Assembly: GCA_965217895.1 (NCBI GenBank)
Contig: CBDCJV010000002.1
Location: forward strand, 960,001-1,024,000
DNA length: 64,000 nucleotides
From: Waterburya sp.
Lineage (GTDB): Bacteria; Cyanobacteriota; Cyanobacteriia; Cyanobacteriales; Xenococcaceae
Direction of reading: 5' to 3'
Below the pieces are notes generated by a model, which saw only the letters and a program-made list of their open reading frames with translations, was not told the origin of the DNA and did not search any database. The translations under genes were made by a program, and so were the position numbers. Numbering within the stretch: position 1 is the stretch's first letter; each line of letters opens with the position of its first letter. This document shows, piece by piece, positions 1 to 64,000 of this stretch.

Positions 1-140
1 GTAAACTGGGTAAAAGCCGAGCCAACCGTAGGGGAGGAGTTGGCTTGAGCAATAATTTCCTGGGCATTTGCTAGAAAATCATCGATACCTAAGCTACCGC
101 CACTTTGGTTTTGTAGCTGTAGTTCAAGTCCTCCAGCTAC
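1..140 (-). pseudogene. 5'-truncated fragment of an RND (AcrB/HAE1-type) efflux permease, running off the window edge
   Basis: Minus-strand translation VAGGLELQLQNQSGGSLGIDDFLANAQEIIAQANSSPTVGSAFTQF resembles an internal periplasmic segment of AcrB-like permeases. There is an in-frame TAA at 141-143 immediately upstream, no start codon, and the GH15 stop is at 150. Confidence 0.6.
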
Positions 141-149
141 TTAGCAGAG

Positions 150-2546
150 TTATTCCCTAACAACTACTTTATAGTCTTTGCCCTCCCATTCTTGTTGGTC
201 TTTCCAATAGAAAGTAAAATAAATTAATTGTTGATTTGGAGCAAGAGAAATATTTACATATTCAATTCTCAAATTAGTAGAAAGCGAATCTGTTTCTATT
301 ATGTTTTGCCACTCATCAGCCGACCAGCGTAATTTGAAAGGGCGATCGCTCTGAATTCGCAGCAAAGATTTAGGCTTTATTTGTGCCACTTGCCGATTAA
401 ACTGCCAAACTTCGAGTTGCGGGTGAGTATTTTTTTTTTGGTAACGCTCAACAACCTCTGGAATTAAATCGAAAAGGCGATCGTCACGAACCGAGCGCAA
501 TAATTTAATATACTCTGCATGAGACCACATCAAGGGCATCGCCGAACCTGTAGGTCTACCTAAATACATATGTGCATTGGTTATATCGGCTGCATCCCAA
601 ACTTGCTCTGGGAGTAGGGCGGTAGCCGATGACATTTTTTCCATAGCGCAAATAAATGGTTGGGGATCTCGACCTGCTGCCAGTTCGTATACTCCTCGTT
701 CCCCTGTCAGCAGCGTCCAAGAACGCCCCGTACCCCAACCGTCCCAAGCACTGCCATCTTTCCGTTGTCCGTGTCCATCGTGGTTATATCGTTTCCATAC
801 AGGACCAAAAGGGGTTTCGGTTTTTAGTACTTTGTCTACCACTTTTAGAGAGTCTACAATCAAAGGATCGTCAGCAGAGCGGATACCATAGCGCACTAAT
901 TCAAGGAAACTAGGATCGACAATTTCTTTGGCGGGAAATTCTTGCAGGGAATCTGGATGACGATGGGGAATTTTGAGCATACCCTGGTTCGGATTCTCAT
1001 CTGGCTGAGGATCGTTAACGTCAGCAGGATTGATGCGAATATAGTACCGTTGGATCTGTGGGTGGAGAGTGCCTTCTGTAGTTACCGTCCAGGCTTCAAT
1101 ATGTGTCTCCAAAAAATCGGCATAATCTTCAATAAACCGTGCCGTATCTTCATCCCCTGCTTCTCTCGCCCAGGTAGCAGCACAAATAAGAGCAGCAGTG
1201 GTTACAGCCAGAGTGGCTGGAGAAAATCCACTTGACTGTTCCCATCTTTCTTGTTGAGTTACGGGACTTTGAAGAATTAAATATTTAGCTGCTGAAATGA
1301 CCGTAAAATAAGGATCGAATTGTCCCAAAGCTTGAGCTTGTTTGAGATGCCACGCTAGCATAATCGGCTTTGCCACCTCGTCTAGCTGAAGTCCTTTCCT
1401 TTTTACTTCACCATCAACGTAAAAGTTTTGGGCAAAACTCCCGTCTGGATGTTGGGAGTTGGCTAAATAAATTAAAACTCTTAGGGGTGTATCAGTCTCA
1501 CCTGCTGCTAATAATCCAATCGCACTATTGACTAAATCCCGTGGCCAAACATAGTGATAGCCACCATATTCGCTATCGTCTCCTTTTACCTGCCCCCAGG
1601 GAATAGAAAGGGAGGCAATCATCGCCCCAGGATATTCTTTATCTTCGTGAGCGAGCAAGACACTAAAGCTATTGCGGAAAAGTTTGCCGTTATCTTGAGA
1701 TATTTCTTCTAAAGGCAGAATGTCGTCGCAAGTTCGGTGCCATTGGTCGATAAAACGCTCTCGGTGCTGTTTAAAGGGAATACCTAAAGATTGGAAAAGA
1801 TTAGTTGTCGCTCGATGCAGGGTGTTGCCAAAAGCAACCGTTAGAGTAAATTCACTTTTTTCTGAGAGGTCGAGTTCTCCCATCAAAGCCACATTACCAT
1901 CCTCGGCGCGATCAAATTCCCAATTCATCTGATAATTATCGGCTAAGTCAGTCCAGCCATCACTGTGTCCGACATAACCACAAGAAAGACGTTTGAAGGG
2001 AACTGTTGCTGATATAGCTAGCCAAGTACCGTTTTTTTCAGCTACTAAAATTTCTCGACCTGCTGCGATGATTACATAAGCATTATTGTGTTTACCTCCA
2101 TCATTCAAGTGGGGCGCACAAAGAGCATAAAGTTTTAGTCGACCGAGATATTCTGGATCGCCAGTCAGCCAAGTATGCTGTAAAAGACAAGGCTGGTGAG
2201 GATCGCTAATTATTTCCTTGTGAATCGTGTAATTTCCCTTGGGATCTTCATTAGTGATGTAGTAACCCAAAGCGTTTTTGTCTATTTCTTGAATTTTAGT
2301 TTTTAAATGACGCTTTTCTTCATGAAACAAACTTTCGCCATCGCTAACTAAATACTGCAAGTCTCTAATCTGAGGGCGATCAATAGTAGGATAGTAAACT
2401 TCGGTAACAACTCCATTCCACAGGGTAAACCAAATACGACTATCGGCCGAGTAGGCAGTACCTACGCCTTGTTTGTTGCCATGTGTCCAACGAGGTTCGA
2501 TTCCTGGATGACCAAAAGCTCGATTTTGACCGCGATAATTTACCAT
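150..2546 (-). CDS. glucoamylase / glucan 1,4-alpha-glucosidase (GH15 with glucodextranase-like N-terminal domain)
   Basis: 798 aa; motifs IASLSIPWG, GGYHYVWPRD, QQERWEQ, LLPEQVWD, GSAMPLMWSHAEY. Confidence 0.92.
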   Translation of the reverse strand: MVNYRGQNRAFGHPGIEPRWTHGNKQGVGTAYSADSRIWFTLWNGVVTEVYYPTIDRPQIRDLQYLVSDGESLFHEEKRHLKTKIQEIDKNALGYYITNEDPKGNYTIHKEIISDPHQPCLLQHTWLTGDPEYLGRLKLYALCAPHLNDGGKHNNAYVIIAAGREILVAEKNGTWLAISATVPFKRLSCGYVGHSDGWTDLADNYQMNWEFDRAEDGNVALMGELDLSEKSEFTLTVAFGNTLHRATTNLFQSLGIPFKQHRERFIDQWHRTCDDILPLEEISQDNGKLFRNSFSVLLAHEDKEYPGAMIASLSIPWGQVKGDDSEYGGYHYVWPRDLVNSAIGLLAAGETDTPLRVLIYLANSQHPDGSFAQNFYVDGEVKRKGLQLDEVAKPIMLAWHLKQAQALGQFDPYFTVISAAKYLILQSPVTQQERWEQSSGFSPATLAVTTAALICAATWAREAGDEDTARFIEDYADFLETHIEAWTVTTEGTLHPQIQRYYIRINPADVNDPQPDENPNQGMLKIPHRHPDSLQEFPAKEIVDPSFLELVRYGIRSADDPLIVDSLKVVDKVLKTETPFGPVWKRYNHDGHGQRKDGSAWDGWGTGRSWTLLTGERGVYELAAGRDPQPFICAMEKMSSATALLPEQVWDAADITNAHMYLGRPTGSAMPLMWSHAEYIKLLRSVRDDRLFDLIPEVVERYQKKNTHPQLEVWQFNRQVAQIKPKSLLRIQSDRPFKLRWSADEWQNIIETDSLSTNLRIEYVNISLAPNQQLIYFTFYWKDQQEWEGKDYKVVVRE

Positions 2547-2872
2547 GATTGATTAAACTTACAAAGTAACACGTACTAAGACAGGCTTCTTGCGTTCTAA
2601 ATTCTTATTTTCTTCATTCATTACTTTTATCTTTACTTGTTACTCTTTTCAAAAGTCGCAATGCTCTTGGATAGTATTCATAAGCTAAACAACTATTTGG
2701 ATAATTCTATTTCGATAACGAAGTTATTTGCTTCCATAATTTGATAGAGCTTGAAGAAGCTTGTAAGAAAATCCGTGGTAAAAATGCCCAACTCACCTTT
2801 TCTTTCAATAAAAACCAAACGATAAAATGAAAATAGCTAATAATTTCAAAGATTAACGGAGAATAAGTTCCA

Positions 2873-3553
2873 ATGATAGATTTATACACTTGGACAACAC
2901 CTAATGGTTATAAAGCATCTTGTACGCTAGAAGAATTAAGTATTCCCTACACGGTACATCCAATTGACATTACCACTGGTATCCAGAAAGAAGCAGATTT
3001 TTTGGCTATCAATCCTAACGGTAGAATCCCTGCAATTATCGATCGCGACAACGATGATTTTGCAGTCTTTGAATCTGGCGCAATTATGATCTATCTTGCC
3101 GAAAAAGCAGGAAAACTATTACCCACAGACACTAAAGGAAGATCGAGAGTAATCCAGTGGTTAATGTTTCAGATGGGCGGTTTAGGGCCGATGCAGGGAC
3201 AGGCTAACGTATTCTATCGCTATTTTCCTGAGAAAATTCCTGCTGCTATTGAACGTTATCAAAAAGAAACCAAACGACTATATGGAGTTTTAGATCGCCA
3301 CTTAGCAGATAATGAATATTTAGCGAATGATTTCTCTATTGCCGATATTGCCAATTGGAGTTGGGCGCGCAGTCATAAGTGGGCTGGAGTCTCTATCGAA
3401 GAATTTTCTAACCTGCAACGATGGCTCAAGCAAATTGAATCTAGACCAGGTTGTGTCAAAGGTCTTAATGTACCCTTTACCTCAGATCCTTCAGATGATG
3501 ATGAAGCAGAAGCAGAAGCAAAAGCGATTAAAGACATTCAAGGCATACTTTAA
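2873..3553 (+). CDS. glutathione S-transferase (YfcG/YghU-like)
   Basis: TPNGYK N-terminus, [37 protein letters not shown]. Confidence 0.93.
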
Positions 3554-3686
3554 CAATGGTTAGAGCAGTTAGACGAGCGACCCCGTATCGCACCGCTAAT
3601 CTAATTTTGTACGGCTATAGTAGAGATCTAAAACCCTCTCATTATTAGCTTATATGCGAAGCGGTATCCTTTAGAGAGAGGAATCC

Positions 3687-3818
3687 TATAGTCATTTCAA
3701 TTAATTTCCTCATGGTTAACTGCTCACAGGTCAGAGGTCACAGGTCAGAGGTCAGATGAGTTTTAGGCTTTCATTAAAGTTGTCTTGTCTAATACGTTTC
3801 CTATTTAAAATGACTATA
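3687..3818. mobile_element. MITE-like element family A, copy 1 (TATAGTCATTT termini)
   Basis: Begins TATAGTCATTTCAATTAA and ends CTATTTAAAATGACTATA (inverted termini). The same termini recur at 34241-34357. Interior carries heptamer repeats (CAGAGGT/CACAGGT). Confidence 0.7.
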
Positions 3819-3824
3819 AAGGGC

Positions 3825-3863
3825 AGTTTAAGGCTTATAGCTTATAGCTATAAGCCTTAAACT
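3825..3863. terminator. perfect 17-bp stem-loop downstream of sodA, between convergent genes
   Basis: AGTTTAAGGCTTATAGC-TTATA-GCTATAAGCCTTAAACT. Confidence 0.6.
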
Positions 3864-3867
3864 ATGA

Positions 3868-4662
3868 CTATCCAACAAAATTCTTTGCTTGTTGAAAACG
3901 CTTATTCACCTCGTCCCAATTGACTACGTTCCACCAAGCATCCAGATAATCTGTTCGCTTATTTTTATACTTAAGATAGTAGGCGTGTTCCCAGACATCG
4001 TTGCCCATAATCGGATATTTTCCTTCAACTAAAGGACTGTCTTGATTGCCTGTACTGGCAACTTCTAGCTTGCCATCACCATTCATAAGAAGCCATGCCC
4101 AACCGCTACCAAAGCGATCTTTCCCCGCAGTATTAAATTCTTCTTGAAAGGTTGCAAAGTCGCCGAAAGCATCATTAATTGCCTCAGAGATATCGCCTGT
4201 AGGTTTACCTGGACTATCAGGAGTCATAATTGACCAAAACATTGTGTGGTTAGCATGACCTCCGCCATTATTGTTCACAGTGGTCTGAATATCTTCAGGA
4301 ACACTGTCAAGATTGAGCAAAAGCTCTTCAACTGACTTACCTTTTAGTTCAGGATGCTGGGCGATCGCTTCATTTAAATTTTTAATATAAGCCGCATGAT
4401 GTTTGTCGTGATGCAAAGTCATTGTTTCAGTATTGATGTAAGGATTGAGAGCATCATAGGCATAAGGTAAGGGAGGTAAAGTAAACTCTTCAGTATTGGC
4501 TTGAGCAATAAGATTAGTCTGGGAGGATACTATTTTATTAGTCTCGATGCCGTTGTCATCTTTCTCGTATGCCATACTAGGGTCTGACCAAAAGCTACCC
4601 AGAATTAGAAATGTGCTTAATGCAATGGAAAAAATGAAGCCATAAAATCGTTTACTGTACAT
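3868..4662 (-). CDS. sodA: Fe/Mn superoxide dismutase, probably Mn-type, with N-terminal signal/membrane anchor
   Basis: [41 protein letters not shown]; hydrophobic N-terminal extension of about 55 aa. Confidence 0.9.
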
Positions 4663-4907
4663 AAATTCTGATTTTTTAGTAAATTAGTTGGTTATAATTT
4701 TATAGTGCTACATTAGTCTATTTCTTGAATATTTTCTAAACATTTGCTGAGATTTGCTGTAAAACTTCATTTTTAACTTAATGATTGACGTCTTACTGAA
4801 ATGTCACGCATAATTGCCAAAAATGCTTGCTTTTCCCTTCAAAGCTGAGATATTTATCGAAACTAGCCTAACTAAATTAGGCGATCGCTTTAGAGGCATT
4901 AAGATAA

Positions 4908-5654
4908 TTAAGAAGCTTGTTCGTTAGCATCAACCGTATCAATCGATTCGTCTAAGGCTTTTCTGGCAATCTTGGTAACATAGAGTGTGACCGCTACTGT
5001 GGCAATCAAGCCAATAATGCGAATAGTCCATTGAGCAATAGGATTAGCATCAGGTTGGGTTTCTCCGCCAATTGTGGCGATATTTCCAGCTAGAGAACCA
5101 ATATAAACATACATAATTGTGCCTGGAATCATGCCCACTGAACCTAAAACATAATCTTTTAAAGATACTCCCGTAACACCAAGTCCATAATTTAAGAGAT
5201 TAAACGGAAAAATAGGTGATAATCTGGTCAAAAGCACAATTTTGAGTCCTTCTTTACCTACGGCTTGGTCGATCGCCTGAAATTTTTGATTGCCTGCAAT
5301 TTTTTTAGAGATCCAGCCTCTTGCCAGATAACGACCCGCTAAAAATGCTAGAGTTGCCCCAATAGTCGCCCCAAAGAAAACGTAGATTGAACCTTTAATA
5401 ATCCCAAATAAAACTCCTGCACCCAAAGTCAATATCGAACCAGGCAAAAATGCCACCGTAGCGACAATATAAATTAGCATAAAGGCAATGGGCGCGATCG
5501 CGCCTAAATCATCAACCCATTGCAGGGCATTACGTAATAGTTCTTGAGGATGAAAACTCCCGCTATTGGCTGCTGATTGTGCTTGTGCTGGTGCAGCAAA
5601 TAACATCACTCCAAGCAAAACAAGGATGACGATTCTCAAATCTTTGATTTTCAT
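4908..5654 (-). CDS. TVP38/TMEM64 (DedA/VTT) family membrane protein
   Basis: FLPGSILTLGAG, LTRLSPIFPFNLLNY, GMIPGT motifs. Confidence 0.9.
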   Translation of the reverse strand: MKIKDLRIVILVLLGVMLFAAPAQAQSAANSGSFHPQELLRNALQWVDDLGAIAPIAFMLIYIVATVAFLPGSILTLGAGVLFGIIKGSIYVFFGATIGATLAFLAGRYLARGWISKKIAGNQKFQAIDQAVGKEGLKIVLLTRLSPIFPFNLLNYGLGVTGVSLKDYVLGSVGMIPGTIMYVYIGSLAGNIATIGGETQPDANPIAQWTIRIIGLIATVAVTLYVTKIARKALDESIDTVDANEQAS

Positions 5655-5932
5655 AATTTTTGAGAGGGAATATTGCCTCTACTTTAACTCCATAATTAAA
5701 TTTCACAAGACTTGCTGAAAATAAGCTGAAAACTTGGCTAGCTGTTAATTAATTTTATAGTTCGTAGTAGGTAGTAAGTAGTTCGTAGTTGCAGAAAACT
5801 ACCTAACTGTCCTAACTACTAAAAGCTAAATAAAATGACTTTAGAAGTGAGTTTTGATAGTCCAAACCAGACAGAAAGCTGGTATGTTATGGGGAGACAA
5901 ACAAGAAAGATCGGGGTTTACTTTTTTTAAGA

Positions 5933-6655
5933 ATGAGTTACCAGAGGGTTTTATTAAAATTAAGTGGCGAAGCTCTGATGGGCAACTTAGGCTATGGCAT
6001 CGATCCTACAGTAGTCGCCGAGATCGCTCAAGAAGTTGCCGACATCGCCACAAGTGGTGTGCAGGTTGCCATTGTTGTCGGTGGAGGTAATATTTTTCGA
6101 GGTATGAAGGCTTCGGCTGCGGGGATGGATCGGGCAACGGCTGATTATATCGGCATGATCGCCACTGTCATGAACGCCATGACTTTGCAAGATGCTTTAG
6201 AACGAATTGGGATTGCCAATCGACTACAAACTGCTATTTCGATGCAGGAAGTCGCTGAACCCTATATTCGTCGTCGAGCAATTCGTCACTTAGAAAAAGG
6301 GCGAGTAGTTATCTTTGGTGCAGGTTCAGGAAATCCTTTCTTTACTACTGATACCACGGCTGCACTAAGAGCAGCAGAAATTGATGCGGAAATTATTTTT
6401 AAAGCTACTAAAGTAGATGGAATTTATGATTCTGACCCCAAAAAGAATCCCCATGCTCATCGCTATCAAAGTTTAACCTACAATCATGTATTAACCAATG
6501 AATTAAAAGTAATGGACAGTACGGCGATCGCTTTATGTAAAGAAAATGATATTCCTATATTAGTCTTCGATCTTTCTGTTAATGGTAATATTATGCGTGC
6601 TACTCAAGGAGAATCTGTTGGCACTATTGTAGGAGGAAACTGTGAAGTTATCTGA
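5933..6655 (+). CDS. pyrH: UMP kinase
   Basis: [34 protein letters not shown]; followed by frr. Confidence 0.98.
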
Positions 6656-7190
6656 AATAAAAGAACGTATGCAAAAGACAATTGAAGCAACTCAAAGGTC
6701 TTTCAACACTATTCGTACAGGAAGAGCAAGCACTTCTTTATTAGACCGCGTTATGGTGGACTACTATGGCGCAGAGACTCCCTTAAAATCTCTGGCTAAC
6801 TTAAGTACTCCTGACGCGACCACAATCATGATTCAGCCTTATGATAAAGGCAGTATGGGTCAGATTGAAAAAGCAATATCTCTTTCTGATATTGGCTTAA
6901 CTCCCAATAACGATGGCGATTTGATTCGGCTTAATATTCCACCTTTAACTAAAGAGCGTCGTCAAGAACTAGTTAAAACAGCAAGCAAGTTAGCTGAAGA
7001 AGGTAAGGTGGGAATTCGTAATATTCGCCGTGATGCGATCGACGAAGTGCGTAAACAAGAAAAAAGCAGCGATATTTCTGAAGATGAGTCAAGAGATTTA
7101 CAGGCTGAAATTCAAAGCGTTACTGATGAGTTTAATCAGAAAATTGATGATTTGCTAGCTGTTAAAGAGAAAGATATTTTGACTGTTTAG
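6642..7190 (+). CDS. frr: ribosome recycling factor
   Basis: [33 protein letters not shown] start overlapping the end of pyrH. Confidence 0.98.
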
Positions 7191-7201
7191 AAGCAACTTC
7201 T

Positions 7202-8101
7202 ATGACCAGTAATAATCCCCAATTTTTACTGTTTGCTCAACATGGTTGGGCAGATACGGGTAAAGCAATTGGTAAATTAGCGCAGATAGCAACAGCTAAT
7301 TCTTCTACATTGATTACCGCACCTAGCTTGGGGTTAATTAATACTTTTATTAGAATTGAGCCTTTAGTTAAAAGATTAGAACAAATTGCCACTCAAGTAA
7401 TTAGCAATTATCCCCATGTTCCGCTCAAAATTATGGGACATTCTATGGGGGGTTTATTATGGTTAGAAGTGCTAAATCGTAACCCTCAATGGTGGCAAAA
7501 GGTTCATTCGCTGATCTTACTAGGCTCTCCCGTTGGTGGCTCAAATATGGCTCGCATCATCGATCCTCTAGGGATCGGCATTGGTACAGCTAGGGATTTG
7601 GGCAAGAATCGCCGTAACATGGCTGAAAGAATTGCTCAACAAATTCCTACTCTTTCGGTTGCTAGCGATATAAACCTGGGCAGCGATGGTTTAGTAACGG
7701 TAGAAAACACCAAGTTTGCCTATGCTAACTGGCTGCCGATCTTTGGTGTTCATCACGATGCCATGCGATATCATCCAGACATAATTCCCATAATTCAAAA
7801 CTTTTGGGCAAATCCTCAACTAGGACTACCTTCTGAAGGTAAAGCCAGCCAATTTATTCAACGTTTACGCTCTGTACCAGGTATGACTGATGCAGATTAT
7901 CATAACTTTGAGCGATCGCAGATTGTCGCTGGCTTTGATGGTGGCATTACTTTGCACACCTGGAAAAATCTACTAGGTATAAATCATGTTTACATTGGCA
8001 ATGAGCGAGATTGTCTTTATGCAGGATACGTGGGCTTAATCCATAATGTTGGATTACGTCAAGCCGTTCAAGAAATTCAGCAGTATATTTCTGAGAATTA
8101 A
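7202..8101 (+). CDS. alpha/beta hydrolase
   Basis: HGW oxyanion motif, GHSMGG nucleophile elbow, SDGLV. Confidence 0.8.
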   Translation: MTSNNPQFLLFAQHGWADTGKAIGKLAQIATANSSTLITAPSLGLINTFIRIEPLVKRLEQIATQVISNYPHVPLKIMGHSMGGLLWLEVLNRNPQWWQKVHSLILLGSPVGGSNMARIIDPLGIGIGTARDLGKNRRNMAERIAQQIPTLSVASDINLGSDGLVTVENTKFAYANWLPIFGVHHDAMRYHPDIIPIIQNFWANPQLGLPSEGKASQFIQRLRSVPGMTDADYHNFERSQIVAGFDGGITLHTWKNLLGINHVYIGNERDCLYAGYVGLIHNVGLRQAVQEIQQYISEN

Positions 8102-8122
8102 CTGATTTTTTGGCTAAATCAC

Positions 8123-8153
8123 TTGACAAACTTAGGCATAAAGTTGTTATACT
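8123..8153 (+). promoter_or_regulatory. sigma70-type promoter of tRNA-Gln
   Basis: TTGACA (8123-8128) and extended -10 TG-T-TATACT (8148-8153), 18 nt upstream of the tRNA. The 19-nt spacer is longer than canonical. Confidence 0.55.
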
Positions 8154-8171
8154 GTTTCTGTTGTAAAACGT

Positions 8172-8243
8172 TGGGGTGTCGCCAAGCGGTAAGGCATCGG
8201 TTTTTGGTATCGACATTCCTAGGTTCGAATCCTAGCACCCCAG
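8172..8243 (+). tRNA. trnQ: tRNA-Gln (UUG)
   Basis: Cloverleaf: acceptor TGGGGTG/CACCCCA, anticodon stem TCGGT/ATCGA with loop TTTTGGT, T-arm GGTTCGAATCC; CCA not encoded. Confidence 0.97.
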
Positions 8244-8342
8244 TAAGATAATCTATTATCAAGCTCCTGCAAGAGTTATCTAAACTAAGGGATCTTCTGA
8301 AACCAGATTTTAATTCTGGCAACAGTCACGATCGATAAAATA

Positions 8343-8978
8343 TTATTCGCGCTGTTCTGGTCGCAGCAAAATTGTCGTGAGAACTCCTGAAATAATAATA
8401 AATCCCACGTTAATTGCCAGCAAAAACAGTCCGCCAAAACCCATCAAAGGATTTTTGGACAGGAAAGCAATACCCGCAGCAGCGATCGCTGGTACTAAAG
8501 CCAAAGCAGCCACCACTCCCACCAAAGTATCCGTTTTCTGCTTAACTAGAGCAATCGAACCAGAGATACCTGCTGCCATTGCTGCTATAACGCTATACCA
8601 TCCTGGCTTTACTCGCTCCGCTAATAAGTTCTTGTCGATCAAATTAGTTTCTGCGGGAATCACAAGCGTAATATTTAAGATCCAGGTAGTCAACATAGCA
8701 AAAATCATTGCTATCAAAAAGCCGAGAAATGCAGTAGTCAAACCTCTTAATGCTAACCGAGGCTTTCTGGCTACTATTGCCAAAGAAACTAAACCTAAAG
8801 GCGGTAATGCAGGAGCAATAACCATCGAACCAATCAAAATCGGTACTGAATCAGTTAATAAAGCAACTGCTGCTAACACCCCAGCCATAGCCATAAATAC
8901 CAAGTAGGAAGAAGTTAGTTTTGCCTGTTTAGTGATTTTTTCAATGGTGCGATCGCCAACTAACGGTTTAGAAGACAT
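8343..8978 (-). CDS. DUF389 family membrane protein
   Basis: LIGSMVIAP and LVGVVAALALVPA motifs; multi-TM. Confidence 0.85.
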   Translation of the reverse strand: MSSKPLVGDRTIEKITKQAKLTSSYLVFMAMAGVLAAVALLTDSVPILIGSMVIAPALPPLGLVSLAIVARKPRLALRGLTTAFLGFLIAMIFAMLTTWILNITLVIPAETNLIDKNLLAERVKPGWYSVIAAMAAGISGSIALVKQKTDTLVGVVAALALVPAIAAAGIAFLSKNPLMGFGGLFLLAINVGFIIISGVLTTILLRPEQRE

Positions 8979-9126
8979 AGTTAGTTACACAAATATTACT
9001 GCTGTAAATATATTATTATTCATTATTCTGATTCTTCTAAGCTCAGTCTAAACTAGCAAAAAGCCGCGAATACTTCGTTAAAATAATCCGCGACTTCAAG
9101 ATAATTATTAAATTTAGCTACAAAAT

Positions 9127-10131
9127 TTATACGTTAGCTTTGGCTGTTTCAGTTGTTTTAGCTGTAAGCTTTTCGTAAGTTTCGCGCATTTTTAAACCAA
9201 CTAATACTTGGAATAAACCAGTTCCATTATTAGAACCAGGATAATCTTTATGCTTGAGCAACAGTTCAGTCATTTCACCATAGTGACCAGTGCTGGTATT
9301 GCTTAGATGACTTTCAATGTAGATCATTTCTTCGAGATTACCGAATTGACCATCTACTTCTAAAATAGACACTTCGTTGTTATAGAAGCTATCGGGTCCA
9401 TAGTACATTTTAATACCAGGGTAGGCACAAGTAAGCTTCCGTCCACAAGGTCGCCAGTCAATAGTTGAACCTTCATCAAATAGATAGACCGTATCAAAGT
9501 TGGCTACGCCTTCTTTCTGAATTAAACGAACTTTAAGCAGATCGCTTTCTTTGTCCTGTACTAGCTGAGTTGGTAATACTTGAATTACAACATCAGCATA
9601 TTCCCTTTGTACTTCGATATAGGCTTTAAAATCGGGTTCACGAGCCTTGATTGAAGCCAAAATATCTTCGTAAGTATGACCACGTTCAGCCATATCACGC
9701 TGGATTTTCCACTGAATTTTAACTTCGTCGCTGATATCAAGATATACGCTGAAATCTACCAGTTCACGGACTCTTTCATCATATAAAGGATGTAATCCCT
9801 CAATTACAATTACTTTATTAGGTTCAATTTTTTCGGGGGGATCGAGTTCACCAGTTTCATGATTATAAATTGGTTTGTCGATCGCCTTACCTTCTTTAAG
9901 AGCTTTAACTTGCTCATACATCAGGTCAAAATTATTGGCTTTGGGGTTTAAAGCTGTAACACCTGCTGCTCTTCTGCCCTTGCGATCTAGACTATGATAG
10001 TCGTCAAGACAAATCACGGTCATAAATTCTTCGCCAAACAGGTCAGTTAAACGGCGCAAAAATGTTGATTTGCCACATCCAGAGTCGCCTGCAACTCCGA
10101 TAAGCACCACTCGGTCAAAATTGACGGTCAT
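9127..10131 (-). CDS. prk: phosphoribulokinase
   Basis: IGVAGDSGCGKST, CLDDYHSLDR, KIQRDMAERGH, PGSNNGTG. Confidence 0.98.
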   Translation of the reverse strand: MTVNFDRVVLIGVAGDSGCGKSTFLRRLTDLFGEEFMTVICLDDYHSLDRKGRRAAGVTALNPKANNFDLMYEQVKALKEGKAIDKPIYNHETGELDPPEKIEPNKVIVIEGLHPLYDERVRELVDFSVYLDISDEVKIQWKIQRDMAERGHTYEDILASIKAREPDFKAYIEVQREYADVVIQVLPTQLVQDKESDLLKVRLIQKEGVANFDTVYLFDEGSTIDWRPCGRKLTCAYPGIKMYYGPDSFYNNEVSILEVDGQFGNLEEMIYIESHLSNTSTGHYGEMTELLLKHKDYPGSNNGTGLFQVLVGLKMRETYEKLTAKTTETAKANV

Positions 10132-10676
10132 AAAATTCCTCTTCTACAAAACTAGATATTTAATTCATGATTATTGAGCAAGCCTAAGGAGTTGAGACAC
10201 AGAATTATGTCTACCTGCAATTCCTACCTAGAAAGAAAAATAGAGCTTGATTTTCTAGCCTGGTGTAGGATACGTAATAAACATAATTATTTTATTTTAG
10301 TGATTTATCCTTAAATCGCTTTCATCAATAGAAGAAAAAGCTACTTTGGATAAGCTCGATCCTTTCAGTATTAAATGCTAATTACTAACATTGAAGGATC
10401 TTACCAGAACCTAACCACCTCTACAAGAGAAAATAGCTTAAAGCTGCTTGCCTCAAGGGTCAAATTAGAGGCTGGTTTTTTAATTCGCAAGCTTAAAAAA
10501 AAATTAAAATGAATTGAAAACTACAGATTCTTATTTGGTCGAGAATGTATATTCTACTCAAGGACTCATCTCCGATACTATTTTTCACCCAAAATCTTGC
10601 TGACTTATGAATTAAGAATAGTCTCTCAACGACACTCTATTGATACAATACAAACATTCTAAACTACTGCTTTTGA

Positions 10677-11987
<1,311 letters not shown>

Positions 11988-12199
11988 TTTATTACTTAAA
12001 GCTCTAGGCTCATAATCGTCAAGATCCTAGTTCTCATTGCGTCTACTAAATTATTTCAGTAGGCGCGATTTTTTTGAAATTATTGAAACATAATCTCTCG
12101 TAGCTTTTAAAAACCAATGCTGCATCTTTCTACATTGGAGCAAAAAAGCATTTTTGAGCTATTTATTACCCTAATATTAATGACTATACTTTGTGTTCA

Positions 12200-12330
12200 A
12201 GGGGTTTAATCGTGCAGAGGGCAGGTTATGATGCTGATTTTCTGACCTTAGCAGCTATAGCGATCGCCATAGCTGCTTTTGTGGTTTTTTGGCAATTTGT
12301 TCTAGAAACTAACCAAAGCAAAAAAGCAGC
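12200..12330 (+). pseudogene. probable C-terminal remnant of an MFS transporter
   Basis: GLIVQRAGYDADFLTLAAIAIAIAAFVVFWQFVLET resembles MFS TM11-TM12 plus the terminal (P)ET motif; no N-terminal part present. Confidence 0.45.
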
Positions 12331-12445
12331 TAATACTAAATTTTGTCTTCATAGAATACTTGACAATTATGTAAGTCAAAAGCCACAAAGGCATAAGCCA
12401 GTTAAAATATTTATTCACCAGCACAATTTTTTTTAAAGTATTTGA

Positions 12446-13888
12446 ATGGCTACAAAACGGATTTCTACTGGAATAGATGGCTTAAACGAAATTCTTGCAG
12501 GAGGTTTAATTACTCACCAAGCTTATTTAATTAAAGGTCAACCAGGTAGTGGCAAAACTACCTTAGGATTTCATTTTCTTGGTGCTGGTATTGCTCAAGG
12601 AGAAACATCATTATTTATTAGCTTTAGTGAACCAGAAGCTAGGCTGCGCGGTAACGCCCAAGAAATAGGAATATCCTTAGAGCAAGTGGAGTTTCTCGAT
12701 CTCAGTCCCACAGAAGACTATTTTGCTGAAGATCGAAGCTACGATATTTTTTCTCCTGCTGAAGTGGCAAAAGCACCCATAACCCAAAAGATTATTGATG
12801 CGGTTGAACGTATTAAGCCACAACGTATATTCTTAGATGCCATAACTCAATTTCGCTTTTTGACAGCAGATCCTTTCTCGTTTCGTAAACAGGTGCAGTC
12901 TTTTTTGCGCTTTATGTTGGAACGCAACATCACTCTTTTGTTTGCTTCGGAAGGGAGCGATCGCCATCCCGATGATGACCTACAGTTTATGAGTGACGGG
13001 GTAATTGAGCTACAGATGACCTCAGATAGGCGCACCATCAAAGTCAATAAATTTCGCGGTTCTGATTTTGCCAAAGGCACTCACGATCTGACTTTAAGCG
13101 ATCGCGGCATGGAAGTTTTTCCTCGTTTAGTTCCCGAAACTCTTCAGCGCGAGTTTCAACCAGAAGCTATTTCGGCTGGTATTCCCGAAATTGACGAACT
13201 GCTCCACGGCGGTATTGAACGAGGAACAGTTACCATTATTACTGGACCATCAGGAGTTGGTAAATCTAGCTTTGGAATGCAGTTTATGAAAGAAGCTGCG
13301 GGTAGGGGAGAGCGTTCTGTCGTTTATGCTTTTGAAGAGGGAACAGAAACTTTGTTCAGGCGTTGCGAAGCAATCAATATTCCCGTTCATGCCATGCTTA
13401 AGCGTGGAACTCTGGCGGTTACTTCCGTCGAGCCACTCCAGTATACGCCCAACCAATTCGTCCATTTAGTTCGCACCGAAGTAGAGCAAAACAATGCTCA
13501 AATAGTTATGATTGACAGCACATCTGGCTATAGACTCTCTATGCAGGGAGAAGATTTGGTGCGCCATTTACATTCTCTTTGTCAGTATCTTAAAAATATG
13601 GGCGTGACGGTTATTTTAATTAACGAAACCCATAGCATTGCAGGGGGAGAATTTAGCGTCACCGAGGGAGGACTTTCTTATTTAGCAGACAATTTGATTT
13701 TTCTGCGTTATCTAGAATTAGATGGTCAGTTACGTAAGGCGATCGGTGTATTAAAGAAAAGGGTTTCGGATTTTGAGCGGACTTTGAGAGAATTTAAAAT
13801 TACCAAATATGGCATTAAGGTAGGAGAACCTTTGACTCAGCTACGGGGAATTCTTAGCGGTGTACCAGAATGGATAGATAAACATTGA
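12446..13888 (+). CDS. KaiC/GvpD-like double RecA-domain ATPase
   Basis: Two Walker A motifs (GQPGSGKT, GPSGVGKS), STGIDGL, KFRGS, LSYLADN, KKRVSDFE. Confidence 0.9.
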   Translation: MATKRISTGIDGLNEILAGGLITHQAYLIKGQPGSGKTTLGFHFLGAGIAQGETSLFISFSEPEARLRGNAQEIGISLEQVEFLDLSPTEDYFAEDRSYDIFSPAEVAKAPITQKIIDAVERIKPQRIFLDAITQFRFLTADPFSFRKQVQSFLRFMLERNITLLFASEGSDRHPDDDLQFMSDGVIELQMTSDRRTIKVNKFRGSDFAKGTHDLTLSDRGMEVFPRLVPETLQREFQPEAISAGIPEIDELLHGGIERGTVTIITGPSGVGKSSFGMQFMKEAAGRGERSVVYAFEEGTETLFRRCEAINIPVHAMLKRGTLAVTSVEPLQYTPNQFVHLVRTEVEQNNAQIVMIDSTSGYRLSMQGEDLVRHLHSLCQYLKNMGVTVILINETHSIAGGEFSVTEGGLSYLADNLIFLRYLELDGQLRKAIGVLKKRVSDFERTLREFKITKYGIKVGEPLTQLRGILSGVPEWIDKH

Positions 13889-14023
13889 ACATTTAGCAAT
13901 TTTAAAGTTTGATACGTAAGTTTAATTGAGCGTTGTCCATAACAAGGTCGGCGGCGACGCGGAGAGACAGTTTTTGGATTATTACACTAAAAGAAAAAAT
14001 TCTTAAGTGCAGGCATTTTTCCA

Positions 14024-14320
14024 TCAAAATATTTTTAAGTTTTTATAGTGTTCAACTACAGGAAAAGGATCGTAGAAATGATGTAGTAATTCTTTCCAAT
14101 TTTGATATTTTTCAGACTGTCTAAAACCAACGGTATGATCTTCTAGAGTTTGCCAATTGACCAATAATAAATATTGGTTATCTACTTCTATACACTGCTG
14201 TAAATTATGATCGATATATCCTGGCATCGAAGCAATAATACTAGAAGCTTGGCTAAAAGCAGCCTCAAACTCTTGGTTCATGGCTGGTTTAATTTTTAGT
14301 ATGGCAACTTCTAAAATCAT
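14024..14320 (-). CDS. antibiotic biosynthesis monooxygenase (ABM) family protein
   Basis: MILEVA...W.TLEDHTVGFRQS..YQ.WK.LLHHFYDPFPVVEHY. Confidence 0.9.
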   Translation of the reverse strand: MILEVAILKIKPAMNQEFEAAFSQASSIIASMPGYIDHNLQQCIEVDNQYLLLVNWQTLEDHTVGFRQSEKYQNWKELLHHFYDPFPVVEHYKNLKIF

Positions 14321-14434
14321 GAGAATTAATCAAAAAATAATTTGCTAATTATTGTTGTTAGATGAATTGTTGAAATTGAATATTTAAATGAGTTTTGTAA
14401 AATGTGCCTTTAAACTCGCTAAAAAATAGAAGTT

Positions 14435-16354
14435 TCATCTAGAAGATTTAGAGACTTCTTTATTTGGGGGAATACCTTCAATATCAATTATTCCCTGAAT
14501 GACTGAACCGACTATAGGTGCTGCTACGGTAGAGCCAAAAGTATATTTACCGTGTGGTTCATCAACTACGGCTAGCACTGCGTAACGAGGTGCTTCCACA
14601 GGAAAGATACCAACAAAACTGGTGATTTTAGCAGTTGCGTCATAACCACCTTGATTAGTCGCTTTTTGGGATGTTCCCGTTTTGCCTGCAATCCTATAAC
14701 CAGGAATTTTAGCAGCATAACCACTTCCGTCTTCCACGACTTTTTCCATCATTTCTAAAACAGTGGTGGCAGTTTTAGGAGAAAATATTTGTTTGCTGTG
14801 GGGAGGCTGAGAATAATGTAAATAACCTTTATAATCCGACAAACCTCTAACCACATGGGGAGTAATTAGTTTACCTTTATTCCCCAATGCTGCATGAAGT
14901 TGAATTAGTTTAAGAGGAGTGACCGAAAAACCTTGACCAAAAGCTGCGGTAGCTGATTCAATTTCTCTGACGGTAAATTCTACTTCGTCCTTAAGTCTAC
15001 CCCTAGTATATCCAGGAATATCAAATTCCACTTCGTCTTCAATACCTATTTTTTGTAAATCTCGATAATAGTCCACAGGATTCATGTGTCGCATTACCCT
15101 GATCATCCCTACATTACTTGAGTGCTGGAGAATCTGTGTTAGAGTTATTTTGCCTCGTGCGCCTTCTGTGGCAAAATCGTGATTGCGTACTAAGGCATCC
15201 TGGATTTGAATCTCTCCCGTATCATTAAAAGTATCCTGGGGAGAAATCACCCCTGCATCTAAAGCCAAGGCTATATTAATCGGTTTAAAAGTTGAGCCTG
15301 GTTCATAAAGATCGGTAACTGCCCAATTTTTAAACAGTCCAAAATCGTTGTATTTATAATAAATATTAGGGTCGTAAGTGGGTTCGGAAACTAAAGCTGC
15401 GATCGCACCATCACGCACATCCATGACAATTACAGCACCTCGCTTTGCCTTATATTCCTCCATTTGTTTGGCTAAAGCATTACGAGCAATTTGTTGTAAA
15501 CGTAGATCGATAGTCAACTGTAAATTCAGATCGTCAAAGTTAAAAAGCTGTTGAGATTTTTTGAGATCGCCTGGATGAAAAATGGGTTTATTATTGTCAA
15601 AGCTGCGCTTCATTGTCCAGCTAATTGGCTTTCGTTCTAATAGCTTATTTTGGGTATATTCAACCCCAGCTTGGGGAGTACGGCTACTGTCTCGATTTAC
15701 ATATCCCGTGACTTCTGCTGCCATTTCTTTATGGGGATAAAAGCGAGTATAGTTTTGCCTGAGATCTAGACCATCAATTTGTAATGCTGCAATTTTTTCT
15801 TTGGCTGATTCTGGTAAATCTTCTGCCAAAAGTATTCCCCAATCCTGCTTACTAAAAATTGCTAGCAGTTCTTCAGGAGTTTTAGTCCCTAATATACCTG
15901 CTAACTCTTCAGCAATTTCTCTTGCAGGTACTGCTTGGGAGTTTTTTATAAATAAATGAGGATGAACATAAAGAGTATAGCTAATGCGATCTGTTGCCAA
16001 AACATTTTGTTGACGATCTACAATCTGGCGACGAGGAATATAAAATTGTAACTTTGTGGTTTGTTGATCTATCGCTATTTGAGTTAGTTTTTTTCCTTGA
16101 GGTGCTTGCTCGTAGACTATTACAGGGTTGACTATCTGTAAATAATATAGTCTGGTGGTCAACCCTAGCGCGCCAATAACTAATATTCCCCAAACTATGA
16201 ATAAGCGCAGCATGGCCTGATTAGACTGACTTGCTTGCTTGAGGTTTGTATTTTGGTGACGGCGTTTAGAGCTTGAATAGTTAGATTTAGCTTTAGTCTG
16301 GACTGCAAGGCTTTTGGCTGATTTTAGGGGAATTTTAAACTTAGATTTGGTCAT
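14435..16354 (-). CDS. ftsI: class B penicillin-binding protein (FtsI-like)
   Basis: N-terminal TM; EPGSTFK (SxxK), SSN (SxN), GKTGT (KTG). Confidence 0.9.
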   Translation of the reverse strand: MTKSKFKIPLKSAKSLAVQTKAKSNYSSSKRRHQNTNLKQASQSNQAMLRLFIVWGILVIGALGLTTRLYYLQIVNPVIVYEQAPQGKKLTQIAIDQQTTKLQFYIPRRQIVDRQQNVLATDRISYTLYVHPHLFIKNSQAVPAREIAEELAGILGTKTPEELLAIFSKQDWGILLAEDLPESAKEKIAALQIDGLDLRQNYTRFYPHKEMAAEVTGYVNRDSSRTPQAGVEYTQNKLLERKPISWTMKRSFDNNKPIFHPGDLKKSQQLFNFDDLNLQLTIDLRLQQIARNALAKQMEEYKAKRGAVIVMDVRDGAIAALVSEPTYDPNIYYKYNDFGLFKNWAVTDLYEPGSTFKPINIALALDAGVISPQDTFNDTGEIQIQDALVRNHDFATEGARGKITLTQILQHSSNVGMIRVMRHMNPVDYYRDLQKIGIEDEVEFDIPGYTRGRLKDEVEFTVREIESATAAFGQGFSVTPLKLIQLHAALGNKGKLITPHVVRGLSDYKGYLHYSQPPHSKQIFSPKTATTVLEMMEKVVEDGSGYAAKIPGYRIAGKTGTSQKATNQGGYDATAKITSFVGIFPVEAPRYAVLAVVDEPHGKYTFGSTVAAPIVGSVIQGIIDIEGIPPNKEVSKSSR

Positions 16355-16422
16355 AATTAACCCATAAGCTATCTAGTATTGATCTATCTTTAACAATTAA
16401 TCAGCAATCATTTAAAAATAGT

Positions 16423-16938
16423 TTAATATCCCCAGCTATTAAGCTTTAAATTAGCTATCTTAGCTCGATCAACGTTAGTTTGAGAGGCAGTTTTAGCTTG
16501 AACTTTAGCTGGTTTGATAAATAAGGCTGACGCTGGTGTTGAGATAGCAAGCTGTTTGTTCTGACCAGCCTCTTTAGCAATTTGATATTTAATAGTTTCG
16601 TTAATTGATACTAATTGGCGTTCTTGAAGCTGTAGGTTTTCCAGGTTTTGATATTCTTGACTCCAAAGCTTGGGAATTTGTACAGTAGACATATAAAGAC
16701 CAATGCTTGCCGTCATAGAAACTAAAGCTAAACCAAAAGATCCTTTTTGTAGAAGAGATAAAGCTTTAAGGTTCTTTGGCAGAACATTTGACTGGGAAAA
16801 ATGACGAGATTTGAGTACTTTTGCGCGTTCAACTTGAGGTTGCTTAACTACCTCTTGGTATTGGTAATTATTATTTTTTGGCTGTAGTTCTGGAGAATAA
16901 TATTCAGCGACAAAATCAGGTTGGCGAAGAGCAGACAT
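16423..16938 (-). CDS. single-TM coiled-coil protein upstream of ftsI (FtsL-like)
   Basis: One TM followed by a coiled coil (WSQEYQNLENLQLQERQL); sits directly upstream of ftsI. Confidence 0.6.
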   Translation of the reverse strand: MSALRQPDFVAEYYSPELQPKNNNYQYQEVVKQPQVERAKVLKSRHFSQSNVLPKNLKALSLLQKGSFGLALVSMTASIGLYMSTVQIPKLWSQEYQNLENLQLQERQLVSINETIKYQIAKEAGQNKQLAISTPASALFIKPAKVQAKTASQTNVDRAKIANLKLNSWGY

Positions 16939-17227
16939 TTAGTAATCTCCGTATTTGTTAAGAGGAATCTGTTGGGCGAAATTCTAACCTATTTTTGACA
17001 AGATGATAAGAGAACAAACAAAAAGTAATACTTGAACTAAACCACATCTAGTTTGAAACCCTTAATTTTCAATTATCTGTTTGAGAGAGGCAGCCTCAAA
17101 TTAATACTAAAAGTTAGCATTAAGCATTTATTTTTGAATGTTCAATGTTTAATCATTGGTTATTGCTAAGATGATCGTTGATGATGTAATTCTCAATTGT
17201 GACTAGAGAGACTGAAGATAAAACCCT

Positions 17228-18196
17228 GTGGAAATAACTTTTTTAGGTACAAGTTCTGGAGTACCAACGCGATCGCGCAATGTCTCAAGTGTAGCCCTAC
17301 GTCTTCCTCAACGGGGAGAGGTGTGGCTGTTTGACTGTGGTGAAGGCACACAGCATCAGCTTCAGCGTAGTGAGATCAAAAGCTCGCAAATTCGACGCAT
17401 TTTCGTGACCCATATGCACGGCGATCATACTTTTGGCTTAATGGGTCTGATTGCTAGCTGTGGTTTGGCAGGTACTGGTCAACCGATTGATATTTATGGG
17501 CCAGAAGGGTTGAGAGAATATCTTCAGGCTGCTGCCAAATACTCCTATATGAACTTTGGTTCTCGTCTTAAGATTCACACCGTCAAGACAGGCTTACTCT
17601 ACGAAGACGATCAATTTAGCGTTAGCTGTAGGTTATTAAAACATCGCATACCTGCCCACGGCTATCGAATTGCCGAAAAAAATCGCCCAGGGACGTTTAA
17701 TCTTGAAAAAGCAAAATCTTTGGGAATTCCCCCTGGACCAATTTATGGCAAGCTCAAACAGGGAGAAGTTGTGACTTTGGATGATGGTCGTAAAATCAAC
17801 GGCAAAGATCTTTGCGGACAGCCAGAAACAGGACGCAAAGTGGTTTACTGCACCGATACAGTATTTTGTGATGCAGCAGTAGAACTAGCCAAAGATGCCG
17901 ATGTTTTGATTCATGAGGCGACATTTGCTCACCAGGATGCAGATATGGCATTTGAAAAAATGCACTCTACAACGACAATGGCAGCGCAGGTAGCTTTGTT
18001 AGCTGGAGTCAAGCAATTGATTATGACTCATTTTAGCCCTCGTTATGCCCCTGGAAATCCAATTCAGCTAAATGATCTAAAACAAGAAGCCAGAGCTATT
18101 TTTCCGCAGACAAAACTAGCTTATGACTTTTATTCCTACGAGGTGCCAAGACGTAGAGAAGCGAAACTAAAAGAGACAGTAGCGGGTAAGAGGTAA
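17228..18196 (+). CDS. rnz: ribonuclease Z
   Basis: FLGTSSGVPT, FDCGEGTQ, THMHGDH, HEATF, THFSPRY. Confidence 0.97.
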   Translation: MEITFLGTSSGVPTRSRNVSSVALRLPQRGEVWLFDCGEGTQHQLQRSEIKSSQIRRIFVTHMHGDHTFGLMGLIASCGLAGTGQPIDIYGPEGLREYLQAAAKYSYMNFGSRLKIHTVKTGLLYEDDQFSVSCRLLKHRIPAHGYRIAEKNRPGTFNLEKAKSLGIPPGPIYGKLKQGEVVTLDDGRKINGKDLCGQPETGRKVVYCTDTVFCDAAVELAKDADVLIHEATFAHQDADMAFEKMHSTTTMAAQVALLAGVKQLIMTHFSPRYAPGNPIQLNDLKQEARAIFPQTKLAYDFYSYEVPRRREAKLKETVAGKR

Positions 18197-18404
18197 TTGC
18201 CATTCGTGGCAAGTTGAAAGACTACGATGTTTGTAAATCGGCTATAAGCTCTTAGCTCTGAGCAGACGCTCCAGAACGCGCTATTAGCTTTTTAAGACCT
18301 TTCTGTAGTGGTTGATTGACACTGCTTTTTCTTAACTTGCCATCAATGGATAAGAGATAATTGCTCATTGTTATTATTCTTTTTCCGTTATTGTGCTTTG
18401 GCAC

Positions 18405-19148
18405 TTAAAACAATGAACGCCAGAAAAACCTGGGTAAAAGTAGCATCCGTCGCCAACGCCAAGGCTCTTTATAAAGTCGATAAGACCATTCTAAATTATT
18501 ATTTTTCAACCACTCTGGCGCACGGGATTTGTTTCCAGCCCAAATATCAAAGCTACCACCAACTCCTATCCAAATAGACTGGGGACACAAATCGCGATTA
18601 TCTCTAATCCAAAATTCTTGTCGTGGTACGCCAATGGCAACAAAAATGACTTTAGGCTGTTGAGCTTTAAGGGTTTGCTTCCATTTCTCTTCTTCCTGTC
18701 CACAAATATATCCATGTTGCGTCATAATTTGCAGCTTTGGCAGCTTCTGTTGCCAAGCTACAGCAGCTTGCTTGGCAGTTCCAGGCGCACCACCAAAAAA
18801 GCAGATAACTGGAGGCTCAACAGACTGTCCAATTTCTCTAATTACCGATTCTGCTAGCTCGATGCCAGGACAACGCTGATATTTAATGCCTCGCAGACGC
18901 ATATAGACAATAATGCCTGCTCCATCGGGAATCACTAGCTCTGCTGCTTTGATCGTTTGACCTAAAACACGATCTTCTTTTGCCATCATGCTCATTTCAG
19001 CGTTTAAAGTCACAACATGAGTGCTAATTCCCCGATCTAGTCTAGCCAATAGCCATTTTGTATAGTTATCAATTAAATGAATATGCAGGTCGAAAACGGG
19101 AAAAGTTGTTGGCGAATATAAGTCATTGTTACTATTTGTAGGCAACAT
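18405..19148 (-). CDS. WecB/TagA/CpsF family glycosyltransferase
   Basis: VTLNAE, IPDGAG, GVPRQE, GVGGSFD, RAP.W...LEW.YRL..EPWRWRR. Confidence 0.93.
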   Translation of the reverse strand: MLPTNSNNDLYSPTTFPVFDLHIHLIDNYTKWLLARLDRGISTHVVTLNAEMSMMAKEDRVLGQTIKAAELVIPDGAGIIVYMRLRGIKYQRCPGIELAESVIREIGQSVEPPVICFFGGAPGTAKQAAVAWQQKLPKLQIMTQHGYICGQEEEKWKQTLKAQQPKVIFVAIGVPRQEFWIRDNRDLCPQSIWIGVGGSFDIWAGNKSRAPEWLKNNNLEWSYRLYKEPWRWRRMLLLPRFFWRSLF

Positions 19149-19318
19149 ATTTGTTTACTCAGCCTGCAAAGAAAAAATTATCAAAATAATATAGCTCTAG
19201 CCCTTAAGACATAACTAAATAGATATCTTAACAACAGTTAAAGCAGTTCAATCAGTAAAGACGATTATTCGTAGCGGATGGTATGCGCACTTTCCAACTA
19301 TCCTAAGTGTTGCTTAAC

Positions 19319-19645
19319 CTACCCCAGCTTTACTGCTGTTCCTGTAGCGGTAATTAAAAGCAAAACTCCTTTATCGTCAACGCTAATTGTACCTGTATCG
19401 ATTTCAATACCGATTACCGCATCGGCATTTAGTTTTTGGGCGCGCTGCTTTAATTCCTCAATTGCTTTTTGTTGACCTTTTTCAAATACTCTTTCGTAGC
19501 TTCCTGTGCGTCCGCCAATAGTATCCCTAATGCCTGCAAAAAAGTCTCGCAAAACATTAGTACCATAAACGACTTCAGCGGTGACAATGCCGAGATATGT
19601 GGCGATAGGTTGATTTTGTAAAGTATCAGTAGTAGAAACTAACAT
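19319..19645 (-). CDS. YbjQ (UPF0145) family protein
   Basis: DFFAGIRD.IGGRTGSYE, ADAVIGI, ATGTAVK. Confidence 0.93.
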   Translation of the reverse strand: MLVSTTDTLQNQPIATYLGIVTAEVVYGTNVLRDFFAGIRDTIGGRTGSYERVFEKGQQKAIEELKQRAQKLNADAVIGIEIDTGTISVDDKGVLLLITATGTAVKLG

Positions 19646-19773
19646 TTAGATGAAGATAATAATAATTTAGACTTTGAGTATATTACTAAACTTACTTAAT
19701 TACTAATATATAGCTAGGCAATTAGCAACCCTAGCCTTGGTGTCGCCTAGGGAAGCAAATTAATTAAATAACT

Positions 19774-20805
19774 ATGAAGAGTAGTATTGATAGATTTCAA
19801 GGAACTTATCTTGGTGGCATTGTCGGCGCAGCGATCGCTTCTCCGACAGGGGACAGCGATCGCTTTAAAATAGTTAATTATCAGGGGCAACATTGGCTTA
19901 CTGCCAGGAATGCTTTAGCAGAAACCATAATTGAAGTCCCTAGATTGGAGATCGATGATTTAATTGCTCAATTAGATCGGTTGCTGGAGAATGATAATCC
20001 AGATTGTTTTGGGCAAGCTTTTATCAAAGACAATCAGAACAATAGCTTGAGGCAGAAATCTCTGTCTGAAGCTATTATTCCCAAAAATCAAAAATCAACA
20101 TTATTAAAATGCCACAGTAATATCCTGGTACTGTTACCTTTAATTATATTTTTAAGCGATAATCAAGACCTATTTAAGAAAGTAATTACTCAATGTAATT
20201 TAAATCAAGAAAGTAAGGAAGACATATTAATATGGAGCTACTTATTAAATTTAAATAACAAGTTTGAACTACAGAATAAAAATCTTAGTCAAATAATAAA
20301 ACGAGTATTAACTGATGTACAGTTAAAAACAACTAATTTAACTGAAAAGTTAGAGCTAGTAATTAGGGTGTGGGAGAGTGGTTTAAGCCTGCACGAATTG
20401 ACAGATCAATTGTTGACCTTGGGTAATTCAAAGCAGATAGCAATTGCTTTATCTTGTTATTGTTTTGCTAGTACACCTCAAGATTTTAAGCTCTCTGTCA
20501 AACGTGCTGCAAGTCTTAATCAGAACATAGTTTGGTTGGCAACTTCGCTTACAGGTACTTTATCTGGAGCATATAATGGTGTGACAGGTATACCTTGGAG
20601 TTGGAGAGCGATCGCTGATACAAATCAGACTCATCAACAAGCACAGCATACAGCAATGAATTTGTACAAGACTTGGCTAGGAATATATTCACCCAAAACT
20701 AGTCAAGCTTTATATAATCATGAACTTGATGCCGTTGCCTCGACCAATATAATTCAACCACGTCAATCTTTAAAAATTATTTCTCAAAAATCATATTTAG
20801 GTTAA
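19774..20805 (+). CDS. ADP-ribosylglycohydrolase-like protein (divergent)
   Basis: DRFQG..LG..VG N-terminus and TGTLSGAYNG..GIP..W C-terminal motif; the usual acidic metal-binding motifs are not evident. Confidence 0.65.
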   Translation: MKSSIDRFQGTYLGGIVGAAIASPTGDSDRFKIVNYQGQHWLTARNALAETIIEVPRLEIDDLIAQLDRLLENDNPDCFGQAFIKDNQNNSLRQKSLSEAIIPKNQKSTLLKCHSNILVLLPLIIFLSDNQDLFKKVITQCNLNQESKEDILIWSYLLNLNNKFELQNKNLSQIIKRVLTDVQLKTTNLTEKLELVIRVWESGLSLHELTDQLLTLGNSKQIAIALSCYCFASTPQDFKLSVKRAASLNQNIVWLATSLTGTLSGAYNGVTGIPWSWRAIADTNQTHQQAQHTAMNLYKTWLGIYSPKTSQALYNHELDAVASTNIIQPRQSLKIISQKSYLG

Positions 20806-20896
20806 ATAAATTTTTGAAGCTGCTTTTGCCAAAGTTACTGTATGGATTGACCATAATGCAACTAGCATTGGCAAGAGCTTATATGAATCTTCACCT

Positions 20897-23359
20897 ATGA
20901 TGAAAAGCTGGCAATCAATAATTCAAAAATTTGCGGGATGGCGATACAAGTATCTACATCATAGTGACTTTTGGGGGAAAAGTAACTCCAAAAGACAAAA
21001 ACTCAAATTATCTCATAATCATAGTTTTAGTTATCAGCGCAAAAATAGAACAATAAAATCAAGAGATTTGTTGGTAATGTTGGCTTTGAGCATCATAGCT
21101 CTAACTAGTGTTGTTGGTTATCGCTTTTATAATCAGCCACAATTAACCGTGGGCAAAATCTCACCTTTAACGATCAAAGCTCCTTTTTCGGCAGAGTTTG
21201 AAGACACAAAGACTACCTTAGAAAAACGCCAAGAAGTTCAAACAGGTATCATCCCTATCCTCAAGCAAAATCAAGAATCAACCGCAGAAATTAAAAGTAA
21301 GCTTGGGGAATATTTAGTCAGTATCGATGAGCTGAGAAAATTAACCGAACCCTTTCCCTTCTTTAACTCTGAAGCCTTATCCTTAGCAAGCCAAAAATAC
21401 ATCCGTTTTTGCGATGAATCTGAGTTTAAAGCAGTCTTAGCTTCGGTTGCTCAAAATTTTCGCCAAAAAGCAACTAACGGTGAAACAAACTTATCTTTAG
21501 AAAAAAGACCAGATTTTAATGTTGGGCTACAAAAAGTTGCCTCAGAGCTACAGGCATATCGAGAGAAGAGATCGGAAACAGAATTTAATACGTTAATAGC
21601 CCAAATAACTTTAACTCGCTATCGATATTCCCAGGCTTGGAAAAAGCTAGAGCAGAAAAATAATATTCAATTAGACAAAAAGGATCTAGTAGTACTGCTT
21701 GATTTGACCGAGAAGGACTGGCAGGCGACAAAAAATACAGTTTCTCTAGCCGTCAATCGTATATTGATTCAGGGAATATCTTCGGGAATGCCCACTAATT
21801 TATTAGAACAGACTGTCATAGAGCAAATTAATCCAGATATACCCAAGGCAACAGAAAATATAGCCAGTAATCTGCTGCTAGAAATTCTCAAACCTAATCT
21901 AGAAGAAGATAAAGATGCTACGAGAAATATTGCCGAAAAAGCAGCGATGGCGATTGATTCAGTAGTAGTGAAGGCAGAGCAAGGTGATGTCATTGTTGAA
22001 GAAGGAGCAAGAATTACTCAAGCAGATTTTGTCTTGCTAGATGGTTTCAAACTAAGCCAAAGAAGCATTAACTGGTCAGGACTGAGATTATCGGCAATTT
22101 TTGTCAGCTTTATGGTTGGTTTATTTTTACTGATCCAAAGAAAAATTTTCACCTCTATTCGTCATCGAGATTATTTATTACTCTGTTTATTAAGTTTGAG
22201 CGCACCATTATTAAGCGTGTTTAACGTACCTTATACTAGTTTGCCAGCTATAGGTCTTTTGGTTAGCAGCTTTTATGCTCCTAGTTTGGCTATCTGGGAG
22301 GTAATTCTGGTGACAGGATTGGTTATGTTTAGTAATCAAAACTTAGGCTCTCCCTACCTACTAGCAGGATGTTGTGGGGGACTAGTTGCAGCTATCTTTG
22401 CGGGAAGATTGCGATCGCGCGAAGGTATAGCTAGATTAGGTATTATGGTGGGTCTGACTCAAGCAGCAGTTTATCTAATTGCTAATTTAATTTTGAGTGC
22501 TAGTCCATCTTCAATCTGGTCAGCAATTTTACCCGATGCCTCAATTTGTGGTCTGTTTGGAGTTGCCTGGAGCGTAGTGGCTATTGGCATATCACCTTAT
22601 CTAGAGAGATTTTTTGACCTTGTTACCCCCATTCGTTTGGCAGAGCTATCTAATCCCAATCTGCCGTTGCTAAAACGCCTGGCAACCGAAGCTCCAGGAA
22701 CATTTCAACATACAATGTTTGTGTCTTCTTTAGCCGAGGCTGCTGCTAGAGAACTTAACTGCAATGTCGAGCTAATTAGAGCAGGAACTCTTTATCACGA
22801 TATAGGTAAGATGCACGATCCGATGGGCTTTATTGAAAATCAGATGGGCGAGCCTAACAAACACGATGAGATTGATGACCCCTGGGTAAGTGCCAAAATA
22901 ATTAAAAAGCACGTCAGCGAAGGAATAGTAATGGCTCGCAAATACGGTTTGCCTAAGGCAATTCGCGATTTTATCCCCGAACACCAAGGAACTTTACTAA
23001 TTGCCTATTTTTACTATCAGGCAAAACAAAAGGCAGAAGCCGAAGGAACAACCGTATTAGAGTCAGATTTTCGTTATATAGGTCCAATTCCACAGTCAAG
23101 AGAAGCAGGGATTATGATGTTAGCCGACGGTTGCGAGGCTGCATTGCGATCGCTAAAAGATGTAACTCATAAACAGGCTTTATCCACAGTGCAGAAAATT
23201 TTAAAATCTCGCTGGCTAGATAGTCAATTGCTTGACAGTGGACTAAGTTATGATGAATTGCCAAGAATTGCTGAAGTTTTTATTCGCGTTTGGCAACAGT
23301 CTAATCATAAGCGCATTGTCTATCCTCAAGGAGCTTTGGATTTTAAATCTCAGAAATAA
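20897..23359 (+). CDS. 7TM-HD (HDIG) family phosphohydrolase, PgpH-like
   Basis: Extracellular domain plus TM helices, then APGTFQH, YHDIGK, FIENQ, EHQGT, MLADGCEAA. Confidence 0.92.
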   Translation: MMKSWQSIIQKFAGWRYKYLHHSDFWGKSNSKRQKLKLSHNHSFSYQRKNRTIKSRDLLVMLALSIIALTSVVGYRFYNQPQLTVGKISPLTIKAPFSAEFEDTKTTLEKRQEVQTGIIPILKQNQESTAEIKSKLGEYLVSIDELRKLTEPFPFFNSEALSLASQKYIRFCDESEFKAVLASVAQNFRQKATNGETNLSLEKRPDFNVGLQKVASELQAYREKRSETEFNTLIAQITLTRYRYSQAWKKLEQKNNIQLDKKDLVVLLDLTEKDWQATKNTVSLAVNRILIQGISSGMPTNLLEQTVIEQINPDIPKATENIASNLLLEILKPNLEEDKDATRNIAEKAAMAIDSVVVKAEQGDVIVEEGARITQADFVLLDGFKLSQRSINWSGLRLSAIFVSFMVGLFLLIQRKIFTSIRHRDYLLLCLLSLSAPLLSVFNVPYTSLPAIGLLVSSFYAPSLAIWEVILVTGLVMFSNQNLGSPYLLAGCCGGLVAAIFAGRLRSREGIARLGIMVGLTQAAVYLIANLILSASPSSIWSAILPDASICGLFGVAWSVVAIGISPYLERFFDLVTPIRLAELSNPNLPLLKRLATEAPGTFQHTMFVSSLAEAAARELNCNVELIRAGTLYHDIGKMHDPMGFIENQMGEPNKHDEIDDPWVSAKIIKKHVSEGIVMARKYGLPKAIRDFIPEHQGTLLIAYFYYQAKQKAEAEGTTVLESDFRYIGPIPQSREAGIMMLADGCEAALRSLKDVTHKQALSTVQKILKSRWLDSQLLDSGLSYDELPRIAEVFIRVWQQSNHKRIVYPQGALDFKSQK

Positions 23360-23452
23360 ATGATCCAATAGCTCTAAGCTTTAGGCTATAAGCTATCAGC
23401 TTGGATTTGAAAGCTCAAGACTAAAGGCACTTAGGCTTTAAACAGTTATATT

Positions 23453-24862
23453 ATGAGCAAGGATAATTTATATTCAGCGCAAAGTATTACCGTGGGCAAA
23501 AAAACTTCGAGACAGGAAAACCATTTAAATCAGGCTCGTGCTAGCCTACAGCAGGCGATTTCTTGGTATTCTGGTTTTCGTCGTCATGGTAATTCTCCTC
23601 CAAATGAACGTTTACAGGCTTCTGTCAGAAAAGATTTACAGTCTTTACAAAACGCCCTGGATAAATTAGACCGCAATGCAATTCGCATCAGTACTTTTGG
23701 TTTAGTTAGCTGCGGAAAATCTTCTTTGATTAATGCCCTATTAGAAGAAGAGGTAGTTGCCACAGGACCTTTGCATGGTGTAACCCAATCTTTGACTGTT
23801 CTACAGTGGAGTCCATTACTAGATAAAAGCATCAACGTTGAGTTGATTGATACTCCTGGCTTAGATGAAGTGGCAGGAGAATCACGGGCAGCTATGGCGA
23901 GGGAAATAGCCCAAAAGTCGGACTTGATTTTGTTTGTAGTGGCAGGGGATATTACCCGCACCGAGTATGAGGCTTTATGTGAGTTAAGAAGTACTCAAAA
24001 ACCTCTAATTTTGGTTTTTAATAAAGTCGATCTCTATCCAGATCGCGATCGCCAAAAAATTTATCAACAATTACAGCAGCTAAATGCAGCACACAGCTTC
24101 GGCAGTTTAGATGATCTTATCGCCCCTCATGAAATTGTCATGGTGGCTGCCAAACCTCAAGCAATCAAAATTAGAGTAGAATCGGCTGATGGCAAGGTTG
24201 AAACTAGCTGGGAAAACCCCGAACCTGAGATTGCAGAATTACAGACAGCTTTGCAGCAGATCTTACAACAGGAGGGAAAATCTTTACTCTCCTTAAATGC
24301 TTTAGTACAGGCGAGGGATGCGGAGGTTAATATTGCCCACAAAACCATTGAACTACGCCAAGAAGAAGCAGAGAAAATAATTGCCAAATATGCCCGCTAC
24401 AAGGCGATCGCCGTAGCGATTAATCCAATTATCTTTGTTGACCTAATTGGTGGTTTTATTGCCGATTTAGCCTTGATTCGCTCGCTATCAAAGCTATACG
24501 GACTACCTATTACTACCTACGAGGCAGGCAACCTCCTAAAACGGATTTTAGCTAGCTCTGGCGGTTTACTGTTTAGTGAAATTGGCAGTAGTTTGGTTCT
24601 GGGGGTAGGTAAAAGTGGTGCGGTTTTAACCAGTGGCTTCGAGAGTTCAGGCGCAATTACGGCTTATCTAGGTACGGCTAGTCTCCAAGGAGCGATCGCA
24701 GGTTATGGGTCTTATGTAGTTGGTAGAGTCGCTCAGCTATATTTAGAACAGGGCTGTACCTGGGGGGAAATGGGAGCATCTACCCTAATTAAAGAGATTC
24801 TATCTCAGGTAGAACCAAATACAATTATTTATCGTTTACGCCAGGAATTGCTGCAACAATAA
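23453..24862 (+). CDS. GTP-binding protein with DUF697 domain
   Basis: GLVSCGKSS, DTPG, NKVD; C-terminal DUF697-like hydrophobic region. Confidence 0.88.
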   Translation: MSKDNLYSAQSITVGKKTSRQENHLNQARASLQQAISWYSGFRRHGNSPPNERLQASVRKDLQSLQNALDKLDRNAIRISTFGLVSCGKSSLINALLEEEVVATGPLHGVTQSLTVLQWSPLLDKSINVELIDTPGLDEVAGESRAAMAREIAQKSDLILFVVAGDITRTEYEALCELRSTQKPLILVFNKVDLYPDRDRQKIYQQLQQLNAAHSFGSLDDLIAPHEIVMVAAKPQAIKIRVESADGKVETSWENPEPEIAELQTALQQILQQEGKSLLSLNALVQARDAEVNIAHKTIELRQEEAEKIIAKYARYKAIAVAINPIIFVDLIGGFIADLALIRSLSKLYGLPITTYEAGNLLKRILASSGGLLFSEIGSSLVLGVGKSGAVLTSGFESSGAITAYLGTASLQGAIAGYGSYVVGRVAQLYLEQGCTWGEMGASTLIKEILSQVEPNTIIYRLRQELLQQ

Positions 24863-24890
24863 ATCAATTATCAATTATCAATTATCAATG
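24863..24890. repeat. heptamer tandem repeat (STRR-like) ATCAATT x4
   Basis: ATCAATT ATCAATT ATCAATT ATCAATG; the last unit supplies the thrB ATG. Confidence 0.8.
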
Positions 24891-25808
24891 AATCAAGTTA
24901 CCGTAAGTGTTCCTGCAACTACAGCTAATTTAGGAGTTGGTTTTGACTGTATTGGCGCAGCTTTAACTATGGCTAATGAGTTTAAGTTTACTGAGGTCGA
25001 TACTGATAATAAGCTGAGGATAAATGTAACGGGAAAAGAGGCTTATAAGGTAAGTAAGAAAGAAAATAATCTTATCTATCAAGCTTTTTTAAGGCTTTAT
25101 CAACAAATCGGTAAAACGCCTCCCAACATAGAGCTAGATATCAAGTTAGAAGTACCTTTGTCAAGAGGTTTGGGCAGTTCGGCTACGGCAATTGTCGGCG
25201 GTTTATTAGGAGCAAATGCTTTAGCCCGAAACCCTTTAAATAAAGTTGAAATTATCGAGATGGCGATCGCCATTGAAGGTCATCCTGATAACGTCGTTCC
25301 CGCTTTGTTGGGCAATTGCCAACTATCGGTAGGGTCAGGAAGTAACTGGCAAATATGCTCTATTCCTTGGCATCAGGATATTATTCCTGTAGTAGCTATT
25401 CCCAATTTTGAACTGTCTACGAAAGAGGCTCGTTCTGTTTTGCCCCAAAAATATAGCCGTAGCGATGCAATTTTCAATATCTCCCGCATGGGTTTACTAT
25501 TAAGAGCTTTAGAAACCCATAATGAGTCATGGCTAAAAACGGCTTTAGCAGACAAAATACATCAACCCTATCGGCAGCAACTAATTACTGGTTACCCTGA
25601 AGTGCAGCAGGCTGCTATTGCTGCTGGTGCTTATGGCATGGTAATTAGTGGTGCAGGACCGACTTTACTAGCGTTAACCAATGCTAATCAAGTAGATCGG
25701 GTAGTTAAATCAATGGCTGAAGCCTGGTCACAAATTGGTATTGTGGCAACAGTGCGATCGCTTTCTTTAGATACAGTGGGGGCAAAGGTTTACTATGCAG
25801 ATTCTTGA
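24888..25808 (+). CDS. thrB: homoserine kinase
   Basis: VPATTANLG.GFD, PLSRGLGSSA, EGHPDNV, ISGAGPT. Confidence 0.97.
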   Translation: MNQVTVSVPATTANLGVGFDCIGAALTMANEFKFTEVDTDNKLRINVTGKEAYKVSKKENNLIYQAFLRLYQQIGKTPPNIELDIKLEVPLSRGLGSSATAIVGGLLGANALARNPLNKVEIIEMAIAIEGHPDNVVPALLGNCQLSVGSGSNWQICSIPWHQDIIPVVAIPNFELSTKEARSVLPQKYSRSDAIFNISRMGLLLRALETHNESWLKTALADKIHQPYRQQLITGYPEVQQAAIAAGAYGMVISGAGPTLLALTNANQVDRVVKSMAEAWSQIGIVATVRSLSLDTVGAKVYYADS

Positions 25809-26301
25809 AACTCCTCGGCTGATTCTAAGATATTTAACTATTCGTGATAGCGAGGCTTTAATACCAATTTTAGGCGATCCTCAAGTAATGGAATTTTCGC
25901 TTATTGGAGTCCATGACCGTCGGCAAATTCGGCAATTTATTGAACAGAGGCTATTATCCTACCTAGAGCGTGGTTTTGGGCTATATGCTTTAATTCACAA
26001 GCAAAACCAAGAGTTAATTGGCTACTGTGGCTTTTTTGTTCAGAAAGTAGATGAGCAAAAAGAAGTTGAAATTGGCTATCGTTTGGCTAGTCAATATTGG
26101 GGAGAGGGGTTAGCCACTGAAGCAGCCACAGCGGTTTTAGAATATGGTCGCTCCAGATTCATGTTTAAACGCTTTGTCTGTCTGATTGAACCAGCTAACA
26201 CTCGTTCTATTCGCGTAGCTCAAAAACTAGGTATGAAATTAGAAAAAGAGATTATTTATCATGGCATCGATGTAGAAATGTACAGTGTTACTTGTGAATG
26301 A
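25795..26301 (+). CDS. GNAT N-acetyltransferase (RimJ/RimL-like)
   Basis: LETPRLILR, EIGYRL, WGEGLATEA, N.RS.RVAQKLGM. Confidence 0.9.
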   Translation: MQILETPRLILRYLTIRDSEALIPILGDPQVMEFSLIGVHDRRQIRQFIEQRLLSYLERGFGLYALIHKQNQELIGYCGFFVQKVDEQKEVEIGYRLASQYWGEGLATEAATAVLEYGRSRFMFKRFVCLIEPANTRSIRVAQKLGMKLEKEIIYHGIDVEMYSVTCE

Positions 26302-26414
26302 TATTCTTCTCCTGAGAAACCAAAAACGATAATCGAATTTCACTAGATTAGTATAATTCTGATTTTAGCGTCGCATATTGTCTCGATGTTAATAATTGCG
26401 AAATACATTAATTT

Positions 26415-27584
26415 TTAAACATCTTCAGAGTCTAAAGTTTTATCTTCGTTTTGCTCTATTTTTTGAACTTCAGTGGTGATATTAATTTCTGTGGTGGTCA
26501 CTTCAATAATATTAGACTGATCTGACTCTCGATTACTTAACGCATCTTCAGGTATCGCTTCTAATACTTCAGCAACTTCAACTGTTTCTAAAGAATCCAA
26601 GGGAGATGGTTTTTTTTCGGTTATGGCTTTAATCTCTGGAACTTCTGTTGCGTCAGGAGCAGTTTCTGCTTCAATCTTATTAGGGGTAGCAGATTCATCT
26701 TCAGACTTAACTTCAGGTTGTTCAGCTATTGACGGAGTAGTCTTTGGCTCAGATGTAGAAATGTTTTTTGAGCTTTTTGCGGTGTCAACTACCTTGTCTC
26801 GATCGACTACCGATGCTTGGGATTGAGTAGTTGGGATATTAGCTTCTGCTTCTTCTTGGGGTCGATCGCCTTGAAAATCGGCTATTTGTTGAGGAACTTT
26901 TATCTGTTTGTTTGCCTCAGATTTGGCTATTTCTGGCTGAGGTTCGACTGTATCTGGAGCAGTAGCTTTTGGCGCGGTAATTGGCTGTGTTTCTGCAACA
27001 GGTTCGCTAGTAGGATTAGTTGCTGTGGTATTTTGTGCTTCTTCTAAGATATCGTCTAGCTTGGTATTAGTAATAGCAGCCTTTTGCTTGTTACCAAACA
27101 ATCTGCCCAATACTCCTGATTTACTTTTATTACCGCCAGAGATTTTCTTATTATTCTGTAATTTACTTTCTGGTGAAGTCGTCTCAGGAATAGCTATTTC
27201 TTGTTCGGTAACTTTAGCTGGAGTTGCAGTGTTATAAGGTTCGACTGGCTGATATTTTGGTTCGCTACGCTTTAGTAAACCGTTGAGTTTCTGTAGTACA
27301 GAAAAATTATTGATGGCAGATGCCTTAGTAGGATTGGCGACTGCTTTTCTCAACTTAAGAGTTTGCCAACTATAAGAAACGATTAAGACTGTTGCTGCTG
27401 CTTGTCCTAATAGCACAGCACCAGTAATGTTTCTCGCACAAAACCACAGCACCAAGGCATAAAACAAGCCTACTCCACTCCAGAGAAAATCATCTCGACG
27501 ATGAATGTCAGAAATTAAAAAAGCTGTTGAGAATAAAACTAAACTACTTAAGGTTATCGCGATCGCCAAGGCATATGACAGCAT
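26415..27584 (-). CDS. ycf66: Ycf66 family protein with long low-complexity tail
   Basis: N-terminal TMs with RRDDFLWSGVGLFYALVLW; Pro/Glu/Thr-rich C-terminus. Confidence 0.75.
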   Translation of the reverse strand: MLSYALAIAITLSSLVLFSTAFLISDIHRRDDFLWSGVGLFYALVLWFCARNITGAVLLGQAAATVLIVSYSWQTLKLRKAVANPTKASAINNFSVLQKLNGLLKRSEPKYQPVEPYNTATPAKVTEQEIAIPETTSPESKLQNNKKISGGNKSKSGVLGRLFGNKQKAAITNTKLDDILEEAQNTTATNPTSEPVAETQPITAPKATAPDTVEPQPEIAKSEANKQIKVPQQIADFQGDRPQEEAEANIPTTQSQASVVDRDKVVDTAKSSKNISTSEPKTTPSIAEQPEVKSEDESATPNKIEAETAPDATEVPEIKAITEKKPSPLDSLETVEVAEVLEAIPEDALSNRESDQSNIIEVTTTEINITTEVQKIEQNEDKTLDSEDV

Positions 27585-27739
27585 TTTTCTGACTCCATCT
27601 CTGATTTCTCTATATATTTTGCGACAAGAACTTAAGATTTTGTAGTAATTGCAGTATTTTGTAAAGGAGAGCGTTGAGACTAGTAGATAATTTTTCTCTG
27701 CTTCCCTTCTTTTATACTGTAGTTTATTAACTATTTATT

Positions 27740-29188
27740 GTGGCTAGTTGGAAATTAAATAGACTTTGGCAGACTCTTACTTACTTTGAAGTTATTTCTC
27801 TAATTAGTTCTTGGCGAAACATTTTCAAGTTTAATCAATTTAAAAATTATAATCAACAAACAACTATGACAATTCTAGTAGCTGGAGCAACGGGTGGAGT
27901 AGGTAAACGTGTAGTCAAAAATTTACTTGAGCAAAATTATCGCGTTAGAGCTTTAGTTAGAGATGCAGCCAAAGCCCAAGATATGCTCTCAGATAAGATA
28001 GAACTATTTGAAGCTGACATTACTATCCCAGAAACCCTCAAGCCAGAAATGATGCAGGGAGTAAGCGCAGTTATTTGCTGCACAGGCACAAAAGTTCAGC
28101 CAGTGGAAGGGGATACCCCAACGCGAGAGAAATATTACCAGGGAATTAAGTTTTACCTGCCTGAAGTAGTCGATACTCCAGAGTTAGTCGAATACGCAGG
28201 GATCAAAAATCTGGTCAAAGTTGTCTCGCAGCATATTTCTTCTGCTACTGATAAAGTGTTGTTTGATTTTGCTCATCCCAACACCGATATAAAAGAAACT
28301 TGGGGTGCAGTAGATGATGTGGTCATGGGAGGAGTAAGTCAGAGTAATATTCGTCTAGCGGAGAATAAAGCCATTTTTTCAGGTATTGTATCCACTGACA
28401 ATAACGGCGGTTTTGCTTCGGTGCGTACTCGTAATTTTGAGCCACCCCTGGATTTATCTAATTACGAGGGAATAGAGTTAAAAGTGATTGGTGATGGTAA
28501 ACGCTATAAGTTTATTACTCGCTGTGAAGGTAAATGGGATGGAGTAGGTTATTGTCATTCTTTTGATACAGTTTATGATTTTCCGACGACTATTCGTATT
28601 CCCTTTCAAGATTTGATTCCTGTCTTTCGCGCTAAAACCGTCACCGAAGCAAGTGAATTAGATGCTGCTAAAGTTTACTCCATGCAGTTGATGTTAAGTA
28701 AGTTTGAATACGATGGTGAACTAAATCCTCAGTTTGAAGCGGGATCGTTTAGCTTAGAGGTTGAATATATCAAAGCCTATGGTGGTCAAGCAAAACCTCA
28801 ATTTGTCCAGGTAAGTTCAGCGGGTGTTACTCGCCCTAACCGTCCAGGAATTAACTTAGAAGAAGAACCCCCTGCGGTACGGATGAATGAGCAATTAGGC
28901 GGCATTTTGACCTGGAAACTACGAGGCGAAGAAGCTATCAAAGCCAGTGGCTTAACCTATACAATTATTCGTCCCTGTGCTTTAACCGAACAACCAGGAG
29001 ATAAAATTCTAGCTGCCGAACAAGGAGATAATATTAGGGGACAAGTCAGCCGAGATGCGATCGCCCAATTGTGTATTCAGGCATTAAATCTCCCCGAAGC
29101 AGTGAATAAAACTTTTGAAGTTAGAGAAGAACAGCAGGGTGATACTAATTGGAAAAAGCTATTTAATAATCTACAAGCAGATAGTTGA
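27740..29188 (+). CDS. CIA30 family protein with NAD(P)-binding Rossmann domain
   Basis: VAGATGGVG; WGAVDDVVMGGVS, NNGGFASVR; TIIRPCAL. Confidence 0.92.
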   Translation: MASWKLNRLWQTLTYFEVISLISSWRNIFKFNQFKNYNQQTTMTILVAGATGGVGKRVVKNLLEQNYRVRALVRDAAKAQDMLSDKIELFEADITIPETLKPEMMQGVSAVICCTGTKVQPVEGDTPTREKYYQGIKFYLPEVVDTPELVEYAGIKNLVKVVSQHISSATDKVLFDFAHPNTDIKETWGAVDDVVMGGVSQSNIRLAENKAIFSGIVSTDNNGGFASVRTRNFEPPLDLSNYEGIELKVIGDGKRYKFITRCEGKWDGVGYCHSFDTVYDFPTTIRIPFQDLIPVFRAKTVTEASELDAAKVYSMQLMLSKFEYDGELNPQFEAGSFSLEVEYIKAYGGQAKPQFVQVSSAGVTRPNRPGINLEEEPPAVRMNEQLGGILTWKLRGEEAIKASGLTYTIIRPCALTEQPGDKILAAEQGDNIRGQVSRDAIAQLCIQALNLPEAVNKTFEVREEQQGDTNWKKLFNNLQADS

Positions 29189-29281
29189 ACTCAAATTTTA
29201 AAACTCGTTACTCTGATTCGAGCGTATGTGCGGAAGTGCGCCTTTGTCTTGCGCCTGTCAAATCTACTCATTACTTGTTAC

Positions 29282-29457
29282 TTAACCTGAGTTCGGGATA
29301 AGTCCAAACCCTTGCTATACAAGTAATTGAAAAACCGTTTTTTCCAATTAAATTTAAAACTTAGAGGATTGAGGAATCTTTCAAAAGCTAATAGCTAATA
29401 GCCAATAGCTGATAGCTACCTTAACAGACTAATCGTGTTAATCCGAACTGACGTTAA
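29282..29457. mobile_element. MITE-like element family B
   Basis: Imperfect 20-bp TIRs TTAACCTGAGTTCGGGATAA / TTAATCCGAACTGACGTTAA (16/20 complementary); internal AGCTAAT heptamer repeats; no ORF. Confidence 0.6.
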
Positions 29458-31724
29458 TTAGGCACTTTCTTGGCATCATTGCGCCAAAGATGAAGCTTTG
29501 GATAGTCATCCCAGCCAATACTAACAATTTCTAAATCACCGTCCCCATCGAGATCGGCAACTCTAGTTCCTAAATGACTTTCGTGGTTTTTATCAACCAG
29601 ATATTCCATCCAGCTAGAACCATGATTGATGTTTTTCCAAATCTTAACTTGTTTACTGCCTCGATGTTCTCCCGTTACAATATCAACTTCTCCATCTTGG
29701 TCAAAATCGACAACGTCCATGCTGTTGGTCGTATATTGAGTTGCGACTAGATGACGAGTCCAAGAAGATTGAGAATCTTCTGGTTGCTCGAACCAATAAA
29801 CATGAGCATCTGGTTTTTTACCTTCGTTTTCTTCACTAACGACCAAATCTAAACGCCCGTCACCACTTATATCCGTTAGAGAAAAGCGATCGGGCCATTG
29901 AGAAATATTACCAATTTTATGCTTAGTCCAGTTTCCTTTGCCATTATTGGGATTTGACCACCAAGCAACTTTTTTGCCCCCTGTATACATATCTCCCGCA
30001 GCAATATCAATATCACCATCGCGATCGATATCCCCAACGCCGATTCCTTCATCAGTGGCTTCATTGGTGATTAAAACGCGCTGCCAATTTCCAGCAGCAG
30101 GATTATCGGGAATTTCAAAGTAATAAATTTCCCTGTCTTGATTACCGCCTGATAAGATTATCTCTGGTTTACCGCCAGGAATAATTTGAGCTAAACGATA
30201 ACCTTGTCCATTAATATGGGCTGTTGCTGGCATTGTGGCAACCTTAGTAATCGACCACGAACTAGCTTGAGCATCTTTAGCTTCCAACCAATAAATATTC
30301 GGCAAAGCTTCAGCGATCGCATCTGCCAAGTCATCACCATCGACATCGACGATCAACATGGCATCAACATCTAGAGGGAACTTAACCCTTTGCCACTTTT
30401 TTGTCAGATCCCCGCCTGGATTGCGATAAAAATAGCGTCCCGAAATAATTTCTGCAAAACCATCTCCAGTTAAATCGCCCATAGCTAGACCAAAAAAGCG
30501 TATTTCCTGGTTAAACGATTCTCGGCTGTCATCTACCTGAATATAAGTCCAATCATTAAGAGTTAATTTGGGTTTTGAGGTCAAATTCGACCAAAGTTCG
30601 ACTACTTTATCTCCCGTGTAATTTTTACCGACAATATCTAAACTACCATCCCCACCAACATCTCCAATACGAGCGTTATGAGTACCTTTTTGAGATAGTA
30701 TAATTTGCTGCCACTTGTCAGCTTGTTCTAAATTCTCATAGATCGTGACTTGCTTATCACCAGTATTCATCTCTCCAGCAAATACATCGAGATCGCCATC
30801 GTAATCAAAATCTCCTACTTCCAAACTATGAGTACCTTGAAGCGATTTTGGCTCAATCGGATGTTCTGTCCAGCTAGGATTGGCAAACCAAGAAAGTCTA
30901 CCCTCGCCCTCAGAGTGGCTCAAAACAATATCTTGTTTACCGTCATCATTCATGTCGGCAATAATACCGCGAGTTTCCTTCCCCCAGTTGGCAGTTATTT
31001 GATGTTTTTGCCATTTCAAGCCTTGGCGATCGCTGTTTTCATACCAGTAATGACTGGCTAAAATGTCGTTATCGCCGTCTCCATCGAGATCACCAATGTC
31101 TAATCCCTCCCCTGGGGGAGTATCAATTTGGTGGCGAGTCCAAGGCTGAATAGGATCTTCTGGGGCAGCAAACCAAGTCAATTGCCTGGGTCGATCTTTG
31201 CGAAAGCTAGCAACATCAAGATTGCCATCACCATTAATATCTTTGACCACTAGATCGTGAGCAAAATGATTGCCAATTCGGTGACTTACCCAACCAGAAG
31301 CTTGAAAAGGTTTGCCTGTATTTTCCCACCAAACAATTGCATCGTTTTTATAGTCGCTTAAAACTACGTCACCATCACCATCGCCATCGAGATCGGCAAT
31401 CTCACCATCGGTAGTAAATTCACCTTCAGCGATCGCATAACGTTTCCAGTCAGGATAATGATACCAAACTGCGCCGATAGATTCTTGAGAAGCCACCATA
31501 ATATCTGCTTGGCGATCGCCATCAATATCGCCGATGGAGAGTATATCCAAACAGCAGCCGTCACCTGAAGGAGGATCGGCATCGATAACCGTATGCTGGA
31601 AGACTAAAGAGTTATTTACCAGTTGACTATTAACCTGGCGATCGCTGTTAATAACAATACCCAACAGGATTATTGCTACGGCTACAATAATTCCCAGCAA
31701 AATAACAACTGATTTTGACTTCAT
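29454..31724 (-). CDS. FG-GAP/VCBS-repeat secreted or membrane-anchored protein
   Basis: N-terminal hydrophobic helix; many DxDGDGDxD Ca-binding repeats with W..H.I motifs, arranged in two similar halves. Confidence 0.88.
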   Translation of the reverse strand: MKSKSVVILLGIIVAVAIILLGIVINSDRQVNSQLVNNSLVFQHTVIDADPPSGDGCCLDILSIGDIDGDRQADIMVASQESIGAVWYHYPDWKRYAIAEGEFTTDGEIADLDGDGDGDVVLSDYKNDAIVWWENTGKPFQASGWVSHRIGNHFAHDLVVKDINGDGNLDVASFRKDRPRQLTWFAAPEDPIQPWTRHQIDTPPGEGLDIGDLDGDGDNDILASHYWYENSDRQGLKWQKHQITANWGKETRGIIADMNDDGKQDIVLSHSEGEGRLSWFANPSWTEHPIEPKSLQGTHSLEVGDFDYDGDLDVFAGEMNTGDKQVTIYENLEQADKWQQIILSQKGTHNARIGDVGGDGSLDIVGKNYTGDKVVELWSNLTSKPKLTLNDWTYIQVDDSRESFNQEIRFFGLAMGDLTGDGFAEIISGRYFYRNPGGDLTKKWQRVKFPLDVDAMLIVDVDGDDLADAIAEALPNIYWLEAKDAQASSWSITKVATMPATAHINGQGYRLAQIIPGGKPEIILSGGNQDREIYYFEIPDNPAAGNWQRVLITNEATDEGIGVGDIDRDGDIDIAAGDMYTGGKKVAWWSNPNNGKGNWTKHKIGNISQWPDRFSLTDISGDGRLDLVVSEENEGKKPDAHVYWFEQPEDSQSSWTRHLVATQYTTNSMDVVDFDQDGEVDIVTGEHRGSKQVKIWKNINHGSSWMEYLVDKNHESHLGTRVADLDGDGDLEIVSIGWDDYPKLHLWRNDAKKVPN

Positions 31725-31833
31725 TTGAATTTGATTTTAATTGTAATAAAATCCCCAAGCTTAAAGAAACAAATTTTCAGATATTTTCTAAGCTTAATCG
31801 AGCATTAAGCATTATTTTAATTTTTAACAACAC

Positions 31834-31877
31834 TGACACTAATCTGACATGAAGCCGACATGAGTGCTGCTTATATT
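31834..31877 (+). promoter_or_regulatory. candidate OmpR-type direct-repeat site plus -10
   Basis: TGACA-N6-TGACA-N6-CGACA-N11-TATATT. Confidence 0.5.
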
Positions 31878-31922
31878 GTGAACATTAAATTAAAGAAAAC
31901 AATTTTTACCTAAAGAGAAAGA

Positions 31923-32888
31923 TTGATGACTAAGCAATATCAAGCAGTAGGTGTTTTTGCCAATCGACGAGAAATCGAAACAGCGTTGAGAGAACTAATT
32001 AAAAAACATGGTTTTCCAGCAGAACAAGTATCCGTTGCCACCCAGGATCGAGAACAAGCTGATATCAATGATTTAGATGATCGAAGAACCGAATATGTTT
32101 ATGAAGCTCCAGTAGGTGCTGCAACAACTGGTAGTCTAACTGGCGGTACTTTAGGCGGATTAACTGGATTACTCATTGGTTTAGGGACTATTGCTATTCC
32201 TGGAATTGGACCAATAATATTAGCAGGAGCAACTGCTACCGCGATCGCCACTGCTATCGCTGGCGGGGCAATTGGTGCAGCTACAGGGACTTTAGTAGGT
32301 GGATTAGTTGGCTTGGGCATTCCCCAGTCAAGAGCCAAAACCTATCGTGCCAAGGTAGCCGAGGGCGGTTATCTAATCATCCTCGAAGGTACGCTAGATG
32401 AAATTCAATTAGCAGAAGAAATCTTAAGCCAGCACAGTATCAATGAATGGGAAGTTTATGATGCCTTTGAAACAGAGGCAATTAAAAAACCAAACGAAAA
32501 TCACTACCTGCACATCATGGGAACTTTTCCCCATCTAAGTGAAGCAAAAACTGCCGTGATTGAACTAATCGATCTAGGTTATCCCTTAAATCAAGTAACT
32601 CTATTTATCAATGATGACGATCGCCATGACTGGTTTCCTAATTTAAAAGTTGGTGATAGTCTCGATCGCATCTTTGCTCTATTACCAAAAGATAGAAGAC
32701 TATACTTCCAAGATAGTTTCGCTCTCGGTCAATACATCATGATGGTTACAGGGAATGAATCGGAACTACATCGTGCCGAAATTGTTTTAAGACTCAAAGG
32801 AATGCAGGGATTATATACTTACGATTCTCACAATCAAAGCATCTATACAGATAATACTGTCTCTACTGCATCCCGCTTATTGGTCTAA
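31923..32888 (+). CDS. general stress protein (YflT/17M-like) with glycine-zipper TM region
   Basis: AVGVF...A...L...GF....VS; GG.LGGL.GLL.GLG..AIPGIGP; GLGIP...A..Y...V..G.YL. Confidence 0.8.
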   Translation: MMTKQYQAVGVFANRREIETALRELIKKHGFPAEQVSVATQDREQADINDLDDRRTEYVYEAPVGAATTGSLTGGTLGGLTGLLIGLGTIAIPGIGPIILAGATATAIATAIAGGAIGAATGTLVGGLVGLGIPQSRAKTYRAKVAEGGYLIILEGTLDEIQLAEEILSQHSINEWEVYDAFETEAIKKPNENHYLHIMGTFPHLSEAKTAVIELIDLGYPLNQVTLFINDDDRHDWFPNLKVGDSLDRIFALLPKDRRLYFQDSFALGQYIMMVTGNESELHRAEIVLRLKGMQGLYTYDSHNQSIYTDNTVSTASRLLV

Positions 32889-32972
32889 ATTAGCGATTAG
32901 GCTTGGCAAGCGCGATCGCCATATTTAATAAGGTAATATTGTTGCCATTTATTTTCTTGAAAATTTCTTACC

Positions 32973-33500
32973 ATGAAAAAACTAACTACTGTATTATTAA
33001 CTAGCTTTTTGGTATTCGGTACAGCAGCCTGTTCTAATGTTGACAAAACCAGTGCCAATGCACCCAACAAGCAAACAGGAGTGAATACTAATGCTCCTAC
33101 TAAACCTGAAGCACAGAAAGATTAAAGAGACGCTCAACAGCGGAGTGGAATAAGCTGGGGAAACCCCAGCATTTCCTCCGCTCAAAGCCAAATTTGCCGT
33201 AAACAGCTTGACGAAGATATCCAAGCGCGAGAACAACGTAACGACTTTTTCAACAACGGCAGTGCAAAAAATAGAGCCGATGGCGATATCGTTAGTTAGG
33301 TAAGCGACACATTAGAAGCTAATCTTCCTAATAGCGAGCTTAATGTTAACGCTCAAAACGGAATTGTTACCGTTGCAGGAACTGTTCCTACTCAAAAACA
33401 GTTTGCCAGAATTAAATCTTTAGCCCAACAGGTCAAAGGTGTTCGTAGCGTTGATGTAAAAGCAAACATTGCCAGCGCAGGTTCTAATAGTAAAGGTTAA
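32973..33500 (+). pseudogene. BON-domain lipoprotein pseudogene
   Basis: Lipobox TAAC; QLDEDIQAREQRN and LEANLP...V.AQNGIVTVAGTVPT...IKSLAQQVKGVRSV (BON). In-frame stops TAA 33123-33125 and TAG 33297-33299; 48-bp insertion at 33138-33185. Confidence 0.85.
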
Positions 33501-33566
33501 ATCCTGCTTGAAAATTTTCTGATTCCCTCTTCTTACTGTTATAGCAATACGAAGCTGTGTTAGGAC

Positions 33567-33597
33567 ACTCCCTGCGGTGGGTACACCTTGGCTACTT
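33567..33597. repeat. short dispersed repeat, copy 1 (copy 2 at 57612-57642)
   Basis: ACTCCCTGCGGTGGGTACACCTTGGCTACTT vs ACTCCCTGCGGGGGGTACCCCTTGGCTACTT, 29/31 identical. Confidence 0.8.
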
Positions 33598-33949
33598 ACG
33601 AGCAATTAAATTTTCTGTCCTGTCTTGGTATGCGTACATGCGGCTAAAGCCTTTGTCTTGCGCCTGTGGTTTCCCAGGCGTTTATGTCGCCCGTCAAACT
33701 GTCGAACCCTTTAGGGGGTCGCACCGCTAACCGATTAATGTACTGCGATATAAAGAAGACGAAGTTTTTATTTTTTATCTGTAGAATTTGTCGCGGTAAA
33801 AACTTGTCGCACAGATTGAAAACCGTATTTTCAATAGTTTTTCAAATAGCGAAAGTTAGTTTATAAATAAATAATCAGTCTAAAGATAGAAGATATTTGA
33901 GAGCAAAAATAATATTTTTAGATATGTAACTAAGATTTGGAGAATATGT

Positions 33950-34129
33950 ATGGGTATTCAAGACAAAGCAGAAGAACTAAAGCTTAAAGCAGAAGCTAGA
34001 AGCGAAGATATTGAAGGTACAATTAGAGAAAAGTTGGGAGATTTTTCTGACGATCAGCAAGCAGTCGAACATGGTCAAGAGAAGCAAGAAAAAGCAGATA
34101 GTTTAAGAGAAGAAGCAGAAGAGAAATAA
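33950..34129 (+). CDS. CsbD-like small stress protein (59 aa, not in the ORF track)
   Basis: MGIQDKAEELKLKAEARSEDIEGTIREKLGDFSDDQQAVEHGQEKQEKADSLREEAEEK; GGAG RBS at 33939; downstream hairpin plus T-run at 34200-34239. Confidence 0.75.
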   Translation: MGIQDKAEELKLKAEARSEDIEGTIREKLGDFSDDQQAVEHGQEKQEKADSLREEAEEK

Positions 34130-34240
34130 TTAATCTATGGCTATATGTATGTAGTAGGTATAGCCAGATTGCAAATAAATAATTAATATATAAACATATT
34201 AGTAGGCATAAATTAACTATCGCACCTACTAATTTTTTTG

Positions 34241-34357
34241 TATAGTCATTTTAATTAATTGACCTATGGTGGTTTTGTATTGACAACAAGGTAAAACCCT
34301 ACTTGTTGCTCGTTGCTTTTTTCATAAACTACCTGATTGCTATTTAAAATGACTATA
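34241..34357. mobile_element. MITE-like element family A, copy 2
   Basis: TATAGTCATTTTAATTAATT ... CTATTTAAAATGACTATA; same termini as 3687-3818, different interior. Confidence 0.7.
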
Positions 34358-34493
34358 TATTCAACATTAAAACCTCTAATTTATTACCTTATTTAATTAA
34401 ACTTATTAGGTTCAGAATTAGTTTATAACTACAGATATAAAAAAGGTAGCAAATCCCTCACTCATGACCACTCTAAATTGTGAGTTCGGTTTC

Positions 34494-34527
34494 AAAAAAC
34501 AGCATCCCAGAATTTCTGGGATGCTGT
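34494..34527 (-). terminator. intrinsic terminator of the beta-barrel remnant
   Basis: AAAAAACAGCATCCCAGA-ATT-TCTGGGATGCTGTT; the A-run gives a U-tract on the minus strand. Confidence 0.7.
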
Positions 34528-34539
34528 TCCAGTTTCAAA

Positions 34540-34728
34540 TTATCCGTTAAAATTTGCAGCTACACCGATAACACCGTTAACATTATTATTGCCAAAGGCA
34601 TCGTAGTTAACGTTAGCATTGGCAGTTAGGCTTTTGTTAATTGGGTAATCAGCACCAGCAGTAAACATTTCACCAAGATCGCTGTTATCGCTAGCAGTGA
34701 CTCCTAAACCTCCACCAGCATAGGAAAG
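34540..34728 (-). pseudogene. C-terminal fragment of a small outer-membrane beta-barrel protein
   Basis: LSYAGGGLGVTASDNSDLGEMFTAGADYPINKSLTANANVNYDAFGNNNVNGVIGVAANFNG*: alternating beta-strand pattern ending near a terminal Phe; in-frame TAG at 34729-34731 and no start. Confidence 0.65.
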
Positions 34729-34882
34729 CTAATTTAAAAGTTCTAAATGACATGAATAATACGCTCCTATAAAAAAATAGGTAATAATCCACTTATTGGA
34801 AATTGGAGGCTTTAAATGCTGTTAAAATAAGTATTTGCAACTTGAATTTAGTTTTTTCCTTATTTAACTTCCAACAATAAAT

Positions 34883-34915
34883 AGTGTAGGCAAGGCTTAT
34901 GTCGAACTAGTGTCA
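34883..34915 (-). promoter_or_regulatory. candidate OmpR-type direct-repeat site plus -10
   Basis: Minus strand: TGACA-N6-CGACA-N11-TACACT. Confidence 0.5.
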
Positions 34916-34956
34916 ATCAGATTTTGATTTGATGACAGAGTACAAACTAACTAAAA
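34911..34956. repeat. 46-bp inverted duplication, left copy
   Basis: TGTCAATCAGATTTTGATTTGATGACAGAGTACAAACTAACTAAAA; reverse complement at 41608-41653 with 1 mismatch. Confidence 0.92.
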
Positions 34957-35004
34957 TGAAATAAACAACAACAGTTATTAATTAATAAGCTGGAGCAATA
35001 AGGA

Positions 35005-35898
35005 GTGACGTTAAAACCAGACTGGTTAAGAGTTAAAGCCCCACAGTTGGAACGAGTAGGCAATGTTAAAGAGATTTTGCGCGATCTGTCGCTAAATACT
35101 GTCTGTGAAGAGGCATCTTGTCCCAATATTGGGGAATGCTTTAGCGTTGGTACAGCTACCTTCCTAATTATGGGCTCTGCCTGTACCCGTGCCTGCCCTT
35201 ATTGTGATATTGATTTTGAGAAAAAACCTCAGGCTTTAGATTCCAATGAACCGTCGCAGTTAGCAGAAGCAGTACGCCGTCTTAAGCTCAATCATGTAGT
35301 GATTACTTCCGTAAACCGCGATGATTTGCCTGATGAAGGTGCTTCTCAGTTTGTCCGCTGTATTGAAGAGGTACGTAATGTTTCCCCTCAAACAACTATT
35401 GAGCTACTTATACCCGATTTATGTGGCAACTGGGAGGCTTTAGAAACTATCCTAGTTGCGCAACCCGATGTCTTAAATCACAACACCGAAACTATTCCCC
35501 GACTATATAAAAGAGTACGTCCTCAAGGAGAATATTTGCGATCGCTCGAACTTTTGACTCAAACTCGTAAAATTGCCCCCTGGGTATACACCAAGTCTGG
35601 CATCATGGTTGGCTTGGGGGAAACTGACGCAGAAGTTAGAGAGGTAATTCAGAGCTTACGAGATGTGGACTGCGATATTTTAACTATTGGGCAGTATCTT
35701 CAGCCCTCCCAAAAGCATTTGGGAGTTAAAGATTTTGTTGACCCTGAACAGTTTAAAGCTTGGCAAGAATTTGGAGAATCGATTGGTTTTTTGCAGGTTG
35801 TTTCTAGCCCTCTAACTCGTAGTTCTTATCATGCAGAACAGGTTAGAGCTTTGATGCAGCTTTATCCTCGACAGAAGCCTACTATATCTCCCGTGTAA
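35005..35898 (+). CDS. lipA: lipoyl synthase
   Basis: [33 protein letters not shown]. Confidence 0.97.
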
Positions 35899-36339
35899 TT
35901 ACTTACTCAATCATAACTTTACTCCACTTAGATAACCGTTAATCAAAGGCGGTTCTTTTTTTTGCGTATTTTTAGCTAATTTTGCTCAAAAAATACTGTA
36001 TTCCATAAATAACAAGGCTCATAAGTTTAATTGAGCAGCCGTGATTAAGATATAATTTGACTTTTTTTGTAAAGAAATATAAACCTTGTTTTCTTTAGGG
36101 AACTTTTAATGACGCAAATCCTTCCACTCATCAGAAAGCAATATTTGTTGGCTTTTCCTGAATCACTGTAATTCTAATAACCATCAGCCAACCGCGTTAT
36201 TACTGAGAATAGACCCGAAAACCAATAAATAACGAAAAGAATTTCAATTATGTTGCTTTTTGTTATGAATTGGGCAATCTATTCACAGAGGAGGAGTCAC
36301 ATCCAAAACCTTCACTGGAGTCGTCATTAAGAAATCGCC

Positions 36340-37593
36340 ATGCTTGCTAGTTCTTCACACCTTGAAACCGAAGGAGATAATCCTTCAACTAATTCTGACA
36401 TCGATCTAGATTTGGAACTCAAAGATAGTTCTAATAAGTTGCCCAATGAACTTGTAGAACTTGATTTGGAGAGTTCAGATCCAGAACATATTGCTCGAAG
36501 AGGTAGTCGTACTACTACTGATTTAGTCCGACTATATTTACAAGAAATCGGTAGAGTTCCTCTATTAGAAAGAGATGAAGAGGTTTCAGAGGCGCAAAAA
36601 GTTCAGCGTCATATTAATGTCTTAGAGCAACGCGCTCAAGCTGCTGAGGCAGGGGATACGACTCTGCAAGAATTTGTTCAACTGGTTGATGTATACGATC
36701 GCCTTGTAACTCAACTTAGTCATCGCCCCTCCCTGAAACGATGGTCTATAGCTTTGGGTATGGAAATCTCTTTATTAAAAGAAAAAATAGCCGTAGGCAA
36801 ACAAGCCTGGGCAGAAGTTGTGGGCTGCGATACTAAAGAGCTAGATAAAATTCAAAAAAATGGCATCCGCGCCAAGGAACACATGATCAAGGCAAATTTA
36901 CGTCTTGTGGTTTCTGTTGCCAAAAAATATCAAAATCGCGGTTTAGAACTGCTTGATTTAATCCAAGAAGGAACTTTGGGTTTAGAAAGAGCCGTAGAAA
37001 AGTTTGACCCCACCAAAGGCTATCGCTTTAGTACCTACGCTTACTGGTGGATTCGTCAGGGGATCACCAGAGCGATCGCCACTCAAAGCCGAACGATCCG
37101 CCTTCCCGTTCATATTACTGAAAAACTGAATAAAATTAAAAAAGCCCAGCGCAAAATTTCTCAAGAAATGGGACGCACGCCCAAAATTGAGGATATTGCC
37201 CAAGAGCTAGACATGACAGCAGCGCAAATTCGCGAAGTTTTATTGCGCGTACCTCGTTCTGTATCTTTGGAAATCAAGGTAGGAAAAGAAAAAGATACAG
37301 AATTAGGCGATTTGTTAGAAACCGAAAGTGCTTCTCCTGAAGAAACTTTAATGCGGGAGTCTCTACAAAAAGACCTCCACTATCTTCTTTCTGAATTAAC
37401 TACTCGCGAAAGAGAAGTTATTCAGATGCGCTTTGGTTTTGGCGGAGAGAAACCTTTTTCTCTAGCGGAAATTGGTCGTTGTTTGGAGTTATCTCGCGAA
37501 CGAGTACGCCAAATAGAAGCTAAAGCCTTGCAGAAGCTGCGTCAACCCCGAAGAAGAAATTTAATCAGAGATTATTTAGAGTCTCTAAGTTAA
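36340..37593 (+). CDS. sigC: group 2 RNA polymerase sigma factor, SigC type
   Basis: TTDLVRLYLQEIGRV..L.RDEEVSEAQKVQR; ANLRLVVSVAKKY; FSTYAYWWIRQ; SRERVRQIE. Confidence 0.88.
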   Translation: MLASSSHLETEGDNPSTNSDIDLDLELKDSSNKLPNELVELDLESSDPEHIARRGSRTTTDLVRLYLQEIGRVPLLERDEEVSEAQKVQRHINVLEQRAQAAEAGDTTLQEFVQLVDVYDRLVTQLSHRPSLKRWSIALGMEISLLKEKIAVGKQAWAEVVGCDTKELDKIQKNGIRAKEHMIKANLRLVVSVAKKYQNRGLELLDLIQEGTLGLERAVEKFDPTKGYRFSTYAYWWIRQGITRAIATQSRTIRLPVHITEKLNKIKKAQRKISQEMGRTPKIEDIAQELDMTAAQIREVLLRVPRSVSLEIKVGKEKDTELGDLLETESASPEETLMRESLQKDLHYLLSELTTREREVIQMRFGFGGEKPFSLAEIGRCLELSRERVRQIEAKALQKLRQPRRRNLIRDYLESLS

Positions 37594-37683
37594 TCTCTAA
37601 GTTAAATAATCTTGATTAAAAGCTTTTAAAAAAGAAAGATTAAGTTCTTTCTTTTTTTTTGAGAGTAATCTGTGACTTAATCT

Positions 37684-38613
37684 TTATTCCTGCAATATTT
37701 GTTGATTAAGTAATTGCTGAAAATTATCTTTGCTTGGCAGAGAAGATTGCGCACCGTTTCTAGTGACGGCTAAAGCACCTCCTACTGTTCCCCACTGGAC
37801 GGCTTCTTTCAAAGACTTGCCTGAAGCTAAGGCAACGGCTAGTGCGCCATTAAAAGCGTCTCCTGCTGCCACTGTATCCACTACAGATACGGGGATAGAC
37901 TTAATCCAAAAATTCTCTGACTCGTTGCTGTATAAACAGCCTTGGCTGCCTAAAGTTATAATGACGTTCTTGACTCCCATTTGATGCAGAAAAGATGCTG
38001 CTTGTCTGGCGGTAGTCACTCCATCTACAGTAAAACCAACCAACTGACTCGCTTCTACTTCATTAGGAGTAATGATATCGATCAGGCTATATAGTTCTTC
38101 TGGTAATTCAGACGTTATGGGAGCAGGATCGAGAATTAGGCAGCAATCGTTAGCTTTTGCCTCCCTAGCTGCTACTAAAATCGTAGCAATGGGAATTCCT
38201 AGTTCTAAAAGCACTATTTTTGCTTGGGAAAGTAAGAGTTTGAACTGCCTTAACTCTTTTTCTCTAACTAGGTTATTTGCTCCCCCTGCACAAGCAATGG
38301 TGTTAGCTCCTGTAGAATCGACTATGATTGAGGCAATTCCCGAATAGGTATGGGGATTGATCGTAATACCGCTAGTGTTTACTCCTTCGGCTTGCAAACC
38401 TGAAATGAGAGTTTGACCAAAGCTATCTTCACCAACTTGACCAATAAGGCTAACTGGTATGCCTAATTTAGCTATAGCCACTGCCTGATTAGCTCCTTTA
38501 CCTCCCGCAACGGCAAAAAAGCGATCGCCTATGACTGTCTCTCCCTTCACGGGTAGACGAGGAACTTCTATAACTAAGTCTAAATTGATACTGCCTAAGA
38601 CAACTACGGTCAT
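37684..38613 (-). CDS. rbsK: ribokinase
   Basis: GSINLD, GGKGANQAVA, PNEVEA, DTVAAGDAF. Confidence 0.92.
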   Translation of the reverse strand: MTVVVLGSINLDLVIEVPRLPVKGETVIGDRFFAVAGGKGANQAVAIAKLGIPVSLIGQVGEDSFGQTLISGLQAEGVNTSGITINPHTYSGIASIIVDSTGANTIACAGGANNLVREKELRQFKLLLSQAKIVLLELGIPIATILVAAREAKANDCCLILDPAPITSELPEELYSLIDIITPNEVEASQLVGFTVDGVTTARQAASFLHQMGVKNVIITLGSQGCLYSNESENFWIKSIPVSVVDTVAAGDAFNGALAVALASGKSLKEAVQWGTVGGALAVTRNGAQSSLPSKDNFQQLLNQQILQE

Positions 38614-38744
38614 TCTGTTTAATTTTTTGATTCTCTCACTGATTACTGATTATAGAGCCTCCCTAGCTTACTCATATATTAAATGCTGGTAAATCTACCT
38701 TTACGAACTCCTGTTTTTAAGACAAATATAACCAATTTGAGGCA

Positions 38745-38781
38745 ACAGCACTTAATCCCAACCATTTGGAATTAAGTGCTA
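38745..38781 (-). terminator. stem-loop downstream of the HtrA gene
   Basis: AGCACTTAAT...ATTAAGTGCT inverted repeat. Confidence 0.55.
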
Positions 38782-38810
38782 TTTAGTTTCGCGTCTTAAT
38801 CTCACTATTT

Positions 38811-40103
38811 TTATGGCGTTTGATCTTCTGTATCAGCTTGAGCGGTTGGATATGCCCCTGCTTTAACTGCTACATTCATCTGTTGCCCGTTACGTTTTAA
38901 ATCGAGCTGTAGGTTTTTACCCACTTGGCTGCTTTCCACTGATTGTTGCAAAGCGTCAGCATCCTTAACTGCTTGTCCGTTAACTTGTTGGATGACATCT
39001 CCAGCCCTCAAGCCAGCTTTAGCCGCAGGAGAGTCTGGTACTACTTTCATGACCAAAACGCCGCTATCGTCATAAACACTTAAACCACTATTGGGATTAG
39101 AGTTTATTTCTTGTTTAACTTCTGGGGTTAGAGTGACCATTTGGATACCTAAGAAAGGATGTTCTACTTTTCCAGAAGCAATTAACTGGTCGGAAATTTT
39201 TTGAGCAGTATCGATGGGAATAGCAAAACCAAGTCCCTGAGCTCCTTGAATAATAGCGGTATTAATGCCTACCACTTCGCCATTTTGATTTAGCAAAGGA
39301 CCGCCAGAATTGCCAGGATTGATCGCAGCATCGGTTTGAATAAAATTGACCCGTTTATCGGGAATACCTACTTGTCCTGAAGAGCGACCTGTCGCACTGA
39401 TGATGCCTTCAGTGACGGTATTATCTAATCCTAAAGGATTACCAATGGCGATCGCCGTTTCTCCTGGCTGTAGAGTCTTACTGTTACCAATTTTTACTAC
39501 AGGTAGATTTTGGGCATCAACTTTTACTACTGCTACATCGGTAACGGGATCTCTGCCCATTACCTTCCCTGGAAAAGTACGACCATCTTTTAAAGTGACG
39601 GTGACTTTTTCTGACCCATCGACAACATGAGCATTAGTCAAAATCGTGCCGTCTTTATTAATAATAAAACCAGATCCTAATCCCCTCTGAACTTCTTTAT
39701 CGGGCATTTGGGGCATTTGCGAACCAAAAAAGTTACGGAAGAAAGGGTCGTTAAACATTTGGGCATTAGGATTCTTGACCGTACGAGAAGAATCAATTCG
39801 CACTACAGCCGGTCCTACTTGTTGGGCGATCCTCGCAATCGGATTGTATACTGAACCATTAACTGCTGGCGAGGGAGTAGTAATCTGATTATTAGCTTGG
39901 GTAGATGGATTAGATTCAGCCGCTGCGGTCGTCCCTGAAACCACACTATTGTGGGCAAATAAATAGTCTCCTCCCACACCAAGTCCTGCACCCAACAAAA
40001 CCAAAGCAAAGGCAGCGACAGATTTTTGGGGTACACGGCGATGATGAGATGAAGAACCAATGACTACATTATTATTAGAATCATATTTAGGATAGGTTGG
40101 CAT
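38811..40103 (-). CDS. HtrA/DegP-family serine protease (HhoA/HhoB-like) with PDZ domain
   Basis: TNAHVV, DVAVV, DAAINPGNSGGPL catalytic triad; C-terminal PDZ; N-terminal TM. Confidence 0.95.
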   Translation of the reverse strand: MPTYPKYDSNNNVVIGSSSHHRRVPQKSVAAFALVLLGAGLGVGGDYLFAHNSVVSGTTAAAESNPSTQANNQITTPSPAVNGSVYNPIARIAQQVGPAVVRIDSSRTVKNPNAQMFNDPFFRNFFGSQMPQMPDKEVQRGLGSGFIINKDGTILTNAHVVDGSEKVTVTLKDGRTFPGKVMGRDPVTDVAVVKVDAQNLPVVKIGNSKTLQPGETAIAIGNPLGLDNTVTEGIISATGRSSGQVGIPDKRVNFIQTDAAINPGNSGGPLLNQNGEVVGINTAIIQGAQGLGFAIPIDTAQKISDQLIASGKVEHPFLGIQMVTLTPEVKQEINSNPNSGLSVYDDSGVLVMKVVPDSPAAKAGLRAGDVIQQVNGQAVKDADALQQSVESSQVGKNLQLDLKRNGQQMNVAVKAGAYPTAQADTEDQTP

Positions 40104-40153
40104 AGTTTTAAGCTTGAATTTATTTGTATATTAATATTTTTAAAATTTCCGTT

Positions 40154-40283
40154 TGTCTTTTGTGTGTCAAAAAGATAGCAGTTTGACGACGCTCAGATAA
40201 TACTTTTGTTGATTGATGTTCAAAATACCTTCACGACAATGACAAGGCTTTGACACACCCTGGTCATAAACTTTTTCTAGATT
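40154..40283. promoter_or_regulatory. divergent pair of TGACA direct-repeat sites (htrA and 40350 ORF)
   Basis: Minus: TGACA-N6-AGACA (40169-40154). Plus: TGACA-N6-TGACA-N6-GGTCA-N11-TAGATT (40240-40283). Confidence 0.5.
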
Positions 40284-40349
40284 GAAACTGTGGCGATTCG
40301 CGTTATAGATAAATTTAATTACCCTTAAAGCAGTTGAACAATAGTCAAA

Positions 40350-40574
40350 ATGAATACTTCAACTTATCAACACACACCTATTGCTGTTAATCATCAAATT
40401 CCTCAACCTGCTGCAAATGAACGTGGAAAAGAAAAGTTTGACCGTCAGAATTTAGAATTAGCCACAAAAAATGTGCAGTTAAGCGATCGCGAAATAATTA
40501 TAGCTACTGAGCCAGAAATTGTAGTAATTATAGGTTATGCAGAATTTGGCGCTCGCACCAAAACTAATAGCTAA
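40350..40574 (+). CDS. small hypothetical protein
   Basis: 74-aa ATG ORF between a candidate promoter and lepB; no recognisable motif. Confidence 0.45.
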   Translation: MNTSTYQHTPIAVNHQIPQPAANERGKEKFDRQNLELATKNVQLSDREIIIATEPEIVVIIGYAEFGARTKTNS

Positions 40575-40727
40575 AACCCAAATTATAGGCAATTCTAGTT
40601 GAATAAATATTATCGCTCTACATTTGGCGATTGCCAAAAGTGGATCTTTAAATAGCCTAATCGTAATTAGAACAGCTATAGAAATATTGTTGATTATTCT
40701 TACCTTGCCACGAAATTATTATCAAAT

Positions 40728-40759
40728 TGACATTACAGTGACAATGTTATGCCTAAACT
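40728..40759 (+). promoter_or_regulatory. candidate direct-repeat site plus -10 upstream of lepB
   Basis: TGACA-N6-TGACA-N10-TAAACT. Confidence 0.5.
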
Positions 40760-40786
40760 AAAAAATAGAATTGTATAGTTTCTTAT

Positions 40787-41383
40787 ATGTCCACAACTAA
40801 AAAACAGCCATCTCGCCAAGCACAACCAGAAAACTTTTGGCTTGAAAGTATTAAAACTCTTGGTCTTAGCCTATTTCTGGCATTTGGGATTCGGACTTTT
40901 ATAGCCGAAGCTCGTTATATTCCTTCAGGCTCGATGTTACCGACATTGCAAATAAATGACCGCCTGATCATTGATAAGATCAGCTATGACTTTAGCAATC
41001 CTAAAAGAGGAGATATTGTAGTTTTTAATCCCACCAAAACTTTAGAACAAGAAAATTTTCATGAGGCTTTTATAAAAAGAGTCATCGGTTTACCTGGAGA
41101 CAAAGTTGAGGTCAAAAACGGCAAGGTGTATGTCAATAATCTTCCTATCAAAGAAAATTACCTTGAAGCACGACCTGATTATCAATGGGGACCAGTAGTC
41201 GTTCCTGCTAACTCCTATTTGGTTCTGGGGGATAATCGCAACGATAGCTATGACAGTCATTACTGGGGTTTTGTCCCCCGTCAAAACATTATCGGTAAGG
41301 CGATGTTTCGTTTTTGGCCTTTTAATCGTATTGGCGATATTGAGCGTCCTGTTTATGTTTTGAAAAACACAGATAACAAATAA
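40787..41383 (+). CDS. lepB: signal peptidase I
   Basis: [10 protein letters not shown] (Ser), [11 protein letters not shown] (Lys), [11 protein letters not shown]. Confidence 0.96.
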
Positions 41384-41444
41384 CAAATAGTTTTATCAAA
41401 AAGCTTTTGGCTTTTAGCTCGCTTGCCTTTTAGTTGGCAAATGG

Positions 41445-41600
41445 CGAGTAGCTTCGCTCCTTCTTGTGGGTTCAAGACCCTCACCAAACTATGTTCGGTC
41501 GTCTACAATCAGACAAGGTGTTAAACCTCGCCTGATTGCAGCTTACAGCTACGGCAAAGCCCCTTTATCGTTAATTATTTCAGCCGAGAGTACAGCTCAA
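41445..41600 (-). ncRNA. candidate structured RNA, possibly an IS200/IS605 right-end (reRNA-like) remnant
   Basis: 16-bp hairpin at 41503-41541 that pairs fully (3 G-U) only on the minus strand; further GGGT/ACCC and GAG/CTC stems; GC-richer than the flanks. Confidence 0.35.
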
Positions 41601-41607
41601 ATACTGG

Positions 41608-41653
41608 TTTTAGTTAGTTTGTACTTTGTCATCAAATCAAAATCTGATTGACA
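41608..41653. repeat. 46-bp inverted duplication, right copy
   Basis: 45/46 identical to the reverse complement of 34911-34956. Confidence 0.92.
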
Positions 41654-42094
41654 GACCGTAAATTGACACTGATTTTGGTCTTTGAGCTTCAAAAAGCACA
41701 TTATTGTTTACTGTTTCTAAAGCTTTAGTTAAATTATTCTCTGCGATCGCTATAAAAAACTGTTCGACAGGATTATACATAACTAAATTTATATTTTATA
41801 GCCAAATTAGCAGGTCATGTAATGTCAGGAAAAACTAGTCTAAGTAAGAGCGATCGCATCCCTTCTTTTGACTCAGCCTCAATTTACCTCTAACCAAATA
41901 TTTACAAGTGAGGTTTCTGCTTCAAACTTTGTGTAGGAGTACAGAGAATTTAGCTAGGTATTAATTCTGTTTAAGCACTTACCGATCTGAGATTAAATAA
42001 AATTTGAATATTGAAGCCTCAATGTCAAAACTAAGTTGGCTGAATTTTGTACGTTTTTACTTGGTCATTTGCTTTCGCACTCAAGTAAGCTGCC

Positions 42095-42607
42095 TTAATT
42101 CTTTTCATTGACTCTATCTTGGCAGCTTTGGCTTTTGTATCTTGGTGTTGTGATTTCATAACCTAGATTTTCCTCACCTAAGTTTTCTGTAATACTAAAT
42201 TGTAACTCAGTAAGATACATTTTGGCTAGCCTACCGTAGAATTTTTTCAATTTGAAGTTTTCGGCAGTAAATAAATAGGCTTCGGCATTGCTGTTTAAGT
42301 AGTGAAACTCTACCACATCTCTAACAATCTTACCCAAAAATCTCATTTCGACAATTGAAAGGAATTTCTTGGGTGGCTTATAATAATCTCCTGATTCAAA
42401 ATTAGCTTGCAAATCAAACTTAACAATAAAACTATTTGGTTTATAAGTTATTCCCAAATCGCTAGACTTTTCTTCTATCGTTAAGGAATCGTACAGATCG
42501 TTAACAGGGTTGAATAACATCAAGTATTCTACCTTAAACACCTCAAATCTAATGATTTGACCGCTTATATTTTCATAATTAAAGTCTTCTAGTTGCCAAC
42601 TGCTCAA
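42095..42607 (-). CDS. uncharacterised protein in the RiPP operon (possible divergent GNAT-like fold)
   Basis: 170 aa; TTG start with AGGAG RBS; begins 47 bp after the ATP-grasp stop; LKKFYGRL resembles GNAT motif B. Confidence 0.7.
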   Translation of the reverse strand: MSSWQLEDFNYENISGQIIRFEVFKVEYLMLFNPVNDLYDSLTIEEKSSDLGITYKPNSFIVKFDLQANFESGDYYKPPKKFLSIVEMRFLGKIVRDVVEFHYLNSNAEAYLFTAENFKLKKFYGRLAKMYLTELQFSITENLGEENLGYEITTPRYKSQSCQDRVNEKN

Positions 42608-42653
42608 TTAATCAATTCTCCTTTTTATTGATTAGTGGGCAACGTAGCTCTGC

Positions 42654-43568
42654 TTATGTTGTTAAAAAATTTATAACAGCTTCAAATAAACCATTATTTC
42701 CTGATAAATCAAGCCATGCCCATTGTCCATTGGGATTTACTTCAAGAAACGTGGTATTTTGACAGTTTTTATCTTTTGTCATTAAATCAAGTCTTCCAAA
42801 TCTTAAACCTAAATCACGCATGAAATAATCGATATTTGTTGAAAGCTCAACGGGAAGTTCTACTTTTTCCCAACTACTATCCACAAGCGGAGTTCCAATT
42901 GCCTGTCTCCAATCCAAACCATTTAAAAGATTACGGTCAAGTACAAACCCATATTGTTGCCCATCTAAATAAACAACAGTTAAGTCGTAATCATTATCAA
43001 CCTTCTCCTGAATAAACCATGTCCAACCATCGTCAAGTTCTTCAGGGTTAACTGCACTTGTATAAATAACCTTTGCAGGTGTGCCAGTACCAGTAATAGG
43101 TTTCCCAGTAACACTTTTAATAATCCAGTTTTTACTTTTCCAATTTTTGCTACTAGGTTGTGATGTAAATGCCCAGGGTGAAACCTGCAAATACCTACTC
43201 GCTACTCGAAGTTGATAGAACTTATCAATCGTAGTATTGTAGTGTGGATCTATGGGTATCTTGCAAGGGTTTTCTCTGCGAACCCATGAGATAATTGATT
43301 GAACAGCGTTCTTAAATTCCTGGAAGCAATACCAAACTTCACCTGGTTCAGTAGGAACTTCAAAAACAGGTTTTCTCCAAATTATATTGTCTAGTGTTGT
43401 GTCGCTAATTTCTCGACCAAATTTATCTGCAATCCAGAAGCCAGAGTCGTGAATTTCAATATCGTATTCTTGCCAACGTTCCCAATTTACACGAAGAACA
43501 TTATTGGAAAGCCTTTCACAAATTAAATCACTTGTTACATCTCCACTAGAGGTAATAAGCAGGTGCAT
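42654..43568 (-). CDS. ATP-grasp RiPP maturase (MvdC/MvdD-like graspetide ligase)
   Basis: LLITSSGDVT, IWRKP, DKFYQLRVA, IIKSV, FIQEKV, LDWRQ, LGLRFGRLD, FLEVNPNGQWAWL. Confidence 0.92.
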   Translation of the reverse strand: MHLLITSSGDVTSDLICERLSNNVLRVNWERWQEYDIEIHDSGFWIADKFGREISDTTLDNIIWRKPVFEVPTEPGEVWYCFQEFKNAVQSIISWVRRENPCKIPIDPHYNTTIDKFYQLRVASRYLQVSPWAFTSQPSSKNWKSKNWIIKSVTGKPITGTGTPAKVIYTSAVNPEELDDGWTWFIQEKVDNDYDLTVVYLDGQQYGFVLDRNLLNGLDWRQAIGTPLVDSSWEKVELPVELSTNIDYFMRDLGLRFGRLDLMTKDKNCQNTTFLEVNPNGQWAWLDLSGNNGLFEAVINFLTT

Positions 43569-43586
43569 AAGAACTTTTTAGTAATA

Positions 43587-43675
43587 GTGAGACGACACTC
43601 AATAATAGTCAAAAGTATAAAAGGTGTCATCTCACAAACGTCTTGATTTTTTAAATTGAGTAATAAGAATTACTC
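43587..43675 (-). promoter_or_regulatory. two stem-loops between precursor and ligase genes
   Basis: GAGTAAT/ATTACTC (43658-43675) and a 12-bp stem GTGAGATGACAC/GTGTCGTCTCAC (43587-43635) whose single mismatch is G-U on the minus strand. Confidence 0.55.
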
Positions 43676-43681
43676 TTCACA

Positions 43682-43879
43682 TTAATCAGCATCGCTATCA
43701 TATGGCTTACCGCTGCCATCGAAAGTCTGAGTGCTTCTTGACATTTCCAATCCATGAGTATTGGCATAGTCTTTGCTGACACCATACTGTAATTTAGAGT
43801 CGTACTTTGGTAATGCCGAGATATCGAATGAAGGAGGAGTCTTAGCAAATACAATTGGGGATTGTTTTTGTTGGTTCAT
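43682..43879 (-). CDS. graspetide precursor peptide (65 aa)
   Basis: Directly upstream of the ATP-grasp gene; leader with PIVFAK and YDSKLQ; C-terminal Ser/Thr cluster followed by DxDxD (SRSTQTFDGSGKPYDSDAD). Confidence 0.85.
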   Translation of the reverse strand: MNQQKQSPIVFAKTPPSFDISALPKYDSKLQYGVSKDYANTHGLEMSRSTQTFDGSGKPYDSDAD

Positions 43880-44020
43880 TTGAGTTTTTACTTAAAAATT
43901 AACCACTTCATAATATATTTAAAACTATGAATAGTCCTCTGAGTTTCCACGGATTCTTGAAGGGAAAATTTTAGAACCTAATTTTAAAATAAGTAAATAA
44001 GTATTTACTGCCAAACAAAA

Positions 44021-44275
44021 TTATTTACAGTTTTGTAGTTCTAAATGCCCTCTATTAGTTAGTTGGCATCCACAGTAAAACGTCCTTGGTTCAATACCAT
44101 CAGGATAAGGAGTAGCTTGTATATAGTCCTCATTTTTAAGTTGTTCAATACTATCTCTAACAACATATTCATTTAAACCAGTGCTTTCTATTATGCTATG
44201 GCAATCAGATTGTTCATTACCAATAGCTTTAAGTATTTGACACTGTTGATTTGTTATCTGCATATTCAACTCCAA
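44021..44275 (-). CDS. small winged-helix-like protein
   Basis: Q..ILKAI...I.ESTGL....V...IEQL....YI ... LTNRG pattern typical of wHTH domains. Confidence 0.55.
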   Translation of the reverse strand: MELNMQITNQQCQILKAIGNEQSDCHSIIESTGLNEYVVRDSIEQLKNEDYIQATPYPDGIEPRTFYCGCQLTNRGHLELQNCK

Positions 44276-44392
44276 ACTTTTAGTTTTCTATCTTAGTGTT
44301 CCCCCTATGATTATTTTTCTTACTAATCTTTAGAATTGTGGCGATCGCCTTATCTCAATTAGAATACTTATATTCCTCCTCCTTGCAAATAA

Positions 44393-45751
44393 ATGTCTAC
44401 CCTACTTGTCAAAAATATTCATACTCTCGTCACCATGGACGATGAACGTCGCGAGATTCGTCGAGGTGCATTATTAGTAAGAGATAATATAATCGAACAA
44501 GTGGGGACAACGGAGGAATTACACGATACTGCCGATGAAATATTAGATCTAAAAGATAAGCATATAGTCTTACCTGGTTTAGTTAATACCCATCATCATT
44601 TCTTTCAAAACCTAACTCGCGTAACTCCCGCAGGACAAAATGGCGATCTGTTTCAATGGCTGACGGCGCACTATCCTCTGTGGGCTAATCTTACTGGAGA
44701 AGGAATGTATTATAGTTCCCAGTTAGCAGCAGCAGAACTAATTCTCTCAGGTTGTACTACAGCTAGCGATCATCATTATTTATTTCCTAATGATTGCACT
44801 CTTGACGAACAAATCCGCGCTGTAGAAGATATTGGCTTGAGATTTCATGCTAGTCGAGGCAGTATGAGCGTAGGAGAAAGTAACGGCGGTTTGCCTCCAG
44901 ATTTTTTGGTGGAAAAAGAAGCAAATATTTTAAAAGATTCTCAAAGATTAATCGAAGAATATCATAATTGCGATCGCTATTCTATGTTAAGAATAGTCCT
45001 TGCTCCCTGTTCGCCTTTCTCTGTATCTCAAGATTTAATGAAGGAGTCGGCTGCAATGGCGCGGAGTTATCCAGGAGTAAGGCTACATACCCATCTAGCA
45101 GAAACTAAAGGGGATGTGGAGTATAGCCTGTCTAAATTTAATTTAATTCCTGGAGACTATGCCGAGTCCGTTGGCTGGCTGGGAAATGATGTCTGGCACG
45201 CTCATTGTGTAAAATTAAGCGATCGCGCGATCGATAAGTTTGGTCAAACTGGAACTGGAGTGGCACATTGTCCCTGTAGTAATATGCGTTTGGCTAGCGG
45301 TATTGCACCTATCCGTAAAATGCTCAATGCGAATGTTCCCGTGGGCTTGGGCGTAGACGGTGCAGCTTCTAACGATACCACAAACTTGTTTCATGAAGCC
45401 CGTCAAGCGTTTCTACTCGCCCGCGTCAGAGATGAAGATGCTTCAGTAATGACCGCCCGTGATGCTTTGGAGATTGCCACTAGAAGCGGTGCGAGGGTTT
45501 TAGGCAGAGATGATGTTGGCTATCTCGCACCAGGGATGGCAGCCGATTTTATTGCGGTGGATTTGGATAAGCCTGGTTTTGTGGGGACGCAACAAGACTC
45601 TGTTGCTGCATTAATTTACTGTCAAACTGATTATGTAGACTATAGCTTTATTAATGGTAAAAAAATTGTGGATCGAGGTAATTTAACTACTATTGAGCTT
45701 GAGCAAATAATCGAAAAGAGCAATCAAATTGCCGTAAAATTAGCCGAATAA
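44393..45751 (+). CDS. 8-oxoguanine deaminase-like amidohydrolase (AtzB family)
   Basis: PGLVNTHHHFFQ, DHHY, APCSPFSV, LHTHLAE, AHCPCSN, GVDGAASND. Confidence 0.9.
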   Translation: MSTLLVKNIHTLVTMDDERREIRRGALLVRDNIIEQVGTTEELHDTADEILDLKDKHIVLPGLVNTHHHFFQNLTRVTPAGQNGDLFQWLTAHYPLWANLTGEGMYYSSQLAAAELILSGCTTASDHHYLFPNDCTLDEQIRAVEDIGLRFHASRGSMSVGESNGGLPPDFLVEKEANILKDSQRLIEEYHNCDRYSMLRIVLAPCSPFSVSQDLMKESAAMARSYPGVRLHTHLAETKGDVEYSLSKFNLIPGDYAESVGWLGNDVWHAHCVKLSDRAIDKFGQTGTGVAHCPCSNMRLASGIAPIRKMLNANVPVGLGVDGAASNDTTNLFHEARQAFLLARVRDEDASVMTARDALEIATRSGARVLGRDDVGYLAPGMAADFIAVDLDKPGFVGTQQDSVAALIYCQTDYVDYSFINGKKIVDRGNLTTIELEQIIEKSNQIAVKLAE

Positions 45752-45818
45752 TTGCTTTTTTCAGCTTTACCTCCACTGTATTGCAGAGACTACCAACATA
45801 ATTCCAATTAATTTCTTT

Positions 45819-47303
45819 TCAGTTAAGCAAAATTTCTCCATAAACATCAACATTATCCATAAAAGAGTTATCAGTATCAGTAGCAAAATTATTACTAAAT
45901 TTAGGTAATGATTTTAAAGAAGCAACTACAGCAATGCGATCGCTATTTGCCTGTTGTGCTAAAGCTGGAGTAATCATAAAAATAGCACCGCCTTTTCCTT
46001 GACCTGGATTTATCCCGTTGCCAGCGATCGCCTTATTATTTATAAAGGTAGTCCGAGATAAAATTAATTGACCAGAACGAATAAAAATAGCACCACCTAA
46101 ACCAGCACCACTACCGCTATAACCAACTCCACCATTGCTACCACCAAAGAGACTTTTTCCTCCTTGACCTGAGTTGCCAGCTATTTTTCCAAAACCGCCG
46201 TTACCGCCACTTCCTCCTCCTGCGCCAAAACCGCCGTTTCCACCGTTGCCACCATCACCGCCATTTCCTTCTGAGATAAAACTGCCTCCGTTACCGCCAT
46301 TGCCTGCATTGCCAAAACCGCCAAAACCTCCCCCTCCACCAAAGATTACTGTCCCGATGCCACCTCGATCATCAATTAAGCCAAAACTACCAAATATTCC
46401 TGTTCCACCGTTACCGCCATCACCGCCATTACCGCCGTTTCCGCCTTCGCTACCACCGTTACCGCCATTGCCACCATTACCCGCGTTACCAAAGCCGCCA
46501 AAGCCGCCACCACCACCAAAAACAATACTGCCAATGCCATTTACTCCAATCCCGTTAACTCCTGCTACAGCACCTCGATTAATGTCATATCTATTACTGT
46601 TGCTATCTATTTCAATCTCTCTGGCTTTTAAATCAATATTGGCTAAATTGTTAAGGCTAATACCATTAATTTCGGATGTAGCTCCACGATTAACCTTAAA
46701 ATGGTGGTTATTTTCAATAATGCGACTGTTTACAGGGTATTGCTTGAGTTGTTGCTCAATTAATCTTTTTCCATCTCCCCCAATTGCCCGATTACCATTG
46801 AATGTCACCTCACTAAGAATTACCATTCCCTTATCGATAAATAATCCGCCTCCCATTCCTGCGGATGCACCAGCACCATTATGACCAGCTTCTCCTTGAG
46901 CTAGACCATTACTAATAGTCAGCTTGCTGATACTTATTTCTCCTTGTTCGATATAAAAAATTCGATGAAGATTGTTACCGTTAATCACATCGTTACCATC
47001 ACCGATGATTGCTAAATTGCCGCGAATTTTGGGTAAAGGAGAATTTAGAATAATCTTGCCGCTAACTTGACTTAAATCGATCGCATTATCATCGGGATAC
47101 TGATTGGCTAAAGCGATCGCCGATCTCAACGAACCCGAACCTCGATCGTCAGTAGTAGTAACCATAATTCGAGTTGGAATTAAGTCTATCTCTACCTCTG
47201 CTGCTATTGCTGGAGTAATACCTAATCCAATCCAGAGCAAAATTGATAACCAAAATAGTCTTAATATATTTACCGAACTCAATAAATTAGTTACAATATT
47301 CAT
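45819..47303 (-). CDS. secreted glycine-rich (PE-PGRS-like) surface protein
   Basis: Signal peptide (AIA-A); D.GSGSLR.AI..AN; GGxGGxG tracts; GAGLGGAIF. Confidence 0.75.
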   Translation of the reverse strand: MNIVTNLLSSVNILRLFWLSILLWIGLGITPAIAAEVEIDLIPTRIMVTTTDDRGSGSLRSAIALANQYPDDNAIDLSQVSGKIILNSPLPKIRGNLAIIGDGNDVINGNNLHRIFYIEQGEISISKLTISNGLAQGEAGHNGAGASAGMGGGLFIDKGMVILSEVTFNGNRAIGGDGKRLIEQQLKQYPVNSRIIENNHHFKVNRGATSEINGISLNNLANIDLKAREIEIDSNSNRYDINRGAVAGVNGIGVNGIGSIVFGGGGGFGGFGNAGNGGNGGNGGSEGGNGGNGGDGGNGGTGIFGSFGLIDDRGGIGTVIFGGGGGFGGFGNAGNGGNGGSFISEGNGGDGGNGGNGGFGAGGGSGGNGGFGKIAGNSGQGGKSLFGGSNGGVGYSGSGAGLGGAIFIRSGQLILSRTTFINNKAIAGNGINPGQGKGGAIFMITPALAQQANSDRIAVVASLKSLPKFSNNFATDTDNSFMDNVDVYGEILLN

Positions 47304-47348
47304 AAATCAAATAAACTTTCAGTAGCTTTCGCTACATTTTTATAAAAT

Positions 47349-47636
47349 ATGTCTAACTATTGGGGAAATTATTGGCAACCAAAACAATCACCGAAAGATC
47401 TAGCTGTATCTCAACCTGATAAATGGTTATCTAGATTGTTTGCTAAGGGACAGTCTTCCTTAGCTAATACATTGGTTAGAGAATTATCTTTGTCGAGGCA
47501 AGTCGAACATCTGCAAAGATGTAATAATTTGGATTCAACGCAGCCAGCAAAGCGTACTCAAATTAGTGAATTTACTTTAGCAGAACCTTTAGGCACAGCC
47601 AAGCGATCGCTGATCGAAATGCTCTACGGTAAGTAA
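47349..47636 (+). CDS. small hypothetical protein
   Basis: 95-aa ATG ORF filling the gap between 47303 and the guaD stop. Confidence 0.45.
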   Translation: MSNYWGNYWQPKQSPKDLAVSQPDKWLSRLFAKGQSSLANTLVRELSLSRQVEHLQRCNNLDSTQPAKRTQISEFTLAEPLGTAKRSLIEMLYGK

Positions 47637-47639
47637 TTT

Positions 47640-48962
47640 TTAGGCAAATTGAACAGCCTTACCCGCAACATAAGTAGCTGTTACCGCACGTTCATCCCCT
47701 AAAATCATCATGGCAAAGGCTTTTTCAGTTAATTCGGCTAGATTTTTTGATTTAGAGTCAGGGTTACGCAGTTTCATTAAAGGTGTAGCTTGTAAATCCC
47801 AAACTACGAAATCAGCCTCTTTTCCTGGTTCAAAGCTACCAATTCGATCTTCTAAAGAAAGAGCTTTAGCTGCACCAAGAGTTGCTAAATAAAAAGCCTG
47901 AAATACCGATAAGCTTTCGTTTTGCAACTGCATAACTTTATAAGCCTCACTCATGGTTTTTAGCTGAGAAAGACTGATTCCGCCTCCTACATCAGTAGCT
48001 AAACCGACTTTGATTGGGGTTTGAGTTGATTTTGCCTGGTTGAGCTTAAATAATCCACTGCCTAAAAATAGATTAGAAGTTGGGCAAAAAGCGATCGCCG
48101 CACCTGCATCTGATAACCTGACAAAAGCCGAATCATCTAATTGAATACAGTGAGCTAGAATAGTGCGATCGCTTACTAAGCCAAACTGTTCGTATACATT
48201 TAAATAGTCTTTGCTTTCAGGAAAAAGTTCGGCAGTAAACTGCACTTCTTGAACATTCTCTGCTAAATGAGTATGGACATAGACATCGGGAAATTCAGCT
48301 TTTAACTTACCTGCTAGAGATAATTCTTCTGGAGTTGAAGTGATTGCAAAACGGGGGGTAATCGCATAAAGCAATCGGTCTAACCCATGCCACTGTTGAA
48401 TTTGTTCGCGAGTCTGGGCATAAGCAGTTTGAGCATCGTTGAGCAAAAAATCTGGTGCATTGCGCGTCATCAACATTTGCCCTGCAATAATTCGCATCTG
48501 ACGACTTTGTGCCTCAGTAAATATAGCTTCCACTGACTGAGGAAAAATCGTAGTCAAAATTACGGCTGTTGTTGTACCGTTGCGTAATAGTTCGTCAAGA
48601 AAAAAAGAAGCGATTTGACGGGCATACTCTGCATCTTTGAACTTAGCTTCAGTAGGAAAAGTATACTGATCGAGCCATTCCATCAACTGTTCCCCATAGG
48701 CAGCAATCATCTCCGTTTGGGGATAGTGAACGTGAAGATCGATTAAGCCTGGAGTAATTAATTTATCTCGATAGCTAGTAATTTCATCATTGGCATATTG
48801 TTCTTTTAAGCTTTCATAAGTCCCAAAAGCCTTGATTTTGCCAGACTCTACTACCAATAGCCCATCTGGCAGATAACGAACGCTATCAGCTTCTGATTGA
48901 TAAAAAGGATCGTTAACAAAATCTAAAAATGAACCGCGAATTATTTTAGTAGATGATGACAT
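47640..48962 (-). CDS. guaD: guanine deaminase
   Basis: PGLIDLHVHYPQ, WLDQYTFPTE, YAITPRFA, HTHLAEN, CPTSNLFLGSG, TDVGGG. Confidence 0.95.
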   Translation of the reverse strand: MSSSTKIIRGSFLDFVNDPFYQSEADSVRYLPDGLLVVESGKIKAFGTYESLKEQYANDEITSYRDKLITPGLIDLHVHYPQTEMIAAYGEQLMEWLDQYTFPTEAKFKDAEYARQIASFFLDELLRNGTTTAVILTTIFPQSVEAIFTEAQSRQMRIIAGQMLMTRNAPDFLLNDAQTAYAQTREQIQQWHGLDRLLYAITPRFAITSTPEELSLAGKLKAEFPDVYVHTHLAENVQEVQFTAELFPESKDYLNVYEQFGLVSDRTILAHCIQLDDSAFVRLSDAGAAIAFCPTSNLFLGSGLFKLNQAKSTQTPIKVGLATDVGGGISLSQLKTMSEAYKVMQLQNESLSVFQAFYLATLGAAKALSLEDRIGSFEPGKEADFVVWDLQATPLMKLRNPDSKSKNLAELTEKAFAMMILGDERAVTATYVAGKAVQFA

Positions 48963-49196
48963 GGTAAAAGATATCTTTTGAATAATTAATACTTAAACTC
49001 AAGTTTTAATTTACTGATTTCCTTTATCGAAAAGTTTTTAGTTTTTAGTAGCATTTCTTGCTTCTACCCTAAAGAGTTAGCTTTGCGTCAAAACTTAATT
49101 GAGTTTAAGAATCCATCGCCCTACGGTGTCTACAATTCACTTAGGGTTCAAAACTCTATTCGATTGACTAATTACTAATTACTAACAACTAATTAC

Positions 49197-49727
49197 TTAC
49201 TTGTAGCTTTGGGCTTTCTGATGATTTTGTTTAGTTTGAGAATAGGTTTGCTGCTGGTTATCTTTGTATTTGCTCGATTGTTGGGTGTCTGGATAATCTG
49301 CTTGCTGAGAATAACTAGAAGTTGATTGGCTTTGGCTTTGTTGAGCGGGTTTTTGCTCACTTTGATCAGACTGTTGAGTTTGAACAGCTACATAATCTTG
49401 CTGTATCCAACCTTCTCCTCGATCTTTCTGCTCAAATTTAACGTAATCCCATTGTTTACCCCGATTCCCTTCTATCTGTTGCAATATAGTAACGCGATCG
49501 CCTTTTTGGGCTTTACCCAAAGGCGACTTTTTGAAATCTGGTTGAGCATAAATCTTGATCGGGAGATCGCTGCTGGGGGCAGTTAAGGTAGCAGGTTGGT
49601 TTAGTTCTTGATTAGCTTGATAATTATTATAAGTATCAGCAGCTAATGAGCTGGAAATACCGCTAAAGAAGAGAGTGACTGTAATAATAACAACTATAAA
49701 TTTGTGGCGCATTTGCTGGAAATTCAT
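49197..49727 (-). CDS. secreted SH3-domain protein with Gln/Ser-rich tail
   Basis: Signal peptide; GDRVTIL...W.YVKF....EGWI...YV. Confidence 0.75.
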   Translation of the reverse strand: MNFQQMRHKFIVVIITVTLFFSGISSSLAADTYNNYQANQELNQPATLTAPSSDLPIKIYAQPDFKKSPLGKAQKGDRVTILQQIEGNRGKQWDYVKFEQKDRGEGWIQQDYVAVQTQQSDQSEQKPAQQSQSQSTSSYSQQADYPDTQQSSKYKDNQQQTYSQTKQNHQKAQSYK

Positions 49728-49843
49728 TATTTTTTATACTCCAAAATAAATTACTAAGTAAATCAAAACTATTTAGGCAAACACATCATCAAAAATCATC
49801 AACTATTAGTTAATTTTTGAGTCGGGTTTTAAAATAATTGGCT

Positions 49844-51274
49844 CTAACCAAAACGAATAGTCATAAAGACAAATCTAATTACAAAAATAGCTGCCAAAAT
49901 CCAGGTGACTAGAGGTACTTCTCTAGCTTGTCCTTTAAAAGTTTTCAGTACAGGATAGGTAATCAAACCGACAGATAAACCTGCTGCGATCGAAAATCCC
50001 ATCGGAATAAAGAAAATAGTCAAAAAAGCAGGTATTGCTTCGGTTAAATCGTCCCATTTAATATTGACAATGCTCATCATCATCAACACCCCAACAATAG
50101 TTAATGCTGGTGCAGTGGCAAAAGCAGGAATTGCTTCAAAAATCGGCGTAAAAATCAACGAGATAAAGAATAATGCCGCTACAATTACTGAGGTAAATCC
50201 CGTTCTTCCTCCTTCAGCTACCCCTGAAGCAGATTCAACAAAGGTAGTGACACTAGATGTCCCCATAACCGCTCCTGCCGTAGTGGCGATCGCATCAGCA
50301 GAAAGAGCTTTATTGGCTCTGGGTAATTCGCCGTTTTCATCAATGTAACCTGCTTGTGTACCCACTCCCGCTAGAGTTCCAATCGTATCAAACATATCGA
50401 CGAAGAGAAATACCAGCAGTACAGCCACAAAATCAATAATATTACTTCCATTAAGCCCACCTAAACCAGTAATGGCTACCCCAAAAAGATTTTCGGGAAA
50501 AGCAGGAATCGAAGCAATACCTTTAGGTGCAGCAGCTATACCAAATACCCAACCCAAAATTGCTGTGCCTAAAATACCCCAAAGCAATGCGCCTTTGATG
50601 CGCCGAATCATAAAGAATGCCGTGAGAAAAATACCGAATACCGCCATAATTGTCTGAGGTTGGCGAAAACTACCAAAAGCAGTTTTGGTTACTTCATTGG
50701 CAACTACTAATCCTGCACCGCCTGTTTCTGTCGCTCCCCCCAAGCCAATATATGCCAGAAACAAACCAATCCCCACAGTAGTAGCTACTTTAATCGTATT
50801 GGGTACGGCAGTAATTAGATGACGACGAATATCGGTAACTGTCATAGCAATAAACACCAATCCTTCGACAAAGACGCAGGATAGAGCCAATCGCCAGTCA
50901 ATCCCCAATCCTAAAACGACGGAATAGGCAAAAAAAGCATTAATTCCCATGCCAGGAGCTAGAGCAAAAGGATATTTAGCTAGTAACGCCATGATCAGCG
51001 TACCAATGCCTGCTGAAACTGCTGTGGCAACAACTAATTCCGTAAATAAATCCTTTGGTTCGTTTAAGAAAATCGCATCAGATAAAATTAACGGATTAAC
51101 TACTAAGACATACGCCATAGTCATAAAGGTAGTCACCCCCGCTAATATCTCGGTGCGAAAGTTAGTTTGATAATAATCAAACTGAAAATAATTGGCGATC
51201 GCACCTTGCCATCCACTTCTAACTGGTGCAGACCTTGCCTCCTTTCTCTCTAACACATCCTTTTCTGTACTCAT
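49844..51274 (-). CDS. NCS2 family AzgA-like purine permease
   Basis: TEILAGVTTFMTMAY, APGMGINAFF, DMFDTIGT, ESASGVAEGGRTG. Confidence 0.95.
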   Translation of the reverse strand: MSTEKDVLERKEARSAPVRSGWQGAIANYFQFDYYQTNFRTEILAGVTTFMTMAYVLVVNPLILSDAIFLNEPKDLFTELVVATAVSAGIGTLIMALLAKYPFALAPGMGINAFFAYSVVLGLGIDWRLALSCVFVEGLVFIAMTVTDIRRHLITAVPNTIKVATTVGIGLFLAYIGLGGATETGGAGLVVANEVTKTAFGSFRQPQTIMAVFGIFLTAFFMIRRIKGALLWGILGTAILGWVFGIAAAPKGIASIPAFPENLFGVAITGLGGLNGSNIIDFVAVLLVFLFVDMFDTIGTLAGVGTQAGYIDENGELPRANKALSADAIATTAGAVMGTSSVTTFVESASGVAEGGRTGFTSVIVAALFFISLIFTPIFEAIPAFATAPALTIVGVLMMMSIVNIKWDDLTEAIPAFLTIFFIPMGFSIAAGLSVGLITYPVLKTFKGQAREVPLVTWILAAIFVIRFVFMTIRFG

Positions 51275-51302
51275 CTTTTCATTTTTGTTTCAGCCTCATT
51301 CT

Positions 51303-51387
51303 TGCATACTGTATACCTTACTGATTTGCTCAAAATATTTTGTGATTTTAAATACATTTTTTCCGAAAAAAATCTATACAGTATCGA
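51303..51387. promoter_or_regulatory. two copies of candidate palindromic operator TGTATAC-W-GTATACA
   Basis: TGCATACTGTATACC (51303-51317) and TCTATACAGTATCGA (51373-51387) in the divergent NCS2/DMT intergenic region. Confidence 0.5.
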
Positions 51388-51414
51388 GTAGTGATGCTTA
51401 CCAATCAATGAGCA

Positions 51415-52425
51415 ATGACCTTAGAAAACAATTCACCAAATAATTGGGCGCGATCGCCCGTAGTTTTGATTGCACCCTTCTTTTTTCTTGGTACAGCAAT
51501 GGTGGCAATGAAGGCTATCATTAACGATACTACGCCTTTATTCATGGCTGGTTTTCGTTTAGTTCCTGCAGGAATCATTATTCTGCTATTAGCAGTTTGG
51601 TGGAAATTACCCCAACCCAAAACTTGGCAAGCTTGGTCATGGATCATCTTATTTTCTCTGGTTGATGGAGCAATGTTTCAAGGTTTCCTGACAGAAGGAT
51701 TAGTTAATACTGGAGCAGGCATTGGTGCAGTACTAATTGATGCCCAACCTTTGGTAGTGGCAGTTCTCTCCAGATTTCTATTCGCAGAATTAATTGGCTT
51801 ATGGGGTTGGTTAGGTTTGACTTTAGGATTGATTGGAATTTGTTGTTGTGGATTGCCAAATCAATGGATTACTAGCTTAGCTTCAGGAAATTTCAACTTT
51901 TTACAAAGTCAATTCACTTCTCTTAGCTGGCAAGGCGTACTTCAGAGTGGTGAATTGTTGATGCTTTTAGCTGCTCTTTCTATGTCTTTTGGCACAATTA
52001 TGATTCGTTATGTGCGCCAGCACGTAGATGTAATTGTAGCAACAGGCTGGCATATGCTCTTGGGTGGAATTCCTTTATTAATTGCCTCTGCATGGACTGA
52101 ATCTAATCAATGGAGTAATTTAGACAGTACAGGTTGGTCAGCTTTGGCTTATGCAACCTTGTTCGGCACTGCATTAACCTACGGACTCTTCTTTTATTTA
52201 GCTTCTGTTGGCAACCTTACTAGCGTCAGCGCACTTATATTTCTAACACCCGTTTTTGCCATGTTGTTTAGTTACATATTTTTGTCAGAAACGCTCACTT
52301 TTATTCAATGGATAGGTGTTGTTTTGGCTTTAATTGGTGTCATGTTAGTTATTCAACGAGAAAAAATTACTAACAAATTAAATTCTTTGGTAGATAAGTC
52401 TGATAGCCTGACTAATCCAAATTAA
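51415..52425 (+). CDS. DMT/EamA family transporter
   Basis: About 10 TMs in two EamA repeats; LIDAQPL, FLTPVFA. Confidence 0.9.
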   Translation: MTLENNSPNNWARSPVVLIAPFFFLGTAMVAMKAIINDTTPLFMAGFRLVPAGIIILLLAVWWKLPQPKTWQAWSWIILFSLVDGAMFQGFLTEGLVNTGAGIGAVLIDAQPLVVAVLSRFLFAELIGLWGWLGLTLGLIGICCCGLPNQWITSLASGNFNFLQSQFTSLSWQGVLQSGELLMLLAALSMSFGTIMIRYVRQHVDVIVATGWHMLLGGIPLLIASAWTESNQWSNLDSTGWSALAYATLFGTALTYGLFFYLASVGNLTSVSALIFLTPVFAMLFSYIFLSETLTFIQWIGVVLALIGVMLVIQREKITNKLNSLVDKSDSLTNPN

Positions 52426-52443
52426 CTTGTACAATCAGCAAGT

Positions 52444-52926
52444 CTAAGAAAAAAATGAAATCGCCCCTATTTTTCCTTTAACTACCTGCAAATAATCTTG
52501 GGGAGTTAACATAATCAAAGTACCTCGCACCCCAGCCGAGACAGTAATGCGATCAAAAGCTTCGATTATTTCATCTACATAAACGGGATAGTCTTTTTTA
52601 CTAGCTATAGCTGTTACTCCTCCGCGAACATATCCTGTAAGCGATTTCAACTCTTTCAATGCAATCATTTCTAATTTACGTTCTCTAGTTAACTTAGCCA
52701 TTGCTTTCAAGTCTAGCTGGGCATTACCAGGAATTACAGCAAAATAAATATTGTTGGCATTACTGCAAACTACCAAGGTTTTAAAAACTTGTTCAGGCGC
52801 AAGGTTTAGTTTATTAGCCGTACTTTCTGCGGTTAAATCTTCTATATCTACTTCATAATCGAGCAATTCATATGCTATGTCCGAAGAATCGAGCAGACGT
52901 ACCGCATTGGTTTTTGATATCGGCAT
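52444..52926 (-). CDS. ybaK: Cys-tRNA(Pro) deacylase
   Basis: KTNAVRLL, VFKTLV, TGYVRGG, VSAGVRG. Confidence 0.93.
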   Translation of the reverse strand: MPISKTNAVRLLDSSDIAYELLDYEVDIEDLTAESTANKLNLAPEQVFKTLVVCSNANNIYFAVIPGNAQLDLKAMAKLTRERKLEMIALKELKSLTGYVRGGVTAIASKKDYPVYVDEIIEAFDRITVSAGVRGTLIMLTPQDYLQVVKGKIGAISFFS

Positions 52927-53014
52927 TATATTACTATTTTCTGACTTTGTACGGGCAAGCCCTTTGTGACTCGTTACAGTTGACTTTATTTTGCCTACCT
53001 ATTTAAAACTCAAT

Positions 53015-53029
53015 TGTATACTGTATGCA
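53015..53029. promoter_or_regulatory. third copy of the palindromic operator, upstream of the porin
   Basis: TGTATACTGTATGCA. Confidence 0.5.
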
Positions 53030-53082
53030 GTTATACTTTTGTTCTCAGCCAATAATGATAATTTTGCCTATTATCAACAGGT

Positions 53083-54957
53083 GTGAGAGTCAAAATGAAT
53101 ATTCAAAAAACAAAACAATGGCATTTAGAATCTAGCAGCAAATTTAATTTAATTAACACTTCAATTCTATTATTTTTACCTTTTGCTATATTATCGGCTT
53201 CGGCGCTAGAAGCCACTGCATCAGAAGAAGTGAATAGCTTCGACGACACTGGCGGGATGTCGCAGGTTAATAATGTTAGACAGTTAGAATCAAAGAAAGG
53301 TTTAGAAAGCCATGACGATAATAGCGAGATGTCTCAGGTTACAAACGTTCAGCAGCTAAGAGATGTTTTGCCCACAGATTGGGCTTATGAAGCATTACGT
53401 TCATTGGTAGATCGTTATGGTTGCATTGCTGGTTTTCCCAATCAAACTTATCGCGGTAATCAACCCCTGTCTCGCTACGAATTTGCTGCGGGTTTAAACT
53501 CCTGTTTAAGTCAAATCGAGCGATTAATTGCCTCGTCAGGAAGTGTCTCTCCATCTGACGTAGAAACTATTCAACGCTTAAACCAAGAATTCGCAGCAGA
53601 ATTAGCAACCCTTGGTGGCAGAGTCGATGAATTGGAAAGTCGGACTGCTGTAGTAGAAGATAATCAGTTTTCTACTACAGCTAAATTTACAGGCAATGTC
53701 TTTTTAAACGCTACAGGTGCAACTGCAAGTGGTGATGTTTTAGCAGAAGCAGCTAGTCTTGATACACCCTTAAATCTTCGCCGTGGAGGAAGAGATGCAA
53801 ATAATAATCCTCTAATCAGCAATATTACAAACGATCCTGAAATTACCTTTAGTTATTACACCTGGTTAAACTTTGACTCTTCATTTACAGGAGAAGATAA
53901 CTTAACCCTTCAATTAGTAGCAGGTAACGGTAATTCTCCCGCCAACAATTATGTTTCCGCAGGGCTTTACAATACTTTTGGCGTTCCTTTTACCGATCAA
54001 ACAGGTACAGCTACAGGAACAGGTACTGTCGAGTTACGAGAACTATCATATGATTTTCCCATTGGCGATAAGCTTAGGGTGATAGTCGGCCCTAGAATTA
54101 ACTGGTATCGCTATTTTGACAACAATAACTATACCTTCTTCCTTACTGGCGCAAGTAGCTATAACTCTAGTGGTGGGACTTTAGTAAATCCAGTTGACCG
54201 TGGTTCGGGTGCAGTAATAACCTATGACCTTATTGATTCACTAAGCTTTAAAATCGGTTATTTGGGAGAAAACACCGAGTTTTTACCCGCAGAGTTCTTT
54301 AATACTTCTTCTGATCCTAATAAAGGGTTATTTAGTGCTACTCAAAGCCTCACTGCCGAATTAGATTTTGCGATCGCTGAAAAGGCAAATATTCGCTTAT
54401 TATACACCAGGGCTACCATAGACAATAATCAACCTATCTTAGATGCAAATGGCAACGTCACAGGCTTTGGTGTCGGTGGAGCAACAGGGGAACCCATCTA
54501 TGGTGTAGCTGATGATGGTTTTGGTGGCACAATTGGAGATGCTCCTTCTGATACTTTTTTAGTTAACTTTGACTGGACAATTTTTGATAAGCTGGGAGTA
54601 TTTGGACGCTATGAATATGGCAGTACCAGCATCAGACCGACAAATCCCGCTTTAGACAATGGTAAAGTTAATGCTCAGTCTTTCCAAGCTGGATTAGCTT
54701 TCCCTGACTTGGGCAAAGAAGGTGCATTAGGGACTTTATCTTTTGTAGTTCCTTTTGACGTGCTTGATGGAGAAGAGTTTTTAGTATCTGGTTCGGGTGA
54801 TGGAGGTACTCAATACGACTTTGAAGCTACCTATAATTTCCCTGTCAATGACAACCTCTCTATTCTTCCTGCTTTTTACCTAACAATTAACCCCAATAAC
54901 TTTCAAGATAACCCCGATATTTATGTAGGTAATTTGCGGATGCAGTTTAAGCTGTAG
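53083..54957 (+). CDS. cyanobacterial SLH-domain porin (OprB / iron-uptake porin family)
   Basis: DVLPTDWAYEALRSLVDRYGC, SRYEFAAGL, QFSTT; terminal beta-strand GNLRMQFKL. Confidence 0.93.
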   Translation: MRVKMNIQKTKQWHLESSSKFNLINTSILLFLPFAILSASALEATASEEVNSFDDTGGMSQVNNVRQLESKKGLESHDDNSEMSQVTNVQQLRDVLPTDWAYEALRSLVDRYGCIAGFPNQTYRGNQPLSRYEFAAGLNSCLSQIERLIASSGSVSPSDVETIQRLNQEFAAELATLGGRVDELESRTAVVEDNQFSTTAKFTGNVFLNATGATASGDVLAEAASLDTPLNLRRGGRDANNNPLISNITNDPEITFSYYTWLNFDSSFTGEDNLTLQLVAGNGNSPANNYVSAGLYNTFGVPFTDQTGTATGTGTVELRELSYDFPIGDKLRVIVGPRINWYRYFDNNNYTFFLTGASSYNSSGGTLVNPVDRGSGAVITYDLIDSLSFKIGYLGENTEFLPAEFFNTSSDPNKGLFSATQSLTAELDFAIAEKANIRLLYTRATIDNNQPILDANGNVTGFGVGGATGEPIYGVADDGFGGTIGDAPSDTFLVNFDWTIFDKLGVFGRYEYGSTSIRPTNPALDNGKVNAQSFQAGLAFPDLGKEGALGTLSFVVPFDVLDGEEFLVSGSGDGGTQYDFEATYNFPVNDNLSILPAFYLTINPNNFQDNPDIYVGNLRMQFKL

Positions 54958-55059
54958 CCAATACTAAGCAAAAATGAAAGAATTTAAGCAACCAAAATAG
55001 TCCTGATGAATGATTGCTAAAATCTTCGGCTTTGCTGCATGATTATAGATAATTTGCAA

Positions 55060-55098
55060 AAACCTCTTGATAGTTAATGATTAACTATCAAGAGGTTT
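55060..55098. terminator. perfect 39-bp palindrome downstream of the porin
   Basis: AAACCTCTTGATAGTTAAT-G-ATTAACTATCAAGAGGTTT. Confidence 0.55.
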
Positions 55099-55632
55099 AG
55101 TAATATTTAGTTACATTTAACTAAGAAAGTTAGACTGCGCTGTGATTGTTAAGTTCTCACAACTATCTATAGCTATGTTGATTGATGACCAATTACCAAT
55201 AAGAAAAGAACATCTTTAAAAGCAGGATCGCACCCTCAGCTTTTCAGGTATGACTCGGGATGATTAAGAAAAGTTTAATGCCGTTGAATATTTAGCCTAT
55301 CGTACATCTTTTTTAAATGGAGTAATTACTATTATGTCTCCAAGTCAAAACCATGAGACAATTAAAGACTTCATCTTTTTACTAATTATTACTTATGGTG
55401 ATGCCTTTGATTTAGATTACTATTCTACAGGTTCAAACACTTTCAAAGACCAAAATAAGCAGGTAGGAATCAACTGTAATTATAGTTTTATGATCGACTG
55501 ATGTTAAGGATTCATTATTTTTTCTTAATAAGCATAAACTTAAAGTATTTATTGTCAAGCATAAAAAGCATTTTTTAATTATCGTTAAAAAAATAAAAAA
55601 TAGTGGTTTAAGAAAAATAGATAAGAAAGATT

Positions 55633-56112
55633 ATGAAACCTTTTTTTTCATTTTTATTCCTACCTATAACCGTCCTGAGAGACTTGAAAGTTGTTTAAAA
55701 GCGATCGCTTTGAGGTGATTGTGGTGGATGACGGTAGCAAAACGCCTTTAGATTCAGTAGTTACACCTTTAAAGAACAAAATAAACATTAACTTATTGCG
55801 TCAAGAAAATGCTGGACTTGCTGCTGCCATAAATAAGGGCGCAGAGATGGCAACAAAAGAGTTTTTTGCTTTTACTGATGATGATTGCCAACCTACTGCT
55901 GATGGGTTAAATTGCTTTGCTGCTGGTTTTAACGATGATCCAGAAGCCATGATTGGCGGTAAGACGATTAATGCTTAGATAGTAACCCTTGTTCTACTGC
56001 ATCCCAGAAGCTAATTGACTATCTCTACGAGTATTAAAATCCAGCCAAAGGTAAAAATGCTTTTTTTCCTCTAATAATATTGCCATGCCCGCTGCTAATT
56101 TCAAAGCTTTGA
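55633..56112 (+). pseudogene. GT2 glycosyltransferase pseudogene
   Basis: MKPFFS/IPTYNRPERL..CL, DRFEVIVVDDGS, RQENAG, AFTDDDC, SNNIA read across several frames; frameshifts, stops and a 3' truncation. Confidence 0.88.
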
Positions 56113-56270
56113 AGAGAATTTATTCTTTGCTTAAACCCATGTTATAAAAGTTTCATTAACTTAGATTTTGCTCGAACCTGTGTTATCTATATCTATAGAT
56201 TGAAACCAAAATAAACTAACTGTTTGAAAGTTAATTTTAATTAAAATTCTATTGGAGGTAATTAGCTACC

Positions 56271-56981
56271 GTGAACTTTTTAGAGATTATTGATAAAGGT
56301 GGTCCATCAATGTATCCCCTACTTTTATTGTCAGTGCTATCTATTGCGACAATTTTAGAGCGACTTTGGTTTTGGTCTAGGGTAGTTTTTAAAGAGAAAA
56401 AGATATTTAATCGTCTGATGGAAGCTGCCGAGCGCAATTGGGATTTAGTTGGTAAGATTGCTCAGGAATATATTAATCATCCTTTAGGAAGTTTTGTTTA
56501 TTCTCCTTTTCGATTATCTAATCCTGACCCCGATATGTTTCACATTGCCTTAGAATCGGCTGCCGAAGAACAGCTAGCGCGGATGCGTAAGGGAGATAAA
56601 GTTTTAGAAGCAATTATTGCTCTTTCGCCTTTGTTGGGCTTATTTGGTACGGTTTGGGGTCTAATTCAAGCCTTAAGTTCAATTAAAATTAGCGATTTAG
56701 GTACAGCCGATACATCTGGAGTGACTCTAGGTATTGGTGAATCGCTGATTTCTACTGCTGTGGGACTAATGATCGCGATCATTAGCTTAAGTTTTTATCG
56801 TTTGTTTCAGGCTTTTTGGTCAAACCAAATTAGAATATTGCGCCGTACTGGTAGTCGTTTAGAAGTAATGTATCGCGATCGCTGGATGCAGGAAGACGAC
56901 GATGAACCTAAAAATATTGTAGTGGATAATGAAGGATATTCTTTTGTTAATATCAAACCACCTGGAATCAATGACCAATGA
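56271..56981 (+). CDS. exbB: MotA/TolQ/ExbB proton channel protein
   Basis: [34 protein letters not shown]. Confidence 0.9.
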
Positions 56982-57000
56982 CCAATGAACAATGAACAAT
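56969..57000. repeat. heptamer tandem repeat CAATGA(C/A) x4
   Basis: CAATGAC CAATGAC CAATGAA CAATGAA CAAT, overlapping the exbB stop. Confidence 0.8.
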
Positions 57001-57017
57001 TATCAGTAATTATATTT

Positions 57018-57575
57018 ATGAGTCGTAAAAGAAAGTATCAGCCCAAGCCTTTACAACCTTTTAAGCTCTGGGAAGACGATAGCGAAACTAGTGATGCAAA
57101 TATTCAAATTCTGCCGTTAATTGACGTTATATTTTGTATTTTGACGTTTTTTATCTTGGCTGCGGTTAGTTTTTCTCGCCAGCAGGCAATTAGCTTAGAT
57201 TTACCCAAAGCCAAAACAGGTGCGCCTCAACTGCAAAATATTTTAATTGTAACCATTGATGATCTTGGTCAGCTATATGTCGATAAAGACCTTGTTAGTC
57301 GTAGTGATTTAGCCTGGGAAATTAAAAAATATAATCAGGCTAATCCTGATGGCTTAATGACTCTCTATGCAGCTAAAAATTCAACCTATAGAGAGGTAGT
57401 AGAAGTATTAGATATACTTCGTGAAGTCGGAGGCGATCGCGTTGCTTTAGCCACACTTCCCGAAGGTTCAGAAGCACCCACAGTCCCACCGACTCCAGGA
57501 GTCAATCCCGCTCTCCCAGGATTACCAGGCAGCGTCGATCCTTTTCTCAATCCCCCAACACCCCCAAATCCCTAA
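57018..57575 (+). CDS. exbD: ExbD/TolR biopolymer transporter
   Basis: ILPLIDVIFCILTFFI; VVEVLDILREVGG.RVALAT. ATG at 57018 preferred, since the upstream ATGs lie in the heptamer repeat. Confidence 0.9.
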   Translation: MSRKRKYQPKPLQPFKLWEDDSETSDANIQILPLIDVIFCILTFFILAAVSFSRQQAISLDLPKAKTGAPQLQNILIVTIDDLGQLYVDKDLVSRSDLAWEIKKYNQANPDGLMTLYAAKNSTYREVVEVLDILREVGGDRVALATLPEGSEAPTVPPTPGVNPALPGLPGSVDPFLNPPTPPNP

Positions 57576-57611
57576 ATGATAGGGAGTCAGGAAAGCAAAT
57601 TTCTATTTCTT

Positions 57612-57642
57612 ACTCCCTGCGGGGGGTACCCCTTGGCTACTT
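57612..57642. repeat. short dispersed repeat, copy 2
   Basis: 29/31 identical to 33567-33597. Confidence 0.8.
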
Positions 57643-57654
57643 GTTACTTCTTAC

Positions 57655-57996
57655 TTATCCAGGCGGCCAGTTCATAGAGCGATCGCCTAAAATATGCAGA
57701 TGCAAATGATCTACACTTTGTCCTGCATCTGCACCATTATTAATAACTACTCGATAGCCATTGCTTAAGTTTGCTTGTTCAGCAACTTTTTTAACCGTCA
57801 TTAATAAATGTCCCATCAGTGCTGCATCTTCTTGACTCGCTGCTGACAGTTGAGAAATTGGCTTTTTGGGAATTACTAAAATATGGGTTGGTGCTTGAGG
57901 ATTAACATCTTTGAAAGCTAAAGCTAAATCATCTTCATAAACAATATCGGCAGGAATCTCACGACGAATAATCTTACTGAAAATAGTCTCTGTCAT
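57655..57996 (-). CDS. histidine triad nucleotide-binding protein (HinT)
   Basis: [28 protein letters not shown]. Confidence 0.95.
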
Positions 57997-58351
57997 AAGC
58001 TTAATGCTAATTAAAACTGCCTAATTTTTACAATAACCATTATTGTATTATTATCCTAGCGTAACCATGAAAAATTCCCGCGATCGCAACTAGTCCCGTA
58101 ATTAAGCTCAGGTTAGGACGATTTTTGACAGCTATCATTATCCCAAACAGCAGCACAGATGCAGAGATAAACAATTCGGGTTGAGTTGGTAAACAAAGGA
58201 AAGCGCGATCGCCCTCCTTCCATTCCTCATAGTGATACCAATTTGTTAATAGTCTATAAAGATTTAATAATAGGTATTGTTTATGCTGGCAAAAATGTTA
58301 TCTTATATATCCAACCATTTGCATACACTATTTTTTATCAATATAAAGTCC

Positions 58352-58513
58352 ATGATGAACAATAAACGTCAAGACATACTGAAAGATGCCAATCTCAGCC
58401 ACCGCGAGAGCATGAGAAAAAGCTTGAATACACGCCTAGAAGCTGCCAGAGCTAATGGAAACGAAAATTTAGTTAAACAGCTAGAAGCAGAAGCAAAATA
58501 TCTTCATCTCTAG
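58352..58513 (+). CDS. pirA: PII-interacting regulator of arginine synthesis (Ssr0692/PirA-like)
   Basis: MMNNKRQ...HRESMRKSLNTRLEAARANGNENLVKQLEAE matches the PirA pattern; strong terminator follows. Confidence 0.8.
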   Translation: MMNNKRQDILKDANLSHRESMRKSLNTRLEAARANGNENLVKQLEAEAKYLHL

Positions 58514-58575
58514 ACAAATGACCGATCGCTGGAGATTCTTAATCTTTAAGCAACTAAAATGATAATTTGAGCATG

Positions 58576-58604
58576 AAAGGGTTTAGCTTGCTAAACCCTT
58601 TTTT
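58576..58604 (+). terminator. intrinsic terminator of pirA
   Basis: AAAGGGTTTAGC-TT-GCTAAACCCTTTTTT. Confidence 0.85.
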
Positions 58605-58724
58605 ATTAATTAGCTTTTGACTTTTGCGCTGTTCCACACCCGCGTTGACTTCCAAAGTAGGGTATTTATTAACTTGCCAGATAACAGTAAGCTTGATTAA
58701 GTGGCGTTTGTAGCAAAAAAATCA

Positions 58725-59960
58725 ATGGCAACAATTAACGATAATTACCTTAAACTTAAAGCAGGATATTTATTCCCAGAAATTGCAAGAAGAGTTAGTG
58801 CTTATGCAGCAGATAATCCCGATGCACCAATTATCAAGCTGGGTATCGGCGACGTTACCGAACCTTTGCCCGCAGCCTGTCGCGAGGCAATTATTAAAGC
58901 GACTCATGAAATGGGCGATCGCGCTACTTTCCAAGGTTATGGTCCAGAACAGGGATATCTGTGGTTAAGAGACAAAATCGCTGAACATGACTTTCAATCA
59001 CGCGGTTGTGCTATAGACGCATCCGAAATCTTTATCTCAGACGGTTCTAAATGCGATTGCGGGAATATTCTCGATATTTTTGGCAACGATAACAAAATTG
59101 CCGTCACCGATCCTGTATATCCCGTGTATGTTGACACTAACGTGATGGCAGGACATACAGGAGAAGTCAGCGAAGATGGCAAATACGCAGGCTTAGTTTA
59201 CCTGCCTATCAGTGCAGACAATGACTTTACGGCTGAGATTCCCACAGAGAAAGTAGACTTAATCTATCTCTGCTTTCCTAACAATCCTACTGGCGCAACT
59301 GCTACTAAAGAACACCTCAAAGCTTGGGTAGATTATGCCAACCAGCATGACTCGCTAATTTTATTTGACGCAGCCTACGAGGCATATATTACCGATCCAG
59401 ATTTACCCCACTCCATTTATGAAATAGAAGGAGCAAAAGACTGTGCGATCGAGTTTCGTTCTTTTTCCAAAAATGCTGGTTTTACAGGTACTCGTTGCGC
59501 TTTTACAGTTGTTCCTCAAAACCTAATGGGTAAGGCTGCTGATGGAACTGAGGTTAAACTATGGCAGCTTTGGAATCGTCGTCAGGCAACTAAGTTTAAC
59601 GGTGTTTCCTACATCGTTCAAAGAGGTGCAGAGGCAGTTTATTCTCAAGCTGGACAAGAACAAATCAAAGAATTAATCAGCTTCTATTTAGAAAATGGCA
59701 AAATCATTCGCGAACAGCTAACTGCAGCCCGAATCAAAGTATATGGTGGCATAAATGCCCCCTATGTATGGGTAAAAACTCCTGACGGCTTGTCTAGCTG
59801 GGATTTCTTTGATAAATTACTGTTGAACTGCAACGTAGTCGGTACACCTGGATCTGGTTTTGGTGCAGCAGGTGAAGGCTATTTTCGGATCTCTGCATTC
59901 AACAGCCGAGAAAACGTTAACGAGGCAATGAAAAGAATTACCGAAAAATTTAAAGCTTAG
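58725..59960 (+). CDS. dapL: LL-diaminopimelate aminotransferase
   Basis: [51 protein letters not shown] at 58725. Confidence 0.97.
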
Positions 59961-60069
59961 CTATAGCTTGTACAAACTGCTTTAAAACTAGATGAGCTAG
60001 GCGAAAATCCCACCAATAAAGGGTTGACGATTTGTGTTAACCTTCTTTTACTGTTATATTTTGCCCTGC

Positions 60070-61149
60070 ATGAGTGAAGCTACCGTAGTTAATGGAAATG
60101 GAGTCTCGAATGTCTCTAACGAAGAAATCGTTGCTGCATTAGAGATTCCCGCAGATTTTAATTTTGATTTGCCAGATCCTGAAGATGAAGCAATTGGTGA
60201 GTCGGATTTTCAGCATCAATTAGATACGATCTGGAAAATATGCGATCGCTTTGATCTGCAAACAGACATCTGGCGGGGACGTATTTTACGTTCAGTCAGA
60301 GACAGAGAAAAGAAAGGAGGTGAAGGCAGAGGGGTAGGATTTCTTAACTGGCTCAAAGATCGCGAAATTACTAAATCTCAGGCTTACGCTTTGATTCAAT
60401 TGGCAAATAGTGCAGATACGCTATTAGCAGATGGACAGCTAGATCCAGAAAGCATTAACAATTTTAGTAAGCGAGCATTTGTGGAAACCGCTAAATCTGC
60501 CCCTGAAGTTCAGCAGTTGGTTAGTGAGGCTGCTCAAAAAGGCGATCGCATTACCCGCCGTGAAGTTAAGCAGCTTTCTGATGAGTGGACTGCCATGAGT
60601 TCGGAATTACTCCCCGATGAAGTCAAAGAAAAAGCAGCAGAAGGTATTTTACCTGCTCGTCATCTTGCTCCCTTGGTGCGGGAAATGGAAAAGTTACCCG
60701 ACTCTCATTTAATAGAAATTAAAAAAGAAATTGCCGAAAGTCCTGATATTGATACGGTTAAGCTGATGACCACTGAGGCAAAAAACTTGGCAAAATATCT
60801 TGATGCTGCTGCCCAGGTGCAAACTTTACGAGACAAGGCGGTAGATATGGAAATGGCTTTAGAAGAAGCGTTGAGACTAGACTGTATTAATACTGCTGCG
60901 GACTTGGTTAAACAAGCCACCACTTTAGAGCAAACTGTAGGCAAACTCTATACTACCTGGAAACGTATGGGTAACGTTGCCGATCGCCTGTATGTAGAAA
61001 CGGGTGCATCTAATCCTCACTTGCGATCGCTGATAACCTGCTTAGAGTCATTGACCAATGACATTATAGAAGTGCCTTTGGATGAAGAAGGCGAGCAGAT
61101 TGTACGTTTAAAGGTAATCACCGAAGATTCTGCTTCAACAGATAATTAG
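60070..61149 (+). CDS. hypothetical protein, helical, cyanobacterial type
   Basis: Long clean ORF (CDRFDLQTDIWRGRILR..RDREK); likely ATG start at 60070. Confidence 0.8.
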   Translation: MSEATVVNGNGVSNVSNEEIVAALEIPADFNFDLPDPEDEAIGESDFQHQLDTIWKICDRFDLQTDIWRGRILRSVRDREKKGGEGRGVGFLNWLKDREITKSQAYALIQLANSADTLLADGQLDPESINNFSKRAFVETAKSAPEVQQLVSEAAQKGDRITRREVKQLSDEWTAMSSELLPDEVKEKAAEGILPARHLAPLVREMEKLPDSHLIEIKKEIAESPDIDTVKLMTTEAKNLAKYLDAAAQVQTLRDKAVDMEMALEEALRLDCINTAADLVKQATTLEQTVGKLYTTWKRMGNVADRLYVETGASNPHLRSLITCLESLTNDIIEVPLDEEGEQIVRLKVITEDSASTDN

Positions 61150-61177
61150 AGGGATTCTAACCAGGAGAAGATACAAA

Positions 61178-61978
61178 ATGCCCAGAACCAAGATTGGTAA
61201 TATTGAGATATACTATGAGGTTCACGGCAGCGGTGAACCTATAGTTTTGATTCACGGCTTGAGCATGGATAGCAGCACATGGTTCAACCAAGTTCCTGTA
61301 CTCTCTCAGAAATATCAGGTCATCGTGTTTGATAATCGTGGTGTTGGACAAACTGATGCTCCTCAAGAAGATTACTCAACCGAGATGATGGCGGATGATG
61401 TTGTCGCCTTATTAAAATTTTTGAATGTGGATAAGGCTCATCTTGTAGGCTTTTCAATGGGCGGTATGATTGCCCAGACCATTGCCTTAAAATATCCTAA
61501 GCTGGTAAAAAGCTTACTGCTAAACGCAACAGCCACTCAGTTTCCTGCCAGAGCCAAATATTTAGTTCAGACATGGATCAGAATGCTCAACGAAAATGTG
61601 TCTATAGAAACCTGGATGAGAGACATCTGCTTGTGGGTTTACACAAATGAGTTTTTTGAAGATGATGAAACTGTGACGGCTTTAGTCAATCTTGCACTCA
61701 ATAATCCTCATCCACAATCCACTCAAGGCTTTGCAGGACAGGTTGCTGCGCTGATGCAACATGACACGCGATCGCAAGTCAGCCAAATCTCAGCTCCGAC
61801 TTTGGTGTTGATTGGTAGAGATGAAATCTTGATTCCTGTAAAATATTCAGAAGAACTTGCTGCCAAGATCCCCAAAGCTGAATTAATGATATTAGAGCGA
61901 GGCGGACATAATAGTTTGATAGAATTTCCCGAGCAGTTTAATCAGGCTGTAATGCAATTTTTAGACGGAGTAGCATAG
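61178..61978 (+). CDS. alpha/beta hydrolase (enol-lactonase-like)
   Basis: LIHGL, FDNRGVG, GFSMGG, GGH; AGGAG RBS. Confidence 0.9.
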   Translation: MPRTKIGNIEIYYEVHGSGEPIVLIHGLSMDSSTWFNQVPVLSQKYQVIVFDNRGVGQTDAPQEDYSTEMMADDVVALLKFLNVDKAHLVGFSMGGMIAQTIALKYPKLVKSLLLNATATQFPARAKYLVQTWIRMLNENVSIETWMRDICLWVYTNEFFEDDETVTALVNLALNNPHPQSTQGFAGQVAALMQHDTRSQVSQISAPTLVLIGRDEILIPVKYSEELAAKIPKAELMILERGGHNSLIEFPEQFNQAVMQFLDGVA

Positions 61979-62282
61979 AGCCTATATTGTGAAAGTAAAA
62001 TAAATTTAATCGGCTTTTCAGCAATTTTTATAAATTCATTGGCAAATATTTCCTGAGAAACGTTAACATAAATTAACAACGTTAAAATTTAAAAGAGCAA
62101 TCAAGGCTGAATTTTTAGATGACCCTTGTAGATAGCAATCTATAACCGTTGGTCAAATCCGATGATGTTAGTGTATTCAGCCTATAATTATCTAAATAAT
62201 CTTTAACAAAGAGCAACAAAGTAGAAATCATTAAAATTAAAGTAAAAAGATTCCTAATCTTCAGCGCAGGGAGGCTGTCAGA

Positions 62283-64000
62283 GTGAGTAAAGATAACAAT
62301 AAAAAATGGCGCAATGCAGGGCTGTATGTTTTGTTAGCCATAGTAGTGGTAGCATTAGGTACGGCATTTTTAGATAAGCAACCTCAAACCCGTGAAACTT
62401 GGGCGTACAGCAAATTAATCGACGAAGTTCAAAATCATAAAATAGAAACAGTCAAAATTAGTGCAGATCGCACTAAAGCGCAGGTTATTGACCGTGAAGG
62501 TACACCTATAACTGTTAACCTACCTAACGATCCTCAATTAATTGATATCTTGAGTGATAACGGTGTTGATATTGCCGTCTTGCCTCAAAGTGATGAAGGA
62601 TGGTTATTTAGAGCTTTGAGCAGTCTTTTATTCCCCATATTATTATTAGTTGGATTATTTTTCCTTCTTAGAAGAGCGCAAAGTGGTCCTGGCTCACAAG
62701 CAATGAACTTTGGCAAATCTAAAGCCAGAGTGCAGATGGAGCCTAAAACTCAAGTAACTTTCGGCGATGTGGCAGGTATTGAACAAGCCAAGCTAGAGCT
62801 TACCGAGGTAGTAGACTTTCTTAAAAATGCCGATCGCTTTACTGCTATTGGCGCAAAAATTCCCAAGGGTGTGTTGCTTGTCGGCCCTCCAGGGACAGGT
62901 AAAACCTTACTAGCTAAAGCGGTAGCTGGTGAAGCTGGCGTACCTTTCTTTAGTATTTCTGGTTCAGAGTTCGTCGAAATGTTTGTAGGTGTGGGTGCTT
63001 CTCGTGTCCGCGATTTGTTTGAACAAGCTAAAGCTAATGCTCCTTGTATCGTCTTTATCGATGAGATTGATGCCGTTGGTCGTCAGCGTGGTGCTGGTTT
63101 AGGCGGTGGTAACGATGAGCGCGAACAGACTCTTAACCAACTGCTAACCGAGATGGATGGTTTTGAAGGCAATACAGGCATTATCTTGATTGCTGCTACC
63201 AACCGTCCTGATGTATTAGACTCTGCTTTAATGCGTCCAGGTCGCTTTGACCGTCAGGTAGTAGTAGATCGTCCTGACTATGCAGGTCGTCAAGAAATTC
63301 TTAATGTTCATGCTCGCGGTAAAACTTTAGCCAAAGACGTAGACCTCAACAAAGTCGCCCGTCGTACCCCTGGCTTTACTGGCGCAGATTTAGCCAACTT
63401 GCTTAACGAAGCAGCAATTCTCGCAGCTCGTCGCAGCTTGACTGAAATTTCAATGGATGAAGTCAACGACGCAATCGATCGCGTCATGGCTGGACCAGAG
63501 AAGAAAAACCGCGTCATGAGCGAAAAACGCAAAGAACTAGTGGCTTATCATGAGGCTGGTCACGCTTTAGTTGGTGCATTGATGCCTGACTACGATCCTG
63601 TACAGAAAATAAGCATTATTCCTCGTGGTCGTGCTGGTGGTTTAACTTGGTTTACCCCTAGTGAAGATCGCATGGAGTCGGGCTTATATTCTCGTTCTTA
63701 TCTTCAAAATCAAATGGCTGTAGCCCTTGGTGGTCGCTTAGCCGAAGAGATTATCTATGGCGAAGAAGAAGTCACAACTGGTGCTTCTAATGACTTGCAG
63801 CAGGTAACTAAAGTAGCGCGTCAGATGGTAACTCGCTTTGGAATGAGCGATCGCCTTGGTCCTGTAGCTTTGGGTCGTTCAAACGGTAATGTCTTTATGG
63901 GTCGCGATATTGCCTCAGACCGCGATTTCTCTAACGAAACCGCAGCAGCGATCGATGAAGAAGTCCGTAACTATGTCGATCAAGCCTATGGTCGCGCTAA
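62283..64000 (+). CDS. ftsH3: ATP-dependent zinc metalloprotease FtsH3, truncated by the window edge
   Basis: GTG start after [22 protein letters not shown]-terminus; [26 protein letters not shown]. Confidence 0.95.

What the first reader, a model, noticed from the sequence alone, without database searches (positions are those of the whole stretch)
42095..44275. Compact non-microviridin graspetide (omega-ester peptide) RiPP locus: wHTH, precursor, single ATP-grasp ligase, unknown 170-aa protein
Seen: four co-oriented minus-strand genes inserted between lepB and a purine deaminase. The 304-aa protein carries MvdC/MvdD-type motifs (WRKP, KxxQL, QEKV, DWR, FLEVNPNGQWAW), and the 65-aa ORF just upstream ends in a Ser/Thr cluster followed by DxDxD. 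Established: ATP-grasp RiPP ligases cross-link Ser/Thr/Lys side chains to Asp/Glu in a short upstream precursor. The characteristic cyanobacterial graspetides are microviridins, with a TxKYPSD core, paired ligases and often an ABC transporter or acetyltransferase. This locus has none of those hallmarks: one ligase, no TxKYPSD, no transporter or protease. I saw no HIP1 site between about 41860 and 44340, although HIP1 is frequent elsewhere. Inference: a horizontally acquired graspetide system making a probably uncharacterised macrocyclic peptide.
Basis: partly seen in the sequence, partly recalled or inferred. Interest (0 to 1): 0.9.

Follow-up and report, generated by a model that had tools for sequence, protein, structure and literature searches.

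The report
Uncatalogued graspetide branch, relocated active-site arginine
A small mobile gene cassette in a cyanobacterium probably makes a ring-stapled peptide, using an enzyme from a large, apparently uncatalogued branch in which an arginine essential in the studied relatives is missing and another appears at a different spot.

Summary
The four genes and motifs are real. The 304-aa protein is a graspetide-type ATP-grasp ligase: its model matches all nine solved graspetide-ligase entries (Z 20.4-24.5) above RimK, Ddl and GshB. 63 of 65 related loci carry a short precursor just upstream, against 34 of 1787 control sites; the nearest share the core QT[FY]DxxGxPxD, not found in two published catalogues (one seen only in part). 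New point: this branch (218 sequences, mostly metagenomic) has Thr/Ser where 99 canonical synthetases have the arginine matching PsnB Arg213, and an invariant Arg in FGRxD where those have small residues; none of 327 rows has both. I infer the catalytic arginine moved. The mobile unit is HTH-like gene + precursor + ligase (two metagenomes, one sister genome); the 170-aa GNAT-like gene is a separable neighbour. Horizontal gain is supported by distribution, not by the HIP1 gap. No activity or product is shown; the complex prediction never ran. Verdict: new variant of a known kind, interest 0.6.

The parts
42654..43568 (-). 304-aa graspetide-type ATP-grasp ligase of the 'Thr197/Arg259' branch
   Evidence: TIGR04187/04185/04192/04184 hits at 52-90 bits, all far below cut-off, no Pfam hit; model pLDDT 95; best structural matches MdnC, AMdnB, PruB, CdnC, MdnB, PsnB; 17 synonymous vs 9 non-synonymous codons among the differences shown for two metagenome copies
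42978..42980 (-). codon for Thr197, the position of the canonical carboxylate-binding Arg (E/D-x-R; PsnB Arg213 by indirect mapping)
   Evidence: Arg in 5 of 5 aligned solved graspetide ligases and in 99 canonical rows; Thr/Ser in 218 branch rows
42792..42794 (-). codon for Arg259 in FGRxD, proposed replacement arginine
   Evidence: Arg in all 218 branch rows, Ala/Cys/Ser/Val/Gly in 98 canonical rows and a gap in 1
43682..43879 (-). 65-aa precursor: leader with conserved P8, P15, Y26, Q31; C-terminal core
   Evidence: alignment of 21 precursors; 63 of 65 loci have such an ORF upstream
43685..43741 (-). predicted core (residues 47-65); invariant Q51, T52, G57, P59, D61; S/T49 and D65 in 19 of 21
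   Evidence: the leader/core boundary is inferred
44021..44275 (-). 84-aa (80 from the ATG) HTH-like protein; travels with the pair in close relatives, not found in distant loci
   Evidence: weak Pfam HTH hits; linked in G017 and runs X3, X4, X5; 0 of 80 metagenome loci
42662..44307 (-). three-gene mobile unit (HTH-like + precursor + ligase)
   Evidence: contigs of runs X3 and X4 (two studies) match 42662-44307 at about 93% and run on into unlike DNA at both ends; G017 matches 42652-43078 and 44024-44295 in another context
42095..42607 (-). 170-aa GNAT-like protein; separable neighbour, probably a passenger
   Evidence: GNAT folds fill the top structural matches, best Z 8.6, model pLDDT 69.5 in 1 of 5 models; 6 homologs at 70-79%; 0 of 80 ligase loci; absent beside the ligase in X3, X4, G017
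41850..41915 (+). HIP1 plus about 60-bp element marking the left edge of the variable slot
   Evidence: same element lies about 100-120 bp from the right-hand HIP1 in G024 and G051 (near-empty slots); two more copies elsewhere in this genome
44341..44348 (+). HIP1 marking the right edge; similarity to the deaminase region of relatives starts here

Best explanation
A mobile cassette encodes a graspetide (omega-ester peptide) pathway of an uncatalogued branch. The ligase binds the precursor's leader, uses ATP to phosphorylate Asp side chains of the core and lets Thr/Ser hydroxyls attack them, giving nested lactones on a hairpin that turns at D54-x-x-G57-x-P59: most likely Thr52-Asp61 (both invariant) and Ser49-Asp65, perhaps Thr50-Asp63 here (loss of 2-3 waters). 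The carboxylate/acyl-phosphate-binding role played by Arg213 in PsnB is taken over by Arg259 of FGRxD (possibly helped by Arg212). No dedicated protease or exporter travels with it; the leader is removed by a host protease or kept. The HTH-like gene is a likely local regulator; the GNAT-like gene is a passenger. Shown: fold, gene pairing, conserved donors/acceptors, the residue swap, mobility. Inferred: chemistry, ring pairing, role of Arg259, processing. Biological role is the weakest step: protease inhibition by analogy with microviridin and plesiocin, about 25%.
For: Fold: nine graspetide-ligase entries rank first (Z 20.4-24.5), RimK 17.2, Ddl 15.6 or less, GshB 15.1 (same order by Foldseek). 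All 68 aligned relatives hit graspetide-maturase HMMs and no other NCBIfam family at E<=0.001. K116, K151, Q187, D261, E276, N278 and DWR are kept in 92-100% of branch rows; the PsnB paper shows the D(F/W)R loop is required. Pairing: 63 of 65 loci vs 34 of 1787 controls; donor T52 and acceptor D61 in 21 of 21. Swap: 218 T(S)/R vs 99 R/non-R, none R/R, 10 fragments unscorable; the two sets are the two sides of one branch with six diagnostic columns removed (190 vs 96 rows, support 99). Precedent for Arg binding the acyl-phosphate mimic in an ATP-grasp enzyme: DdlB Arg255 (PMC5717164); that it sits two residues before the Mg-binding Asp, like Arg259, is recalled. Purifying selection: 17 of 26 changed ligase codons synonymous vs 20% of possible changes (from the 40 of 252 difference rows shown).
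Against: No activity, product or transcript data. The residue shown to be critical in PsnB (R213A loses ATP turnover and cyclisation) is missing at its position; the match of Thr197 to PsnB Arg213 is indirect, and the spatial closeness of 197 and 259 was not measured on coordinates. The precursor matches no Pfam or NCBIfam precursor model (1 of 21 members hits TIGR04186 weakly, E 0.0047) and has no double-glycine site, protease or transporter. Only T52 and D61 are invariant, so ring number is uncertain. Two related copies are broken by deletions (G017, X5), so the cassette is often dispensable.
Confidence: 0.72

Rival explanations
1. The branch modifies the same peptide but with different chemistry because its active site is rewired: for example amide formation from an Asp or the C-terminal carboxylate to an amine (backbone, N-terminus or small molecule) rather than Thr/Ser lactones.
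For: Loss of the Arg213-type residue plus branch-specific W184, R212, R259, N280, D287; Arg placement recalls amide-forming Ddl (position recalled); most precursors end in or near Asp, and Gln51 is invariant.
Against: Invariant hydroxyl donor T52 upstream of invariant D61, and S/T-rich then D-rich cores in all precursor types, is the pattern of lactone-forming graspetides; fold nearest to graspetide ligases.
Confidence: 0.13
2. A four-gene pathway: the 170-aa GNAT-like protein acetylates the peptide (as in microviridin maturation) or is a required partner of the ligase (as MirC for rosaritide).
For: GNAT-like fold; 47 bp behind the ligase, same strand, strong ribosome-binding site; run X5 holds pieces of both genes, on separate contigs; precedent in PMC13097080.
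Against: 0 of 80 related loci; three close copies end at the ligase stop without it (X3, X4, G017); model confidence moderate and best Z 8.6 is near the background for this search.
Confidence: 0.08
3. The cassette is silent or decaying cargo in this strain and makes nothing.
For: Two independent deletions removing the precursor in relatives; sporadic distribution.
Against: All reading frames and catalytic residues intact here; near-identical intact ligase copies in two other studies with mostly synonymous differences.
Confidence: 0.07

Closest known systems
Graspetide synthetases with solved structures: MdnC/MdnB/AMdnB (microviridin, group 1), PsnB (plesiocin, group 2), CdnC, PruB
   Same: Fold over the whole length (Z 20.4-24.5); ATP/Mg residues and D(F/W)R loop; adjacent short precursor with hydroxyl donors before acidic acceptors.
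   Different: 16-25% identity; Thr instead of the E/D-x-R arginine and Arg instead of Ala in G-x-x-D; different leader and core; single ligase, no transporter or protease.
Actinobacterial TIGR04186/TIGR04187 pair (GRASP_targ / GRASP_SAV_5884)
   Same: Best HMM for the ligase (89.8 bits); precursor then single ligase; a Y-D-x-x-x-Q-like leader element and a T..T...D..D core; 1 of 21 precursors hits TIGR04186 weakly.
   Different: Score far below the 350-bit cut-off; canonical members keep Arg197; profile comparison with one such precursor from a viral contig is not significant.
Legionella precursors filed under group 8 in Carter et al. 2026 (core TTKQTFDxxGxWD)
   Same: Closest core text found in the catalogue: QTFDxxG followed by Asp residues.
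   Different: Double-glycine leader without the YDxxxQ element, W instead of P-x before Asp; the one Legionella ligase examined (L142, group not established) has the canonical Arg.
CPR Branch 1 loci of Makarova et al. 2022 (signature TxxxTx(6-10)Dx(1-4)D)
   Same: The core here fits that loose signature if Ser counts as donor; uncultured hosts; diverse cores on one enzyme branch.
   Different: None of ten motifs from this branch's precursors found a matching precursor in that paper's readable supplements; no cluster-23 or peptidase neighbours here; their enzyme sequences could not be read.
D-Ala-D-Ala ligase (DdlB)
   Same: Arg255 binds the acyl-phosphate mimic (PMC5717164); a G-R-x-D strand is recalled for Ddl.
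   Different: Much weaker fold match (Z 15.6 or less); likeness of one residue only, read as convergence.

Membership tests
Graspetides (class) | ATP-grasp ligase of the graspetide-synthetase type | tested here: met
Graspetides (class) | Adjacent short precursor, co-conserved, with Ser/Thr/Lys donors and Asp/Glu acceptors in the core | tested here: met
   63 of 65 loci vs 34 of 1787 controls; T52 and D61 in 21 of 21
Graspetides (class) | ATP/Mg-binding residues and D(F/W)R loop intact | tested here: met
   loop requirement
Graspetides (class) | ATP-dependent side-chain ester/amide rings in the product | not testable with these tools
   needs mass spectrometry
Described graspetide synthetase groups (PsnB-type active site) | Conserved Arg213-type arginine, reported across enzymes of 12 groups | tested here: not met
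   Thr197; (PsnB numbering mapped indirectly)
Described graspetide groups 1-43 / 174 families | Precursor core listed in the catalogues | tested here: inconclusive
   no matching precursor by motif search, but about 700 ungrouped rows of Carter 2026 were cut and Ramesh 2021 and Lee 2020 were not read
Microviridins (group 1) | TxKYPSD core and PFFARFL leader | tested here: not met
   motif definitions
Microviridins (group 1) | MvdC and MvdD ligases at family score, usually paired | tested here: not met
   77.5/425 and 52.5/475 bits; one match only in the genome
TIGR04186/TIGR04187 actinobacterial pair | Ligase reaches the TIGR04187 cut-off; precursor matches TIGR04186 | tested here: not met
   89.8/350 bits; window precursor no hit, 1 of 21 relatives E 0.0047
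Partner-dependent graspetides (rosaritide type) | Strictly co-occurring partner gene | tested here: not met
   170-aa 0 of 80 and 84-aa 0 of 80 loci; many loci are short contigs
RimK / LysX / GshB / Ddl housekeeping ATP-grasp ligases | Family HMM match and closest fold | tested here: not met
   no such NCBIfam hit in 68 of 68 members; these folds are listed but rank below all graspetide ligases
GNAT acetyltransferases (170-aa protein) | GNAT fold with acetyl-CoA-binding motif | tested here: inconclusive
   fold-level matches only, Z up to 8.6, no Pfam hit; CoA motif not examined

The most novel reading that the evidence does not exclude
This is the first sighting of a second catalytic architecture among graspetide synthetases: a deep branch of hundreds of enzymes, missed by Pfam and curated cut-offs, whose relocated arginine changes what is activated or joined, so that it makes linkages or ring shapes not known from any described group, on at least four unrelated core types.
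Probability: 0.15. Interest if true: 0.85.

Novelty: new variant of a known kind. Interest (0 to 1): 0.6.

Why it matters
New graspetide groups are common (43 groups in 2026), so one more core would be modest. What lifts this one is the enzyme branch: at least 190 near-full-length sequences that lack a residue shown to be essential in PsnB and described as conserved across the class, with a strictly complementary arginine elsewhere. It gives a sharp, cheap test of how these macrocyclases recognise and activate the acceptor carboxylate (R259A; T197R/R259A swap-back), a source of new multi-ring peptide scaffolds from a two-gene minimal system, and a diagnostic two-residue signature for mining a branch that Pfam does not detect. 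This genome offers an intact member on a near-complete chromosome, whereas most relatives are short metagenome contigs.

Tried and rejected
HIP1 absence as proof of foreign origin: rejected; GC is lower in the slot (34.2% vs 39.1%), mild support only. lepB as leader peptidase of the pathway: rejected, opposite strand and unlinked in relatives. 170-aa gene as conserved member: rejected; profile search of 400 phylum genomes gave only one stop-interrupted match at E 7e-4. RimK-type enzyme: rejected. ESM Atlas named grasp-with-SPASM clusters as look-alikes: the one such enzyme fetched has the canonical Arg (L141) and the HMM score is 58.9/230. Viral loci L089-L095 are canonical-type, not members. 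No member among plasmid or phage records: only one weak canonical hit each. Ligase-precursor complex prediction: no verdict, the job was never queued. Direct residue alignment to PsnB could not be displayed. No RNA holder listed. Promoter scan at chance level, 14 vs 10.4 +/- 3.1; no terminator found. HTH-like protein: no homolog found with this query. Full-text search for four motifs gave 4 unrelated papers. Earlier scan notes: none by sequence or relatives; three other graspetide cassettes by words, none of this branch by their descriptions. Ramesh 2021 not held.

Full report
Observation. HIP1 sites at 41850 and 44341 bound the stretch, but 327 of 5797 HIP1 gaps on the chromosome are at least as long, so the gap alone says little.

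The ligase. It hits four graspetide-maturase HMMs at 52-90 bits against cut-offs of 230-475, and no Pfam family (5 further relatives also none). All 68 aligned relatives hit such models and no other NCBIfam family at E<=0.001. The AlphaFold model (pLDDT 95.1) ranks all nine graspetide-ligase PDB entries first (Z 20.4-24.5), then RimK 17.2, LysX/ArgX, Ddl and GshB (Foldseek agrees). The best relatives are 63% identical or less and mostly from metagenomes; a profile search of 1.84 billion representatives gave 386 at E<=1e-30, of which the best 150 were listed.

The precursor. In the 80 metagenome loci kept (of 307 confirmed), 65 have at least 330 bases upstream of the ligase; 63 of these carry a 35-110-aa ATG ORF with an S/T-rich then D-rich end, 51 distinct C-termini, against 34 of 1787 control anchors (the two misses show precursor-like ORFs just outside my limits). 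I set the rule after seeing the loci, so the contrast is descriptive. In 21 hand-picked precursors of the window's type Y26, Q51, T52, G57, P59 and D61 are invariant; S/T49 and D65 are in 19 of 21. The same enzyme branch also carries at least three other precursor types. No gene downstream is shared across the branch.

The arginine swap. In the five solved graspetide ligases whose alignments were displayed, the strand after the QE motif reads E/D-x-R and the strand before the Mg-binding Asp reads G-A-x-D; here they read D-L-T and G-R-L-D. Over 327 aligned rows, 218 have Thr/Ser197 with Arg259, 99 have Arg197 with Ala, Cys, Ser, Val, Gly or (one) a gap at 259, none has both, and 10 fragments cannot be scored. 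The 99 include cyanobacterial MvdC/D, actinobacterial, grasp-with-SPASM, Legionella, Xylella, Bacillus, archaeal and phage enzymes, but many are near-copies, one gene is counted twice, and all were found by likeness to this branch or to one outgroup protein, so they do not cover all 43 groups. The two sets fall on two sides of one branch (67 vs 35 rows, SH-aLRT 100, quick search; 190 vs 96 rows with six diagnostic columns removed, support 99, fragments left out); the trees are unrooted. The PsnB preprint (10.1101/2021.03.09.434688, passages read) shows Arg213 binds the ring-forming carboxylate, is needed for ATP turnover and cyclisation, and is conserved in enzymes of 12 groups. That Thr197 matches Arg213 is indirect: it is the only invariant Arg of canonical enzymes between the QE motif and D(F/W)R, it lies 22 residues before that motif against 20 in PsnB, and alignment end points put it at chain position 233-234 of 7drm, which is 213-214 given a tag of about 20 residues (recalled). 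Positions 197 and 259 both lie in strands of the model; that these strands are neighbours is inferred from the fold and the strict complementarity, not measured. DdlB uses Arg255 to bind the phosphorylated intermediate mimic (PMC5717164, passages); its place two residues before the Mg-binding Asp is recalled. Arg212 (86% of the branch) is a second candidate.

Mobility and limits of the unit. Among 38 other genomes of the genus only G017 has part of the cassette: HTH-like gene joined to the ligase's last 140 codons through a short near-repeat, in another context, with no 170-aa gene. Contigs from two metagenome studies hold 42662-44307 at about 93% identity with unlike DNA on both sides; in one of them 75 bases spanning the precursor's end are replaced; a third run holds a second, different deletion plus pieces of the 170-aa gene on separate contigs. 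Of the 40 of 252 difference rows shown, the ligase changes are 17 synonymous to 9 non-synonymous codons. In 400 other genomes drawn from the phylum no precursor match was found; 39 had ligase matches, all at 156 bits or less against 432 here, and all those fetched (29 loci) were canonical. The slot upstream of the deaminase is nearly empty in G024 and G051 and holds other genes elsewhere. So horizontal gain is well supported, by distribution. The 170-aa protein has a GNAT-like fold of moderate confidence, six homologs at 70-79%, and is in none of the 80 loci.

Mechanism. Most likely: leader binding, ATP-dependent Asp phosphorylation with Arg259 holding the carboxylate, attack by Thr/Ser, giving nested lactones T52-D61 and S49-D65 (perhaps T50-D63) around a DxxGxP turn. 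The general chemistry and hairpin topology are from Carter 2026; the pairings are my inference from conservation. Processing and export are not encoded; the biological target is unknown, protease inhibition being the analogy.

What is in print. Makarova 2022 (PMC8939145): abstract, Results parts 1-4 of 5, and motif searches of 11 supplementary files, which include precursor sequences; no matching precursor; its enzyme alignment and trees could not be read. Carter 2026 (PMC13097080): abstract, Introduction, two Results sections, motif searches of the precursor table; nearest were group-8 Legionella cores; the table is cut at about row 20,900 of 21,584 (my estimate), the missing rows being ungrouped entries with high genome coordinates, which could include this locus, and its PDF and zip were too large. 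PMC11626197: passages, groups 1 and 2 only. Ramesh 2021 not held; Lee 2020 not read. Paper searches showed, from listings, nothing on such a branch or swap. Novelty is therefore likely but not proven.

Verdict. A real graspetide-type cassette that works like known graspetide systems but is not a member of any described group tested; new variant of a known kind; interest 0.6.

Noticed in passing
window 41850-44348; L106:1397-1508, L107:1380-1508, G000:C2:3626224-3629183: The slot upstream of the deaminase is variable across the genus and bounded by HIP1 plus a 60-bp element; rmuC occupies it in several relatives, while here rmuC lies at 3.63 Mb beside copies of the same element and 89 bp like the deaminase upstream region, among small toxin-antitoxin-like genes. 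Suggests HIP1-edged shuffling.
   Followed up: partly
L017-L029: Same ligase branch with longer precursors (about 91-98 aa) holding a hydrophobic Ala-rich stretch and a QTSS...DD-NN core.
   Followed up: no
L049-L086 (many): Same branch with very short precursors (41-46 aa) starting MTPNDIAT and ending DD-x-x-x-W, with highly variable cores.
   Followed up: no
L039-L046, L055: Low-GC members, some from human-gut assemblies by record name, with a DDWR-ending precursor and a 540-aa membrane protein gene downstream that looks like an ABC exporter; the only sub-group seen with a likely transporter.
   Followed up: no
L001:1280-1972 (= G017, L003); run X5: Two independent deletions remove the precursor and the first part of the ligase while keeping the HTH-like gene.
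   Followed up: partly
window 42095-42130: The 170-aa protein is 11 residues longer than five of its six homologs (159 aa), with an unrelated tail.
   Followed up: no
L007:634-2062 (G015): A different, canonical-type graspetide ligase with a 143-aa upstream ORF ending in a T/S-rich, DDCG tail in a genome of the same genus.
   Followed up: no
L089, L091-L093, L095: A small clade of canonical-type ligases (G-C-F-D) on viral contigs for which my rule found no upstream precursor.
   Followed up: no
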